Part shown: piece after piece, positions 1 to 64,000 of the stretch
Layout of the letters: each line of letters begins with the position of its first letter
How positions within the stretch are numbered: the first letter of the stretch is position 1
Assembly (NCBI GenBank): GCA_052327205.1
Contig: CM126219.1
Location: forward strand, 50,034,001 to 50,098,000
Reading direction: 5' to 3'
Length of the DNA stretch: 64,000 nt
Origin: Somniosus microcephalus
Taxonomy: Eukaryota
Notes under the pieces: model-generated
Databases searched by the model: none
Told to the model about the DNA's origin: nothing
Seen by the model: only the letters and a program-made list of their open reading frames with translations
Made by a program: the position numbers and the translations under genes

Positions 1-297
1 ACGTGAGGCTCTAAGCTAGATGTGGACATTGGAAATAGCAGCCCCAGTAGTTTGTGTTAACAGGATTGGTCAGCACCCTGCAGCTTGTCGAGTACAGGAA
101 ACATTTTGATCGTAGAAACCATAAAGATGATTTGGATTTGATTTGTGTTTATTGCTGTTATAAATAGCATTAAAATAATTGCTGGAAATGATGAAAACTG
201 TTCTGTAGAATTCACTATGCTGGGAAAAAATAAGTTATAATTGGCAACAGTATAATTTATTCTTGTCTAAAGGTCAGTTAGAAATATATAGTGCAAC

Positions 298-597
298 CAA
301 ATCGAATAGGGAATTCAGAAGAAATTTCTAGAAATCAAATAGTGTATTCAGAAGAAACTTCTTTACCCAGAGTGTGGTGAGAATGTGGAACTTGCTGCCA
401 CAGGGAGTGGTTAAAGCGAATTGTATAGATGCATTTAAGGGACGGTTAGATAAGTATATGAGGGAGAAGGGGATAGAAGGTTATGCCGATAGATGATGAA
501 AGACGGGAGGAGGCTCAAGTGGAGCATAAACGCCGGCATGGACTGGTTGGGCCGAATGGCCTGTTTCTGTGCTATATATCCTATGTAATCCCATGTA
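298..597 (+). mobile_element. CR1 LINE 3' terminal fragment
   Basis: ttcagaagaaacttctttacccagagtgtggtgagaatgtggaac...ggccgaatggcctgtttctgtgct...ctatgtaa tail. Confidence 0.85.
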
Positions 598-814
598 AAA
601 CCTCAAGAAAGCCAGCACTGTACTGGATTTAAAGAGTTCCTGTTATCCCACATCCTTGATGACGAAGGGCGTGCTGGCCACTTATCGGGTACAAGGTCAG
701 CCTGAGTTTGTTCATTCCACTCTTACTACTCCACTACAAACTCTAAACATTTTGACAAGTAGAAAGCTATTTGAAGTGAATGACATCAGTGTCATACTGA
801 CACTTTTGTGAAGG

Positions 815-1840
815 GCTTTTCACATGAAAGACTTTTAATTAAACTAAAAGCCTTGGGGATCAAGGGTAGAACATGGAACTGGATTAAAAAGTAACAGAAA
901 ACAGAGTAATCATAAGAGGTGTGTTGTCAGCCTGGAGGAGGTGTTAAGTGAAGACCCCTCCAGTGATCACTGCCTTGTGCCCCTCTTCTTTCTAACCTGT
1001 ACAATTGACTAGAATGCCAAACCCATTTGTAAGCTTTTCAAATTGCAAGTGAGAGTAGAGGCATAGGAAACAGTTTACAATTTGAAGATTATATCAGTAA
1101 TGCAAGTGAATTTATTACTGACAAATGTAAAGTATTCCCCATTGAGCAAATATGTGACATAAATCTACAATGAATGCAATATAATTTGCCCAGGCAGTCT
1201 TCGAAAGGTAACCTAGTAGTAATAGAAGATGCGTCACTTTCACGCCTAGACAATATTGCAAAGCAATTTTTTTTAAATGGAATGTTGGAATGTAAGGAGT
1301 AACCCCATGACCAATGCTTCCAGGAGGGAACCAAACTCGTGGGGTAGAGAATAGGAGATACAATGTTGCAGCTCTGTCTCTGACCCTCCCACAAGCACAC
1401 TTTTCCTTTTGGAAGTCCTTTGGTAGAATCACCCCTGGACAGCTATAACAGTACAGTACAAGGGTATAGAGGTTATACGAAGGCTTTATAATGTACTGGT
1501 CAGACCACACCTGTGCTGTGTTCGGTTTCGGACACTGCAATTGGAAGGCAATGTACATGCATCGGAGAGCATGCAGAGAAAAGCAACAAAAGTCATCCAA
1601 AGTATAAAGGGGATAAGCTTTGAGGAAAGATTATGTTCTATAAAATAGAGAGAATGAGATTAAATGCAAGGAAACTTATTGAAAAAAATGAAATGGTGCA
1701 AATTTTGCTTCAAAGTAAGTAAGGCTAGTAGGATCAGAGGACATAAGATTAAATTAATGAACAGTAAAATTAAAATAAGGATTAGAAAAAAATCTTCACT
1801 GAAAGGATAATCAAATTTTGGGAATAATCTTTCAGGTATG
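815..1840 (+). mobile_element. Old, decayed CR1 RT fragments
   Basis: Recognisable CR1 motifs (WNWIK..., ctggtcagaccacacctg, agctttgaggaaaga) with many stops and indels. Boundaries are approximate. Confidence 0.6.
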
Positions 1841-1999
1841 TTAATAGAGACAACAATTTGCACTTATATGGTACCTTTAATGTAGTAAATGTTCCAAGGC
1901 ATTTCACGGTGTGGGGAAGGGGGTGGGTGAGGTTAGACACTTAGCAGGAGCTGGAGGTTGAGTTGATGAAGTTGCCTGAAAGTAGATACAAACATATGG

Positions 2000-3420
2000 A
2001 AAAACCATTTGGTCCATCAAGCTCCCTACATCCAGACATGGTGCAGACTTTAACACCATGAACACATCTCCTTTATCATGCAATCTACCAGGAGATGAAC
2101 TCTTGGAAATTCCTTTCCAAATCCTTATGGCGATCAGGAGACAGCAGAAACTCATTAGTTTCCCTATTCTCAGTCATTCTGCAACCTTTAAAACTTGAAA
2201 TGTCTTCCTCTCTGAGGAACATGCCCAGTTCCCTTTTGAAGATCTGCAGGGAATCCATCCTCACTGCACACTCTGGTAATGTGTTCCAGGGACAGTGACT
2301 CTCTGTGAAAAGAAATTCTTCCTTGCATCTAAACTTACTCTTTCTTTATGTATTTTAGAATTATGCTCCCATCACTAGTCATCTCAAATAACTTATCAAA
2401 TTGGACAGGATCTATTGCCTTCATCATTTACAAAACCTCAATCATATTTTCTCTAAGCCTGTGTTTCTCTAATGAAAATAGCCCCTACTGCTGGGGTTAA
2501 GAGCACTAAGATTGGGTATCATTTTGGTCGGCCTCTTGTATACCTTCTCTAGAACCATGTTACCTCTGCCATGTGTGGAGACCAAAACTAGAAACAGTAC
2601 ATCAAATGTGGCTGTTCCAAAACCTAGTATATCCAAGGCAGAGTATTCTTAGCTTTATGTTGCACTGTCTTAGCAATACAACCTGAAGCTTTATTTGCTT
2701 TCACAATGGCCTCCTTGTATTGCATGTGGATCTTCAATAATTTATCTACTATGACTTTTCTGCTCTCCTGCTCTATAATCTTTAGTGGGCTCCTGTGCAT
2801 TGAACAAACATGCCTGGAATTTCCCAAACCCAAATGCATAACACTGCATTTAACTGCATTGAAGGGCATGTTCTATACACGGGGCAATTCCTCTAACTTA
2901 ACTAATTAGGCCTGTTTGCTATGCATTTGATCTAAATTGAAAAGCCCAAGCACAGTTTTATGTCTTCAACCTTGTGAATGGTTCTATTCACATCCTTATC
3001 CAAATCATTTATGAAGAGGGTGTACAATTACAATCCCAACACCAGACTCTGTGACCTGTCCCATGGAGATCCACTCCCTTTAATGGCGACCCTCAGCCTA
3101 CCATATTTCAACAAATTTCCTATCCAGCATATTATCTGACCGCCAATCCTATATGGTGAAAACCCAGTAGCCTTCTGTGTGGCTCTCTATCAAAGGCTTT
3201 CTGGAAATCAAAGTGTATAATATCACCGGATCGACATCTTCCAATAACTTGCTCACTTCTTCAATTAAGTCAATCGGGTTAGCAAGACATAACTTCCATT
3301 TCCTAAAACCATGCTGGAGTTCTCTAATACCTGCCGACCTCTCCAGGTGATCATAAAGCCCATCCCTCTTCATGACTTCCAACATCTTCCATATAGCCGA
3401 CATTAAATTCAGAAACCAGT
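2000..3420 (-). mobile_element. Old CR1 fragment
   Basis: ORFs 2624..2869 (FNAVKCSVMHLG...KANKASGCI) and 3149..3478 (LQHGFRKWKLCLAN) are degenerate CR1 RT. Confidence 0.8.
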
Positions 3421-3718
3421 AAGTGTAATTGAAATGGTAGATTTTGAGGAGGCATTGAAATGTTTTTATATTAACCATAGTTTTGGACTATCTTAGGAAC
3501 ATGATATTCAAGAAAGCAGATTTATATATGAAGAGTTGATATTATTCATCATTTTTATATTTAAGACTTTTCCAAAGTGACAATGGTTATGATCAGGTCA
3601 GATGATGTCCGTTGGCCATCATATTGCTTTTTATCATTCAGCTGCTTTGTCATAGCAGTGTTTTCACCAATTTCTTTACACAACCAGAATTTCTGGCATG
3701 CAATCATATGAGACTCTT

Positions 3719-4876
3719 GGGATGAGAAATTCATATACTTACCGCCACCAGTTAGCGCCAGCGATTCTCGAAAGAATGGCGGCCGCCGCTCTTGCGCCAG
3801 CTGGAGGTGGTCAATACGGCGGCCGCCATATTGGTGGGCCCCTTTACACTGCAGGTAACCGGCAGCGCCCTGTAAAAGAAATATGGTAGTGTGGTGACGT
3901 CAGTTGGCGTGCAACGCTGACTTAATGTCACCTACACGAACTTCGACCCTAGTGCTAAATTCAGCGCTGGGTCCTAAGCACGCCAGGTTAACCTGGCATA
4001 CAAGAAGGCTGACAGATGCTGACAGGGATGATATCTGCAGCTGTTAAAGGGATTTTATTGAAGTGGTAGCTTGCTGCAATATATGTGAAAAGTTTTTTAA
4101 GTGCTTTGGGAGTGAATGGGGGGTCCTGCATTGAGCAGTGTGTGAGGCTAGTGGTGCAGTTTTTCGGTGACGGCTTTTGAAGATGCATTCACTGACCTTG
4201 ACCAGCTTCTTTGGGCACTGGAGCCAGGTGGTGGGGGTGACACTGCTGGCAGTGATGGCCTTGGTAATGTACTCCCACATTGTTCTTTCTGGAGGGCCTC
4301 CTGGCTCCTGTGGGTAGAGGGCCAGTCTTGCAGTGTTGACCCCCTGCACAAAGCTGGAGTGCTGTGTGCGAGACCCTGGGTGCCCCTTTCCTGACTTGCT
4401 GAGCCATTTGTGTTAGTGCTGAGGTAGTTTTCCCACTGTTCAGTTTAGGAAGGTAATTCAGCTTTAAGAGCTGAATAATTACATTTGGAACTTCTTTTAA
4501 ATATTGAATATTTGTAAAAAGACAAAGGGCTGAAAAATGTATTGAATCAGTGCATTTTATTTTGCCTTGCTTCAATGTGCATGGCCCCTTTAAATTTCCG
4601 AGCTCCTCACTGCCCACAATGCATTGCGAGCTTCACAGCCTTGTACACAGACGCTCGGAGAAGCAGCAACACCGCACCAGGACTACAAATTGGTCCTGGA
4701 TCCCTTGTGCAACGCCACCAGGACAGCGTTGCGCCTAAGGTTAGTGCTGCACCACCAACCTCCATGCCCCCCCACACCAATTTAGGTCGGTTAACGCTGC
4801 GGCCATTTCAGGCAGCCGTTAACAGCAGTTGGTGGTGACACCGACTGCTTTGCTGGCGATCACCAATTTTTCCCCC
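3719..4876 (-). mobile_element. PIF/Harbinger-type element with degenerate Myb/SANT-like ORF
   Basis: Ends GGGATGAGAAATT / AATTTTTCCCCC. Minus-strand remnant APRVSHTALQ...LYPQ...MWEYITKAITASSVTPTTWLQCPKK resembles the Harbinger Myb/SANT (MSANTD-type) protein. CpG-rich subtermini. Confidence 0.7.
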
Positions 4877-5024
4877 TAAGCCTTTAGCAATGTATCGTTT
4901 TAGAAATCCATATATTAACATAATAGGTGACATCATCTTCAACTGAATAGTTCTAAAATTCATGTCTTTCGTGTCAGTGAGAAATTAAGTAAAATGTTGT
5001 GTAGGAATTATTTGTTATTTTAAC

Positions 5025-5340
5025 TCAGGTAGGTCCCAGGTTTGGTTCCCGGCCTGTGCTGAGTTAGCTCATCTGAGCTAGGGCAGCAGTTGGAGTGCTG
5101 CAATTGGCCTTCACACCCCTGTGCTCAGGAGAGAATAATCAATCCAGGTGAGTGACTGCTCCTGATTGCTGTTGATAGTGTGGACAGAAGGCGGGGGCAG
5201 CACCAGGCTCGAGAGTGTTTTCTCTGCCAGTTACTGATGAGGCACCCATGTGAAGAATGGGCACTTAACTGAGGTAGTAAAGGGCTTTAGGTATCCAGAC
5301 CCCAACAAAGAGTCCCCAGGAGAGGAAGGGAGAAGAAGCA
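5025..5340 (+). mobile_element. Old tRNA-derived SINE, unclassified
   Basis: B-box-like aggtcccaggtttggttcccggcc then tgtgctgagttagct. Related sequence by eye at ~12560-13560 (-), ~24830-25008 (-), ~36510-36800 (-) and ~48570-48830 (+). Confidence 0.5.
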
Positions 5341-8300
5341 GGAAAATTGGAAACAAAACGATTTTGAAAAAAAGATGGACTTGATCATGAATATTAGTTT
5401 TTGTCATTTTGAATTACAGCCTATCAATCTATGTGTGATGGCCAATACCACACAGTACTCATTAAGCAAACAGAATCTCTCACTTCTATCTGAAAACAGT
5501 TTTTCCAGAGCCAGTCTGTGTGTGTCATATCTCTTTGTGGCGTTTTGTGATGGTTCATTGCCTGTTTGTCTGTTCAATTTTTTTTCTGTGCTCTTCCTGA
5601 TCTATATTGTCTGACCATGTTTTCTGACTATCCTGGATTTCAACTGGATGGTAGGTTTTACAAGAATTTGTTTTGTATTGGCTTTAAGGTTTAACCGTAT
5701 GCCTGCACCTGTCCCCTTATTATCTCTTTAAAAAAACATATTTGGAATAACAGTGGTGATTTGAGTACAAATGATTAAGGATTGCTGAGGTAGCCATAAT
5801 TGACTGCAAGTTAGAAAATACAATTGTAGATGGGCAATGAAGAGCAATGTTCTCTGCATGTTTAATGGAAAAGTTGGCTTCTTAGTGGCAAACGCAACAA
5901 TCGGATTTTTGCTGATGTACTAGAACATGAAAATGTTTGATTTTTTTCACAGTCCAATTACAATGACAATTTAAAATAACTTCTCAAATTCGCAAACAAA
6001 ATGTAATCACAACATTTCATTGCCAAAGAGTGTTCCTTTGACACATCGCAAATGCATATTTTTTTCTGGATTTACACTAAGATGAAGCAGTGATTTTTTT
6101 CTATATAAGCAGCTGGCCACAGCTGGGGTGAAGGAGTGGCAGAAGAGGTCACGGCTGGATTAAGCCTACACATACAAATATTCTTTCAGCTATGTGGCTT
6201 GATTATTTTCCCTGATAATATGTAACCCATTCTCTTCCTCCTCAGTCACATTCAGAACAAATATTACTACATAGCTGTGGGCCAATGCTTATCTATATAG
6301 CATTAGCAGGAGTTACAAATTTGAAAGATATACAGTAAAAATTACAATGACCTAAAAAATCCACAAGCCAGTGATCCCAGCAATTATGGTAGGCTTTCTG
6401 GGGTCAGGAGGATGTTCCCTACTTTGTATCCCACTAGGGGCGCATCTAGGGTGCCCAGCATACTCGAAAAGATGGAGGTTGCCCTTCTTGGAAAATCTTT
6501 CAAAAAAAAAAAGTTTGCATCCTCTTTAGTGTTCCAGGCCTCAATCTTCAGGTGGGCCCCCACTTCTGCCTATCTACCAGGTCCCACTGAACACCCAGGA
6601 CATTCCAACATTTATGGTGATGGCCATTGGTGAGGTGGGTGGAAGCTAAGAGGAAACTCTGGGGTGGGGGGTGGGAAAGACTGGCGACCCAGCATTACCA
6701 GGTCATGGCCTAATTTCCAGCTGTGGTGGACTCCCACCACCGAAGTTATAACAGGAGTAACCGGAACAGCCGCGGAATTTCATGCTCAAAGGCTACAAAG
6801 TCAATTGGAAAACGTTCGCTTTAAGATGCACAACAATGGCACAAGACCTGCAAATGAACTTCACGAAAGAATGCAGGATCAGTAGCACAATAGTCCTTGA
6901 GCAAATATAGTAAATGATTCACGAATCCCCTAGCCTGAGTACCTCCACAGTGACAGAATTGTATGCAAAAATTATTTATTTTGTATGAGTATCAGTTATT
7001 GTTAATTACTAATTAATTATAGTTTTTTAATTGCAAGGTTATTACTGACAGTAATTACTATACACAATTTACCAGTTAACACCACACAGAAGGATTTCAA
7101 TTATTAATTATGAGCAATTTACTTCCAAGAGATACTTTCATAAACACATACAGACAGTATATCACTGGTATGTAAGCTAACCCACCTGCTGTGTCTTTAT
7201 TATTACTGCTTTGCTTTGAATTTTGTCACTGCAGACTAGAATATAGCTGCTTTAGTTATAATAATCTTGCACCTTATCTGGCCAAAACATCTCAAATTGT
7301 TTCACATAGTGAATTGCTTTTGAAGAAGTGACTTTTGTTATGCAAGCAAACATGGGGGCCATTCTGTGCAAGCCACTTCCCTCAAAAAAGATGAATGACC
7401 AGATAGTTGGGGTTCGGACTTTGGTGACGCAGTTTACGCCTGAAAATGTAAATTTGATTTTTGCACTAATACATTTCCAATTATCCAATCATTTGAATTA
7501 AGCAATATAAAAGACACAGCAAAATGGGAATTTAGTGCTAAAAATAATTGAATTGCCAGATGAATGCGAATTAAGCAACTTTAAACTAAGGGGAGTGGAC
7601 GGTCTGTATCAGCATCTGTTTCCAAACCCAGGCTGTGGTTTCCGGCCCTCCATTGCATCTCAAATCAGGAAGGCCAGGGGTAGAGATGCATGTGTGAGAA
7701 GGCATGGAACTGCCTATGGCTAGGAGAGAGCAAGAGAGAAGGCCAAAAGAGAGGCATGAGCAATGAGGTTTGGAGATGCCTATGGGTGAGAGGTAGCAAA
7801 TGGAAGGACCAGGGCCAGAAAGGAACAACCAGGGATGCCAAGGCTAGATTGGGCTAAGAAGGAGTGTTTGGGCTAGAAGATAGCAAGGCAGGGGGCTGGG
7901 ACCGAAATTCAGATGAGAAGCAATGACCAGTGATGCCAACATTTGCTGGAGGCTGAGGTACATCCAGGTGAGAGATTGGGGCCTGCCTCCCTCCCTATAT
8001 GAATACAGAGTGAAGCCCCAATGCTAGTATTGTTACAAAAATTACAACAATAGTACTTTTCCTTTAAATACCACTGCAATCACCTAAAGTGCATACTATA
8101 ACGTAGGTTTCACTTTGGGGAAAAAAGTACCTGTAATTGGGGCTCCAGTCAATATTCATATGGGTGTGGGGGGTGGGGGGTGGGGGTGGAGAGAGATGCA
8201 TGTCACCTCTGCCTCTGACCCCAGATTTTCTGCTTGCTTATATGGTGGTACTGAAGTCTGGGGCCTGGAGACAGGGAGCAGTGGAGAATGGCAGGGAATA

Positions 8301-9425
8301 GGACTTGGAGCCATGGTGAGTTGGTCCTGAAGCCACAGAGAGTGACAGGGGATCGGACTGGTGGGGTAGGGAGCAGTGCAGCTTGCACCAGGAGACTGGG
8401 GTTTGCCTAAAATTTAGCTGAGTGCAGAAGGGAGGAGTCGTGTGCCACATTTTTTGGGGGGGCGTGAAATTGGTCATATTTGTGATTGAACCAGTTGGTT
8501 CTGGGATCTGCTTGGTCAAAGGAACACAACAACCATACATTCTTACAGACATAAAAATTGATAGATTGCTCTGAATAATATGGATTTATGCAAATATCAT
8601 TTATAATTGGCAGAAAGCATAGTGTGGAACTCGCTGTCTTAGTGACAGTTTTGAGCAACATCAGACAATAGCAATTAATCCCTCTTGAGCATTGATGCAC
8701 AGACAGTCGCTTGGAGATTGTGGAACCACAGAGGCAACTTTGAATTTAAAAGCTTGTGCACATTGCCATAAGTGTATTGCAGTCTTAAGAGGTTTGACGG
8801 ATAAGACAAGGCATGTTGGACTGTGAATTACACACAATTGTGGTTTATGGACCTGAAGCTGTAACAATTCAGGAAACTATCATCAAGATTCTTTTAATGA
8901 CTAGTATTGCTTGCCCTCTTTGAAGCGCATTACCATCTGCACGCCTGATTATTAATATTCAATTGCATCAGCTTTCTTCAGATCTGCACTGCAAAATCAC
9001 TCAGCCATTTAAATGGTAGATTGCCTTTTGTGGTCTATGTTTTCTAGTTCAAATGTTTCAAAAATCAATAGCAGTCTCAAGATAATGTCTTATAAAATGC
9101 TCCACAATGCTGTTAAAATTCCACACAGTTTTTATATTCAGTTCATAACTGAAGTGGCAATTTTAATTGACCCATCAGCCAATATGGCAAACCGCTGTCA
9201 GTTGACTGAGGCTAAACCACTTTGTATTTGTGAAAATTGTTAATTTAATGGCCTTGAAATCAGCTCTATAAAGGCTAGCAAAAGGCATACTCTACTGCAT
9301 CTACTGCCTCCCTTACGGGGTAAAAAAAAAGTTTTTCTTCACATCAGGAACTTTGCTGTCCAGATATTGTAAACAGTAAAGGACTTCCTGGGAAAACTCA
9401 CCAAAGCTTTGCTTCCTCCTCACAG

Positions 9426-9554
9426 ACCAAACAGGATGATGATGATGCAGAAACTGGTTTAACTGAAGGTGAAGACAAGGAAGAGGAACCAAAAGAGGAA
9501 GAAAAACTGGGCAAACTGCAATTTTCATTGGATTATGACTTCCAGAGTAATCAG
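9426..9554 (+). CDS. SYT2: Synaptotagmin-2 internal coding exon (linker and start of C2A), 129 nt, phase 0-0
   Basis: Pyrimidine-rich acceptor ...gcttcctcctcacag| and donor |gtgaga. Translates [43 protein letters not shown], the Syt1/Syt2 linker-C2A junction. Not in the ORF track because it has no ATG. Confidence 0.95.
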
Positions 9555-10159
9555 GTGAGATGCCAGCATTCTGATTTCACTGGAACGGCAAGCCCTTACA
9601 AGTTGTTGTAGATATTCGTGCAATTATGGGTCATTCCAACATTCAGTTTGTTCTCAGTTAATCCGCTGAGAAGGATTCTCCTGTCCAAGGGGGGAAAGAA
9701 ATGGATGGTTTGATTGCTCACATGGTCGTGCTTTACTTTTTGCCCAAGCAGACCAAGAGGTATTCAAAAGCTATGAGCCTCTATTGGAAGGAAATGTAAT
9801 ATTTGAAGCACTGATATGTTGCTTATTGTAATTTGCCAGTCTGCAGCCTTCGAGTCATATAATGAAATCGCTTCTTAACAAGACCACTTGTTGTCACGTC
9901 GTTGATTAGTTGCTTTAGTGGACTTTAAATCACTCTTTATTTTCAATCTTATTTTTAAAACCCTATTTCCTCTTTCCCTTTACATCTTCCTATGCCACTT
10001 TGCCAACCCTAGCAGTCAGAGTGATTTGGGTGATGCCACTCCTAGGCCTCTCTCTATGCTGGTCACGAACCAGCCAACTAAAAGGTGTGAAATATAGTCA
10101 GGGTGATTTCTAACTGTCTTTCGCTTTCTATAGATAAGTGCTTGGCAATCTACATTATC

Positions 10160-11855
10160 TAAGAACACAAGAACAGGAGTAGACCTTTCAGCCCCTTGAG
10201 CCTGTTCCGCAATTCAATTAAATCATGGCTGATCTGTACCTCAACTCCATTTACCTGCTTTTGTTCCTTATCCCTTGATACGCTTACCTAATAAAAAAAA
10301 ACTATCAATCACAGTCTTGAAAAATTCTATTGATCCAGCGTTCACAGCCTTTTGGGAGAGAGAGAGTTCCATATTTCCACTACCCTTTGCGTAAAGAAAT
10401 GATTCTTTACTCAGAGTGGTGTGAAAATGGAACTCGCTACCACATGGAGTGGTTGAGGGGAATAGCATAGATGCATTTTCGGGAAAGCTGGATAAGTACA
10501 TGAGGGAGAAAGGAATAGAAGGATATGTTGATATGGTGAGACGAAGTAAACAGGAGGCTCGTGTGGGGCATAAACACTGGCATAATTCGGACGAATGGCC
10601 TGTTTCTGTGCTGTAAATTCTATGTAATTCCTGATTTCACTCATAAATGGCCCAGCTCTAATTTTAAGATTATGTCCTCTTGTTCTGGATTCCCCCATCA
10701 GTGGAAATCGTTTCTCTCTATCTACCCTATCGGATCCTTTTATTATTTTAAATGCCTCGATTAGATCACCCCTCAAACTTCTAAACTCAAAGTATTACAA
10801 ACCAAGTTTAGGATTCATAATTTAACCCTTTAATCACCCCTTCCAAGACCAATACAGGAAACCGACGTGGTGCCGGTTCATCAAAAATTCCGGATAACCG
10901 AAAGCTATAGTAAAAGATACGGAGCTCTAAAGCAACAAACCCTGTTGCTTAACAACAGGTTCAGAACAATGGCCACAAGTTGCAAGCGTCTCTGTAGCTT
11001 AGCAACAGCTGCAGCCACACCCTTGCACAGCAACAGATGGAGGAAGGCAAGTAATAAAAGTTACCTGAACCTACTCCTGAATTTTGCCGGTTAACCGAGA
11101 TTTCCGGTTATTTAGGTGCCGGTAAATCGAAAGTTTCCTGTATATCTTTCCTGAAGTTTGGTGCCCAAAACTGAGTGCATTACTCCAGATGGGGTCTGAC
11201 CAAGGCTCTGTATAACTGAAGCATCACTTCATCATGTTTGAATTCCAAACCCTTTGAAATAAAGGCCAATATTCCATTAACCTTTCTGATTATTTTTTGT
11301 ACCTGTGCACTAGCTTTTAGTGCAGGGACACCTAAATCCACAACGCCTAATCGCTCACCATTAAGAAAATGTTCTGATTTGCCTTTCTCGGATACAAAGT
11401 GTATGACCTCACTTGCCCACACTGAACTCCATCTGCCATAGTTTTGCCCATTCACTTAGTCTATCTATGTCCCTTTGTAACTTCCTGCTCACATCCACAC
11501 TACTTACCGTGCCTCCTAACTTAGTGTCATCTGAAAACTTGGATATACAACTTTCTATTCCTTCATCCAAGTAATTAATATATATGTTGAAAAGCTAAGG
11601 CCCCAGTATAGGTCTGTGGGGAACACCACTTGTCACATCCTTTTCTACGTCCAACTCCAAAACAATTACTGACCCGTGTCACAAGGTTACCTCCAATTCC
11701 GGGGCACTCTCATTCTGGTAATGACCTCTTGTGCAGATCCTTATCTAATGCCTCTGGAATTCCATATAGACACTGCCCTATCCACCATGCTAGTGACCTC
11801 CTCAAAAAATGCAACTAGATTAGTCAGACATAGGCTGACATTCACAAATCCATGG
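10160..11855 (-). mobile_element. CR1 LINE fragment with a nested opposite-strand CR1 3' piece (~10411-10632) and a MITE
   Basis: ORFs 10411..10776 (MRGDLIEAFKIIKG) and 11180..11455 (LQLYRALVRPHLE). 3' tail aagaacacaagaacaggagtag at ~10160. Confidence 0.9.
10855..11140. mobile_element. Tc1/mariner (Tigger/pogo-like) MITE inserted in a CR1
   Basis: TA|CAGGAAAC...GTTTCCTG|TA with subterminal (t)aaccg(g) repeats. The flanks rejoin to continuous CR1 sequence (ccaagaccaata|tatctttcctg). Confidence 0.8.
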
Positions 11856-12686
11856 TTTACATCCTTAGAAGTTTGGAATAGAGGGAGATGGCAAACTCAT
11901 GTCCTATCACTCTGTGGCAAACAGATTGCATCATCAACATACTGTGGCACTCGCCTTAGCAGCCTAACTTCCCATCTTGGTTTGTGCTTTAGTTTTAGTA
12001 CTGAAATTATAAAATACTTTTACTAGCAGACATGGCCATCAGTGCTAACACCTCACCATGGCAGCCATTGTATGACTGCATACGCTTCTGTATTTAAACC
12101 TGACAAAGTCTCTTGCAAGGCTCCTTGCCATGGCAACACTTCATAAATCTTTTAAAATGGGGCCCAATGGTCCGTTACACTTCTGTTGCCCTGGGCCTGC
12201 GTGTAGCTGATCCTAATTAAGACCAAACCACAATGAAAGGTACAGCACTCACTGGAGGGCTCTGGAAAGGCAATTGCTGCTGGTTATGTCACACTACAAA
12301 GACATAGATGACATTTCAATCAACAGAAGCCTTTAAAGAGTCTCACTTGTGTGCCCAAGATTTTCATTTCTCACTTGCACAACTGTAATACTCTTGGTTA
12401 TGCTATGTTAATGAATGGTAGTGACAGTGTATGCCATATATACCACGCCCAAACTGATTATTAGTGGCACAGCAGAGAATAAAATCGCACAATTCAATTA
12501 TTTTTTTCCAAATTTCTCTGTTTCTCTCCAAAATGCATTAATACAGTAGACCTCAACAGGCACTTGACAGCCCTTCATTACTTTGTTCGAATGACCTCTT
12601 TTTTATGCATGAGCCTAAAGAGTGAGTGATGTCAGCCCATTCAACCACATAGAACATCACAGCTGAGCCTATCCAGCTGTCATCTG

Positions 12687-13354
12687 GGGAGAGATTTTAA
12701 CTCGCTCCACCTGGCAGAAATAGGGCAGTAATGGAGTTAAAAGTGAGGTGGTGGGCATACCTCTCTGTTCCCACTCTGCCTCCATTTTCCCCGAGGCCTT
12801 CCACTGTGTATCCAAGGCATTCGCCGGACTCAGGTGGGACCCTCGTTAATTTATGTAAATTGGGATCCTATGAGGTTATTTGGGAACTCAAAATCATTTT
12901 AACTGCCTACCAGGCAGAGCATCTACTGTGGAATCTCTACTCAGTAAAACCTGCAGGTACAGCAGAAGAGGCCCAAAAGGTAAGTGTTAAAAGTACTTGT
13001 GTGGAACATGGAGGAGCAGGAGGGCTCCTCCGGGCTCCACAAGAATAATGTGGGCTACTGCCACTGCAGGCCCTCCCTCCCCCTCCCCCTCCCATAATTG
13101 CAGGCCCCCCCCCCCCCCCCACTGGACCTACCTTTCCTGTGGCTGTGTTGGTCTCCAGTCACCAGGCTACTCAATATTGCACTGGCCCAGAGCCGGCGAG
13201 CAACAGCAAGAAGGCAACCGCTTGGTGCCTGCAGCTTGCCCACGACATGGTAATAAGGCCTTGCCCTCAAAACTGACTGGACCTCCTGCCGGGGCAATTG
13301 GGCGGGCAGCCGGTGTGCTCCTCTGAAAGGCTACTAACAGTTAAAAGCTAGCCC
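12687..13354. mobile_element. Harbinger-type MITE nested in a SINE
   Basis: TIRs GGGAGAGATTTTAACT / AGTTAAAAGCTAGCCC with a 3-bp duplication CTG on both sides. Confidence 0.7.
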
Positions 13355-13386
13355 CTGATGTCTGCACGTATGCACTACCCAGCAGG

Positions 13387-13430
13387 GATCAGGACAGCGA
13401 TCAGGATCAGGATAGCGATCAGGATCAGGA
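13387..13430. repeat. Short tandem repeat of (gatcag) and (ga.agc) units
   Basis: gatcaggacagcgatcaggatcaggatagcgatcaggatcagga. Confidence 0.75.
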
Positions 13431-16400
13431 ACTAAGGCTGATCTTTATCCCCATCCCTAACTCAGGAGCTGAGGCCAATTGTAACGCATCAGCTGCTGGC
13501 CTGGCTGAGCTCAGCTAACTCAGTGTGGCTCGGTACCATACCAGGCAGTGCTTTTGACCACTTAAAGCCATCACAAGAGCATTAATATAGCTATTTTTAT
13601 ATGATTCAGGAGAAAAAAGATCCCGCAAAAAATTATGTTGTACCAATTATCTCTGAATTGTTCAGTACTACATTCTGCACAGGAAACGCTCAATAAACAG
13701 TAGTCTTCAGTCCTTTGGAATTAGACATGCTCAGTACACAGTGTGGCCTCCCAGAATGATTCATGTACAAAGAATCGCCTATTTTTTTTTGTCACTGTAA
13801 TCTGAGAACACAACATTTTACTATTTCAGCATCTGACACCAGCAAAGTCTTGTTTGAAGACAAATTAAAAAGCAGCTTTCCACCCCATGTTTCACCAAAA
13901 TATTTGAATACCTATCACTGCTCTTGGCTTAGACTGCAGATGCTTTCTCTGTATTGAGCTCCAGGAGGGTGACATCCTGAGCCTCCTATGGTACCAGCAC
14001 TCAGCTGGCTGTAAATGATAAAATTTACATGTGTCATTTAACTTCTTAGTGGGAGAGCTGAAGTTTGCAATTTAAATTTTATTCCCATCCTATTATTGCG
14101 TATAATGATATTTGCATTGCATTGCAAAGCTGAAATGTCATTAGACAATCTCATCTCTGCAAAACTCTTCATATCCTGTTGCCTCTGTCAAAATATTTAA
14201 GTAATTAATTACTTTTAGGAGGTTGAATTAAACATAGAATAAACTTAGATTGGCACTAAGTAACATTTGAAAAAAATTGCGTCTCTTTCGCAAAGTCTAT
14301 GAGGCATTTTGTCAGTACTGTTTCGAACTTGCATTTCCATGCCATTCCTGAACATAAGACTTCAGCTTGTTAATTGAACATGAACTCAATTTCACTTGAT
14401 TTCAAAATTAAGTGGGAAAATTCGATCCTTCAAGTCATTCTCTCTTCAAGTAATCATCAATTCCTGGAGACTCCAGGCCAATCCTGGAGGGTTGGCAACC
14501 CTAGTGCAAGCCTTGACAACAATTTTAAAAGCCACAAGTTTAGCTTGTAGTGTGAATGCTCCATTAATGTCGTGACCTCCTCTGTTGGCCAATCTCAATC
14601 CAGTTCCCAGTTTACAGCAGAAAGCGATCGCTCTTTCAGCAACATTTGGTATTGCTGAATAACCTCACAACAGTGCAAGAACACACGCTTGTTAATAATC
14701 GTGAGGGGGGCAAAATATAGCTCAGAAATGTATTCGATTTTCAGGAATCCAGGACAATTCTCAGGCCTGAACCCCCAGGTGGGTGCTATATATGCCAGTG
14801 AGCAGGTCAGTGCTCCTACCTACAGTGGGTGTGTGCACCTGCTGCTGGATTCCCAGGCCATGGATAAAGAAACTCCAAGCTGGGTGTCCCCTCTCCCCAT
14901 ATACCAGCACCCTTGTTTGGGACTAGCGTAGGATCCCAGCCCAATTTCCAGCCCTTTCACCGGACTTATGGCAGAAGTACACCGGAAGGGTCGTGGATTC
15001 TCGGCCCCTATATTTGGGCCTGTGCACATGCAGTGGTACTCTGAACTTTAACTTTTGATAAACTGGGATTTTTGCATTGCATTTACAATTTGTAGTACTG
15101 TAACTATACAATGAAAATACAAGTATAGAGTTACTGAACACAAAGCAGGCCTGACTGCACTACCTCCGCAAGACCTGCCCGCATTAGTGTAATGTCATGA
15201 GTCACAACAGACCTGCTATTTATACCAGCCTTTCACCATGAGACTGGCTCCTTAGGTCACTGGATAGAATACACTATCCATACACACTAAATTCTTCAGC
15301 TTCTCAGAAACCTGAAGTACCACTGCCTGTGTACAGGTGCATACATAATGCATTAAACACTAGGCACAGTGGAATTTAAAAGAAAACCAGGGAGCCCGAT
15401 TGTGTTATGACAGGTAATACCCTGGTCAATGTAAAATAGAATACATTATTCAGTGTCACTTGAGTGAGCAGGTTAGCTATATCAACTGCACTAGGATGGC
15501 ATCTGTGATGAATGGAAAGGGGCCCTTTTGGGGTTAAGTAAAAATGTTAGTGCCCTTCAGGGTTATACTCTGATGCTGCGTCCTGATCTGAATTGAACAA
15601 TCTATTCACTCAATGTAGATCAGTTTGCATTGGCAGAGGCCAGGGGCCAGTTCTGCCTTTTTGTCCAAAGTGGTGTATAACTCACAGGGAAATCAAATGA
15701 GAGGAAGGGAAGCAAACTATAAAGCAGCTTAAAAAGTAAATTTTTAAAATATCCATTAGAAGACAGCTAAATGTGAAGGAAGTCGAATCCAAATCGACAC
15801 TTTAGATCTTGAAGATCTGCATCTGAATTCATGCATCTATTGCAATAGAGTCTACTGAGATTTGTAAAACACACTAAACCAGGGATTTGAATCTCACAAT
15901 AAAATACTAAAATTATCATTTAGATACATACTGAAATCTAATTATTTACATCACTATGAAGAAAAGGTTGATTTATTTGTTCATCTGTTCTTTGCAGTTA
16001 TTCTTCATATTTGAGATAGTATTCATTATTGTTTGCTGAACCTCTATTAATAAGCTATAATGCTACATGAGATTGTATAACTAAGCATAGGCTGCACGGG
16101 AGGGCAACCCTCCAGTGATGCAACCTAGCATTGATGGCCTGGCAGATCGTGCTGTCTTGTATTTAAGCAGCCTGAGAGTGAGTGATGTATTTTTCTCCAA
16201 TGCAACTGCCAATTATTATGAGTGCAGAAATTGTAGGCTATAGGAAGGGCGAGACAGGATGAAAGATTGGGATTTGGCTATGCTGAGGGAATTACAATCA
16301 GATTCAAGTATTGTTGTTTTGAAGTCACATGCTCTCAATGTTCCAGTTTTTCAATCGATCTAATGCATTAAATTTAATTTAGACAGAAAGCTTAGAGCAG

Positions 16401-17504
16401 TGGTGAAGACATCTTCCAGCTTGGAAAAGATTATTTCATGTTTACAACTTAGAGCATAGTGAATTCTATTAAATGAACAAGTGGCATTGTAACTTCAATA
16501 TAATCAGAGTTTTCACTTAAGGGTTTGTCCTATGTAAAGGGGAAGGCAATTCTAATTCGTTATAATTTTATATAGAAGTATAATGTACTTGCAAGAATTT
16601 TGATTGACATTTTTATAAATATATTAATTTTACTGCCTGTATCGATAGTCTCGAGTCAGGTCTCCCTGATTCTGTTATAGATGAGGTCTGTATTTTTAGC
16701 TGATAGCATAGTTTTTCCGGGTTCGTGATATGCTTATGAAATAGCATCCAACATTAGTCAGGCCTTCACCCATATCTACGCATCGATCCTACTGTCCTGA
16801 CCTTGTTTGTGAGTTGGAGCCTCCACCTGCATCAGTCGTCTGCCAAAACCAAGGTCTGGCCACTTCTGTGTGAAGAAGTGAGTATTTGAGTGCCAACAGG
16901 TGGACACAGAGAACCTCTCATGTACTAAAATCTGCATGCCAACACTTTAGGAATCCTCCTCTTCTTTCTTGCATCTGAAATTGGGGGAATTCCCATTGGG
17001 AATCGCATTAATATCTGTAATGCTGCTGCAGAAGAAAGAAATGAAGGAATTGACACAAAGGCTTAAGACAACCTATTTGCAATGAAGGGGTGGGGTGGAA
17101 TTAAGAGGGGCCAGAAAAGGCCACAAAACAGTAAAAATAAATGTATTTATGGCCCTTTAGATGTTCTTGCTTGAACTGCTCATCACTTGCCAACCATGGA
17201 GACCCAGATATAATGGACATTATATTCTTTTCCAGTAGACATGTTGCAAAAAGAAGCAGAAGGTGGTGCTCCTGCATCATTAACATTTGTTAGAAAGCTC
17301 CCACACATTTGAAGTGGGAGCTTCTTCCATTGTACTAACAGAAATACACAGCATTCAAGTCTTTGCCATCCATGCCGACACTTAACACCAAAGCAACTCT
17401 CATCTATCCCTAGCACACTGGCAACCCCTTCCGTCCACAAAGAATCAAATGAAGGCCTTGGGAATCTGTACCTCCCTTACCAATAATCAGCCAAACATCC
17501 TCTA

Positions 17505-17750
17505 GCCCCTCTTCCTCCTCCTTCTGGTCTCTGCTACCTCTTCCCCTGTCCCTACTCCCTACTCCCTACTCTTCTCTTCCACCTCTCCCCAGCCACCTCC
17601 CCCCCCCCCCATACTCCCAACGCTACTCTCTTCCTCTACACTCTTCTCCTTTCCCTCTCCCCTTCCTAACTACACTTCTTCTCTCCCACCTTTCTCACTC
17701 GCTCCCTCTTTCGCTTCTCCACTTCACCTTCCTGTTTTCCCTCCTCCTCA
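17505..17750. repeat. Polypyrimidine (CT-rich) low-complexity tract
   Basis: About 245 bp composed almost entirely of C and T. Confidence 0.8.
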
Positions 17751-17754
17751 AAAA

Positions 17755-18089
17755 ACCCACTGAAGATCCTTGTCCTACCTTCAAATGCCACAACAGCCTC
17801 ACGCCATCCTACCTCAGCCGTAAATCCTCACTTTCATCTTTATTCCTCTGACATTATCCTACCATTGGTGGTTAATCTTTCAGTCTCTATGCTCCTGCCC
17901 GCTGGAACTGTCTTTCACAATCCTTCCCCTTATATCCTCCCTTGCTGTTTTCAAAAACTAATAAAAACTTTCTCTTCAACACCACTTTTGGCCTTGCTCC
18001 TCACATCCATGCTCACTGTTCTTTCTCTCCCACTCGGTGTCCATTTTCTTCTCACTGTACAGAGTGCTGAGATGTCTTTTTGACATAAG
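17755..18089 (+). mobile_element. L2 LINE 3' remnant; its tail continues at 18968-19000 after the MITE
   Basis: aagatccttgtcctaccttcaaatgcc...ctgtacagagtgctgagatgtc|...|gccatataaatgcaaggtgttgttg. Confidence 0.55.
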
Positions 18090-18967
18090 GGGGGAAAAAT
18101 TCGGTTGGTTTGCGCCTCCCGTTAGCGCCTTAAGAGGGCGCTAATGGTGCGCAAAGCAACTAGCGCCCGGGCGTGGCGATGTTTGCGCTGCTCACAAAAT
18201 TAACTAGACATTTTGCGGCAGCGCTAAACACTACTGCCACGATCTCCTGCGCCGGCAGATCATGACGTCAGTCGAGTGTGCAACGCCCTGGTAGCGCTCC
18301 GGACCGGATATTGAGTGGTGCCCCCTGTCTTACCACCTGCCGCTAGCAACGACAGGTTGAGGGGAGCATTTTCCAGTCGGGAAGGGACTGGGGGAGCGCT
18401 ATTTAAAGGCGACCGCTTCCTGCCTGTTTTTGTCGGCAAAATTTTTGCACCACACATTCTGAGTGAGAGAGAGAGACTGCAGGAGATATTCAAAGCTGTG
18501 TTAAGGAGTTTTGGGTACTGAGCAGCGCTTTGCAGGTTCTTTCTGATTTGATCTTGCATCGATTTAAAAGAGAATATGGGGGCTGCACTCTGAGCTCTTT
18601 CCCTGGGAATCTCCATTGTTCTTTCCAGCAGATTTGATGTACAGGTCTCTCCAAGCCAAGATTCAAGGCTGCAATGAGCAGGGTGTGGATGGAGAGCAAG
18701 ATCAACCCACCCCTTTAAGAACTAGTGTGTCTGCGTTCCATTGCTGACTGACATCACATGAGCTTCGCCAGCGCTCTGAGGTAGTGTCTCGCTCCTCGGC
18801 CTTTGCGCCTTAAGACAAGTGTGTAGCGCCTGATTTAGCACTCCAATCACCTCCAGGGGCGATAAAAGTCAAGTTTGCAGTCGGAGGCGATAATTAGTGC
18901 CAGGCGCTAATCTTTGCGCCCGGCCGATAATTGCGCCCCAAATGGGGCGATACTGAATTTCTCCCCC
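18090..18967. mobile_element. Harbinger-type MITE inserted in an L2/SINE 3' tail
   Basis: TIRs GGGGGAAAAATTC / GAATTTCTCCCCC, 3-bp duplication AAG, and many subterminal (t)agcgcc motifs. Confidence 0.8.
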
Positions 18968-20660
18968 AAGGAGTGCCATATAAATGCAAGGTGTTGTTGG
19001 AGGAATAATCTATCTGGGATGGATTCCTCTAGAGCTGCAGCTGGACCATTGCATCGATGTGTTCCACAGATGCCATTGAAATAAATAAGGTCAGAGCATG
19101 TCCACTTGGGACCATCAAATATATGTAATCTGAACTCTTGGAACTTTGGTTGTATTTATCCGAATTAAATGAATGATTCGATGCCATGATTTTATTTTTG
19201 AGACAGTCCCCAGTGGTTTTCTTGCAGTCTCGGTTAAGCTACAATGAAATCTGTTTTGGGATTACTTTAAAAAGAAAACAATAGCTCACAGAGAGTCTCT
19301 AAGGATTCACACTGTGCAAGAATCAATAGCTCCACTGCATCCTGGCTCCTTTTGCTGATGTCAGTGGAGTTTACCCATGTGTATGCATTCTGCCTGCAAT
19401 GACAAAGGAACCATTTTTGAAACATAGGCTGTGGAGTGAATAAAAGGTTAAGTAAGTTACATTGAAAGTATTCCTTCTAAAAATAACCTTCTCCTGCCTT
19501 TTCTAACCTTGTGAAGGGACTTCAATGTGACACATCTTATGACATTGGCAAGGTTATTTTTGTGCTTTCTTGAAATGAGATATAAGGTTATCTGTTACCT
19601 TGTACATATTATGCAGATTCTGTTTGCAGGTGCTTCTTCAAATGTGTTTGTGCCAATGAAGTTATTAACTGTCAGAGGACAGCCAACTGAAATTCCCCAC
19701 ATTCTCACTTCATTGGAGAACAAATGATTGCTTCAGCTCACTGTAGCTCCTTAAATCTAACAGTTCAACCACCTTCACTGCAGCCCTTCAAGGTCAGTTC
19801 AGGCATAAGCATGTCTAACACCCCTGTTGTGGAAGCCAAAGACAGTCTTTCCCTCCCCTCCAAGGGAGTAAGTGGGGAATTGCAGATGGATTTCCTTCAC
19901 TTTTTGATGTTTAATTGGAAGCCAGGAAATGACCGTCTCACTTGTGGATCATCTGCATTAATATTGTAAAGAAAGAACTAAAAGCGTGTTATAAATTTCT
20001 AGGGTGGGGTCTAGTATGGCTTATTATGGTATCTTTCCTGAATGTTTAATTTGTATTTCATACATTCCTCTAATCTTCTCTGTTAATGTTACATCGAAGA
20101 CTTTTCCAAGGGCAGTGCTACCCAATGGGCATACTGTAGAATAGTATAAAGGCCTTCACAATGGTGCCCCAACAATCATTAAAATATCTCAAGATAAAAT
20201 CCTGCTGGTGATGCCGGCATGGTGCCTATTGATGTCCTCTAGCATTGCCCTTGCTGAAGTTTGCAGGGTCAGTGGGAGGGTATCTAATTTTCATGGGGCC
20301 AGCGGATGCAAGCATCACTGAGGGTGCATCTATCCACAAAAGCCAGCATGGGGGTCGGGGGGGGTGGGAGGTTGCCCAAGCCCCTCTCCCAGGCCCCAGC
20401 CATGTACCCCTCAGTACCCTGTGTAAGGAGGCTGATCAAGATATTTGTAAAAGTAAATTGCTTCTTTTTTCGGGCGTCCTGGCCACTTGCCTTGTAAGGA
20501 GTCAGCAGAGGTTCTGTCCCTTACTAGGCATGCAGTTTTCATGTTGGTTCCACCGGGCTCCTATTGGAACGCCTTGTATTTTTGGGGCCCTCTTTTTTAC
20601 TGAAATGTGGTTGCCATTACAGAGTTACAGATCTTTAACTGTTCTCCATGTCTTTTGCAG

Positions 20661-20828
20661 CTAACAGTGGGAATTATTCAAGCAGCTGAACTACCTGCAC
20701 TGGACATAGGCGGCACATCTGACCCTTATGTTAAAGTCTTCCTGCTTCCAGACAAGAAAAAGAAATATGAGACGAAGGTTCAGAAAAAGACTCTAAACCC
20801 TTCCTTCAATGAGTCCTTTACATTCAAG
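20661..20828 (+). CDS. SYT2: Synaptotagmin-2 coding exon, C2A first half, 168 nt, phase 0-0
   Basis: Acceptor tcttttgcag|, donor |gtaacg. [56 protein letters not shown], contained in ORF 20607..20897. Confidence 0.97.
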
Positions 20829-22257
20829 GTAACGCTTCATGGCAAGCAGCCATACATTGGACAAGTTAAACTTCAATTTCAGTTTTGTTTCAGTTAGAGG
20901 CATGGTTGATAGTGTTCATTGCTTTTTTATCTTTAACATTTATTACTATGCAATAGAATCCATCAGACAATGCCCATTAAAGACCAAAGAGATTCTATAG
21001 TTTGAATTTCCTGCAGACACTGTCATTCTAGCTAGCTAATTTGCCATTCATTCCATAGGCTTTAAGCTTCTTTAAAAGCCTTACTTGTAGAACTTTGTCA
21101 GGTGCCTTCTGAAAATCCAAGTAAACTACAGCCAAACTCTTGTCCATTTATTTAAGCATGAATTCCAGTGCATTCCAGAGACATAACCTATTATTATTTC
21201 TAAGTCCACACTGACCACTCCTTATGCTGTCTAGGTGAATATTGATTACGTTCTACAAAATGCTCACTAGTGATGTTGGGATAACTGGGTATAATTCTAT
21301 AGTTATTACCTCTTCCCCTTTTGAATAACATTCATCATCATAATCATCCATTCTTCAGATTCAATATAAAAAATTGTAATTTTAATTTAGGCTTACAATT
21401 TCCCCCATTAGCTTATTCAAACTGATAATACAATTGTGTTGGCCGTTGTTCCCTTGCTTCTAACTCCCTAATACTCAATGGATTAGTTTGCCTCAATTAT
21501 TGTATTATTATTAATAATTGTATTTATATAATACAGTATGGCGAACTGTCTCAAGACACTCCACACGATGACTGCTGTTATGTAAGCAAATCATTTGCAC
21601 TTTATCTATTGTATCAGTAGAACCATTGGCAAGTTTTGTTCTGAGGAACAAAGGGGATGAAATTCCAATGGACCCGTTCTGTTAGTGAAAAGTACAAACT
21701 GGTCCTATTCTATTTTCCAGCCCCCTAGTTGGGCGACCTGCGCAGACCCGATCAGAATTTCAAGCCAAAATTACTCCAATTTCTTCTCATTAATGTTTAA
21801 GATAAATATCATTGGTATGGACTGCAAATTTAGGGCTGCTCTTTTCTCCTGTATTATTGTTACACCTTCCAACCACGATAGGACCTCTCCTGCCAAGTAC
21901 AGTGCCAAAGTCGAGAAAGCAGATGTGTTAGATCTGCTTGCTCCTTGCTTTTGAGTCAGCTCATCGGAAATGTGCAAGAGTGTCCTAATATGAGTCACTT
22001 TCCAATTTTCTTTACTTCCCTATATTACGCTTCCTACTTGCTGAAATCAGGAACATGCTATACGGAGACTCAAGGGAACAGTCTAATCCAGCCACTCAAC
22101 AATTCACTTCAATCCAGCTCACACTAGTGTAAATGCTTTTCATTTAAATCAGACAGAGTTCTATGCAGCAAACATTCACTTTGTTTTTCTCCCAGTAAGA
22201 ATAGAAATATAATGGACACATATTGGTATCCTTGTTATTCTTGTAGTTGTGATACTG

Positions 22258-22697
22258 TGGTGTCAGCCTTGGCTCAGTGGTTTGCCATTGCCTCTGAGCC
22301 AGAAGGTTGCAGTTTCAAACTCTACTCCAGAGACTTAAGCACATATTCTAGGCTGAAACTTCAATATAGTACTGAGGGAGTGTGGCAGTGTTGGAAGTGC
22401 TGTCTGTTGGATGAAATGCTAAACCGAGGCCCCATATGACTTCTCAGGTGGAAGTAAAAGATTATATGGCACTATTTGAAGAAGAAATGTTCTCCTAGCC
22501 AACAATTATCCCTCAGCTAACATCACTAAAATAGATTATCTCAGCTATTTGTAGGGCCTTGGTGTGTATAAAATGGCTTCTGTATTTGCCTACATTATAA
22601 CAATGATTACAATTCAAAAGCATTTCTGTGGCTGTGAAGTGCTTTGGGTTGTCTAGAGGCCGTGAAAAGTGTTATATAAATGCAAATTATTTCTTCT
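22258..22697 (+). mobile_element. Full-length tRNA-derived Deu-domain SINE (SacSINE1/AmnSINE1-like)
   Basis: Pol III A-box-like tggctcagtgg and degenerate B-box gtttcaaact. Central tactgagggagt...ggatgaaatgctaaaccgaggccc...aaaagattatatggcactattt resembles the Deu domain. L2-like tail tatataaatgcaa...ttcttcttt. Confidence 0.78.
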
Positions 22698-22910
22698 TTG
22701 ATATGTATGAGAGTTATAAAGCAGCAATCTGTAGATAGACTTCATATGCTTATGGTGTTTTTTTTCAGATTACATTTGACTTTATGCAAGTGATTACTTA
22801 TTTTAACTAAGATATTTTGGAACACTCACAATTACTGTTTAATAAGTAATGTGACCAGTTGAGAACTCCTTTTGAATTGAATCATTATCACAATAAATAA
22901 CTCAAATATT

Positions 22911-23589
22911 GGCCCTGAATTTGTGGCTTGCCTCCGGAGTATGCCTCCGACTCGTGAATTATTTCCGAATTTACCTCCTGGCTCCACAGCTACGGAGAGT
23001 TCGAGTCTCGGGCCTCCATGCGTAAAGGCCCATGGACGCAGGCGGTTCGGAAGTGTCACTGGGATCACGCGGGCCAGGTCCTCCAACGAGAAAGGAGGCT
23101 TCCATGGCAGTCATTTCTGAACGGAATTCCCCTAATGACATGCAATGGAATCCCCAATTCATTAAACAATTTAGACAACTCGAATAAATATAAATGTTCT
23201 GATTTTCAAATTTAATTAAAAGTCCCTTAATTACACCAAATACAATAAATATGTAATTTTTTTGAAAAATATTTAAACATTTTAATCCAGGCCAATATTT
23301 GCATGAACTAATTTTACGTGTTTGTGCATCATTTTTTATTAAATTTTTTTTAATTTATATTAACCCTTACACTGGTGAAAGCGGGCCCTAGGCCTGCTTT
23401 TCCTAGCCGCAAGAGTTTTGTGGGCAACTGCTGGGCAGTAGTTGGGAAAATAGCCCAACTCTGCACCAGCGAAAGTGATTTCTCAGTCAGCTCGGTAGAT
23501 CTGTCAAGGGAAACTTGCGGGGCCCAACCAGAAGGATTAGGACAGCGTATAGGAACGCACGCCGTCAAAGACACTGTAAATTCTGGCCC
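22911..23589. mobile_element. Harbinger-type MITE (family also at 29728 and 30720)
   Basis: TIRs GGCCCTGAATTTG / TAAATTCTGGCCC. GC-rich arms around an AT-rich core, colinear with 29728-30482. Confidence 0.75.
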
Positions 23590-25008
23590 AAGACTGCAGC
23601 GATGAGTATTGGCTGTTTTATGTAATAGAGCAATCTTAAAACTATGAGATCTTGCATTTGGGTGGATGATGTATATGACTCCTTCAGTGTTTGTGAGTCA
23701 TGATTTCATCCACATTAAATGCCTTTACAAACCTGCAACGTTCATTGAAAGACATTGATTGGGAATCCTTGCTTTACTGCCTGATGTCACTCGGATTGTA
23801 ACTCTGCACAGTGCGTTCTGCATGAAGCAGCACGACACTTGCTGAAACAGCAGGTTTTCGGACAGATTAAGTGAAATGTGCTGTCAAGCCAGGAATTTCT
23901 GCTTACTCTGAGCATGTTAATGGACTGTTAAAAACATATCCCTCTAACTTACATTGGATCCATGTTCCTGTCAAGTGAAAGCAAAGTTATCTACTACACA
24001 AAAGAAACACTAAATTATCCAAACCCTGTTATTTAAACGATGCATTCTTCGGTCAGACCCCTCATCATGTTTAGTTTTGACCCATTTAAACTGAATAATT
24101 TCCTCAGTGCCCTTTCTGTCCCACGATGACAAAGTCCAGTGAGACTGAGTATTAAAAGGGTTATTGAAAAGAACGGTACAGAGACAGTTAGCAATCAGAC
24201 TGTTTGCAAACCATTCTATTTATATGCATCAAAGTTTTAATCAGCATGTTCATTCACTGCCCATCCTCCAACATGAGGCATTTGCAAAATGATGAATATT
24301 TTCTTAATTATGTTACTGGCGCAGTCTGTCTTAATGCAGAAAAATCCCCTGTTGACGTGGATAAATCTGAAACAGCGCCACCTGTAGGATATTTCAACAG
24401 GCATCGACATCACAGAAAGTCAAAATGTCGAAGTGTTGGGGGTTGAGGAGTTACTAACAGATCAGTGAATTATCCACTCCTTTCCCTAATGTCTATTATA
24501 CATCCACGGGTATTATTTTCACAGTTCTCACAGCTGTTATTCACACCTATGGAAATAAAAATAGAAAATGGTAATGGACAAGTGTGAAAGTAACACTTGC
24601 ATGTTTCTGGCACACGCTGGTCAAACTGATGATTGCAGCCAATATAACTCATCTCGTCACATCGATATTGCAGTGACAACCTCCATTAGGGCAGGACATT
24701 TCCAATCTCACTGCTGTGGAAACTGTAGCAGTTTCTCACAGAAAATGCTGCACCATTTTAGTCAAAATGTTCAAGGTGTATATTGTGTTAGTAGAGGACT
24801 GGGTTTATTTTACCTTTAGAAGTGTTTTTTAGACTCTTCTAGATTCTTGTTCTGATTTTCTCCCCTCAACCTTCTTCCCAAGGCAACAACTCTCGAGAGG
24901 ATACTGTTCCAAAGGTGCCAGCACTCCTCTAATGCTTTGAATCTGGACAGTCAGTCAATGTTGACAGGCTGGTCCAGCACAGGAGCAACAGCAGCCTAGC
25001 AGATACTG

Positions 25009-26252
25009 ACATAAGAAACAGGAGCAGGAGTAGGCCATTTGGCCCTTCGAGCTTGTTCTGCCATTCAATAAGATCATGGCTGATTTTCTACCTCAACTCC
25101 ACTTTCCTGCACTCCATATCCCTTAATTCCCTTAATATTGGAAAATCTATCGATCTTGGTCTTGAATATACTCAACGACTGAGCCTCCATAGCCCTCTGG
25201 GGTAGCGAATTCTAAAGATTCACCACTCTCTGAGTGAAGAAATTTCTGCTCAACTCAGTCCTAAATGGTCGACCCCTTATTCTGAGACTATGACCCCTGG
25301 TTCTAGACTCCCCAGCCAAGGGAAACATCCTCCCTGCATCTACCGTGTCAAGCCCTGTAAGAATTTTGTATGTTTCAATGAGATCACCTCTCATTCTTCT
25401 AAACTCTAGAGAATATAGGCCTAGTCTACTCAATCTCTCCTCAAAGGACAATGCCCCCCATCCCAGGAACCAGTCTGGTGAACCTTCGTTGCACTCCCTC
25501 TATGGCAAGTATATCCTACCTTAGTTAAGGAGACCAAAACTGTACACAATACTCCAGGTGTGGTCTCATCAGGGCCCTATATAATTGCAGTAAGATGTCT
25601 TTACTCTTATACTCAAATCCTCTTTGCAGGATGCTCTGCAAATACTCTTATACTCAAACCCTCTATACTAGATGAAGGAAGGATGTTCCTGATGGCGGGG
25701 AGTCCAGAACCAGGGGTCACAGTCTAAGGATAAGGGGTAAGCCATTTAGGACTGAGATGAGGAGGAATTTCTTCACCCAGAGAGTGGTGAACCTGTGGAA
25801 TTCTCTGCCACAGAAGGCTGTTGAGGCCAATTCATTAAATATATTCAAGAAGGAGTTAAATATATTTCTTCAGGCTAAAGGGATCAAGGGATATGGGGAG
25901 AAAGCAGGGACAGGGTACTAAATGTGTATGATCAGCCATGATCTCATTAAATGGCGGAACAGGCTCGAGGGGCCGAATGGCCTACTCCTGCTCCTATCTT
26001 CTATGTTTCTATGTTTCTCTTGTAATAAAGGCCAACATACCATTTGCTTTCTTAATTGCTTGCTGTACCTGCATGTTAACTTTCGGTGATTCATGTACAA
26101 GGACACACAAGGTCCCTCTGAACACCAACATTTCCCAATCACTCACTATTTAAAAAATACTCTGCTTTTCTATTTTTCCTATTAACGTGGATAACTTCAC
26201 ATTTCTCCACATTATATTCCATTTGCCATGTTCTTCCCCACTCACTTAGCTG
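25009..26252 (-). mobile_element. CR1 LINE fragment with a nested plus-strand CR1 3' piece (~25666-26015)
   Basis: ORF 25212..25451 (EERLSRLGLYSLEFRRMRGDLIETYKIL) and ORF 26139..26339 (WQMEYNVEKCEVIH). Tail acataagaaacaggagcaggagtaggcc. Confidence 0.92.
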
Positions 26253-26964
26253 GATAGCAATCAGATTGCTAACCCATGCCAACTTTTTCCTCTTCCTCCA
26301 GTCCAGAGATGGTGAGAAAAACCATATCACTCCCACCATTAACCCCGCTAAAATTGGCCGACTCAGTACAGGTGGAGGACTGAACCTGGCCCCTCCCTGG
26401 CCTGTATGGTTCAGACCATATCACACTGTGGATTAACTTTTCATCTTTAAGGTTCCCAAGCAGAGCTTCATGCACAAGGAGCAAATAGTGGGAATTCAGC
26501 TCATTTTGTGGGCTTGTTATTTCCTGTCCATGAAGATTAATGGCGCGTACAATCAAATTCTTGATATGTTCTCCCAGTGTGGGAAGTTCTGCACTGGGAG
26601 CACTAAAAATTAAGATTGATTCCAGTATCTGCTGTCTGATGGTCTCATGAATTATTCATCTTTCAGACCTGTGAAGTACCACCACCATGGAACTAGCCCC
26701 CTTGAATTACATCATGAGGACTGTGATAGTAATACCTGGCTGTGGATTATACCAAATAAAACAATTTCACATAAATAGTATGAAAGGTATTTTTGAAATA
26801 CCGGAGTCTACTCTCCATTGTCAGTAAATTACTTCTTATGTAATGTCCTACAGATAGTTACATCACATAACGTTTGTTCTAGTTAAATTTATTCTGTTAC
26901 AACAAAAACAAAAACATTGTGGCGGAGGCCACAAAGGGACAATAACACAATGTGTACCCAATGC

Positions 26965-27229
26965 TGTTATATGTACCTAACACAATTCACTTTGTATAGC
27001 AATGCTGTGGTATGTACATGCTGGGTTGGGTTATTGGTGCAGGGCCCCTTTAAGAGTGTCGGGCCCTTTAAGAGTGTCGGGTTACGTGATGACTCATCAG
27101 CCCCTGCTCGTAACCCTGCACGGGGCTGAGGTTTCTCAGTCCATGTGGAGATGTGATTAAAGCAGGACACGTTTTGTCCTTTACCTAAAGAAAGTCTCAG
27201 CCTGTTGATTTCTGACGATCCCAACAACA
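26965..27229 (+). mobile_element. Possible solo LTR
   Basis: TGTTAT...AACAACA termini, ATTAAA ~65 nt before the end, internal tandem duplication gggccc(c)tttaagagtgtc, CRE/AP-1-like ttacgtgatgactca. No convincing TSD found. Confidence 0.4.
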
Positions 27230-27854
27230 TCATTGTTTCCCTCTGTCAAATGTCTGATCAGATCCAAGGTTTCTGAAGCACGTTGTTGAAAGTCACTAGC
27301 AGATTTACAAAGGAGACGTTGGGAAAACTGTCTACCATACTTAGTGCTGCAAGATATTTTCAATTAATGAATAGATTGCTTTGTCAAAACTTGTTAGATA
27401 CTATGAGTTTTAACTGCGGCTGAAGGTTCATGACTCTGTTTTGATAGTGCAGATAGACTCTTTGATACTGTTAAACTGTTGAGATGTCAAGCAACAGGGA
27501 TTCACTAATCTATTGAGTCAAAACAGAGGCAAGCACCTCAGAGCGGGATATATCATCAATCATGAATAGCTTTGAAAAATTCTCCATAAATCACTATGAA
27601 ATGTACATATCATTTCTACAAATACTATTGACAAAAAGGTTTCCTACTACAATTCAGACACCAAAAAATTATCTGAGAATGTATACAGTATCTGCAAATT
27701 TATTTCGGTAGTTAATGGATTTTTTCCTCTAAGGCAATTTGCTATGGGTGTAACAATGAGATTGACATGTGTAGAGGAACCAGACAGCTAACATCAAAGT
27801 AGATCCATAGATTTCTGTCATTTCATTTTGCCTTTAACTGAATTTCATATGCAG

Positions 27855-28022
27855 GTTCCTTATCAAGAACTGGGAGGGAAGACCCTGGTGATGGCAGTTT
27901 ATGACTTTGATCGATTCTCCAAACATGACTGCATTGGTCAAGTGATGGTGCTAATGACCAAAGTGGACCTTGGTCAACAACTGGAAGAATGGCGAGATCT
28001 GGAGAGTGCTGAGAAAGAAGAG
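27855..28022 (+). CDS. SYT2: Synaptotagmin-2 coding exon, C2A second half, 168 nt, phase 0-0
   Basis: Acceptor catatgcag|, donor |gtaggg. [56 protein letters not shown], with the Ca2+-binding DFDRFSKHD loop intact. VPYQELGG and VDLGQ are Syt2-like rather than Syt1-like. Confidence 0.97.
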
Positions 28023-28394
28023 GTAGGGTTTTGAGTGTCTTGGAACAGTCTCTGATATCCACGTGGCAAACTATAGAAAGGAAGTAAAACTGGAGAGGAA
28101 GTCATTATAATGTCTTGGAACAGTCTCTGATAGTCATGTGCTGCAATGAAAATTCAGGACTTAATGCTTAAAACTTTCCTGCATCTAAACAGTATAAATA
28201 CTTCTAAAGATTATCTTTTAAAAATCACTATATTATGTAAGACAAAATGACCAGCAAACTGAGAAATGTCTGGAGGGAATTCTACTTTTAAATTTCAGCA
28301 AATTGTTGATCATAGTACTAAGAATGTTTCAAAGTGATTATAAGGCTACTACATTGTATGTCCAACTAATCACCACTACCAAATTGAGTTATTC

Positions 28395-29055
28395 AGGTCA
28401 ATATTAACTGGGGGTGCCTTTCGGACGGGGCAGTGTAGGGCAGGACGGACACCACTGCTGGAAGCTCACCACGAGGCCCAGGCCATTTTAGTTCCTGATC
28501 CACATTTGAATAAAGTACTATAGTCTCCCGCCTAAAAATGGCATAACTGATATCAGTGCCGGCGTGTTGGGTGCCCGAAACCCCTGGGGACCCAAGGGAA
28601 CAATCCATGGTATGAAGTTAGCCATGGGCAGGGGGGCTGACAGCTGATACTGACACTGCGATGGAGAGGCAAGGCTTAGGCTGGGGAGGCCCAAGGACTC
28701 CTTGCAGGGCCCGGGAGAGCACTCCTGCTCCTTCTGAACCACAAGGGTGCCACAGAAAATGGACATTTTAAAACTTACCTTGGCGTCGTCTCACCACTTC
28801 TCGCCTTGGTTCACCTGTCTGGGTTGGCCCCATGCGGGCCTCCCGAATCTGGAAGTTAAATTGCCGTTGTGGCGCCAATGAGGTCAGCAGGCTACGACTT
28901 TCCAATGTAAAGTAGGCCCCCATCTGCCAGGCACGGGCGGCCCTCCGTACCTGTTCTCAGGTAAGTTAAGATGGGGAGGGAAGGAACGCTTAGGAATGCT
29001 GCTTGACTCCTGCCACCATAATCCCCCACCGGGCTGAGGGGTTAAAATCTATCCC
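28395..29055. mobile_element. Probable Harbinger-type MITE (degenerate)
   Basis: Right end GTTAAAATCTATCCC resembles the TIR of 12687-13354. Internal ggagagcactcctgctcc and acttacct motifs are similar to that element. Left end is approximate. Confidence 0.45.
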
Positions 29056-29727
29056 ATTGATTCTATTCTCGTAAATAGTTCAGTCTCTATCCAACCACTT
29101 ATTTCTGAAAATAAGAATGTTTGCTTCTACATATCGACTCCATTTTCTTCATGTTTTAATTCTGCTGCAGCTCCAGACTTGTTACCTGCAGGGAAAGTAT
29201 TTTATCTTGATTGGAAGTGGATTTTAATATAAATGCAGCTAAGGCAACACTCATGGCTGGAAATTCCTCCATGTATAACATGCAACCCACAAGCAAAGTA
29301 ATGGCTTTCCCCATGGGATAAATGCAAGGCACAGAAGAATTTCTAGCCCACAGTGTGCATGAGCTAGAACAGGAAATTTGAATTTAAGCCTCAAACTCCA
29401 CTTACACATTGTCAAGAAGGAAGACTAATTGGAGTATTCATTTTCATATCTTCTAAGTGCTAACAAAACAACTCAGATCACTTTAATGTAAAATCCCTTA
29501 TGGTAGGCACAAATTGCGCCCATTTTGAAAAGTGTTTCTTTTCCTCCAAGTTTTCGCTCAAATGCATTTGCTGAACGCAAAGTCTGCCATGAACCAACGC
29601 AATCGGGCAGCATTTAATAAGTATTTGTTTTTAAACTTGATACATTTAAGAGTGGTAACTTGGCAAAGTTTGATTAATACAGCTTAAAATGGGTTTATCA
29701 CAAAAAATAAGCATTTAAAATCACAGT

Positions 29728-30482
29728 GGCCCAAAATTTGCGATCGGAGGCTTCCCTCGGGCGGATGCCTCCGACCTGTAAAAAATCTATGAATTTACCT
29801 AGTGGCCCGGGAGGTACAGAGGCTTGCGATCCTGGGCCTCTCCGGGTACGCGGGGGCAGAGGCCCACGTACCCCGGGGCGCATGCGGTTCGTAAACGCCC
29901 CTGGGATCACGTGGGCCGGCCCAACCAATAAAAGAAGGGGGAATCCCCATTCATACTTATGGGAGTTCCGTACGTACGGAAACCCCATAAGTATGAATGA
30001 GGATCACTTAAAAAATACACAAACTCATGAACTAAATTTTAAAAAATGACATATTTAAAATGAATTAAAATGCCATTTAAGTAAATATTTTAAACGAAAA
30101 TTTAACTTTTTGAATTTTTTAAAATATGTTTTAATGGGACTAAAAATAAACTTACCTTATTGGACAGGGTTTTTAATGTATAAATGAGAGATACATTTTA
30201 TTTTCTATTTTTTAAAACTCTTATGCTGGTAAAAGCAGGCCTTATGCCTGTTGTTACCAGGCGTAAGAATTTCACAGGCATTCAGTGGGCGGAAGTTGGG
30301 CAAATAGCGCAACGCTGCACCCGCGGAGGCCCTTTTCCCGGGGCTGTGGAGGATCTGTCAAGAAGATTCTTGACAGATCGCAAGTTCCAGGTTTTAGCGC
30401 ATGTGCTTCGCATCCCTAAACCCAGAAGTTGCGCGGCTCCTACAGGCGCGGGTGCACTCGTAGGGGTCGCAAAATACGGCCC
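29728..30482. mobile_element. Harbinger-type MITE with internal 62-bp palindrome
   Basis: TIRs GGCCCAAAATTTGCGA / TCGCAAAATACGGCCC with 3-bp duplication AGT. Confidence 0.82.
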
Positions 30483-30719
30483 AGTGTCAATCCACTACCT
30501 GTGAGTAATCTGATTTTAAATGACTGAAAATTACTTTCAAAAAATATACAAAACTATATTCTAGCTAGATTGGGATACAGTAGTCAGTTCCTTAGTAAAT
30601 TAAAAAAATAAATTCATTCAAAATATTTCAAAACATACCTATTAGTGTCCTTGCACCCAAAAGATCCAGCTTAATTTTTGGAGCCTTCTCGAAGGCCTGC
30701 AAATGAGTGTAATTAGCAG

Positions 30720-31232
30720 AAACCCAACCAATGAAAGAAGGGGAATCCCCATTCATACTTATGGGGATTCCATACGTACTGAACTCCCCTAAGTATGAAT
30801 GGGGATCACTTAAAAAATACAAGAACACATGAAATAAGTTTTTTAAAATTACATATTTAAAATTAATTAAAATGCCATTTAATTAAATATTTTAAACAAA
30901 ATGTAATTTTTTGAAAAAGAAATTTATATGGACAGGGTTTTTAACGTATAAATGAGTGATAAAATTTTATTTTTCTTTTTTAAAGCACTTACGCTGGTAA
31001 AAGCACGCCATACACAAGGGCATTCGCTGGGCAAAAGTTGGGCAACTAGCGCAACTCTCCGCCGCGGAGTCCCTTCTCCCGGGGATGCAGATGATCTGTC
31101 AAGAGAATTTTTGACATCGCAAGTTCCAGGATTTCACGCATGCGCTTCACATGCCTAAACCCGGAACTTGCGCAGCCCCTACGGGCACGTGCGCACCTCG
31201 TACGCACCCATAGGGGCTGCAAATTACAGCCC
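30720..31232. mobile_element. Left-truncated copy of the same MITE family
   Basis: Aligns by eye to ~29920-30482 and ends GCAAATTACAGCCC. Confidence 0.75.
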
Positions 31233-31717
31233 ATAATCTTGACTGCACTACCTGAAAGGTGGTGGAAGCAGATTCAATAGTAACTTTCAAAAGGGAATTT
31301 GATAAATACTTGAAAAGGAAAAATTTGCAGGGCTGTGAGGAAAGAGCAGGTGAGTGGGATTAGTTGGATAGCTCTTTTAAAGAACCAGCACAGGCACGAT
31401 CGACCGAATGGCCTCCTGTGCTCTACGATTCAATGAATATGTATTGACAAAGGGACTGAGTGCCCTTTAAACGACGTGATGAGTGTTAATTACTGCCAGT
31501 CAACCTCTCTGGCACTGAAAATTAACTTTTACAAGTGTGGAGTCCCATTCCTTCAGGTTTTAATTGTTGGGAGAATTTTACAAAAGCATTTTTTTAGCTT
31601 TCCTTCCTGTCTCTTTTTTTCCTCTCTCTCTTAATCGAATCTTACTTTCCCTCTCTCTATTTCTCTTTCTATACCTAATTTGGCACTACATTCACCAAAG
31701 TGTTTTATGAATGGGAA

Positions 31718-32990
31718 ATACTGTTTGTGTTTTTTGAAGATGTAACCAGTAGGATGGATAAGGGGGAACCAGCAGATGTAGTGTATTTGGATTTTCAAAA
31801 ATCATTCGATAAGGTGGCACACAAGAGATTATTACACAAAATTAGGACTCATAGTATTGGGGGTAATATATTAGCATGGATTGAGGATTGGTTAATGGAC
31901 AGAAAATAGAGCGTAGCAATAAACAGAACTTTTTCAGGTTGGCAGGCTGTGACTAGTGGGGTACCGCAAGGATCAGTGCTTGGGCCTCAGCTATTTACAG
32001 TCTATATTAATGACTTAGATGAAGGGACTGAGTGCAACATATCCAAGTTTGCTGATGATACAAAGTTAGGTGGGAAAGTAAACTGTGAGGAGGATGCAAA
32101 GAGTCTACAGAGAGATATAGACAGGTTGACTGAGTGGGCAAGAACATGGCAAATGGAATACAATGTGGGGAAGTGTGAAGTTATCCACTTTGGTAGGAAA
32201 AACAACAAAGCAGAATATTTTTTGAATGGTGAGAGACTGGGAAGTGTTTGCACACAGAGGGACCTGGGTGTCCTTGTACATGAATCACAGAAAGTTAACA
32301 TGCAGGTACAGCAAGCAATTAGGAAGGCAAATGGTATGTTAGTTTTTGTTACAAAGGGATTAGAGTATAAGAGTAAAGAAGTCTTACTACAATTATACAG
32401 GGCATTGGTGAGGCCACACCTGGAGTACTGTGTACAGTTCTGGTCTACTTACCTAAGAAAAGACATACTTGCCTTAGAGGGAGTGCAACAAAGGTTCACT
32501 AGACTGGTTCCTGAGATGAGGGGATTGCCCTATGAGGAGAGATTGAGTAGCCTAGGTCTATATTCCTTAGAGTTTACAAGAATGAGAGGTTGAAACATAT
32601 AAAATTCTTAAGGGGCTTGACAGGATTAATGCTGGGAAAATGTTTCCACTGGCTAAGGAATCTAGAACACAGGGTCACAGTCACAGAATAAGGGGTCGGC
32701 CATTTAGGATTGAGATGAGGAGAAATTTCTTCACTCAAAGGGTTGTGAATTTTTGTAATTCTCTACCTCAGAGAGCTGTGGATGCTCAGTTGTTGAGTAT
32801 ATTCAAGACAAAGGTCAATAATTTTTGGGGAATTAAGGGAATTAAGGGATATGGGGATAATGCGGGAAGGTGGCGTTGAGGTAGAAGATCAGCCATGATC
32901 TTATTGAATGGCAGAGCAGGCTCCAAGGGCCAAATGGCCTACTCCTGCTCCTATTTCTAATGTTTTTATGTTATGTTCTTATGTTCTAAA
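31718..32990 (+). mobile_element. CR1 LINE, 5'-truncated, RT pseudogene to 3' tail
   Basis: [35 protein letters not shown] and LVRPHLEYCVQFW motifs. Stop codon and frameshift interruptions; (ttatg)n-type tail. Confidence 0.95.
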
Positions 32991-33444
32991 TTACACGTCC
33001 TTGTTCAGACCGTGCGCTGTTCATTTCACAATCCTTCAATCTGATTGATTAAGGAGATACACAGTTGCTTGCCGTGTTCACTCAGATCCCAGATGCCCTG
33101 TAGAGGGCGCAACGCCATTTCCATATTCCACTTCCAGCAACTTCCAGGATGTTAAATGGGCAAGAGCAAGTCTAACTAAGGGCGGGTGCCATTCGTTGTC
33201 CAGTTACAGGAATATTGAGGCCAATAAATGATTAAGGGGAATTTTAAAGTGAGTAAGTGTACTATCATTTGCAGTTTTGTGCACAGCGTCTGCATTGATG
33301 GAAATGGAGAGATGTGACCATCTGAAACTGCACACATTTTCTTAGCACAACAGAAAAGTTAAAATCATTTTTGAGATAACTTTTCTTCAGTCTAATATAC
33401 TCGGTGCAGTCATTTTTTGCTTCAAATGGACACCCAAACTATTG

Positions 33445-33992
33445 AAGTACAGTTTTGGTTTCCATATTTAAGAAAAGATATACTTGCTCTCGAGGCAATT
33501 CAGAGAAGGTTCACTCGGTTGATTCCAGAGATGAGGGGGTTGACTTATGAGGAAAGGTTGAGTAGGTTGGGCCTCTACTCATTGGAATTCAGAAGAATGA
33601 GAGGCGATCTTATCGAAACATATAAGATTGTGAGGGGGCTTGATCGGGTGGGTGCGGGGAGGATGTTTCCACTGATGGGTGAGACTAGAACTAGGGGGCA
33701 TAATCTTAGAATAAGGGGCTGCCATTTCAAAACTGAGATGAGGAGAAACTTCTTCACTCAGAGGGTAGTAAATCTATGGAGTTTGCTACCTCAGAGAGCT
33801 GTGGAAGCTGCGACATTAAATAAATTTATAACGGAGATAGACAGTTTCCTAGCTGATAAGGGAATTAGGGGTTACGGGCAGCGGGCAGGGAAGTGGACGT
33901 GAGTCTAGGTTCAGATCAGCCATGATCCTATTGAATGGCGGTGCAGGCCCGAGGGGCCGTATGGCCTACTCCTGCTCCTACTTCTTATGTAG
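33445..33992 (+). mobile_element. CR1 LINE 3' fragment, reading frame open to the natural stop (33902)
   Basis: VQFWFPYLRKDILALEAIQRRFTRLIP...GYGQRAGKWT*, followed by the 3' UTR. Confidence 0.93.
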
Positions 33993-35323
33993 CATTTGCT
34001 TTTATCCCTCATCAGTAGTTGAAGTGAATCTGATAACAGTCAGAAATTAAAAATCATAGCAGAAATATAATCCACCATGACTGAATTGCCTTGGCCAGAC
34101 ATCAGGTGCAATGCCCTTCAGAAAAAAAACTCACAATGCTGTAGTATTCTTGACATGATTCGATGTACATGTGGAACAGGCTCGAGGGGCTGAATGGCCT
34201 ACTCATGTTCCTTTGTACCTTCAGATCCTAGCTATCAATGTTGCTGTACTTTCACTTACATGACACCGCTTTTACTATGTTCAGCAATCCAAATGCGTAA
34301 CATTTTTAAAAACTTTAAAAGTAAAAGTAATTATTGTACACAATAATTTATATTAAAATCCACTTCCAGCCTATCAGTTAAGCTTAATTTTTGGAGCTTC
34401 CTCCAAGGGCTGCAAATGAGCGCAATTAGCGGACACGCCCAATGTAATAATAATTAATGAATTTCAACTGTAACTGATTTACTCTTGCAGCTTATGATGC
34501 TATCAGAACTGTTTCAATTTTTACGTGCAGGTCATATGAACTGTTAGACTAATATTACACCAAAATTGTATGTTAATTTAGTTGTTGCTGAGTCATAATA
34601 GAATGGTAAATTGTACAGTAACTGAAGATTACTGTGGATTGCCACCTTGACTGAGGCAACACTCTCTGGAGGACATTTTCTGAGTTTGTTTGCAGGAGGG
34701 AGCCTTGCCCGCTGGCCATGTAGACACTGGGACATCATGGGCACCTTGCAGCACAATTGCATGGTTGGCAGATGAGGCTCCGCTCCTGTAAAGTCAACTT
34801 GGTAAATCTGCCCATATATAAAGCAGTAGAAATGGGCAAAAATCACTTTTTGAAGCACTTTGAAGGACTTTCTGTCCTTTGAAATTTGTGATGTTTCTGT
34901 CTTTATTAAAATGAGAGTGTCAGTGGTGGAATTCGGATTGGCACCCAGTATCAGCACTGGATGTAGAGCAGTGTTTCCTTTGATTGTCTCCGTAAATTCC
35001 AGTGCCTTAATTTTAGAATAACCGTAATGCATCTATATGGCTTTTCCATTTTCCACACCAGCTACCCTTATTATCTCTGTGAGTAAGAATGTCAATTTAG
35101 CACCAGTAGTACTGAATTGTGTTTGGATTTTTATATGGAATCTCACCCATGAAGACCAGGCAGCAAGCTAGTTCCAAACTCACCTCAACATGGGATCATT
35201 ACAGCCAATAGAGAAAGGAAACTTTCATCCTATCAGGCTGGCTGTATTCGAGCCCAGGCCCCAGAGGTGAAAGGAAGCTCTGCTGCCCTATTCCATCAAT
35301 AAGTTAATTTTCTACATTATTAA

Positions 35324-35503
<180 letters not shown>

Positions 35504-36805
35504 TAAGACAACAGCTCATCTGAAAGTGCCAGAATTTAAGAGAAGCATTAGAGTTTGCAGTAAGCACAGAGACACTATGTAATATACCACCAGCTCTCCA
35601 TGAAGGAACAATCAACTGCACTTTATACAGTCTTCTCAACTAGTAGATCCCTCAGGAGCTCTTCAGTTTTTATCCCTTGGCTGTCTGAAAACAACTTGAT
35701 CAAAATGTATTACTAGTTACTGGTAAGAGAATATCAGCAGACAGCTGTTGAATTAAGAATTAAGCTTTGGTAAAGACTTGGTTTTAGACTCAAATCCCGC
35801 AAAGAATACAATTTGTGGGAAATTTGTCACAAAAAGTTAAGTGAGCTGTGTCATAAATATTGGTTTCAATTTAAAGCCCAGTAAAGCCTGATCAAACTCC
35901 CTAAACAAAAAAAAATAAAGGTGTTTTTTGTTTCCTTAAGTGATAAAGAGAAAAATAAAAATCCAGCTATATATTTCCTGGTGTACTCATGTTTTGTGCA
36001 CAGCATTTGTGGCAACAATGCTTTCTCTAAACCAAAATTATATTTAATTCACCTCAAAAAGCTGCCAAATAACATTGAAACCACCCCGATTAGGGATGAA
36101 ACAATGACATTCTGTGTTGTTTTCATGCTCCCAATTTTATACCAGATTTAACTTCCTTTCCTGTAAAAAGAAAACTGGGAAGACACAACTAAAACCTGGA
36201 TTCAGTACAACTGAAAAATGGTTCAAAGATCAAAGAAACTTGTGAAAAATAAAATGGAAAATCTAAATGTAATTTTGTGGTTAATTCTTTTCCCATAAGC
36301 TTTTCCCTAAATATCCTTCTGTATCCTAGAGAGTGGTTAATTTGAGGTGATTGTCCTAATGCAGTATTAAGTTGGTATAGGATATGGAGCCACATTGAAT
36401 CCCTTTTGTTCTGCTTTCAGTAAGTGTCCTACCCAGTGATTTCATTGACTATTAGTGCAATACATCACTTCCATGACTAGAGACGCTTTAAAAAAGTAAC
36501 CAATCATCTCTCCTGAACATTTTCATTCATAGTGCTGCCAGCTCTCTGGTACCTTCTCAAAATGACAACTCTTCATTTATGACCTTGGTGTGGGGGTCAG
36601 CATGCTTTGTAACAGTGCGAGGTTTGTGGTCAGAGCCAAGCCATGAAACTGACCTCACTCAACATCCATTCAAAGGCATTTTGAAGCAGGAATCCACGGC
36701 CCAGGGGCATGATGGCATTTTATATCATTCCTACTGTGATCCTGTCTGAGTTCAGTCAACAGCACAGGCAGAGGGGTCAAACCTGAGATCTTCTTTATCT
36801 ATAAA

Positions 36806-37462
36806 CTAGCTGGGGGGAGCCCGGCGTTGCCAGGGCTGTTTTGGGCTGGGCGGTTTAAATCGAGTCTCAGGCTTTGGGGCCTCTCTGTGTCCCTCTGTGA
36901 ATCTGCTGCCGGGCAACATTTTAAATCGAGTCCCAGGCTTTTGGGCCCTGTCTGTGTCCCTCTCTCAATCTGCTGCCGGGCAACATTTCTACCTTTTAAT
37001 ACCTTGAAAGATGAAAGTGAAAGTACTTATAAAACATTTTTGGTAAATCTTATGTTATTTTTAAAAGAGATACTAACTTTTTCAAAGCTGGATGATCAAA
37101 GTAGTTTGAGCTGGAAGCAGTGAAACAATGGCTGCCACATCCCTGAGATGAAAATGATTAGTCCCGCCCACACACACACACCGATTGGCCAACCATCAGG
37201 GGACCGTACTTCTTGATAACGTGTAAGTAGCAGATAATGAGTTTAATTTTGAAGGTTTTTTGCATAAGGCGCGAACAATTTTCGTCCGACCGAAAAGTTA
37301 ATATGCTTACGACCGTCCCGGAACCGTAAGCTTTCTTTGGAGGTAACGCGCGCGTAGGTAGGCTCTATAACTTTCGAGCGCATAGCCGGACAGACGCACA
37401 CCCGAGGACAGACAGACAGAAGGACAGACAGACAGACAGAACGACTCGTTTATATATATAGA
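36806..37462 (-). mobile_element. Non-autonomous Helitron (rolling-circle element)
   Basis: Minus strand reads A|TCTATATATATAAACGAGTCG...(TCTG)n...CTAG|T. GC hairpin AGCCCGGC-gtt-GCCaGGGCT (36818-36837) lies 8 nt from the CTAG. Inserted at an A|T site with no TSD. Confidence 0.88.
36854..36988. repeat. Two copies of a ~66-bp tandem unit inside the Helitron
   Basis: tttaaatcgagtc.caggcttt.ggg...aatctgctgccgggcaacatt starts at 36854 and again at 36920. Confidence 0.85.
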
Positions 37463-38400
37463 TGGTACCATTTTATAAAGGGTGCAGGAATAGAGAGACC
37501 TGGGGGGGGGTTCACACACACAAATCTTTGAAGTTGGCAGGACAAGTCGAAAAAGCTATTAAAAAAGCATATGGGATCCTTGGTTTTATAAATAGAAGGC
37601 ATAGAGCACAAAGACAAAGAAGCTGTGCTAAACCTTTATAAATCACTGGTTCAGCCTCAGCTGGAGAATTGCGTTCCACTCTGGGCACCACACTTTAGGA
37701 AGGATGTCAAGGCCTTGCAGTGGGTGTGGAGCAGATTTACCAGAATGATGCCTGGAATGAGAGACTTCAGTTATGTGGAGAGACTAGATTGCTCTCCTTA
37801 GAGCAGAGAAGATTTAACAGAGATGTTGAAAACTATGTAAGGTTTTGATAAAGTAAATAATGAGAAACTGTTTCTACTGGCAGGAGGGTCAGTACCTAGA
37901 GGACACAGATTTAAGATAATTGACAAAAGAACCAGAGGGGAGAGGAGGAGAATTTTTATTACACAGCGAATTGTTATAATCTGGAAAGTACTGCCTGAAA
38001 GAGTGGCGGAAGCAGATTCAAACTTTCAAAAGGGAATTGGACAGATACTTGAACAGGAAAAACTTGCAGGGCTATGGGGAAAGAGCAAGGGAGTGGGACT
38101 AATTGAAAAGAAAGAAAGACTTGCATTTATATAGCGCCTTTCACGACCACCGGACGTCTCAAAGTGCTTCAGTCAATTACATACTTTTGAAGTGGAGTCA
38201 CTGTTGTAATGTGGGAAACACGGCAGCCAATTTGCGCACAGCAAGGTCCCACAAACAACAATGTGATAATGACCAGATAATCTGTTTTGTTATATTGGTT
38301 GAGGGATAAATATTGGCCAGGACAATTGATTACTCTTTCAAAGAGCCGGCACAGGCACGATGGGCTGAAGGGCCTCCTTCTGTGCTGTATGATTCTATGT
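37463..38400 (+). mobile_element. Decayed CR1 3' fragment interrupted by a SINE
   Basis: ctggttcagcctcagctggag...ttctgtgctgtatgattctatg tail. Confidence 0.85.
38107..38323 (-). mobile_element. 5'-truncated Deu-domain SINE (SacSINE1-like) 3' part
   Basis: aaagaaagacttgcatttatatagcgcctttcacgacc tail. AATTGA duplication at 38101-38106 and 38324-38329. Reverse-homologous to ~22490-22695. Confidence 0.8.
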
Positions 38401-39112
38401 GGTTCAACCATAGCAGAGAATGCAGACAACGGAACCACTGGAGAAGGAGGATAACAAGAGAGTAGGTTTCATGTATGTGACTGCCAAGTTGTAAAACAAA
38501 CAACCTAAAGACCCAGTGCCATTATGCAGAATCTAGGTAGGGTCGATTTGCAGCTACCCAACATGTTGGAAGAATGATGGTTTTTGCACAGATCTATTGA
38601 TGGCATTTAAGAGTAAATTCACCATTTCCGCAGCCTGGAGTTAGGGCTACAATGCTGTCGTGCTAATTTTCTGACCCACACACCTTTTGGAGTAGAAATT
38701 GGTATGCATTACGCTTTTTTTTTCCAAGCATAAAACGGGCGCAACACATACCAATTTAGCAGTGGAACGGCTTGTGCCCATTCTGTACAGGCAATAGTCC
38801 CACTGCTCAATTTGTGGGGCCTGTTTCTTAGGTGTCCTTGTAACACCATTTTTGTGGGTGGAAAACGGGAGCAAACTGGACCAATTTGGGGCATGACATC
38901 CTGCGCCCAATTTGCAGAAGTATTAAGGGGGCTGCCTTATTGGCAGAGGCGACTTTGCAGGCATCCCTGATGGACACCTAAAGCAGGCGTGAGGCCCCTT
39001 ACAAATGTAAACGAGGGGTCGAATGCCTGTTTTAGGACCCATTGCAGAAATTCATCAGCCGGGTCTGCTCCACTCGGAATTCTTAAGTGGTCATTGCGGC
39101 TGAAACAGTGTC

Positions 39113-39373
39113 ATAAATAGACATTCTTATTATGAACACAGCTAGCTTTTGCTAGACACTTTTATTGAGCACATGTGGACTAGGTACAGTATCTGTAGAG
39201 GCATCCATCTTGACTGCTGCCTTCTGGGTAGCCTAGTGCCTCATGGGTAATGTAGTCTTAATACACATACAGCTGGGTAGTGTAGTCTTATACATACAGC
39301 TATATACAGCTCTACACAGCTCTACGGCTCCACCTAGTGTCCACTATAGAATGACATGTTATTGATCATTACA
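39113..39373 (-). repeat. 3' LTR of the Gypsy-type element (distal ~14 bp missing)
   Basis: Starts TGTAATGATC directly after the PPT. Has AATAAA on the minus strand at 39161-39166 (ACTAAA in the 5' LTR). Lacks the equivalent of 41425-41438. Confidence 0.9.
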
Positions 39374-39386
39374 TCCCCCTTTCTTT
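39374..39386 (-). other. Polypurine tract (PPT)
   Basis: AAAGAAAGGGGGA directly upstream of the 3' LTR TG. Confidence 0.9.
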
Positions 39387-39520
39387 GAAGTTTAACAAAA
39401 TCAATATCAATCAACTTTCAAGAAAACAATAAAGATAATATCAATAACACTTTTGTTAGTGCTCTATAAACATAAACATTTTCAAAACAGTCAACACATT
39501 TTCAAAGCTTTACATTGTAC

Positions 39521-39660
39521 TCAAAGATTAAGTCTATCAGGCTCTTTTACTTCACGTGTGGATCTTCTCAACACGGGTAAGTCTGATGTGTCTTCATGAG
39601 ATTGTTCTGGTGGTAAATGACAAGATGCAGTTGCGGCATTGTCATCAATCTGCTCTTGTA
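39521..39660 (-). pseudogene. Gypsy integrase C-terminal tail remnant
   Basis: A third frame reads ...QEQIDDNAATASCHLPPEQSHEDTSDLPVLRRSTREVKEPDRLNL*, the typical RRSxRxxxxPxRL pol terminus. Confidence 0.85.
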
Positions 39661-40440
39661 TAGATCGAGGTCTCCTTGCGATCTTTGCTTGGAGAGGGTT
39701 TCAGTGTTTCCTTCACTCTTCATGCCATAACTCTCAATGTAGTCAATGCACTCTCGAAAAACTGCTGGCAGCTGGATCCCATCATACAGCATAGTCCTCT
39801 CAGCAGCCTCGGCTAATGGAACACCAAAGATTGGCCTGAGGGAAGAAGGAGTATCCACCGGAACTGCTTCCTGCTCTGGTGCAGGCTTCTTCTTTTTCTT
39901 TTTCTCTTTCCACTGCTTAACAACATCTGCTGCGGTTATATCTTTGGACTTTTTCTCCTTGTGTTTTTCCTCTTTGCGCTTTTCTTCCTTTGGCTTCTCT
40001 TTGACCTTAAAGTCTTTTTCTTTCTTTTTGGAGAAACTAGGCTTTTTGAAGACATGGATACCCTTTGGCCTTTTCATCCTTGATGGGCTCTCTGCTTCAT
40101 CACCTGAGTCATCTGGTCTGCTTATGGCACAGTTTATACGGTAGACTCTCTTGACCAGTTCTAAGTCTTCACAAGCTTTGTCACCTAGTATCGAATCAAG
40201 TCTTTCAGCCACAACAGAAAACATGAGATGATGCACTTTGTCTTTGACTGTCACTTTAAGTCTGCATACACCTAAGCTATCTATTTTCTGTCCATTATAG
40301 CTCTTCAGTAGTACTGACTTTTTCTGTATTTTGGGCTTTTCTTCCATATTTTTTATGTCACTCATACTGATTAAGTTTGCTTTTGCCCCAGTGTCTAGTT
40401 TCAATGTAACTAATGCTCCATTTATCTGCAGTGGGATCAT
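39568..40440 (-). CDS. Chimeric ORF: retropepsin-like protease fused in frame to a RALBP1 fragment, 290 aa
   Basis: aa ~1-105 are protease (LKLDTGAKANLI...SILGDKAC). aa 112-244 match RALBP1. The remainder is out-of-frame read-through. Expression unknown. Confidence 0.8.
   Translation of the reverse strand: MIPLQINGALVTLKLDTGAKANLISMSDIKNMEEKPKIQKKSVLLKSYNGQKIDSLGVCRLKVTVKDKVHHLMFSVVAERLDSILGDKACEDLELVKRVYRINCAISRPDDSGDEAESPSRMKRPKGIHVFKKPSFSKKKEKDFKVKEKPKEEKRKEEKHKEKKSKDITAADVVKQWKEKKKKKKPAPEQEAVPVDTPSSLRPIFGVPLAEAAERTMLYDGIQLPAVFRECIDYIESYGMKSEGNTETLSKQRSQGDLDLYKSRLMTMPQLHLVIYHQNNLMKTHQTYPC
39661..39713 (-). pseudogene. RALBP1: Captured RALBP1 fragment 2: extreme C-terminus, in a shifted frame
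   Basis: AAG GAA ACA CTG AAA CCC TCT CCA AGC AAA GAT CGC AAG GAG ACC TCG ATC TA = KETLKPSPSKDRKETSI plus a partial stop. The human C-terminus, as recalled, is KEPAKPSPSRDRKETSI*. Confidence 0.88.
39709..40107 (-). pseudogene. RALBP1: Captured RALBP1 (RLIP76) fragment 1: Lys-rich region and start of RhoGAP domain
   Basis: SGDEAESPSRMKRPKGIHVFKKPSFSKKKEKDFKVKEKPKEEK...DITAADVVKQWKEKKKKKKP...LRPIFGVPLAEAAERTMLYDGIQLPAVFRECIDYIESYGMKSEG. Near-identical to human RALBP1 ~S93-G229 as recalled. Confidence 0.95.
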
Positions 40441-41379
40441 CTATTTGTCCACTTTTACTGCATTGACTTTATGTTCAGCATTGTCCATTTCTGAGGGCTG
40501 CACATTTTCTGTATCTTTTTTGATATCGTCACATGACACCATTCCTACAAAAAATGTCTCACTTAAATCAATGTCCTCAGTCACATTAACTTGTTGCCCT
40601 TTTGTTGTTTTTACTTTTGAAAAGCATTGTTTGGCAAAGTGATTCTTTCCATTACACTTTGTGCACATTTTTCCAAACGCTGGGCATTGTCTTAACTGGT
40701 GTTTGTAACCACAGCATTTACAATTAAAAATTTCATCCTCCGATTGCTTTTCATTTCTGTTCTGCCCATGTTTCTTCCCCTTATAGGACACAGCACCGAC
40801 AGCAGCATTATCACTCATTACAATCGTATCATTATTGATTTCACTGAAAGTCTTCGTGTGCTTTCGAGCTAGCTCGCTGGCTTGGCATATTTTCACTGCA
40901 TTTTCCAAATTTAGTTCGGTTTCTCTCAACAGACGTTCCCTGACTTTTTTATCATGAATACCAAACACAATCTGGTCACGAATCATGGATGATTTCAGCT
41001 CAGAGAAATTACATGTCTGTGCTTTCAGTTTCAGATCAGTTATAAAGCTATCAAAAGTCTCATTTTGTTGCTGTGTCCGAGAACGGAAGATGTATCTTTC
41101 ATAGGTCTCATTCTTTTTGGGAGAGCAATGTGCATCAAATTTTTTTAGCACATCTTCTAATTTTCCTCTGTTCTCCTCTGGATTAAATACAAATATATTA
41201 AATACCTCTATTGCCTGTGGGCCTGCAACCGTAAGCAGCAACGCTATCTTCCTTGCGTCTGGCTTCGTACCGAATCCGATGGCTGCAATATAGAGTTCGA
41301 ATTGTTGTTTAAGAGTCTGCCAATTGTAGTCGATGTTTCCTGTGAGTTTCAAACGCTCTGGTGGCTTCAAATTCTCCAT
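40441..41379 (-). CDS. Retrotransposon Gag (capsid plus nucleocapsid zinc knuckles), 312 aa
   Basis: Probable start MENLKPPERLKLTGNI (ATG at 41379, downstream of the PBS). IRDQIVFGI...RERLLRE motif and CKCCGYKHQLRQC / CTKCNGKNHFAKQC knuckles. Ends at a TAG in frame with, and adjacent to, the protease ORF. Confidence 0.9.
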   Translation of the reverse strand: MENLKPPERLKLTGNIDYNWQTLKQQFELYIAAIGFGTKPDARKIALLLTVAGPQAIEVFNIFVFNPEENRGKLEDVLKKFDAHCSPKKNETYERYIFRSRTQQQNETFDSFITDLKLKAQTCNFSELKSSMIRDQIVFGIHDKKVRERLLRETELNLENAVKICQASELARKHTKTFSEINNDTIVMSDNAAVGAVSYKGKKHGQNRNEKQSEDEIFNCKCCGYKHQLRQCPAFGKMCTKCNGKNHFAKQCFSKVKTTKGQQVNVTEDIDLSETFFVGMVSCDDIKKDTENVQPSEMDNAEHKVNAVKVDK

Positions 41380-41410
41380 GTCGCTTTTCACAATTTTCAG
41401 CAGATCTTCA

Positions 41411-41424
41411 CCATTCTGGTACCA
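41411..41424 (-). other. Primer-binding site (PBS)
   Basis: TGGTACCAGAATGG immediately inside the 5' LTR; TGG is complementary to the tRNA CCA end. Cognate tRNA not determined. Confidence 0.7.
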
Positions 41425-41689
41425 TCTTATGTTCATTAATAAATAGACATTCTTATTATAAACACAGCTAGCTTTTGCTAGACACTTTTAGTGAGCACAT
41501 GTGGACTCGGTACAGTATCTGTAGAGGCATCCATCTTGACTGCTGCCTTGTGGGTAGCCTAGTGCCTCATGGGTAATGTAGTCTTAATACACATACAGCT
41601 GGGTAGTGTAGTCTTATACATACATCTATATACAGCTCTACGGCTCCACCTAGTGTCCACTATAGAATGACATGTTATTGATCATTATA
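41425..41689 (-). repeat. 5' LTR of the Gypsy-type element
   Basis: 41439-41689 aligns to 39113-39373 with 6 substitutions and one 10-bp indel (manual count). Begins TATAATGATC on the minus strand (the other copy has TGTAATGATC) and abuts the PBS. Confidence 0.9.
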
Positions 41690-42119
41690 GTCGTTGCGGC
41701 TGAAACAGTGACAATCACCAAAATGTAAGTTTTTTTGAATAAATTGAAGTGAAGTGTTGCTGTGAAGCTATGAGAATCCGGAGTGCTTCCTTGACTCCAA
41801 AGTCCTCATGATTCTCCCCCCCGCCCCAACCGTTGCTGTTCCAACCCCCCTCCCAGAACTTACATTCCGGTCTTTGCCAGCAAGGCAAGCAGCCTAATAT
41901 TGTTCTTAGTAAAACGCGTGAGCTGCCTGTGGAAGTGTGACAATCACCAGCCTCGGGCCTCCCGTTTGGCTGTTGACATACCAATGGTTACGGACCTGAA
42001 AACCAGCCATAACCAAATTCAGCCCCTCAATAATCCTCTGTTTTTATATTCTAGATTAATAACACGACTAAAATTAGACAAAGCCATCTAACTTCACAAT
42101 ACCAATTTAAACAGATCTA

Positions 42120-42776
42120 GGGGGAAAAATTGTGGGCCGGCGATCGCTAACTTCAGTTTTATCGCCCCAAGAGGGAGGTGGAGCACCAATTCAAGCACTC
42201 CACTTCCTCCTTAGAGCGCTAAACCTGAATATCGGGACGGTGCCTTCTGCAGCGCTACGCACTGGGCCACGTAGCGCTACCACATGGAAGTGCTCTTCTC
42301 ATCAAAGGGGAGGGCCCAAGCCCACAACTCTGAGGGGCCCTACCTGGACCACCGGGGAGCAGGGTGCTGTGCCAGCAGCCCGGCACTCAAGAGAAGTGCC
42401 GGGCTGCCAGATCACGGCACGGACCCCACGTTCAAAGACGCAACGGGCTGCGACAAGTAAGTCGGCCGATTATTTTTTTCCCTGCCCGCCACCTCCCCGT
42501 TAATTAGCGCCCCGCAAGCCTCCTGCCACTCCGTTCCCGCCCCCTGAATCGGTTGCTGTCATTGCCCGGCGCAGATCCACGGGGCGTGGGCCAATTTTGT
42601 AGGCGGGGCGAAAACAGGGCGCTGCGCACCATTACTGCCGCCGCTAAACTCCCGCTGAATTTAGCAGGAGTTGTTAGCGGTGCCGCACCCAGACGAAAAG
42701 TCATTTGCACCCCACTAGCAGCCCCCGCCCCTCGGGGCGCTAACAAGAGACACAAATGCACCTAATTTCTAGCCCC
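42120..42776. mobile_element. Harbinger-type MITE
   Basis: Ends GGGGGAAAAATT / AATTTCTAGCCCC. CpG-rich with tagcgcc motifs. Confidence 0.72.
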
Positions 42777-43595
42777 TAAATGCAATTTTCTTGCTTACTT
42801 GGTTCTTCTTAATATTACAAATTCTAGAAATCCTAAGAAAGAATGAGTAGAGGTGAGAATGCCCTCTGCAGAAGGGTAGGACGTATTGAGATACAATACT
42901 CAGCAACCTTATAATAAATCGAAACTTTAATTGGCATAATAACAATGGAACTAGAAAGATGCACCGTCAGAATGTATCTGTTTCGAGGCCACGTGACCTC
43001 AGTCCTTCTGCAGATGTCTGCATCTCCCCTTTGGAGGCCATCCAAACCCTGGCACTTTACATCATTTACCTGCCGCATCTATTTACTGACTCAACAGAAC
43101 ACTGTCCTCCATCTTCTCAGGAAAGCATGCTTGGCAAATAAGAACAAGGGTAGGCTCATTTGTTTAGTCTTCTGAGAGATTGCCACGCTTATCCTGATGC
43201 TAAGAGAGACTGCTGTACATTCATTCTGCAGATAAGTATATGCCATTATATATGCTCAATACAACTGATCTTTTAAATTATGCACCTGGCCTGTATAGAC
43301 ACCAGTGGGTTAATTTCAAGCCACCATATTGTAATCACTTTATCTGAATGTCCACATGAATGAGGAAAATCAATCTCCAGATCAATATTTATTTACGCAC
43401 TACAATACCAATATCATGGCTGGTGTGAAACCTATAACCAGGGAGGTTAATCTATCATACCCTTTTATCCTCCATCCAAGCTCTGAAATGGAGTCTATTC
43501 CAGATTGGGGATCGCTCAATTGTTGCACCAGATTGAGAATTACTCAAATATTCACTATAAAAATTCTTGAAGTTCAGGCCACAAACACACACAGC

Positions 43596-45341
43596 GGCCA
43601 CGATTTTGCCATCGCTCAGAGTACGGGTTCAGAGGCGGGTCCGCTGTCAAAATAAAAATGATTGACAGCGGATTGGAAACCCGCTCCGAACCCGCCTCCA
43701 TGTTAGTTTCCAAAGTGTCGGGTCTGCGATTTCAGAACAGATCCGACACCAAGTGGCGGGGGAGGCATTTAAGATAGTTAAATGCTTGTTCAACGTTTGT
43801 TAACTACAATTTTGCCAGCCTATTTCTATTTCCCCACTTTTTTAATGAGCTTCACGTCGTTCGGAGATCACGTCAGTTAAGTAGGTCGGGTTCTCTGTCT
43901 CCCCATTGCTGTGAATAGGTGACAGCTGCAAAAGTGGTATGAAAGCTACCATTTCACAGCTGTTCACTTTCCAATGTCAGAAGCTTGAGCCTTCAGGAAT
44001 TGGAAGACACTTTTAAACTGTATGCAGTTTGGAAGTGTTTAGAGTAAACTCTCTATCCACTGTCACCTCCTTGGAGCAAGCTCTCTCACCATTGACAGAT
44101 CGCTTCTGTCATCTCAACTTCAGCTGCCATCTATTCCAGCAACATCAGTGCCCTTGAAAAAATCTCACCTTGGTCCTCTGAATCCCTCCACGATCAGCCC
44201 CAGCACCAACATCACGAGGTACACCAACAACAATACCAATCTTCTCCGCAATCACCTGATGTTGCACAGGACACAGGGCATCAGCACCCGACAACATTGC
44301 TGCCTGAGAGGCCAGCGATGGCATCACCATGGCCAGATTTACTTCATTGACGCTGTACACCCTGGCTGCCACATGATGCGCCAGGTTAACGTCACCCCAC
44401 ACCAGCACCATAAAGCATCCCTACAATGTCCAAGCCATTCCTTTCACACTCATCACATTTGGGGGGAGTTATGTCTCAACATTCACTGGAACTCACAAAG
44501 ACACTTCCAAAGGTGAGCACAGATCTTTCCAATAAGGTAAAGTGTTGAAAATATAGATTTCAGTGTTTGAGAACACATTAACAGAAACTTCACATGAACA
44601 TTGGCTAAACCACCCAAGTGCCTACCCTTGTGTGTTGTTAGTTCGTATGCTAGCAGTAGGTTGAGGGTGAGTGTGATGGGTGGCTAGTGAGATGGGGAAG
44701 TGATAATGTAGATAGAGAGGGATGGGTGGAGGTGCAAGGTAAGTTGGTGTGAGTAAGGATGTGCAGGAGTAGCGTAGGGAAGGCAGATTGATGTGGATGT
44801 GATGAGTGGCACAGCAGGATGAGGTTGAGTGTGGCTTGGCAGTAACGTTTCATGATCTACTGAGATCATTGAAAAGCTTGTGCCACAGCACCCTGGTTCT
44901 CCTGACGACTTCCAAGCTTCTGCCCTCCTGTGCAATGTGCAACCAGGCTGCATTGATCTCCTGGGGAGATCTCTTCTGGGAAGGGATCTGTGACTCCGTA
45001 AGCATATGGAGGGAGTCATGGGAGAGCCTGGGTGCAAGCGTCCACCTTTGTGCAGTGCTCGTCAGTGTTTGTAGCACCTCAATGCTGTAGAATACTGACA
45101 GCAGAACTGTTAAGATCAATTTGGACATGGCCCCTTTAAGGAAACTGCCTGATGACGTGTCATCAAATGACGTCATCAGACCCGCTTCCTATTAATTGGT
45201 TGGGAACCTTGCAGGGTGGGCTTAACAAGCCCAATCAACAAAAAATTGCTTGGAGAGTGCGGGCTGCAGTAGGCAGCGGGCTGGGACCGCAACACTGACC
45301 CCAGCCGCCCCAGATCCGCCTTGGTCAGCGAAATTGTGGCC
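43596..45341 (-). mobile_element. Harbinger deletion-derivative, copy 1 (~1.75 kb)
   Basis: TIRs GGCCACGATTTTGC / GCGAAATTGTGGCC. Minus-strand Myb/SANT-like remnant (APRLSHDSL...AAWLHIAQE...RRTRVLWHKLFNDL, ORF 44850..45176). A convergent plus-strand remnant HHGQIYFIDAVHPGC-HDA (frameshifted) resembles the HARBI1-type PGSxHD nuclease motif. Confidence 0.8.
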
Positions 45342-45679
45342 ATCGTCTCAGAGTGTATGTGAAGGATATCTCAATAATTCAGGTACCTCTAATAGGCATC
45401 ATTTGCCATTAACTGTTTAAAGACTAGCGCAACATTTTTGAATTGGCAAAGATTACAAGACTTTCAAATAATCAAAAATACTATCATTAACAAACAGTCC
45501 ATGTAGAATCATAGAATAATACAGCACAGAAGGAGGCCATTCAGCCCATCGTGCCTGTGCTGGCTATTTGAACGAGTTATCCAATTAGTACCACTCCTCT
45601 CCTCTTTACCCACTGCCCAGCAAATTTTTACTTTTCAGATTACTGCACAGGAATTGCAGGCAACGGGTCTTAGCTGTCA

Positions 45680-47310
45680 CATTGGAATACAGAGTAGAAT
45701 TTCTAAATTTGCCAATGACACGAAACTTGGGGGTGTGGCAAACAGTGAGGATGATACCAATCGACTGCAACAGGACGTAGAAAGGCTAGCAGAATGGGCA
45801 GACAAGTGGCAGATTGAATTTAATAATGAGAAGTGTGAGGTGATGCATTTTGGCAGAAGGAACAGGGAGAGGCAATAGACACTTAATGGCACAGTTTTAA
45901 AGAGTGTGCAGAGACAGAGGGAACTGGGAGTTAATGTGCATAGGTCCCTGAAGGTGGCGGGACATCTTGAGAGAGTGGTTAACAAAGCATATGGAATCTT
46001 GGGCTTCATAAATAGAGGTATTGAGTACAAAAGTAGAGAAGTTATGTTGAACCTTTATAAAGCGCTGGTTAGGCCACAACTGGAGTACTGCGTCCAGTTC
46101 TGGTCACCGGACTTTAGGAAGGAGGTGAAGGCCCTTGAGAGGGTGCAGCGGAGATTTACCAGAATGGTTCCATGGATGGGGGATCTTAGCTACAAGGACA
46201 GGTTGGAGAAGCTGGATTTGTTTTCAATAGAGCAAAGGAGGTTGAGGGATGATTTGATAGAGGTGTGCAAGATTATGACGGGTTTGGATAGGCTAGATGG
46301 AGAAAGGCTGATGGTACAAGGACTAGGGGACACAGATTAAGGTTTTGGGCAAGAGATACAGGGGGGAATGTGAGGAAAAACGTTTTTACGCAGTGAGTGG
46401 TGAGGACCTGGAACTCACTGCCGATGGAAGTGGTGGAAACGGAGACACTCAGGGGGAAAAATTGGGTGAGTAGCGCCACCTCTTAGCGCCTAAAGAGGCA
46501 GTCAGTGGCTGTAGCGCCACTGGCTGCGCCTCCCGCGATATTCAGCAGGGGCACTAATGGTGGCATTAGCCATTTGCGCTGCGCCGCCACCGATGACATC
46601 ATCGGTGTGCGCAGCACCCCATTTGCGCCCCGTTCGCGATATTTGGTAGCGAACGCCGCAGTTGCGCCGTTCGCTACCCGCGCCCGGTTCACGGGGCCTT
46701 ACTGTGCCGGCAGCGGCGCAAGTTAAGGTGGAGGTGCAGGGCGGCCGCCTTTTTCGTCAGCCGCCTGCCAGCACCTCTGTCCCCGGCCTCCTAACCCCCC
46801 CCCCCCCCGTGGCATTGCCGGCTGTTTCCCGAGAGCCCGGCACTTCTCCTTGGTGCCGGGCTCGTTTGCCGGCACTCGCGAGTGGTGATCGCATTGTTGC
46901 AGGCCCCTCCCCCTTAACAGTGGGAGGAAGGCCTGCAGTACCGCAGCGCGCCGTGCCGCAGCGTGTGGCGCTGTGGCACGTTGCGCTGCGATATTCAGTT
47001 TCAGCGCCTCAAGAGGGACGCGGAGCGCCTCGAGCCGCGCCCCGTCTCCCTCTAGGGGCGCTTCAACTGAATTTGCGGCGCAAATTCCAGCGCACAAGCG
47101 AACTTTGCGCTGATTGGGCGCCTCAGGCCAATTCCTAGGCCTCAATGTTTTCAAGGGGGGAACTGGATAGGCACTTGAGGGAAATAAACTAGCAGGGCTA
47201 CGGGGATAGAGCTGGGGAATGAGACTTACTGGATTGCTCTACAAAGAGCCGGCATGGACTCAGTGGGCTGAATGGCCTCCTTCTGTGCCATTATGACGCT
47301 ATGACTCTAT
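45680..47310 (+). mobile_element. CR1 LINE 3' fragment interrupted by MITE 46452-47141
   Basis: ORFs 45654..45878 (ISKFANDTKLGG) and 45906..46340 (LVRPQLEYCVQFWSP). Tail atgacgctatgactctatg. Confidence 0.92.
46452..47141. mobile_element. Harbinger-type MITE inserted in a CR1 3' region
   Basis: TCA duplication at 46449-46451 and 47142-47144. Ends GGGGGAAAAATTGG / CCAATTCCTAGGCC. CR1 sequence is continuous once it is removed. Confidence 0.85.
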
Positions 47311-48079
47311 GGGGGTGATTTTGTCAATGGGGGCGCGTTGGAGGTGGGACTCCCACTTGTCGGGTTTTAGTTCTGCCTCCAGTGGCTTGTGGCCAACCCA
47401 CGCTATTTTCCCTTGATTGACCTTGTTAAGCTGGCCCAGCAGGCTTTGCAGGCCAATTAAGGGAAAGCCGGTTACAGGTGACATCAGCAAGTGATGTTTC
47501 ATCTGTCAAGAGCTTTTGACAGATGAATTGTCATCGTTTGACGGCTCTGTGAAGCTGTCAAACTCTGACAATCTGTCCTTTAAGTTCAGTCCTGTCACTC
47601 AGGCTCAGTTAGAGATCTCTCCTGAGCAGAAAGCAGAATGCTGCAGCTTTTGACAGTTCAGCGGCCATTCTGCTTTCTGTGCCGGTGAGATCAGGGACTC
47701 CCGAGACCTGAAGGGAGGAAGCCTGCAGAAAGAAGTAAAGGTAAGTAAAACTTATTAAAACACTATACACTCACCTCACACACTCACCTCTCCACACTTG
47801 CACCCATCACTCACCTGCACACCGGACATCGCGGCACCACCGACCCCCGCAGACCGACGGGCCGTCTCGCTGACCCAGGCGTGGTTTGGAGTCATCGGGA
47901 AGCCCACACTTCAGGGCTGAAAATAGGGATTCTCAAAAAATCTGCCTGTTAACTACCTGTTAATAGACAGTTAATTGACACTAATCCCCTTCCTGCCTCA
48001 TGGGAGGCGGCTCCCAAATTCTTGTTCCCACTCCGTTTAGCAGATTCATCCAGCTCTGTGCTTTAGCGGATATCGCCCT
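47311..48079. mobile_element. Probable Harbinger-type MITE
   Basis: Left end GGGGGTGATTTT and subterminal sequence are similar to the 57338 and 61716 elements. Right end GATATCGCCC is degenerate. Confidence 0.5.
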
Positions 48080-50305
48080 AATATATACCTTTTGAAACAC
48101 AGTAGTTAAAACTTGTCAGTCAACTGCCAGCCACAATAATCGACACTTAGTCAGGGACCTACTTACAGCTGATTGACTGTTAACTGCCACTGACTTACAG
48201 TTTATTTCTGTATTTCTTAAATTCTACTTCATAGAGTTTATCATAAAAATGTATTGCATACCGTACAATGGAAAATTGCATATTGTTGAAAACTGCAAAG
48301 GCCTGTCAACGTTCCAGAGACTTTGAGGCTTCAGTAAGAATTTTCTATATTGAATCAAGTTAGTGATGGCTACACTCAAAGTACTGAATGACTTTACACC
48401 AAATGCTAAACCATATTGTACAGCCAATGTTTTCCCCAATCCAGGAGTTTTATGTAATAAATCAATGTCTTGATAAAATAAGTTTTGTAGCTTCTGCTTT
48501 ATAATATGTTCATCAAATGATTCAAATCATAATATATTTTGCTTATTAAAAAAAAATGCAACCTCCAGCGTCACCAGGCCAGGGAGGAGAAAAGTGGCCA
48601 GGATTCTTGCTCCTGATTGCTGCCCCCTCACTATTGCTGGAAGGTTTGTGTGCAGATGCGACATGAAGACAGGCTCAGGTCCCGCTCTGATGTCGCAAAT
48701 AGCCTGCGAACGCTCATTGTCTCGGCTCCTACATGTCAGACAGACATTTGGGTGAGATATTGGAATTGAGCCTCTGTATGAGTCACTCCCATCAAGAAAG
48801 GAGAAAGTAAATTAGGGATTTAGTGGAAAAGATTTAAACAAAAATAGCACTATGAGTGTCATGGGCTCTCGGCCATACATAAAACTTCTTGACTGGAAAT
48901 GATGAAGAAAAAGTGCAGGCCGATCAATCTGTTCTGAGTGTTTACAATAGTAACATTTTTTGTCAGTAACTTCTGCGCAATGTCCTACACAGACTGAGGA
49001 AAGTGTCTAATCAGCACAATAGAATTACACTGCACACACCCAGCTCAACACAAGAACTGAAAATGTCATGACACTAACTTACTTCTTCATCCCTTCACCA
49101 ATTAAATCATTAAAATAAATGTTTCCCTTAAACTCATCTGTTAATGTACTGTCACTAATGCAGAGACTTGTTTCTGGCAAGTACATGGCCTGCTAAGTTA
49201 TCTGCTCATATATTCTACTAATTAGCATATTTTTAGCTATTGCTACAGCTGCAAGTGAAAAAAGATCACTTGTATCGTGATCTGTAATTTTTCTTGTTTC
49301 TCATCATTACACTATGCTACAAATCTAATAATGAGGATTCAGGGTTAGCAACAGCTGCATCTGTTTGCATTACTTATTTTGACGTTTGGAAGTGCCTGGG
49401 CGTGTGTGTATGTGCCTCTCTCTTGCTCTCTCATAGCCATTTCAGAAAATATAAGCAAAGCATCCATATTTTTCCCCTTCTATTTATGGCACATTCAAGT
49501 CTTAAGACAAGTAAACATATCCTGTGGTTAGGGCTATTTGGTACAAAAGGAAGGTAGAAGGTAGCTATTTAATTTCTACAGTTTGTTAGATCAGCTAATA
49601 GTGAAAGACAGGATGACAGGAAGAGATTTCTGAGAGGGTTAACCAAGTTCCATTCAAGGGGAAGCTAGATAAGCACAAGAGGAAGAAAGGAATAGAAGGA
49701 TATGTTGATGGGTCGAGAAGAAGAGGGATGGGAGGAGGTTTGTGTGAAACACGAATGACAGCATAGACCTACTGGGCCAATTGGCCTGTTGTAAATACTT
49801 TGTAATACTATGTAAGTAGAAAGGGCCAGCAAGAAGGAATCAATAGCAACACAAGAAGGGGACAGTGATGGGAAGATACCGGTCTGAAAGATCTGCAGGT
49901 CGCAAACCTAGCCCGACACACTCCAGTGCCTAGCTGCCACGGGAGGAGGGGCGTGTCCCCTGTAGTGCCCAACCCCCACCCCCACCCACCCTTGGCCCCC
50001 CTGTATAGTGGGCGCAATCCTAAAAAATATATTTTTGTAATTCATCTTCAGTGATCCAGATTGCTTCCTTGGCCTGGAGAACCCCCACCACCCGGGTCCC
50101 ATATGCACTGGTATGGATCACGTCATTCAGCCTACTGGCCTCCAGTATTATATCGGATCTGTTATGGGCTGTGGAAGTGGTAACTCCCAGCAGGGGGAGT
50201 CTACACCCCTTGCACCGCTCCCTCTAACATACCTGGCCTTGTGAGGAGCAGGTGCATGTTTCACCCCTCACAAGGCCTACCAGATTTTGCACCTAAAGCA
50301 GTTAG

Positions 50306-52228
50306 TCATAGAGTCATAGAGTTATACAACACAGAAAGAGGCCCTTCAGCCCATCGTGTCCATGCTGGCCATCAAGTCCTGTCTATTCTAATCCCATTTT
50401 CCAGCACTTGGTCCGTAGCCTTGTATGCTATGGCGTTTCAAGTGCTCATCTAAATACTTCTTGAATGTTGCGAGGGTTTCAGGCAGTGAGTTCCAGATTC
50501 CAACCACCCTCTGGGTGAAAAAGCTTTTCCTCAAATCCCCTCTAAACCTCCTGCCCCTTATCTTGAAACTATGTCCCCTGGTTATTGACCCCTCTACTAA
50601 GGGGAAAAGTTACTTTCTATCTACCCTATCTATGCCTCTCATAATTTTGTACACCTCAATCAGGTCCCCCCTCAGCCTTCTTTGCTCTAAAGAAAATAAC
50701 ACCAGCCTGTCCAGCCTCTCTTCATAGCTGAAGTACTCAGAATCACAGAAGAATCACAGAAACCCCACAGTGCAGATAGAGGCCATTTCGGCCCATCGAG
50801 CCTGCACCGACACATATCCCACCCGATCCCCGTTACCCCTACACCAACACATATCCCACCCCTATCCCCGTAACCCCACGTATTTAATCCCCCTAACACT
50901 AAAGTCAATTTTATCATAGCCAATCAACCTAACCCGCACAACCTACTCCAGCCCAGGTAACAGCCTGGTGAATCTCCTCTGCACCCTCTCCAATGCAATC
51001 ACACCCTTCCTATAGTGTGGCGATCAGAACTGCACACAGTATTCCAGCTGTGGCCTAACTAGCGTTTTGTACAGCTTCACCATAACCTCCCTGCTCTTAT
51101 ATTCTATGCCTCGGCTAATGAAGGCAAGTATCCCATATGCCTTTTTAACCACCTTATCTACCTGTCCTGCTGCCTTCAGGGATCTATGTACATGTACACC
51201 AAGGTTCCTCTGATAATCTGTCCTTCCTAGGGTCCTACCATTCATTGTGTATTCCCTTGCCTTGTTAGTCCTCCCAAAATGCATCACCTCACACTTTTCA
51301 GGGTTAAATTGCATTTGCCTCTGTTCTGCCCATCTAACCAACCCATCTATATTGTCCTGTAGCCTGAGGCTTCCCTCCTCACTATTTACCACTCCACCAA
51401 TTTTCGTGTCATCTGCGAACTTACTGATCATACCTTCTATATTCATATCTAAATCATTAATATACACTACAAACAGCAAAGGACCCTGCAACGATCCCTG
51501 TGGTACACCATTGGACACAGGCTTCCAGTCACAAATACAACCTTCGACCATCACCCTCTGCCTCCTGCCACTAAGCCAATTTTGGATCCAATGTGCCAAA
51601 TTGCCCTGGATCCCATGGGCTCTTACCTTCTTGACCAGTCTCCCATGCGGGACTTTGTCAAAAGGCTTCCTGAAGTCCATGTAGACTACATCAACTGCAC
51701 TACCCTCATCCACACACCTAGTCACCCCCTCGAAAAATTCGATCAAATTGGTTAGACATGATCGCCCCCTGACAAAACCATGCTGACTATCCTTGATTAA
51801 TCCTTGCCTCTCCAAGTGGAGACTAATTCTGTCCCTCAGAATTTTTTCCAATAATTTCCCTACCACTGATGTTAGGCTCACTGGCCTGTAATTCCCTGGT
51901 TTATCCCTACTACCCTTCTTGAATAATGGTACTACTTTAGCTGTCCTCCAGTCCTCTGGCACCTCCCCTGTGGCCAGAGAGGTTCTGAAAATATGCGTCA
52001 GAGTTCCTGCAATCTCCTTCCTTGCCTCACACAGCAGCCTGGGATACATCTCGTCTGGGCTTGGGGATTTACCCACTTTTAAGCCCGCTAAAACCGCTAG
52101 TACCTCCTCCCTCTCAATACTAATTTGTTCAAGTATATCACACTCCCCCTGCCTGATTTCTATGCCTACATCGTCCTTCTCCATAGTGAACACAGATGCA
52201 AATATTCATTTAAAACCTCACCTACATC
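50306..52228 (-). mobile_element. CR1 LINE with a 389-codon open RT segment (51024..52193)
   Basis: [40 protein letters not shown] motifs. Premature TGA where W is expected after YCVQF. Tail tcatagagtcatagag. Confidence 0.95.
50739..50943 (-). mobile_element. HE1-like elasmobranch SINE fragment nested in CR1
   Basis: CR1-type tail (aatcacagaagaatcacagaaacc...ggccatttcggcccatcgag) plus caattttatcatagccaatcaacctaacccgcaca. TACTC duplication at 50734-50738 and 50944-50948. Confidence 0.65.
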
Positions 52229-52429
52229 TTGTGAGAGTCCAGCAGAACCACTGAACAAATTCTGTCTCACTAAGTACAAAGGCATCAGAATGTGCAATAA
52301 AGTGATATAAAGTGAGGAAAACGCAAAATTGAGATGAGATATGAGAGAAACAAAAGTTATAAATGGAAAAAGAAAACATTGTATACTCTCATTTTCAATC
52401 AAATTGGCCCTCGCAGAAAGTATGCAATA

Positions 52430-53200
52430 GCAATAACAATAAAAACTGGCTTTTATATAGTGTCTTTAACATAGAAAACCAGCCCAAGGCATTCCACAGA
52501 GGTGTAATTTAAAAAAAATGGATGCCAAGTCAAAGAAGGAGATATTAGGAGGGGTGACCAAAAGCTTAGTCAACGAGGTGGGTTCAGAGAAGGAAAGGGA
52601 GATGGAAAATGGACGGGGGGCTGTTTATGGAGACATATCAAGAGTGGTGCCCAGGTGCCTGAAGGCATAGCCACCAATGGTCACACAAAAGGCCAGAGTC
52701 AGAGGAACTGTAAGTTCGGGTGGGGTTGTAGGGCTGGAAGAGGTTACCGAGATGGGGAGGGGAAAGGCCCTGAAGAGATTAAACAAAAGGATGAGAAATT
52801 AAAATTTGAGGCACAGGGAAACTTGGAGCCAATGTAGGTTGGCAACAACAGGGGTAATGGGTGAGTGGGACTTGGTGTGGGATAGGATACGGGGCAGTGA
52901 AGCTTTGAATTAGCTGAATTTTACAGAGGGTAGAGGATGGGAGGCCAACCAGACGAACAATGGAATAAGTCAAGTCTAGAAGTGGATTGGGGTTATAGCA
53001 ACAGATAGGCTGAGGCAGGAGTGGAAGAAGGCACTATTATGGAGGTGGAAGTAGTCGTTTGTTGTGATAGAGAGGATATGTGTGGAAGTGGGCGGTCTTT
53101 GTCATAAAGAGGATATGAGGATACCCAACAGACTGAGACCAGAGGATAAAGGAGGCACAAGTGTGGCACAATATAAGCAAGAATTGGAAGAAAAGTGTGA
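52430..53200 (-). mobile_element. L2 LINE 3' fragment (decayed)
   Basis: Tail aacaataaaaactggcttttatatagtgtcttt. ORF 52779..52973 resembles the L2 C-terminus (LVGLPSSTLCKIQLIQS). Confidence 0.72.
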
Positions 53201-53215
53201 AAACGTGTCCATTTG

Positions 53216-53510
53216 AAATCATAGAATGATACACCACAGAAGGATAATATTCAGCCCATCGTGTTTGTGCCGGCTCTTTGAAAGAGCTATCCAATTAGTC
53301 CCACTCCCCTGCTCATTCCCCACAGCTCTGCAAATGTTTCTCCTTCAAGTACTTATCCAATTCTCTTTTGAAAGTTACTATTGAAGCTGGTAACACCACC
53401 CTTTCAAGCAATGCATGCTGGATCATAACAACTCGCTGCGTAAAAAAAAGTTTCCTCATGTCACCTTTGGTTCTTCTGCCAATTACCTTAAATCTGTGTC
53501 CTCTGGTTAT
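53216..53510 (-). mobile_element. CR1 3' terminal fragment
   Basis: gaaatcatagaatgatacaccacagaagg...gccggctctttgaaagagctatccaattagtccc. Same subfamily tail as ~31240-31440 (+) and ~45505-45640 (-). Confidence 0.8.
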
Positions 53511-56500
53511 CCTTCTGTTCTCCAGTCTGTATTTTATTTACTAAAATCCAAATCATTATTTGAAATTAGGATAGTGGGGATCACAGTTTGCAGCTAACAT
53601 TTAGCACAATGACGATATTAATAGGGACAGGATACTGTTCATTTTACATTTAGGGACATTCTGCAGTTGTGTAGTTTTGTTAAATGCTTCTGCAGAAGTT
53701 TATAAGTCATTTCCTCTTCAGAGATACATGTGACTTTGCGAGTTGCCTCTCCTCTTCACAAAGTCCACAGACATATTTATCTAGCACAATCACCGTTGCC
53801 AATTTTAAACTGCTATAATACTGGCAAGCTACAATTTCTTATAAAGATACAGATAATGTTGAAATTCTTATCATCTGAAACAGGACAGATTTATGCTCAG
53901 TTACAGGAGGTAGACTTAAAAATGACCACAGCAGTGTCAGTTTTCCTTTACAAAAGCAAATAACTATCTAATCTCACTAACATCGTGGGTGATAGATTGG
54001 AATGTCAAGTATCCCAGGACATTTAACCTGCATGTTTCTAGTTCTGAGGCAAGCAACGATAATGGTTGATGATGATGTGCTTTTATTCTGTTTTATATTT
54101 TGCCCTTACCCTTTTTTTGTGAGATGATAAAGGTCTAAACTGCAAAATACAGCTGAATTTATTCAATATCTATATCACTGGCCCACTGTACTATGCTACA
54201 GCATGTTTCTAATGGACAGCGCCTATTTCACTGAAAATGAATAGCGTTGTATATCCCTATAAATGGTGTCATCTTCAACCCTTTCAGAGGACTCAGTCTT
54301 CATATTGGAAACAGATTGAGTTCTCATTAATATTCCACGCAATGTCTTTGGTCTGACCTTTTATGACAGTCTTGATATCCTACAGGGACTTTTTTTTGTA
54401 TGTATGCTTCCACTATGTTAATCAAAGGCTTCAAAGGGCTTTGCAGGGGCATAGCTGATGTTTAGCAATATACCATGTGCCTTTACAATTTTTGAAGAAG
54501 CAGTTCCGTCCAGCAGCTTGATGAAACAAATTTGCTTTCCTCATTTGGAAAACAACCACAGTTTTCACTTCTATAACATCTTTGTTGTAGTAATATACCC
54601 CAATGCTCTCCACAGTGGGGCAGATTGGACATCGATCAGGAATTGGGAGAAGGTTAGGCAAGGCTGAAGAGGTAGGTATTGAGGAGGCTTTTGATGCTGT
54701 GGAGAGGATACAAATGTAATCAATGTCATTTTCCAAGGCAAATGTTTCCATGACGCTAAAAAGGAACGAAAAGTACAGATTCTTAAGTTTTCCCAGGAGC
54801 ACCATCTTTTCTGATTATGACCCTACTGCAGTGCTTAGATTTTTCTAGCTCTGACTTAGCACAAACAGAACAATTGTAGTAATTAACTAAGGGGTCAGCG
54901 TGGTTATGTAACCTGTCATAAAATGCTGTTACTATAATACCATTTATAATGCCCCATTCTCCACTGAGGCTAAAGATTGTCTACTGCAGTCCCCTGGTTT
55001 GTTTGTGTATGGATGTATTTGTTATACACAGGAGAGAAACAAATCTCTTAGGAAGTTATTACATCAAGTTTAAAATTTCATGGAACACAATCCTGATTAT
55101 TAACCACAAGAAAGTGAGAACATTTTCATGTAGATATTCTGTAAATGGATCTTCAGTATGCACTTTAAGCTTCTGTCATCTCATAATATGGTCTAATTTC
55201 ATGACATCAGCCCATGACAGTGGAGATAATGTCCCCCTTTTCACTGTGTGTTGCAGTGGGATGAATTTAAGATGGCTTTGCAAAACAGAAAGAACGGGGA
55301 GGAACAAAGGTGTTTAAAATCACTTACTAAGCATTTCAGGTCCTCCAAGGATAGCAGCGCGCATTTCTGAGAATAATTATACATTCAATACTCTAGCCTT
55401 AAGACAAATATAACATTTTGGACTAAAATAATCAAAGAGAAATGATCCGAACGCAGCAGAACCAGTTATTAACAGCTCTATATTCGACACCTCCGAGATT
55501 ATGTTTGAGAATACTGACAACATGCCTTGCAGTATTTCTATTCCTAAATTCTCTTTCTACTACCTAATTAAGAGCAGTAATAATTATAGTAATGCTGGCA
55601 AACTTTCAAAGTGTTTTTCTGAGTTTAAACCGTTCTCTCCCAAATGCAATTTGTTCTGCTTTGTTGGGATCTAGTCACTGAAAAGGAAACTTTTCTGAAA
55701 CAATCCTATCTCAGTTCTCAACGTAAAGGTACTTCCCATCTTCACCGTAACATTTCCAAACATAATCATTTTCCATAGCAGCTCACAGTCCATGGGAGAA
55801 GGTGACAGGCTGCCATATTTTCCACTTCACTGTTCTCCAGGCTGTAGATGGCTTTCTCTCCTAAGGCTATAGCCATGCACGTGAAGTATCTTCTTTATTT
55901 AATCAGGCGCCAAAATAAAAGTCAAAGGCAATAATACAGGAGACCACCACCAAGTCTGAAAAAAAGAGTCAAAAATAAGAGGTACATCTTAGTGTTAAAA
56001 TCCTGAGGATTATAAGAGGAGGGAAAGACTGAAAGCGATAGCACCACAGTCTTGAGGTCCTGGGAGAAAAGAACAAATTAGAGTAGGATGTTGGTGAATG
56101 TGTCTTGCTGCGTGAGGGTGTAGGATTGAGGATGAGTATATATAATGGTAGTTTTAGAGTTTAGAAGGAACAAGAAAGTTCAAAGGAGGACAGGCCATAA
56201 TAATATTGATTAAATTGGGAAATACAGGAAAGATTGCAATGGAGCAAGAGAGGGTGGAGTGCAAGTGGAGACGGGGATCACTTATCATGTCACTGGATTT
56301 TTTCTTTTAACCTGTCCAAGAGAACAAAGTGCGAAATAAAATCTCCAGATATGGGATTCAGGATGCAGATATTCACTAAAGAAACCTTAATACGGGATTC
56401 CAATTTTACCACCTCTTTACTTTGAAGTCAGAACTGAAGTTAAGAAACAGCAAGGGGCAGAAAACATTGGTGGGAGTTGTTTATAGGCCCCCAAACAATA

Positions 56501-57337
56501 GTTGTAATGTAGGGCAGAGCATAAATCAGGAAATTAGAGGCGCATGTAACAAGGGTAATACAGTAATCATGGGGGTCTTTAATCTACTTATAGGCTGGGC
56601 AAACCAAATTTGCAGGAATAGTGTGGAGGACGAATTCATGGAATGTATGCAAGATAGTTTTCTAGATTAGTATGTTGAGGAACCAATTAAGGAACAGGCT
56701 ATTTTAGATCTAGTAGTTTTCAATGAGAAAGGGTAAATTAATAACCTTGTATTAAAGGGACCTTTAGGGAAGAGTGACCATAATATGATAGAATTTTATA
56801 TTGAGTTTGAAAGTGATTTAGTTAAATCCAAAACTAGGGTCTTAAATCTAAACAAAGCAAACTACGTAGGTATGAGGGGCGAGTTGGCTAAGGTAGATTG
56901 GAAAACTACATTAAAAGGTATGACGGTAGACAAACAATAGCTAGCATTTAAAGAATTAATACATAATTTACAACAAATATACATTCCTTTAAGGCACAGA
57001 AACCCCACAGAAAAAGTGGCCCAACTGTGGCTAACAAGAGAAGTTAAAGATAGTATTAGATCAAAGAAGAGGCTTATAATGTTGTGAAAAAGAATAGTAA
57101 GCTTGAGAATTGGGAGGATTTTAGAATTAACAAAGGAGGACCAAGAAATTGATAAAGAAAGGGAATATAGAATATGAGAGTAAACTAGTGCGAGACATAA
57201 AAATAGATTGTAAAAGCTTCTGTAGGTATGTAAAGAGGAAAAGATTAGCGAAAGTAAATGTGGGTCCCTTACAGGCTGAGACAGGATAAATTATAATGGG
57301 GAATAAGGAAATGGCAGAGAAATTAAACAAATACTTT

Positions 57338-59709
57338 GGCCGCGATTTTCTCAGCGGTGTCGGGATATTGGCGGGTGAGCTGGTTTCCAGGTTCCAGCCC
57401 CAATCCCGGCTGCAGCTATTCTGTCAAAGGGATTTTCCCTTGATTGGCTTTGATAAGCTGGCCCTGCGGGCTTCCCAGCCAATTAACAGGAAGCGTGTCT
57501 GATGATGTCATTTGATGACGCGTCATCAGCCGGTTTCCTTAAAGGGATCACGGCCACATTGAGTTTGACAATTGTGCTGTCAGTGATTGACAGCATTGAG
57601 GTGCTGCAAACACTGACAAGCACTACATAAAGGTGGATGCTTGCACCCAGGCTCTCGAATGACTCCCTCCATTTGCTTATGGAGGGAGTCACAGCATGCA
57701 GGGAGGTTCTCTTCCCTTCCAAGGGCAGAAGAGACCTCCCCAGACACTAACGCAATCTGGTTGCCCATTGCACAGGAATCCTTGGCTGCAGAGGCGCCAA
57801 CCTTTCAATGATCTTTGAGTACAGGAGCAAGGATGTCTTACTACAGTTGGTGAGACCACACCTAGAGTACTGTGTACAGTTTTGGTCTCTTTACCTAAGG
57901 AAGGATATACTTGCCATAGAGGGAGTGCAGCGAAGGTTCACCAGACTGATTCCTGGGATGGCAGGACTGTCGTATGAGGAGAGATTGGGTCGACTAGGCC
58001 TGTATTCACAAGAGTTTAGAAGAATGAGAGGGGATCTCATTGAAACGTATAAAATTCTGACAGGGCTAGACAGACTGGATGCAGGGAGGATGTTTCCCCC
58101 TGGCTGGGGGGTCTAGAATGAGAGGTCACAGTCTCAGGATAAGGGGTAGGACATTTAGGACTGAGATTAAGAGAAATTTCTACACTCAGAGGGTGGTGAA
58201 CATATGGCATTCTCTACCACAGAAGGCTGTGGAGGCTTAGTCACTGAATATATTTAAGAAGGGGATAGATAGATTACTAGACGCAAATGGCATCAAGGGG
58301 TATGGGGAGAGACTGGGAATATGGTATTGAGATAGAGGATCAGCCATGATCATATTGAATGGCGGAGCAGGCTCGAATGGCCGAGCGGCCTACTCCTGCT
58401 CATATTTTTCTATGTTTCTATCTCAGTGGATCATGAAATGTTACTGCAAAGGCGCACTCAAACTCACCCTGCTGTGCCACTCAACAGATCCCCATCACTC
58501 TGCCTTTCATACACTTTTCCTGCACATCCTTACTCACACCAACTTACGTTGCACCTCCACCCAACCCTCTCTATCTACATTATCACTTCCCCATCTCACT
58601 AGCCATCCCTCACACTCATCCTCATCCTACTGCAAGCATACCAACTAAAAACAAACAAGGGGAGGCACTTGAGAGGTTTAACCAATGTTCATGTGAAGTT
58701 TCTGGTAATGTGTTGTCATACAGTGAAATCTATATTTTCAACACTGCCCCTTATTGGGCAGATCTGTGCGCACCTTGGGAAGTGTATTACTGACTTCCAG
58801 TGAATGTTGAGACATTACATTCCCCCCCCGCTAGAGTGATGGGTGTGCATGGAATGGCTTGGACATTAAAGGGTTGCTTCACGGTGCTGGTGTGGGATGG
58901 TGTCAACCTGGTGCATCATGTGGCAGCCAGGGTTTACAGTGTCAATGAAGTAAATCTGGCCATGGTGATGCCATTGCTGGCCTCCTGGGCAGCAATGTTG
59001 TCAGGAACTAATGCGCTGTCTCCTGTGCAGCATCAGGTGATGGTGGAAAAGATTGGTGATGTTGTTGGTGCTGCTGGTGTGCCTGGTGATGTTGGTGTTG
59101 GGGCTGATCGTGGAAGGATTCAGAGGACCAAGGTCTGATTTTTTTCAAGGGCACCGATGTTGCTGCAATAGATGGCAGCTGCAGGTGAGATGACCGAAGC
59201 GATCTGTCAGTGGTGAGAGAGGTTGTTCCAATGAGGGGGTACTGGTCATACAGTTGCCTCTAAACACTTGCAACTAAAGAAATCTCCATATGTCTTACAA
59301 ATGCAGTAACCGACAGTTTCTGTGCTCTGAAACTCACCATCTGCAACATGGCATCCTTTACACCGCTTCTGCAGCTGTCAGCTTATCAGAAACATCAGAG
59401 CAGATGCAACTCACGCCAGGGTGAGCTGGCATGTTCCCCGAGCAGCAGGTAACCCATGGGAGAGCACATAAAATTGGAAGGAAGCATAAAAAAACCCCAT
59501 TAAATTGGCTGTTAACAAGCCATTTAATGAGCTCAATTGTCTCCCCCACCGCTTGGTGTCAGGTGAGTTCTCCGCTGACAGACCCGACAGCTGGGAGACT
59601 CACGTGGAGGCAGGTTGATAGCGGGTTTCCTACCCGCAGTCAATCTTTGCTAGTTTGACAGCAGACCCACTTCTAAACCCAACCTCTGAGCGCCGGCAAA
59701 ATTCTGGTC
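57338..59709 (+). mobile_element. Harbinger deletion-derivative, copy 2, nested in CR1 and itself interrupted by a CR1 fragment
   Basis: Ends GGCCGCGATTTT / AAAATTCTGGTC. ORF 58800..59138 is near-identical to ORF 44145..44411 (VWDGVNLVHHVAARVYSVNEVNLAMVMP), showing reverse-orientation homology to copy 1. Confidence 0.82.
57812..58421 (+). mobile_element. CR1 3' fragment nested inside Harbinger copy 2
   Basis: ORF 57808..58116 (FEYRSKDVLLQLVRPHLEYCVQFW). Tail ttctatgtttctat. Confidence 0.9.
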
Positions 59710-61504
59710 TAAGTGTCTGTCTTCACGGAAGACACAAAAAATTTCCCGGAAATAGTGGAGAACCAAGGCTCTAGCGAGAATGAGGAACTGAAAGAAATTA
59801 GTATTAGTAAAAAAAATAGTTCTGGAGAAATTAATGGGACTGAAAGTCAATTAATCCCTTGGACCTGATGGCCTACATCCTAGGGTTTTGAAAGAAGTGG
59901 CTATAGAGATAGTGGATGCATTGGTTGTCATTTTCCAAAATTCCATAAATTCGAGAACGATTCCCGCAGATTGGAAGGTGGAAAATGTAACTCCACTATT
60001 TAAGAAAGGAGGGAGAGAGAAAACTGGGAACTACAAACCAGTTAGCCTGACATCAGTAGTAGGGAAAATGCTAGAATCTATTATTAAGGACGTGGTAACA
60101 GGGCACTTAGAAAATAATAATAGGATTGGGCAGAGTCAACACGGATTTATGAAAGGGAAACCGTGTTTGACAAATCTGTTAGAGTTTTTTGAGGTTGTAA
60201 CTAGCAGAATAGATAAGGAGGAACCAGTGGATGTAGTGTATTTGGATTTTCAGAAGGCATTCGATAAGGTGCCAAACAAGAGGTTATTAAACAAAATTAG
60301 GCCTCATGGGATTGGGGGTAATATATTGCATGGATTTAGGATTGGTTAATGGACAGAAAACAGAGAGTAGGAATAAACGGGTCATTTTCGGGTTGGCAGG
60401 CTGTAACTAGTGGGGTACCGCAAGGATCAGTGCTTGGGCCTCAGCTGTTCACAATCTACATCAATGATTTGGATGAGGGGACCAAATGTAATATATCCAA
60501 GTTTGCTGATGATACAAAGTTGGTTGAAATGTAAGTTGTGAGGAGGATGCAAGGAGGCTTCAAGGGGATATAGACAGGCTAAGTGAGTAGGCAAGAACAT
60601 GGCAAATGGAATTTAATGTGGAGAAATGTGAAGTTATCCACTTTGGCAGGAAAAATAGAAAAGCAGAGTATTTTTTAAATGGTGAGAGATTGGGAAATGT
60701 TGGTGTTCAGAGGGACCTGGGTGTCCTTGTACACGAATCACTGAAAGTTAACATGCAGGTACAGCAAGCAATTAGGAAAGCAAATGGTATGTTGGCCTTT
60801 ATTACAAGAGGATTTGAGTATAAGAGTAAAGACGTCTTGTTGCAATTATACAGGGCCCTGGTGAGACCACACCTGGAGTATTGTGTACAGTTGTGGTCTC
60901 CTTACCTAAGGAAGGATATACTTGCCATAGAGGGATGCAACAAAGGTTCACCAGACTGGTCCCTGGAATGAGGGGATTGTCCTATGAGGAGAGATTGAGT
61001 AGACTAAGCCTATATTCTCTAGAGTTTATATGAATGAGAGTGATTTCATTGAAACATAATTTTTTTTTTAATAGGACTTGATGCAGGTAGATGCAGGGAG
61101 GATGTTTCCCCTGGCTGGGGAGTCTAAAACCAGGGGTCACAGTCTCAGAATAAGGGGTTAGCCATTTAGGACTGAGATGAGGAGACATTTCTTCACTCAG
61201 AGGGTGGTGAATCTTTGGAATTCTCTACCCCAGAGGGCAGTGGAGACTCAGTCGTTGAGTATATTTAAGACAGAGATTGATAGATTTTTGAATATTAAGT
61301 GAACCAAGGGATATGGAGATAGTGCAGGAAAGTGGAGATGAGGTAGAAGATCAGCCATGATCTTATTGAATGGCAGAGCAGGCTTGAAGGGCCAAATGGC
61401 CTACTCCTGCACCTACTTCTTATGTTCTTACAATGGAAGATCAAAACATTTTCTTTCACAATTAAAAACAGCTGGCAATCACACATAGGTTTCAAAGACA
61501 CACA

Positions 61505-61633
61505 AACAAAAAAGCAAAATACTGAGGATGCTGGAAATCTGAAATAAAAACAGAAAATGCTGGGAACACTCAGCAGGTCAGACAGAATCTGTAGAGAGCA
61601 AAACGTTTCCGATCGATGTCCTTTCATCAGAAC
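61505..61633. repeat. Common elasmobranch interspersed repeat end (possibly Penelope-like)
   Basis: aaatactgaggatgctggaaatctgaaataaaaacagaaaatgctgg...cgtttc...cctttcatcagaac, recognised from memory as a frequent shark repeat. Class uncertain. Confidence 0.4.
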
Positions 61634-61715
61634 AAAGACACACAGTCCACTTGACAGGTATTCTTAATGTAATTTTTACATCTTGAAATAAAGCAAGTTT
61701 CATATAGAGACTCAT

Positions 61716-63468
61716 GGGGCGTGATTTCCCCTACCTTGGCGGGTCCCGGCCCCACTGTTGGCTCCAGCCCACTGTGTAGAATGATTTTACATTGATTGAG
61801 CTTGATAAGCCCGTCCAGCGCATTTGCCGGCTAACTGAGGGAAGCGGGTCTGATGACATCATTTGATGATGCGTCATCAGCCGATTTCCTTAAAGGGACC
61901 ATGCAGAAATTGATTTTGACATTTGAGCTGTCAGTGTTCTACAGCCTTGAGGTGCTGCAAACACTGACAAGCGCTGCACAGAGGTGCATGGCATCACCCA
62001 GGCCCTCCCATGACACCCTCCAGTCACAACATGCAGGGAGGTTCTCTTCCCTTCCAATGGGCGGAAGAGACCTCCCCAGGAGACCAACACAGCCTGATTG
62101 CACATTGCACAGGCGGGCACAAGCAGGGATGTTGTCAGGAGGACCAGGCTGCAGTGGCGCTAACCTTTCAATTATCTCAGTAGATCACAAAACATTATTG
62201 CAAAGCCACACTCAACCTCATCCTGCTGTGCTACTCATCACATCCCTATCATGCTGCCTTCCCTATCCTACTCCTGCACATCCTTACTCACACAACTTAC
62301 CTTGCACCTCCACTCATCCCTCTCTATCTACATTATCACTTCCCCATCTCACTAGCCACCCCTCACACTCATCCTCATCCTAGTGCAATCATACCAACTA
62401 ACAACACACACAGGTAGGCACTTGGGTGTTTTGTGCAATGTTGATGTAAAGTTTCTGTTAATGTGGTGTCAAACATTGAAACCTTTATTCTGAATACTTT
62501 GTGTTCTTGGATAGATTTGTGTGCACCTTTGGACATGCTTAGTGAGTTGCAGTGAATGGTGAGACATAATGGTACCCTTCTCCACCCCCCCCCCCGCAAT
62601 GGTCATGAGTATGAAAGGAATGGCTTGGTCATTGTAGGGATGCTTTATGGTGTTGGTGTGGGGTGGTCCCAACCTGGTGCATCATGTGGCAGCCAGGGTG
62701 TACAGCGTCAAGTGAAGTAAATCTGGCCATGGTGATGTCATCCCTGGCCTCCTGGGCAGCAATGTGGTAGGGTGCTGATGCCCTCTGTCCTGTGCAACAT
62801 CAGTTGATTGCGGAGAAGGTTGGTGTTGTTGTTGGTTCTGCTGGTGTGCCTGCTGCTGGTGTTGGGGCTGATCGTGGTGGGATTCTGAGGACCAAGGGGA
62901 GATAGTTTCAAGGGCACTGAGGCTGATGGAATAGATGGCAGGAAGGGTTGAGATGACAGAAGTAATCTGTCAATGTTGAGGTAGGTTGTGCCAATGAGGT
63001 GACACTTCATAGAGAGTTTGCTCCAAACACTTGCAACCTGCATAAAGCTCAATCTATCTTCCAAATGCAGTAAGCAACAGCTTCAGAGCTTGGAAAGTGA
63101 ACAGCTGTGAGATAGGAGCTTTTCTAGCACATTTGCAGCTGTCAAATAATGAGATGATCCTATGGTCATACAACTCCCGACCTCCTTACTTGACGTGATA
63201 CCCGAGCAGCGTGGACCCCGTGGGCGACCTCGTAAAATGGTAAGGTGAGCTCAAAATACTTTTTAATGGGCTGTTAACAAGGTCATAATGACCTGAATTG
63301 CCTCCCCTGCCACTGTGTTGGGTCTGTTCAGCCCTGACAGACCCTACATCTGGGAAAGTCACGTGGTGGCGGATTGGCAGAGGGGTCCTGACCTGCTGTC
63401 AAATTTTTCATTTTCCCCACCTGACCCACCACCGAATGCACCCACTGACCACCCAACAAATTCCCCCC
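61716..63468 (+). mobile_element. Harbinger deletion-derivative, copy 3
   Basis: Ends GGGGCGTGATTT / AAATTCCCCCC. ORF 61853..62383 parallels ORFs 44850..45176 and 44684..45037 (MTSFDD.SS..FLKG.M.KLILT). Confidence 0.82.
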
Positions 63469-64000
63469 TCAGCTTTTCTTTCTGATCAGCTGGTTACCAT
63501 CGATATTGGAGGTCATCAGTTATGCTGGTTCAGCAGTCGACCAAGACAGAGGTGGGTTATCTGTCCTTGAAATGGCAATCTGTATGTTATCCAGTGATGT
63601 AGGTTCCTTCCAATACAGAGAAAATTAAGTCAGCAGTGAATTTTCCTCAAAATACAGCTTGCATATACCACTTGAAGCTGGCCACGGAGCTGACATGCTT
63701 CAGTTTCTAATATTAATGTATAATAAAGTAATAGTAATATATAAATGAAAATTCATGAAAAGCAAAAGACAGACATCTGATCTGTCAAAGTAACTTCAGC
63801 AATGAAGTAGACATGAGAGTTCCATTTCAGTTCAGAGAAGGTACTGACTGCCGAGTACATAGAGACAGATGTGGTACACAATTAACAGTTATTTTGTAAA
63901 ATAACAAAAACCCAGAGGTTAAAAGATGCAACGAAAAACACACACAGTATAGGTGAGTTTAATTATTTTCTTGTAAATTTCATAATTTGTTTGTTCATTT

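Follow-up and report, generated by a model that had tools for sequence, protein, structure and literature searches.

What becomes of a retrotransposon whose pol region has been exchanged for part of a host signalling gene, and does the acquired sequence serve the element, the host or neither? The question is raised by an element at 39113..41689 of a 64,000-nt stretch of the Somniosus microcephalus genome (GCA_052327205.1, CM126219.1:50,034,001-50,098,000; hereafter the window), which carries RALBP1 coding sequence between its protease and its 3′ LTR. We find that this element is a member of a non-autonomous Ty3/Gypsy family. The family represents a known kind of gene capture at unusually large scale, and its scrap of RALBP1 most likely rides as a passenger.

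Organization of the element

All parts of the layout proposed in the initial annotation (LTR, PBS, gag, protease, integrase tail, PPT and LTR) were located, and all lie on the minus strand of the window. The 5′ LTR (41425..41689, 265 bp) ends in TAAGA and is immediately adjoined by the PBS (TGGTACCAG; 41416..41424); no tRNA gene was found in the 64-kb window. The gag frame extends for 312 codons from its ATG (40444..41379), with a CCHC zinc-knuckle match that is weak and under the Pfam cut-off, and is followed by an aspartic protease above the Pfam cut-off together with a short linker (40109..40440; DTG motif at 40395-40387). In the window copy these two are separated by a stop codon (40441..40443) that is shared by four of the 40 closest copies. 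Beyond the RALBP1 sequence, a remnant of the integrase tail of the related autonomous, or helper, element (39521..39663, starting with junction C) lies out of the fusion frame, which itself ends at a stop at 39570-39568. A polypurine tract (PPT; 39374..39388) and the 3′ LTR (39113..39373) complete the element.

The LTR pair is 98% alike over 203 nt. The ends of the window copy are atypical: the 5′ LTR starts with TA, where most other copies have TG, the 3′ LTR is clipped by its last ~15 nt, and comparison of the flanks reveals a repeat of 21-24 bp (39090..39113 and 41690..41713) instead of a 5-bp target duplication.

Two pieces of RALBP1 in place of RT, RNase H and integrase

The identification of the insert as RALBP1 is borne out by alignment of 145 aa with residues 86-230 of whale-shark RALBP1 at 83% identity, by a match to PDB 2mbg (E 6.5e-19) and by identity at 392 of 414 nt to the RALBP1 exon of the same genome, with 15 of the differences forming one in-frame gap. 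Its ~450 bp do replace RT, RNase H and integrase sequence as first proposed, but they fall into two pieces that share 7 nt: 399 nt derive from an early coding exon, and 55 nt, which are not read in the frame native to them, from the end of the last one. In all, 447 nt of RALBP1 sequence take the place of ~2.5 kb coding for RT, RNase H and integrase in the helper, a replacement and not an interruption. The resulting element lacks RT and RNase H as well as most of integrase and keeps its LTRs, PBS, PPT and gag-protease.

Piece 1 (39710..40108, ~aa 92-230) encodes the polybasic disordered region and the opening ~40 aa of the RhoGAP domain. It lacks one 15-nt repeat unit and shows five differences from the host exon that hold across the family. 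It begins at junction A (CTCAG, 40104..40108), a sequence that the RALBP1 exon has in common with one helper variant and at which the RALBP1 frame is kept. Junction B (GTGAAGG, 39710..39716), common to two RALBP1 exons, leads into piece 2 (39662..39716), which extends up to the host stop and is identical to the host at 55 of 55 nt. Microhomologies at junctions A, B and C, as read from host, element and helper sequences, are 5, 7 and 2 nt, the last of these (CT) being within chance, and keeping the native frame at one of three junctions is the chance expectation. Each piece is coding sequence in the sense orientation, the two follow the order of the host gene and neither contains intron bases; their exons lie 39 kb apart in that gene, for which three short loci were examined. 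Junction A is 31 nt inside the RALBP1 exon and junction B is 17 nt before the donor, and neither piece crosses an exon-exon junction.

The RALBP1 frame of the insert is open for 179 codons, with the other two frames stopping after 10 and 1. In the cited part of PMC8124665, the human protein has a polybasic region at aa 154-170 and an R-Ras site at aa 180-192, both of which the insert keeps, and an arginine finger at Arg232, three residues beyond the end of piece 1. Because it ends before this residue and lacks the Ral-binding domain, the captured piece cannot act as a GAP or Ral effector. Among 51 candidates the only match to the Ral-binding domain (PF20924) is the host gene; no near-full-length captured form was therefore seen.

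A family of about 3,000 copies and its helpers

Exact matches to junction A (2,436) and junction B (2,498) are dispersed through the genome on both strands, and the reversed controls return 0 in each case. The capture family comprises about 3,000 copies, or roughly 8 Mb, well beyond the first guess that it might be multi-copy. We compared the 40 closest copies, a set biased to well-preserved members, with 16 unbiased copies taken in order of position from one contig. The junctions are identical in all 40 closest copies; among the position-ordered copies, junction A is present in 14 of 16 and junction C in 16 of 16. The 15-nt gap and the five host differences occur in every copy wherever covered. 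A 5-bp target duplication with 0-1 mismatch flanks 46 of 56 copies.

Termini of the form TG...CA are usual for Ty3/Gypsy elements but not universal. Among 50 copies with both ends, mostly from the biased closest set, 42 have TG...GA, six TG...CA and two other termini, and the 5′ LTR ends in CA in eight and in GA in seven of the 15 position-ordered copies showing that end. The ~603-aa Gag-protease-RALBP1 polyprotein proposed initially corresponds to a frame of exactly 603 codons in 23 of the 40 closest copies and in one of 14 position-ordered copies; in the window copy itself it is broken by the stop at 40443-40441. The gag frame is open in 31 of the 40 closest copies.

The genome also holds 5,444 helper-type matches, and junction-A copies make up 0.31 of junction-A plus helper-type matches. 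Six helper copies were sampled, three of them partial, and helper-type copies have the Pfam domain order protease-RT-RNase H-integrase. Their best PDB match is Ty3 Gag-Pol (E 3e-62), with retroviral RTs at E 1e-24 or weaker. At ~4.65 kb, compared with 2.6 kb for the capture element, they have no room for env. The helper-type copies carry RT, RNase H and integrase domains, and the proposal of a helper-dependent, gene-capturing, multi-copy element is supported.

Probable recombination with helpers

In the 440 nt of the insert there are no non-CpG sites with a minor state in at least three of the 40 closest copies, compared with 24-32 per kb in the 5′ LTR, gag, protease and 3′ LTR. Such shared minor states in the 5′ LTR-gag-protease region also occur in one of the six helper copies in 35 of 44 cases; for singleton states the figure is 18 of 265. 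The four-gamete test is failed by 293 of 395 site pairs spaced 100-500 nt. Pairwise divergence of the position-ordered copies is 1.8% in the insert, 4.2% in gag and 5.8% in the 3′ LTR, and in these copies LTR type shows no relation to insert distance. Helper-shared variants around a near-invariant insert point to co-packaging of the two RNAs, and the insert would have remained uniform because it has no helper counterpart with which to recombine. Strand-biased G-to-A editing was not seen (G>A 12.1 and C>T 14.4 per 100 sites).

Selection and transcription

The insert appears to evolve near neutrally. Stops are not depleted (7 seen, 7.2 expected), and omega is 0.87 (p 0.36) in 14 unbiased copies, 0.65 (p 0.03) in the closest 40, and 0.72 (p 0.05) in all 54, or 0.80 (p 0.115) when each change is counted once. 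The weak synonymous excess is missing from both shifted frames. Changes found in one copy alone appear neutral in gag and protease (omega 1.0-1.3). Shared gag variants have an omega of 0.5 (p 0.003-0.007), but they were not taken as evidence of purifying selection on the gag of the capture family itself, since these variants are mostly shared with helpers.

Raw reads from two RNA runs of the same species label cover the insert at mean depths of 227 and 153, the minority strand contributing 6% and 36% of reads. This is a level of ~100-135 reads per kb per million, and depth is unbroken across junction B. In one run only, a variant at 39700 is carried by 65 of 216 plus-strand first-mate reads, and its share suggests one dominant locus. 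The element region was also found under two other species labels, B and C, the latter being less secure, as a second run from organism C's sample is nearly devoid of element words. Runs from organisms D-I, with shares of 0.18-0.41, are not counted as evidence. An 84-nt contig from another organism bridges junction A. The database protein matches listed (120 of 342) carry RALBP1-type RhoGAP domains, with at most 89% identity.

Origin of the family

We consider it probable that one RALBP1 capture founded this helper-dependent family and that the insert is a passenger keeping the frame open by chance. A RALBP1 transcript would have entered a particle made by an autonomous Gypsy family, where RT may have switched templates at short matching words, from the element to RALBP1, to the last RALBP1 exon and back to the element; the middle jump, at junction B, could alternatively be a later deletion. 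The template was presumably spliced. Copying of the product, ~3,000-fold as copy number and target duplications record, would have relied on the enzymes of the helper, and frequent co-packaging with helper RNA would have allowed gag, protease and LTRs to recombine with helper variants.

It is unlikely that the RALBP1 piece instead helped the element, whether as a lysine-rich tail of Gag-protease that binds membranes or RNA or contacts R-Ras, as an open frame or as purine runs. Better packaging, more stable RNA or improved priming would account for the share of a third of the family, and this reading draws on the retained polybasic region and R-Ras site, the 34 K+R among 132 aa, the two purine runs (17 and 26 nt), the long open frame and the weak synonymous excess. 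However, undepleted stops, the loss of significance in unbiased copies, unconstrained gag and protease singletons and the chance proportion of in-frame junctions speak against it, and small size by itself may account for the spread. Less probable still is an effect on the host, in which RALBP1 is damped by small RNAs or a truncated protein arising from abundant sense and antisense RNA that matches RALBP1 mRNA at ~98% identity, or in which one copy has been co-opted. Reads on both strands and the hint of one dominant locus fit such an effect, as does the fact that neither a 15-nt insertion nor a loose end of the host type is among the rows listed. The observed RNA level, spread over ~3,000 copies, nonetheless amounts to little for each, and none of 86 database protein matches spans the two halves of the fusion.

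Capture at the DNA level, by repair of a break from RALBP1 DNA or LINE-made cDNA with amplification later, seems very improbable. Microhomology is a mark of DNA repair too, and there is no exon-exon junction to prove a spliced template. Two ordered coding pieces from such distant exons with zero intron bases nevertheless argue for RNA, and ORF replacement with microsimilarity is, in the cited part of PMC5131818, a signature of template switching. The initial annotation had raised the prospect of an assembly chimera or a single dead copy. Among the reads and contigs listed, none covers the full 1.2-kb stretch, yet both are effectively excluded by thousands of dispersed junction matches against 0 in reversed controls; distinct target duplications, continuous RNA over junction B and the foreign contig across junction A agree.

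Comparison with known systems

Acutely transforming retroviruses with gag-onc fusions carry host coding sequence in the gag frame in place of pol, keep their cis signals and need a helper. The shark family differs in its Ty3-like helper pol, lack of room for env, cargo without catalytic or effector-binding parts and germline spread; neither a retroviral helper with env nor an active, selected cargo was found. The gag-onc-like function implied initially is not supported by the truncated, near-neutral piece with its undepleted stops.

The capture mechanism is already published (Tan et al. 2016, PMC5131818). LTR-mediated retrocopies, in the cited part of that study, have host mRNA replacing internal ORFs and microsimilarity at the switches, both of which are seen in the shark family. 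The same layout is known there from vertebrates including zebrafish and chicken. That text gives two fly retrocopies inserted at more than one site (18 sites across nine retrocopies) and proposes non-autonomous amplification as a scenario, whereas the shark family has ~3,000 copies and a record of recombination. Such capture on a ~3,000-copy scale was not found in the literature searched.

Plant TR-GAG elements, in the cited part of PMC8704663 (citing Chaparro et al. 2015), keep a Gag ORF, lack RT and integrase, are transcribed and are mobilised by a related autonomous element. The shark family likewise keeps a Gag ORF, has lost RT and integrase, is transcribed and has an autonomous relative in its genome, but it resides in a vertebrate, and host coding sequence, in frame with Gag-protease, stands where its lost part was. 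Maize Bs1, according to the cited part of PMC13317346, is also an LTR element with captured host-gene fragments, none full length; it joins pieces of three genes in a translated chimeric gene, whereas the shark family has two fragments from a single gene, a very high copy number and no sign of a host function.

Implications

The family turns a proposed scenario of retrocopy multiplication into an observed case, in a vertebrate germline. Its host-derived insert is a natural marker that does not recombine with helpers, so that thousands of events of co-packaging and template switching are recorded in the family. RALBP1 RNA-seq counts and retrocopy catalogues in such species will be confounded by it.

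In the cited part of a 2026 preprint, the top retrocopy parents of cartilaginous fish are MIPOL1, SUDS3, SDF2L1, SLU7 and ZNF276, and such odd parents are attributed to formation bias and selective filtering. The capture family offers a testable alternative account of them. We give a modest chance to a wider reading in which the RALBP1 piece is not inert, its Gag-protease polybasic tail or two-strand RNA having driven the success of the family or regulating RALBP1 in trans, and in which retrocopies of these five genes could be similar amplified Gypsy captures; no amplified SLU7 was seen in the shark genome, only five exons of one locus. If this wider reading is true, LTR capture with helper-driven amplification would be a main route by which genes duplicate in sharks.

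Element structure

The element occupies 39113-41689 on the minus strand. Its layout of LTR, PBS, gag, protease, PPT and LTR, as given in the initial annotation, is present: two LTRs, 98% identical over 203 nt within the window, enclose a PBS (41424-41416), a gag frame of 312 codons and a PPT (39388-39374), all on the minus strand. In this copy a minus-strand stop codon at 40443-40441 separates gag from a 290-codon frame, also on the minus strand, that begins with an aspartic protease (above the cut-off in a Pfam profile search) and runs on into RALBP1 sequence. The proposed RALBP1 identity is borne out by 83% identity over 145 aa to residues 86-230 of the whale-shark protein, and the top four of 342 protein matches are cartilaginous-fish proteins, so that the host itself is most likely a cartilaginous fish. 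Elsewhere in the window no recognisable host exon flanks the element; open frames at 31910-32593, 33396-33902, 45879-46340, 51024-52205 and 59855-60349 resemble CR1-type LINE reverse transcriptase fragments.

Origin of the RALBP1 insert

The host RALBP1 gene, on contig C7, was the single match in each of three genome searches. The insert had been described as one ~450-bp stretch of RALBP1 coding sequence; its origin stands, but it consists of two pieces from exons 39 kb apart. Piece 1 aligns to one host exon with 392 identities in 414 nt and one 15-nt in-frame gap, which falls in a repeat; piece 2 is identical (55/55 nt) to the closing part of the last coding exon. The pieces overlap by the 7-nt word GTGAAGG (junction B, 39710-39716). 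At junction A, between protease and piece 1 (40104-40108), CTCAG is common to RALBP1 and one variant of a related autonomous family, the helper; at junction C, between piece 2 and the integrase-tail remnant (~39663), CT forms a microhomology with the helper. Neither junction A, 31 nt inside the host exon, nor junction B, 17 nt before the donor, is a splice site, and the native reading frame is preserved at junction A only. The capture mechanism is the same as that of the LTR-mediated retrocopies outlined by Tan et al. 2016 (PMC5131818). At 39777 the host exon (L042) encodes Leu, while the element and five other cartilaginous-fish RALBP1 proteins encode Ile; judged from these sequences, an older host allele seems to be preserved in the capture family.

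Family size and age

That the family is multi-copy was confirmed genome-wide: exact 21- and 22-nt junction words gave 2,436 and 2,498 matches, evenly on both strands, and reversed-word controls gave none. Correction for 0.7-1.2% decay puts the copy number at ~2,800-3,250. The whole element recurs at 39 other places at 97-98% identity among the best 40 scored of 4,739 candidates in the 6.45-Gb genome, and 13 of the first 16 copies listed on contig C1 are near full length. Among 56 copies, the 5-bp target duplication is exact in 35, has one mismatch in 11 and is odd in 4, with 6 lacking a recognisable end.

Long flank duplications of ~21-33 bp occur in three of the 56 copies (39090-39113/41690-41713 in the window copy) and a clipped 3′ end in four, the window copy included; the loci with either feature are the window, L016, L035, L015, L032 and L063. 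We take these to resemble the one-ended integration at a poor terminus seen in retrovirus work. Of 50 copies in which both ends could be located, a biased set, 42 have LTRs ending in TAAGA instead of TAACA (41425-41429 in the window; L002-L065), as do 7 of 15 position-ordered copies; such copies nevertheless integrated with normal 5-bp duplications. Since L011 and L014, on different contigs, have an identical 5′ flank, some copies were multiplied within a larger duplicated unit. The spacing of junctions A and B, usually ~0.4 kb, is 1.2-5.1 kb at three loci on contig C1 (near 84.74, 135.34 and 199.89 Mb), probably through later insertions.

Mean LTR-LTR distance is 1.6% in the 40 closest copies, a well-preserved set, and 1.5% in 13 position-ordered copies. 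At the rate reported for the epaulette shark, 7e-10 per generation (PMC10587355), this corresponds to ~1e7 generations (5e6-6e7 over the interval of the rate), a figure that depends on a borrowed rate and is no calendar date.

Probable recombination with a helper family

The search for an autonomous parent proposed in the initial annotation turned up a candidate helper family. A pattern excluding the insert had 5,444 genome matches, and all 100 listed run on into the same non-RALBP1 sequence. Six helper copies, the first three plus-strand matches of each of two variants, differ from capture copies by 3.9-7.7% over gag-protease. The longest is ~4.65 kb; in one, 1,369 codons run without a stop, and two read in frame carry Pfam RT, RNase H and integrase domains. 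The best relative of solved structure is Ty3 Gag-Pol. The window protease (40109-40440) matches several database proteins at 79-83% identity, among them a protein of the cyprinid Anabarilius grahami (67% over 150 aa in a second comparison). Such identity is high for shark versus bony fish, and it is possible that the helper family moved by horizontal transfer.

Among the 40 closest copies, not one non-CpG site of the insert has a minor state in at least three copies, versus 24-32 such sites per kb in gag, protease and the LTRs. The four-gamete test fails in these copies for most pairs of sites separated by 100-500 nt. Across the 5′ LTR, gag and protease, 35 of 44 shared minor states are found in a helper copy, versus 18 of 265 singleton states. 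Position-ordered copies differ pairwise by 1.8% over the insert, 3.1% over protease, 4.2% over gag and 5.8% over the 3′ LTR, and among them LTR type is no predictor of how far the inserts diverge. Later gene conversion may have produced such a mosaic. Given a uniform cassette inside mosaic flanks, and by established retroelement biology, we infer co-packaging of element RNA with helper RNA, by which the flanks would become mosaic while the RALBP1 cassette stays uniform.

Coding state and selection

The predicted Gag-protease-RALBP1 frame of ~603 residues is interrupted in the window copy by the stop after gag, but 603 codons are open from the gag ATG in 23 of the 40 closest copies. Of the 14 position-ordered copies that have the gag ATG region, 1 keeps this frame open, and one kind alone recurs among the 25 breaks or indels found across the 16 ordered copies; the source was thus open and the copies decayed separately. 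Singleton changes in gag and protease give an omega of 1.0-1.3. For shared gag variants the value is 0.5 (p 0.003-0.007), which is accounted for by variants in common with the helper.

Compared with the host exon, the insert has an omega of 0.72 in 54 copies (p 0.05) and 0.87 in 14 unbiased copies (p 0.36), with ~1.0-1.2 in shifted frames. This weak synonymous excess is the chief result contradicting a reading of the insert as a pure passenger. Stops are not depleted in the insert (7 observed, 7.2 expected). On the domain map in PMC8124665, the RhoGAP domain spans residues 192-368 with the arginine finger at Arg232, and the Ral-binding domain spans 393-446; by that map, the captured piece ends three residues before the arginine of the finger and retains the polybasic region and R-Ras site. 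It is possible, but unsupported, that the RALBP1 piece is functional.

Transcription and occurrence elsewhere

Expression, suggested as a check, was found in two RNA runs of the same species label (~24% and ~31% of reads taken), with mean depths over the insert of 227 and 153. First mates lie on the plus strand in 94% and 64% of cases; for a minus-strand element this is the sense orientation in most stranded libraries, the library type presumed here. In the rows listed, reads with loose ends at junctions A and C are of helper type, and none has a host-type loose end, the 15-nt insertion or the host allele at 39777. With 157 loose-end rows and 43 difference rows outside that listing, the RNA would be mostly element-derived, which is a bound and not a count.

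Contigs under two other species labels, organisms B and C, cover all 30 bins of the stretch compared, and one 84-nt contig of organism C bridges junction A. The family occurs under at least one other species label. Insert-to-protease depth is 0.33 in B and 0.14 in C, versus 0.31 from junction counts in this genome. One organism B contig skips 545 nt within 39549-40095, and at 39599-39601 many RNA reads pass from the element into another sequence; both suggest that other derivatives exist, or a helper subfamily whose tail differs.

Comparison with known systems

The likeness to transducing retroviruses with gag-onc genes, drawn in the initial annotation, fails on helper type and on cargo. Plant TR-GAG elements, as presented in PMC8704663, likewise keep Gag without pol, and maize Bs1 likewise carries captured gene fragments in the account of PMC13317346. 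LTR-mediated retrocopies are described from fly to human by Tan et al. 2016, who, from two fly cases with several sites, propose that such copies amplified further (PMC5131818). In cartilaginous fishes, the top retrocopy parents named in a 2026 preprint are MIPOL1, SUDS3, SDF2L1, SLU7 and ZNF276 (10.64898/2026.06.26.734816); RALBP1 is absent from its main text, and SLU7 amplification was not seen in this genome. A search of mostly open-access literature, repeat databases lying outside it, found no published account of a RALBP1-carrying Gypsy family. The family is real, multi-copy and transcribed, and it is notable for its scale and its record of recombination.
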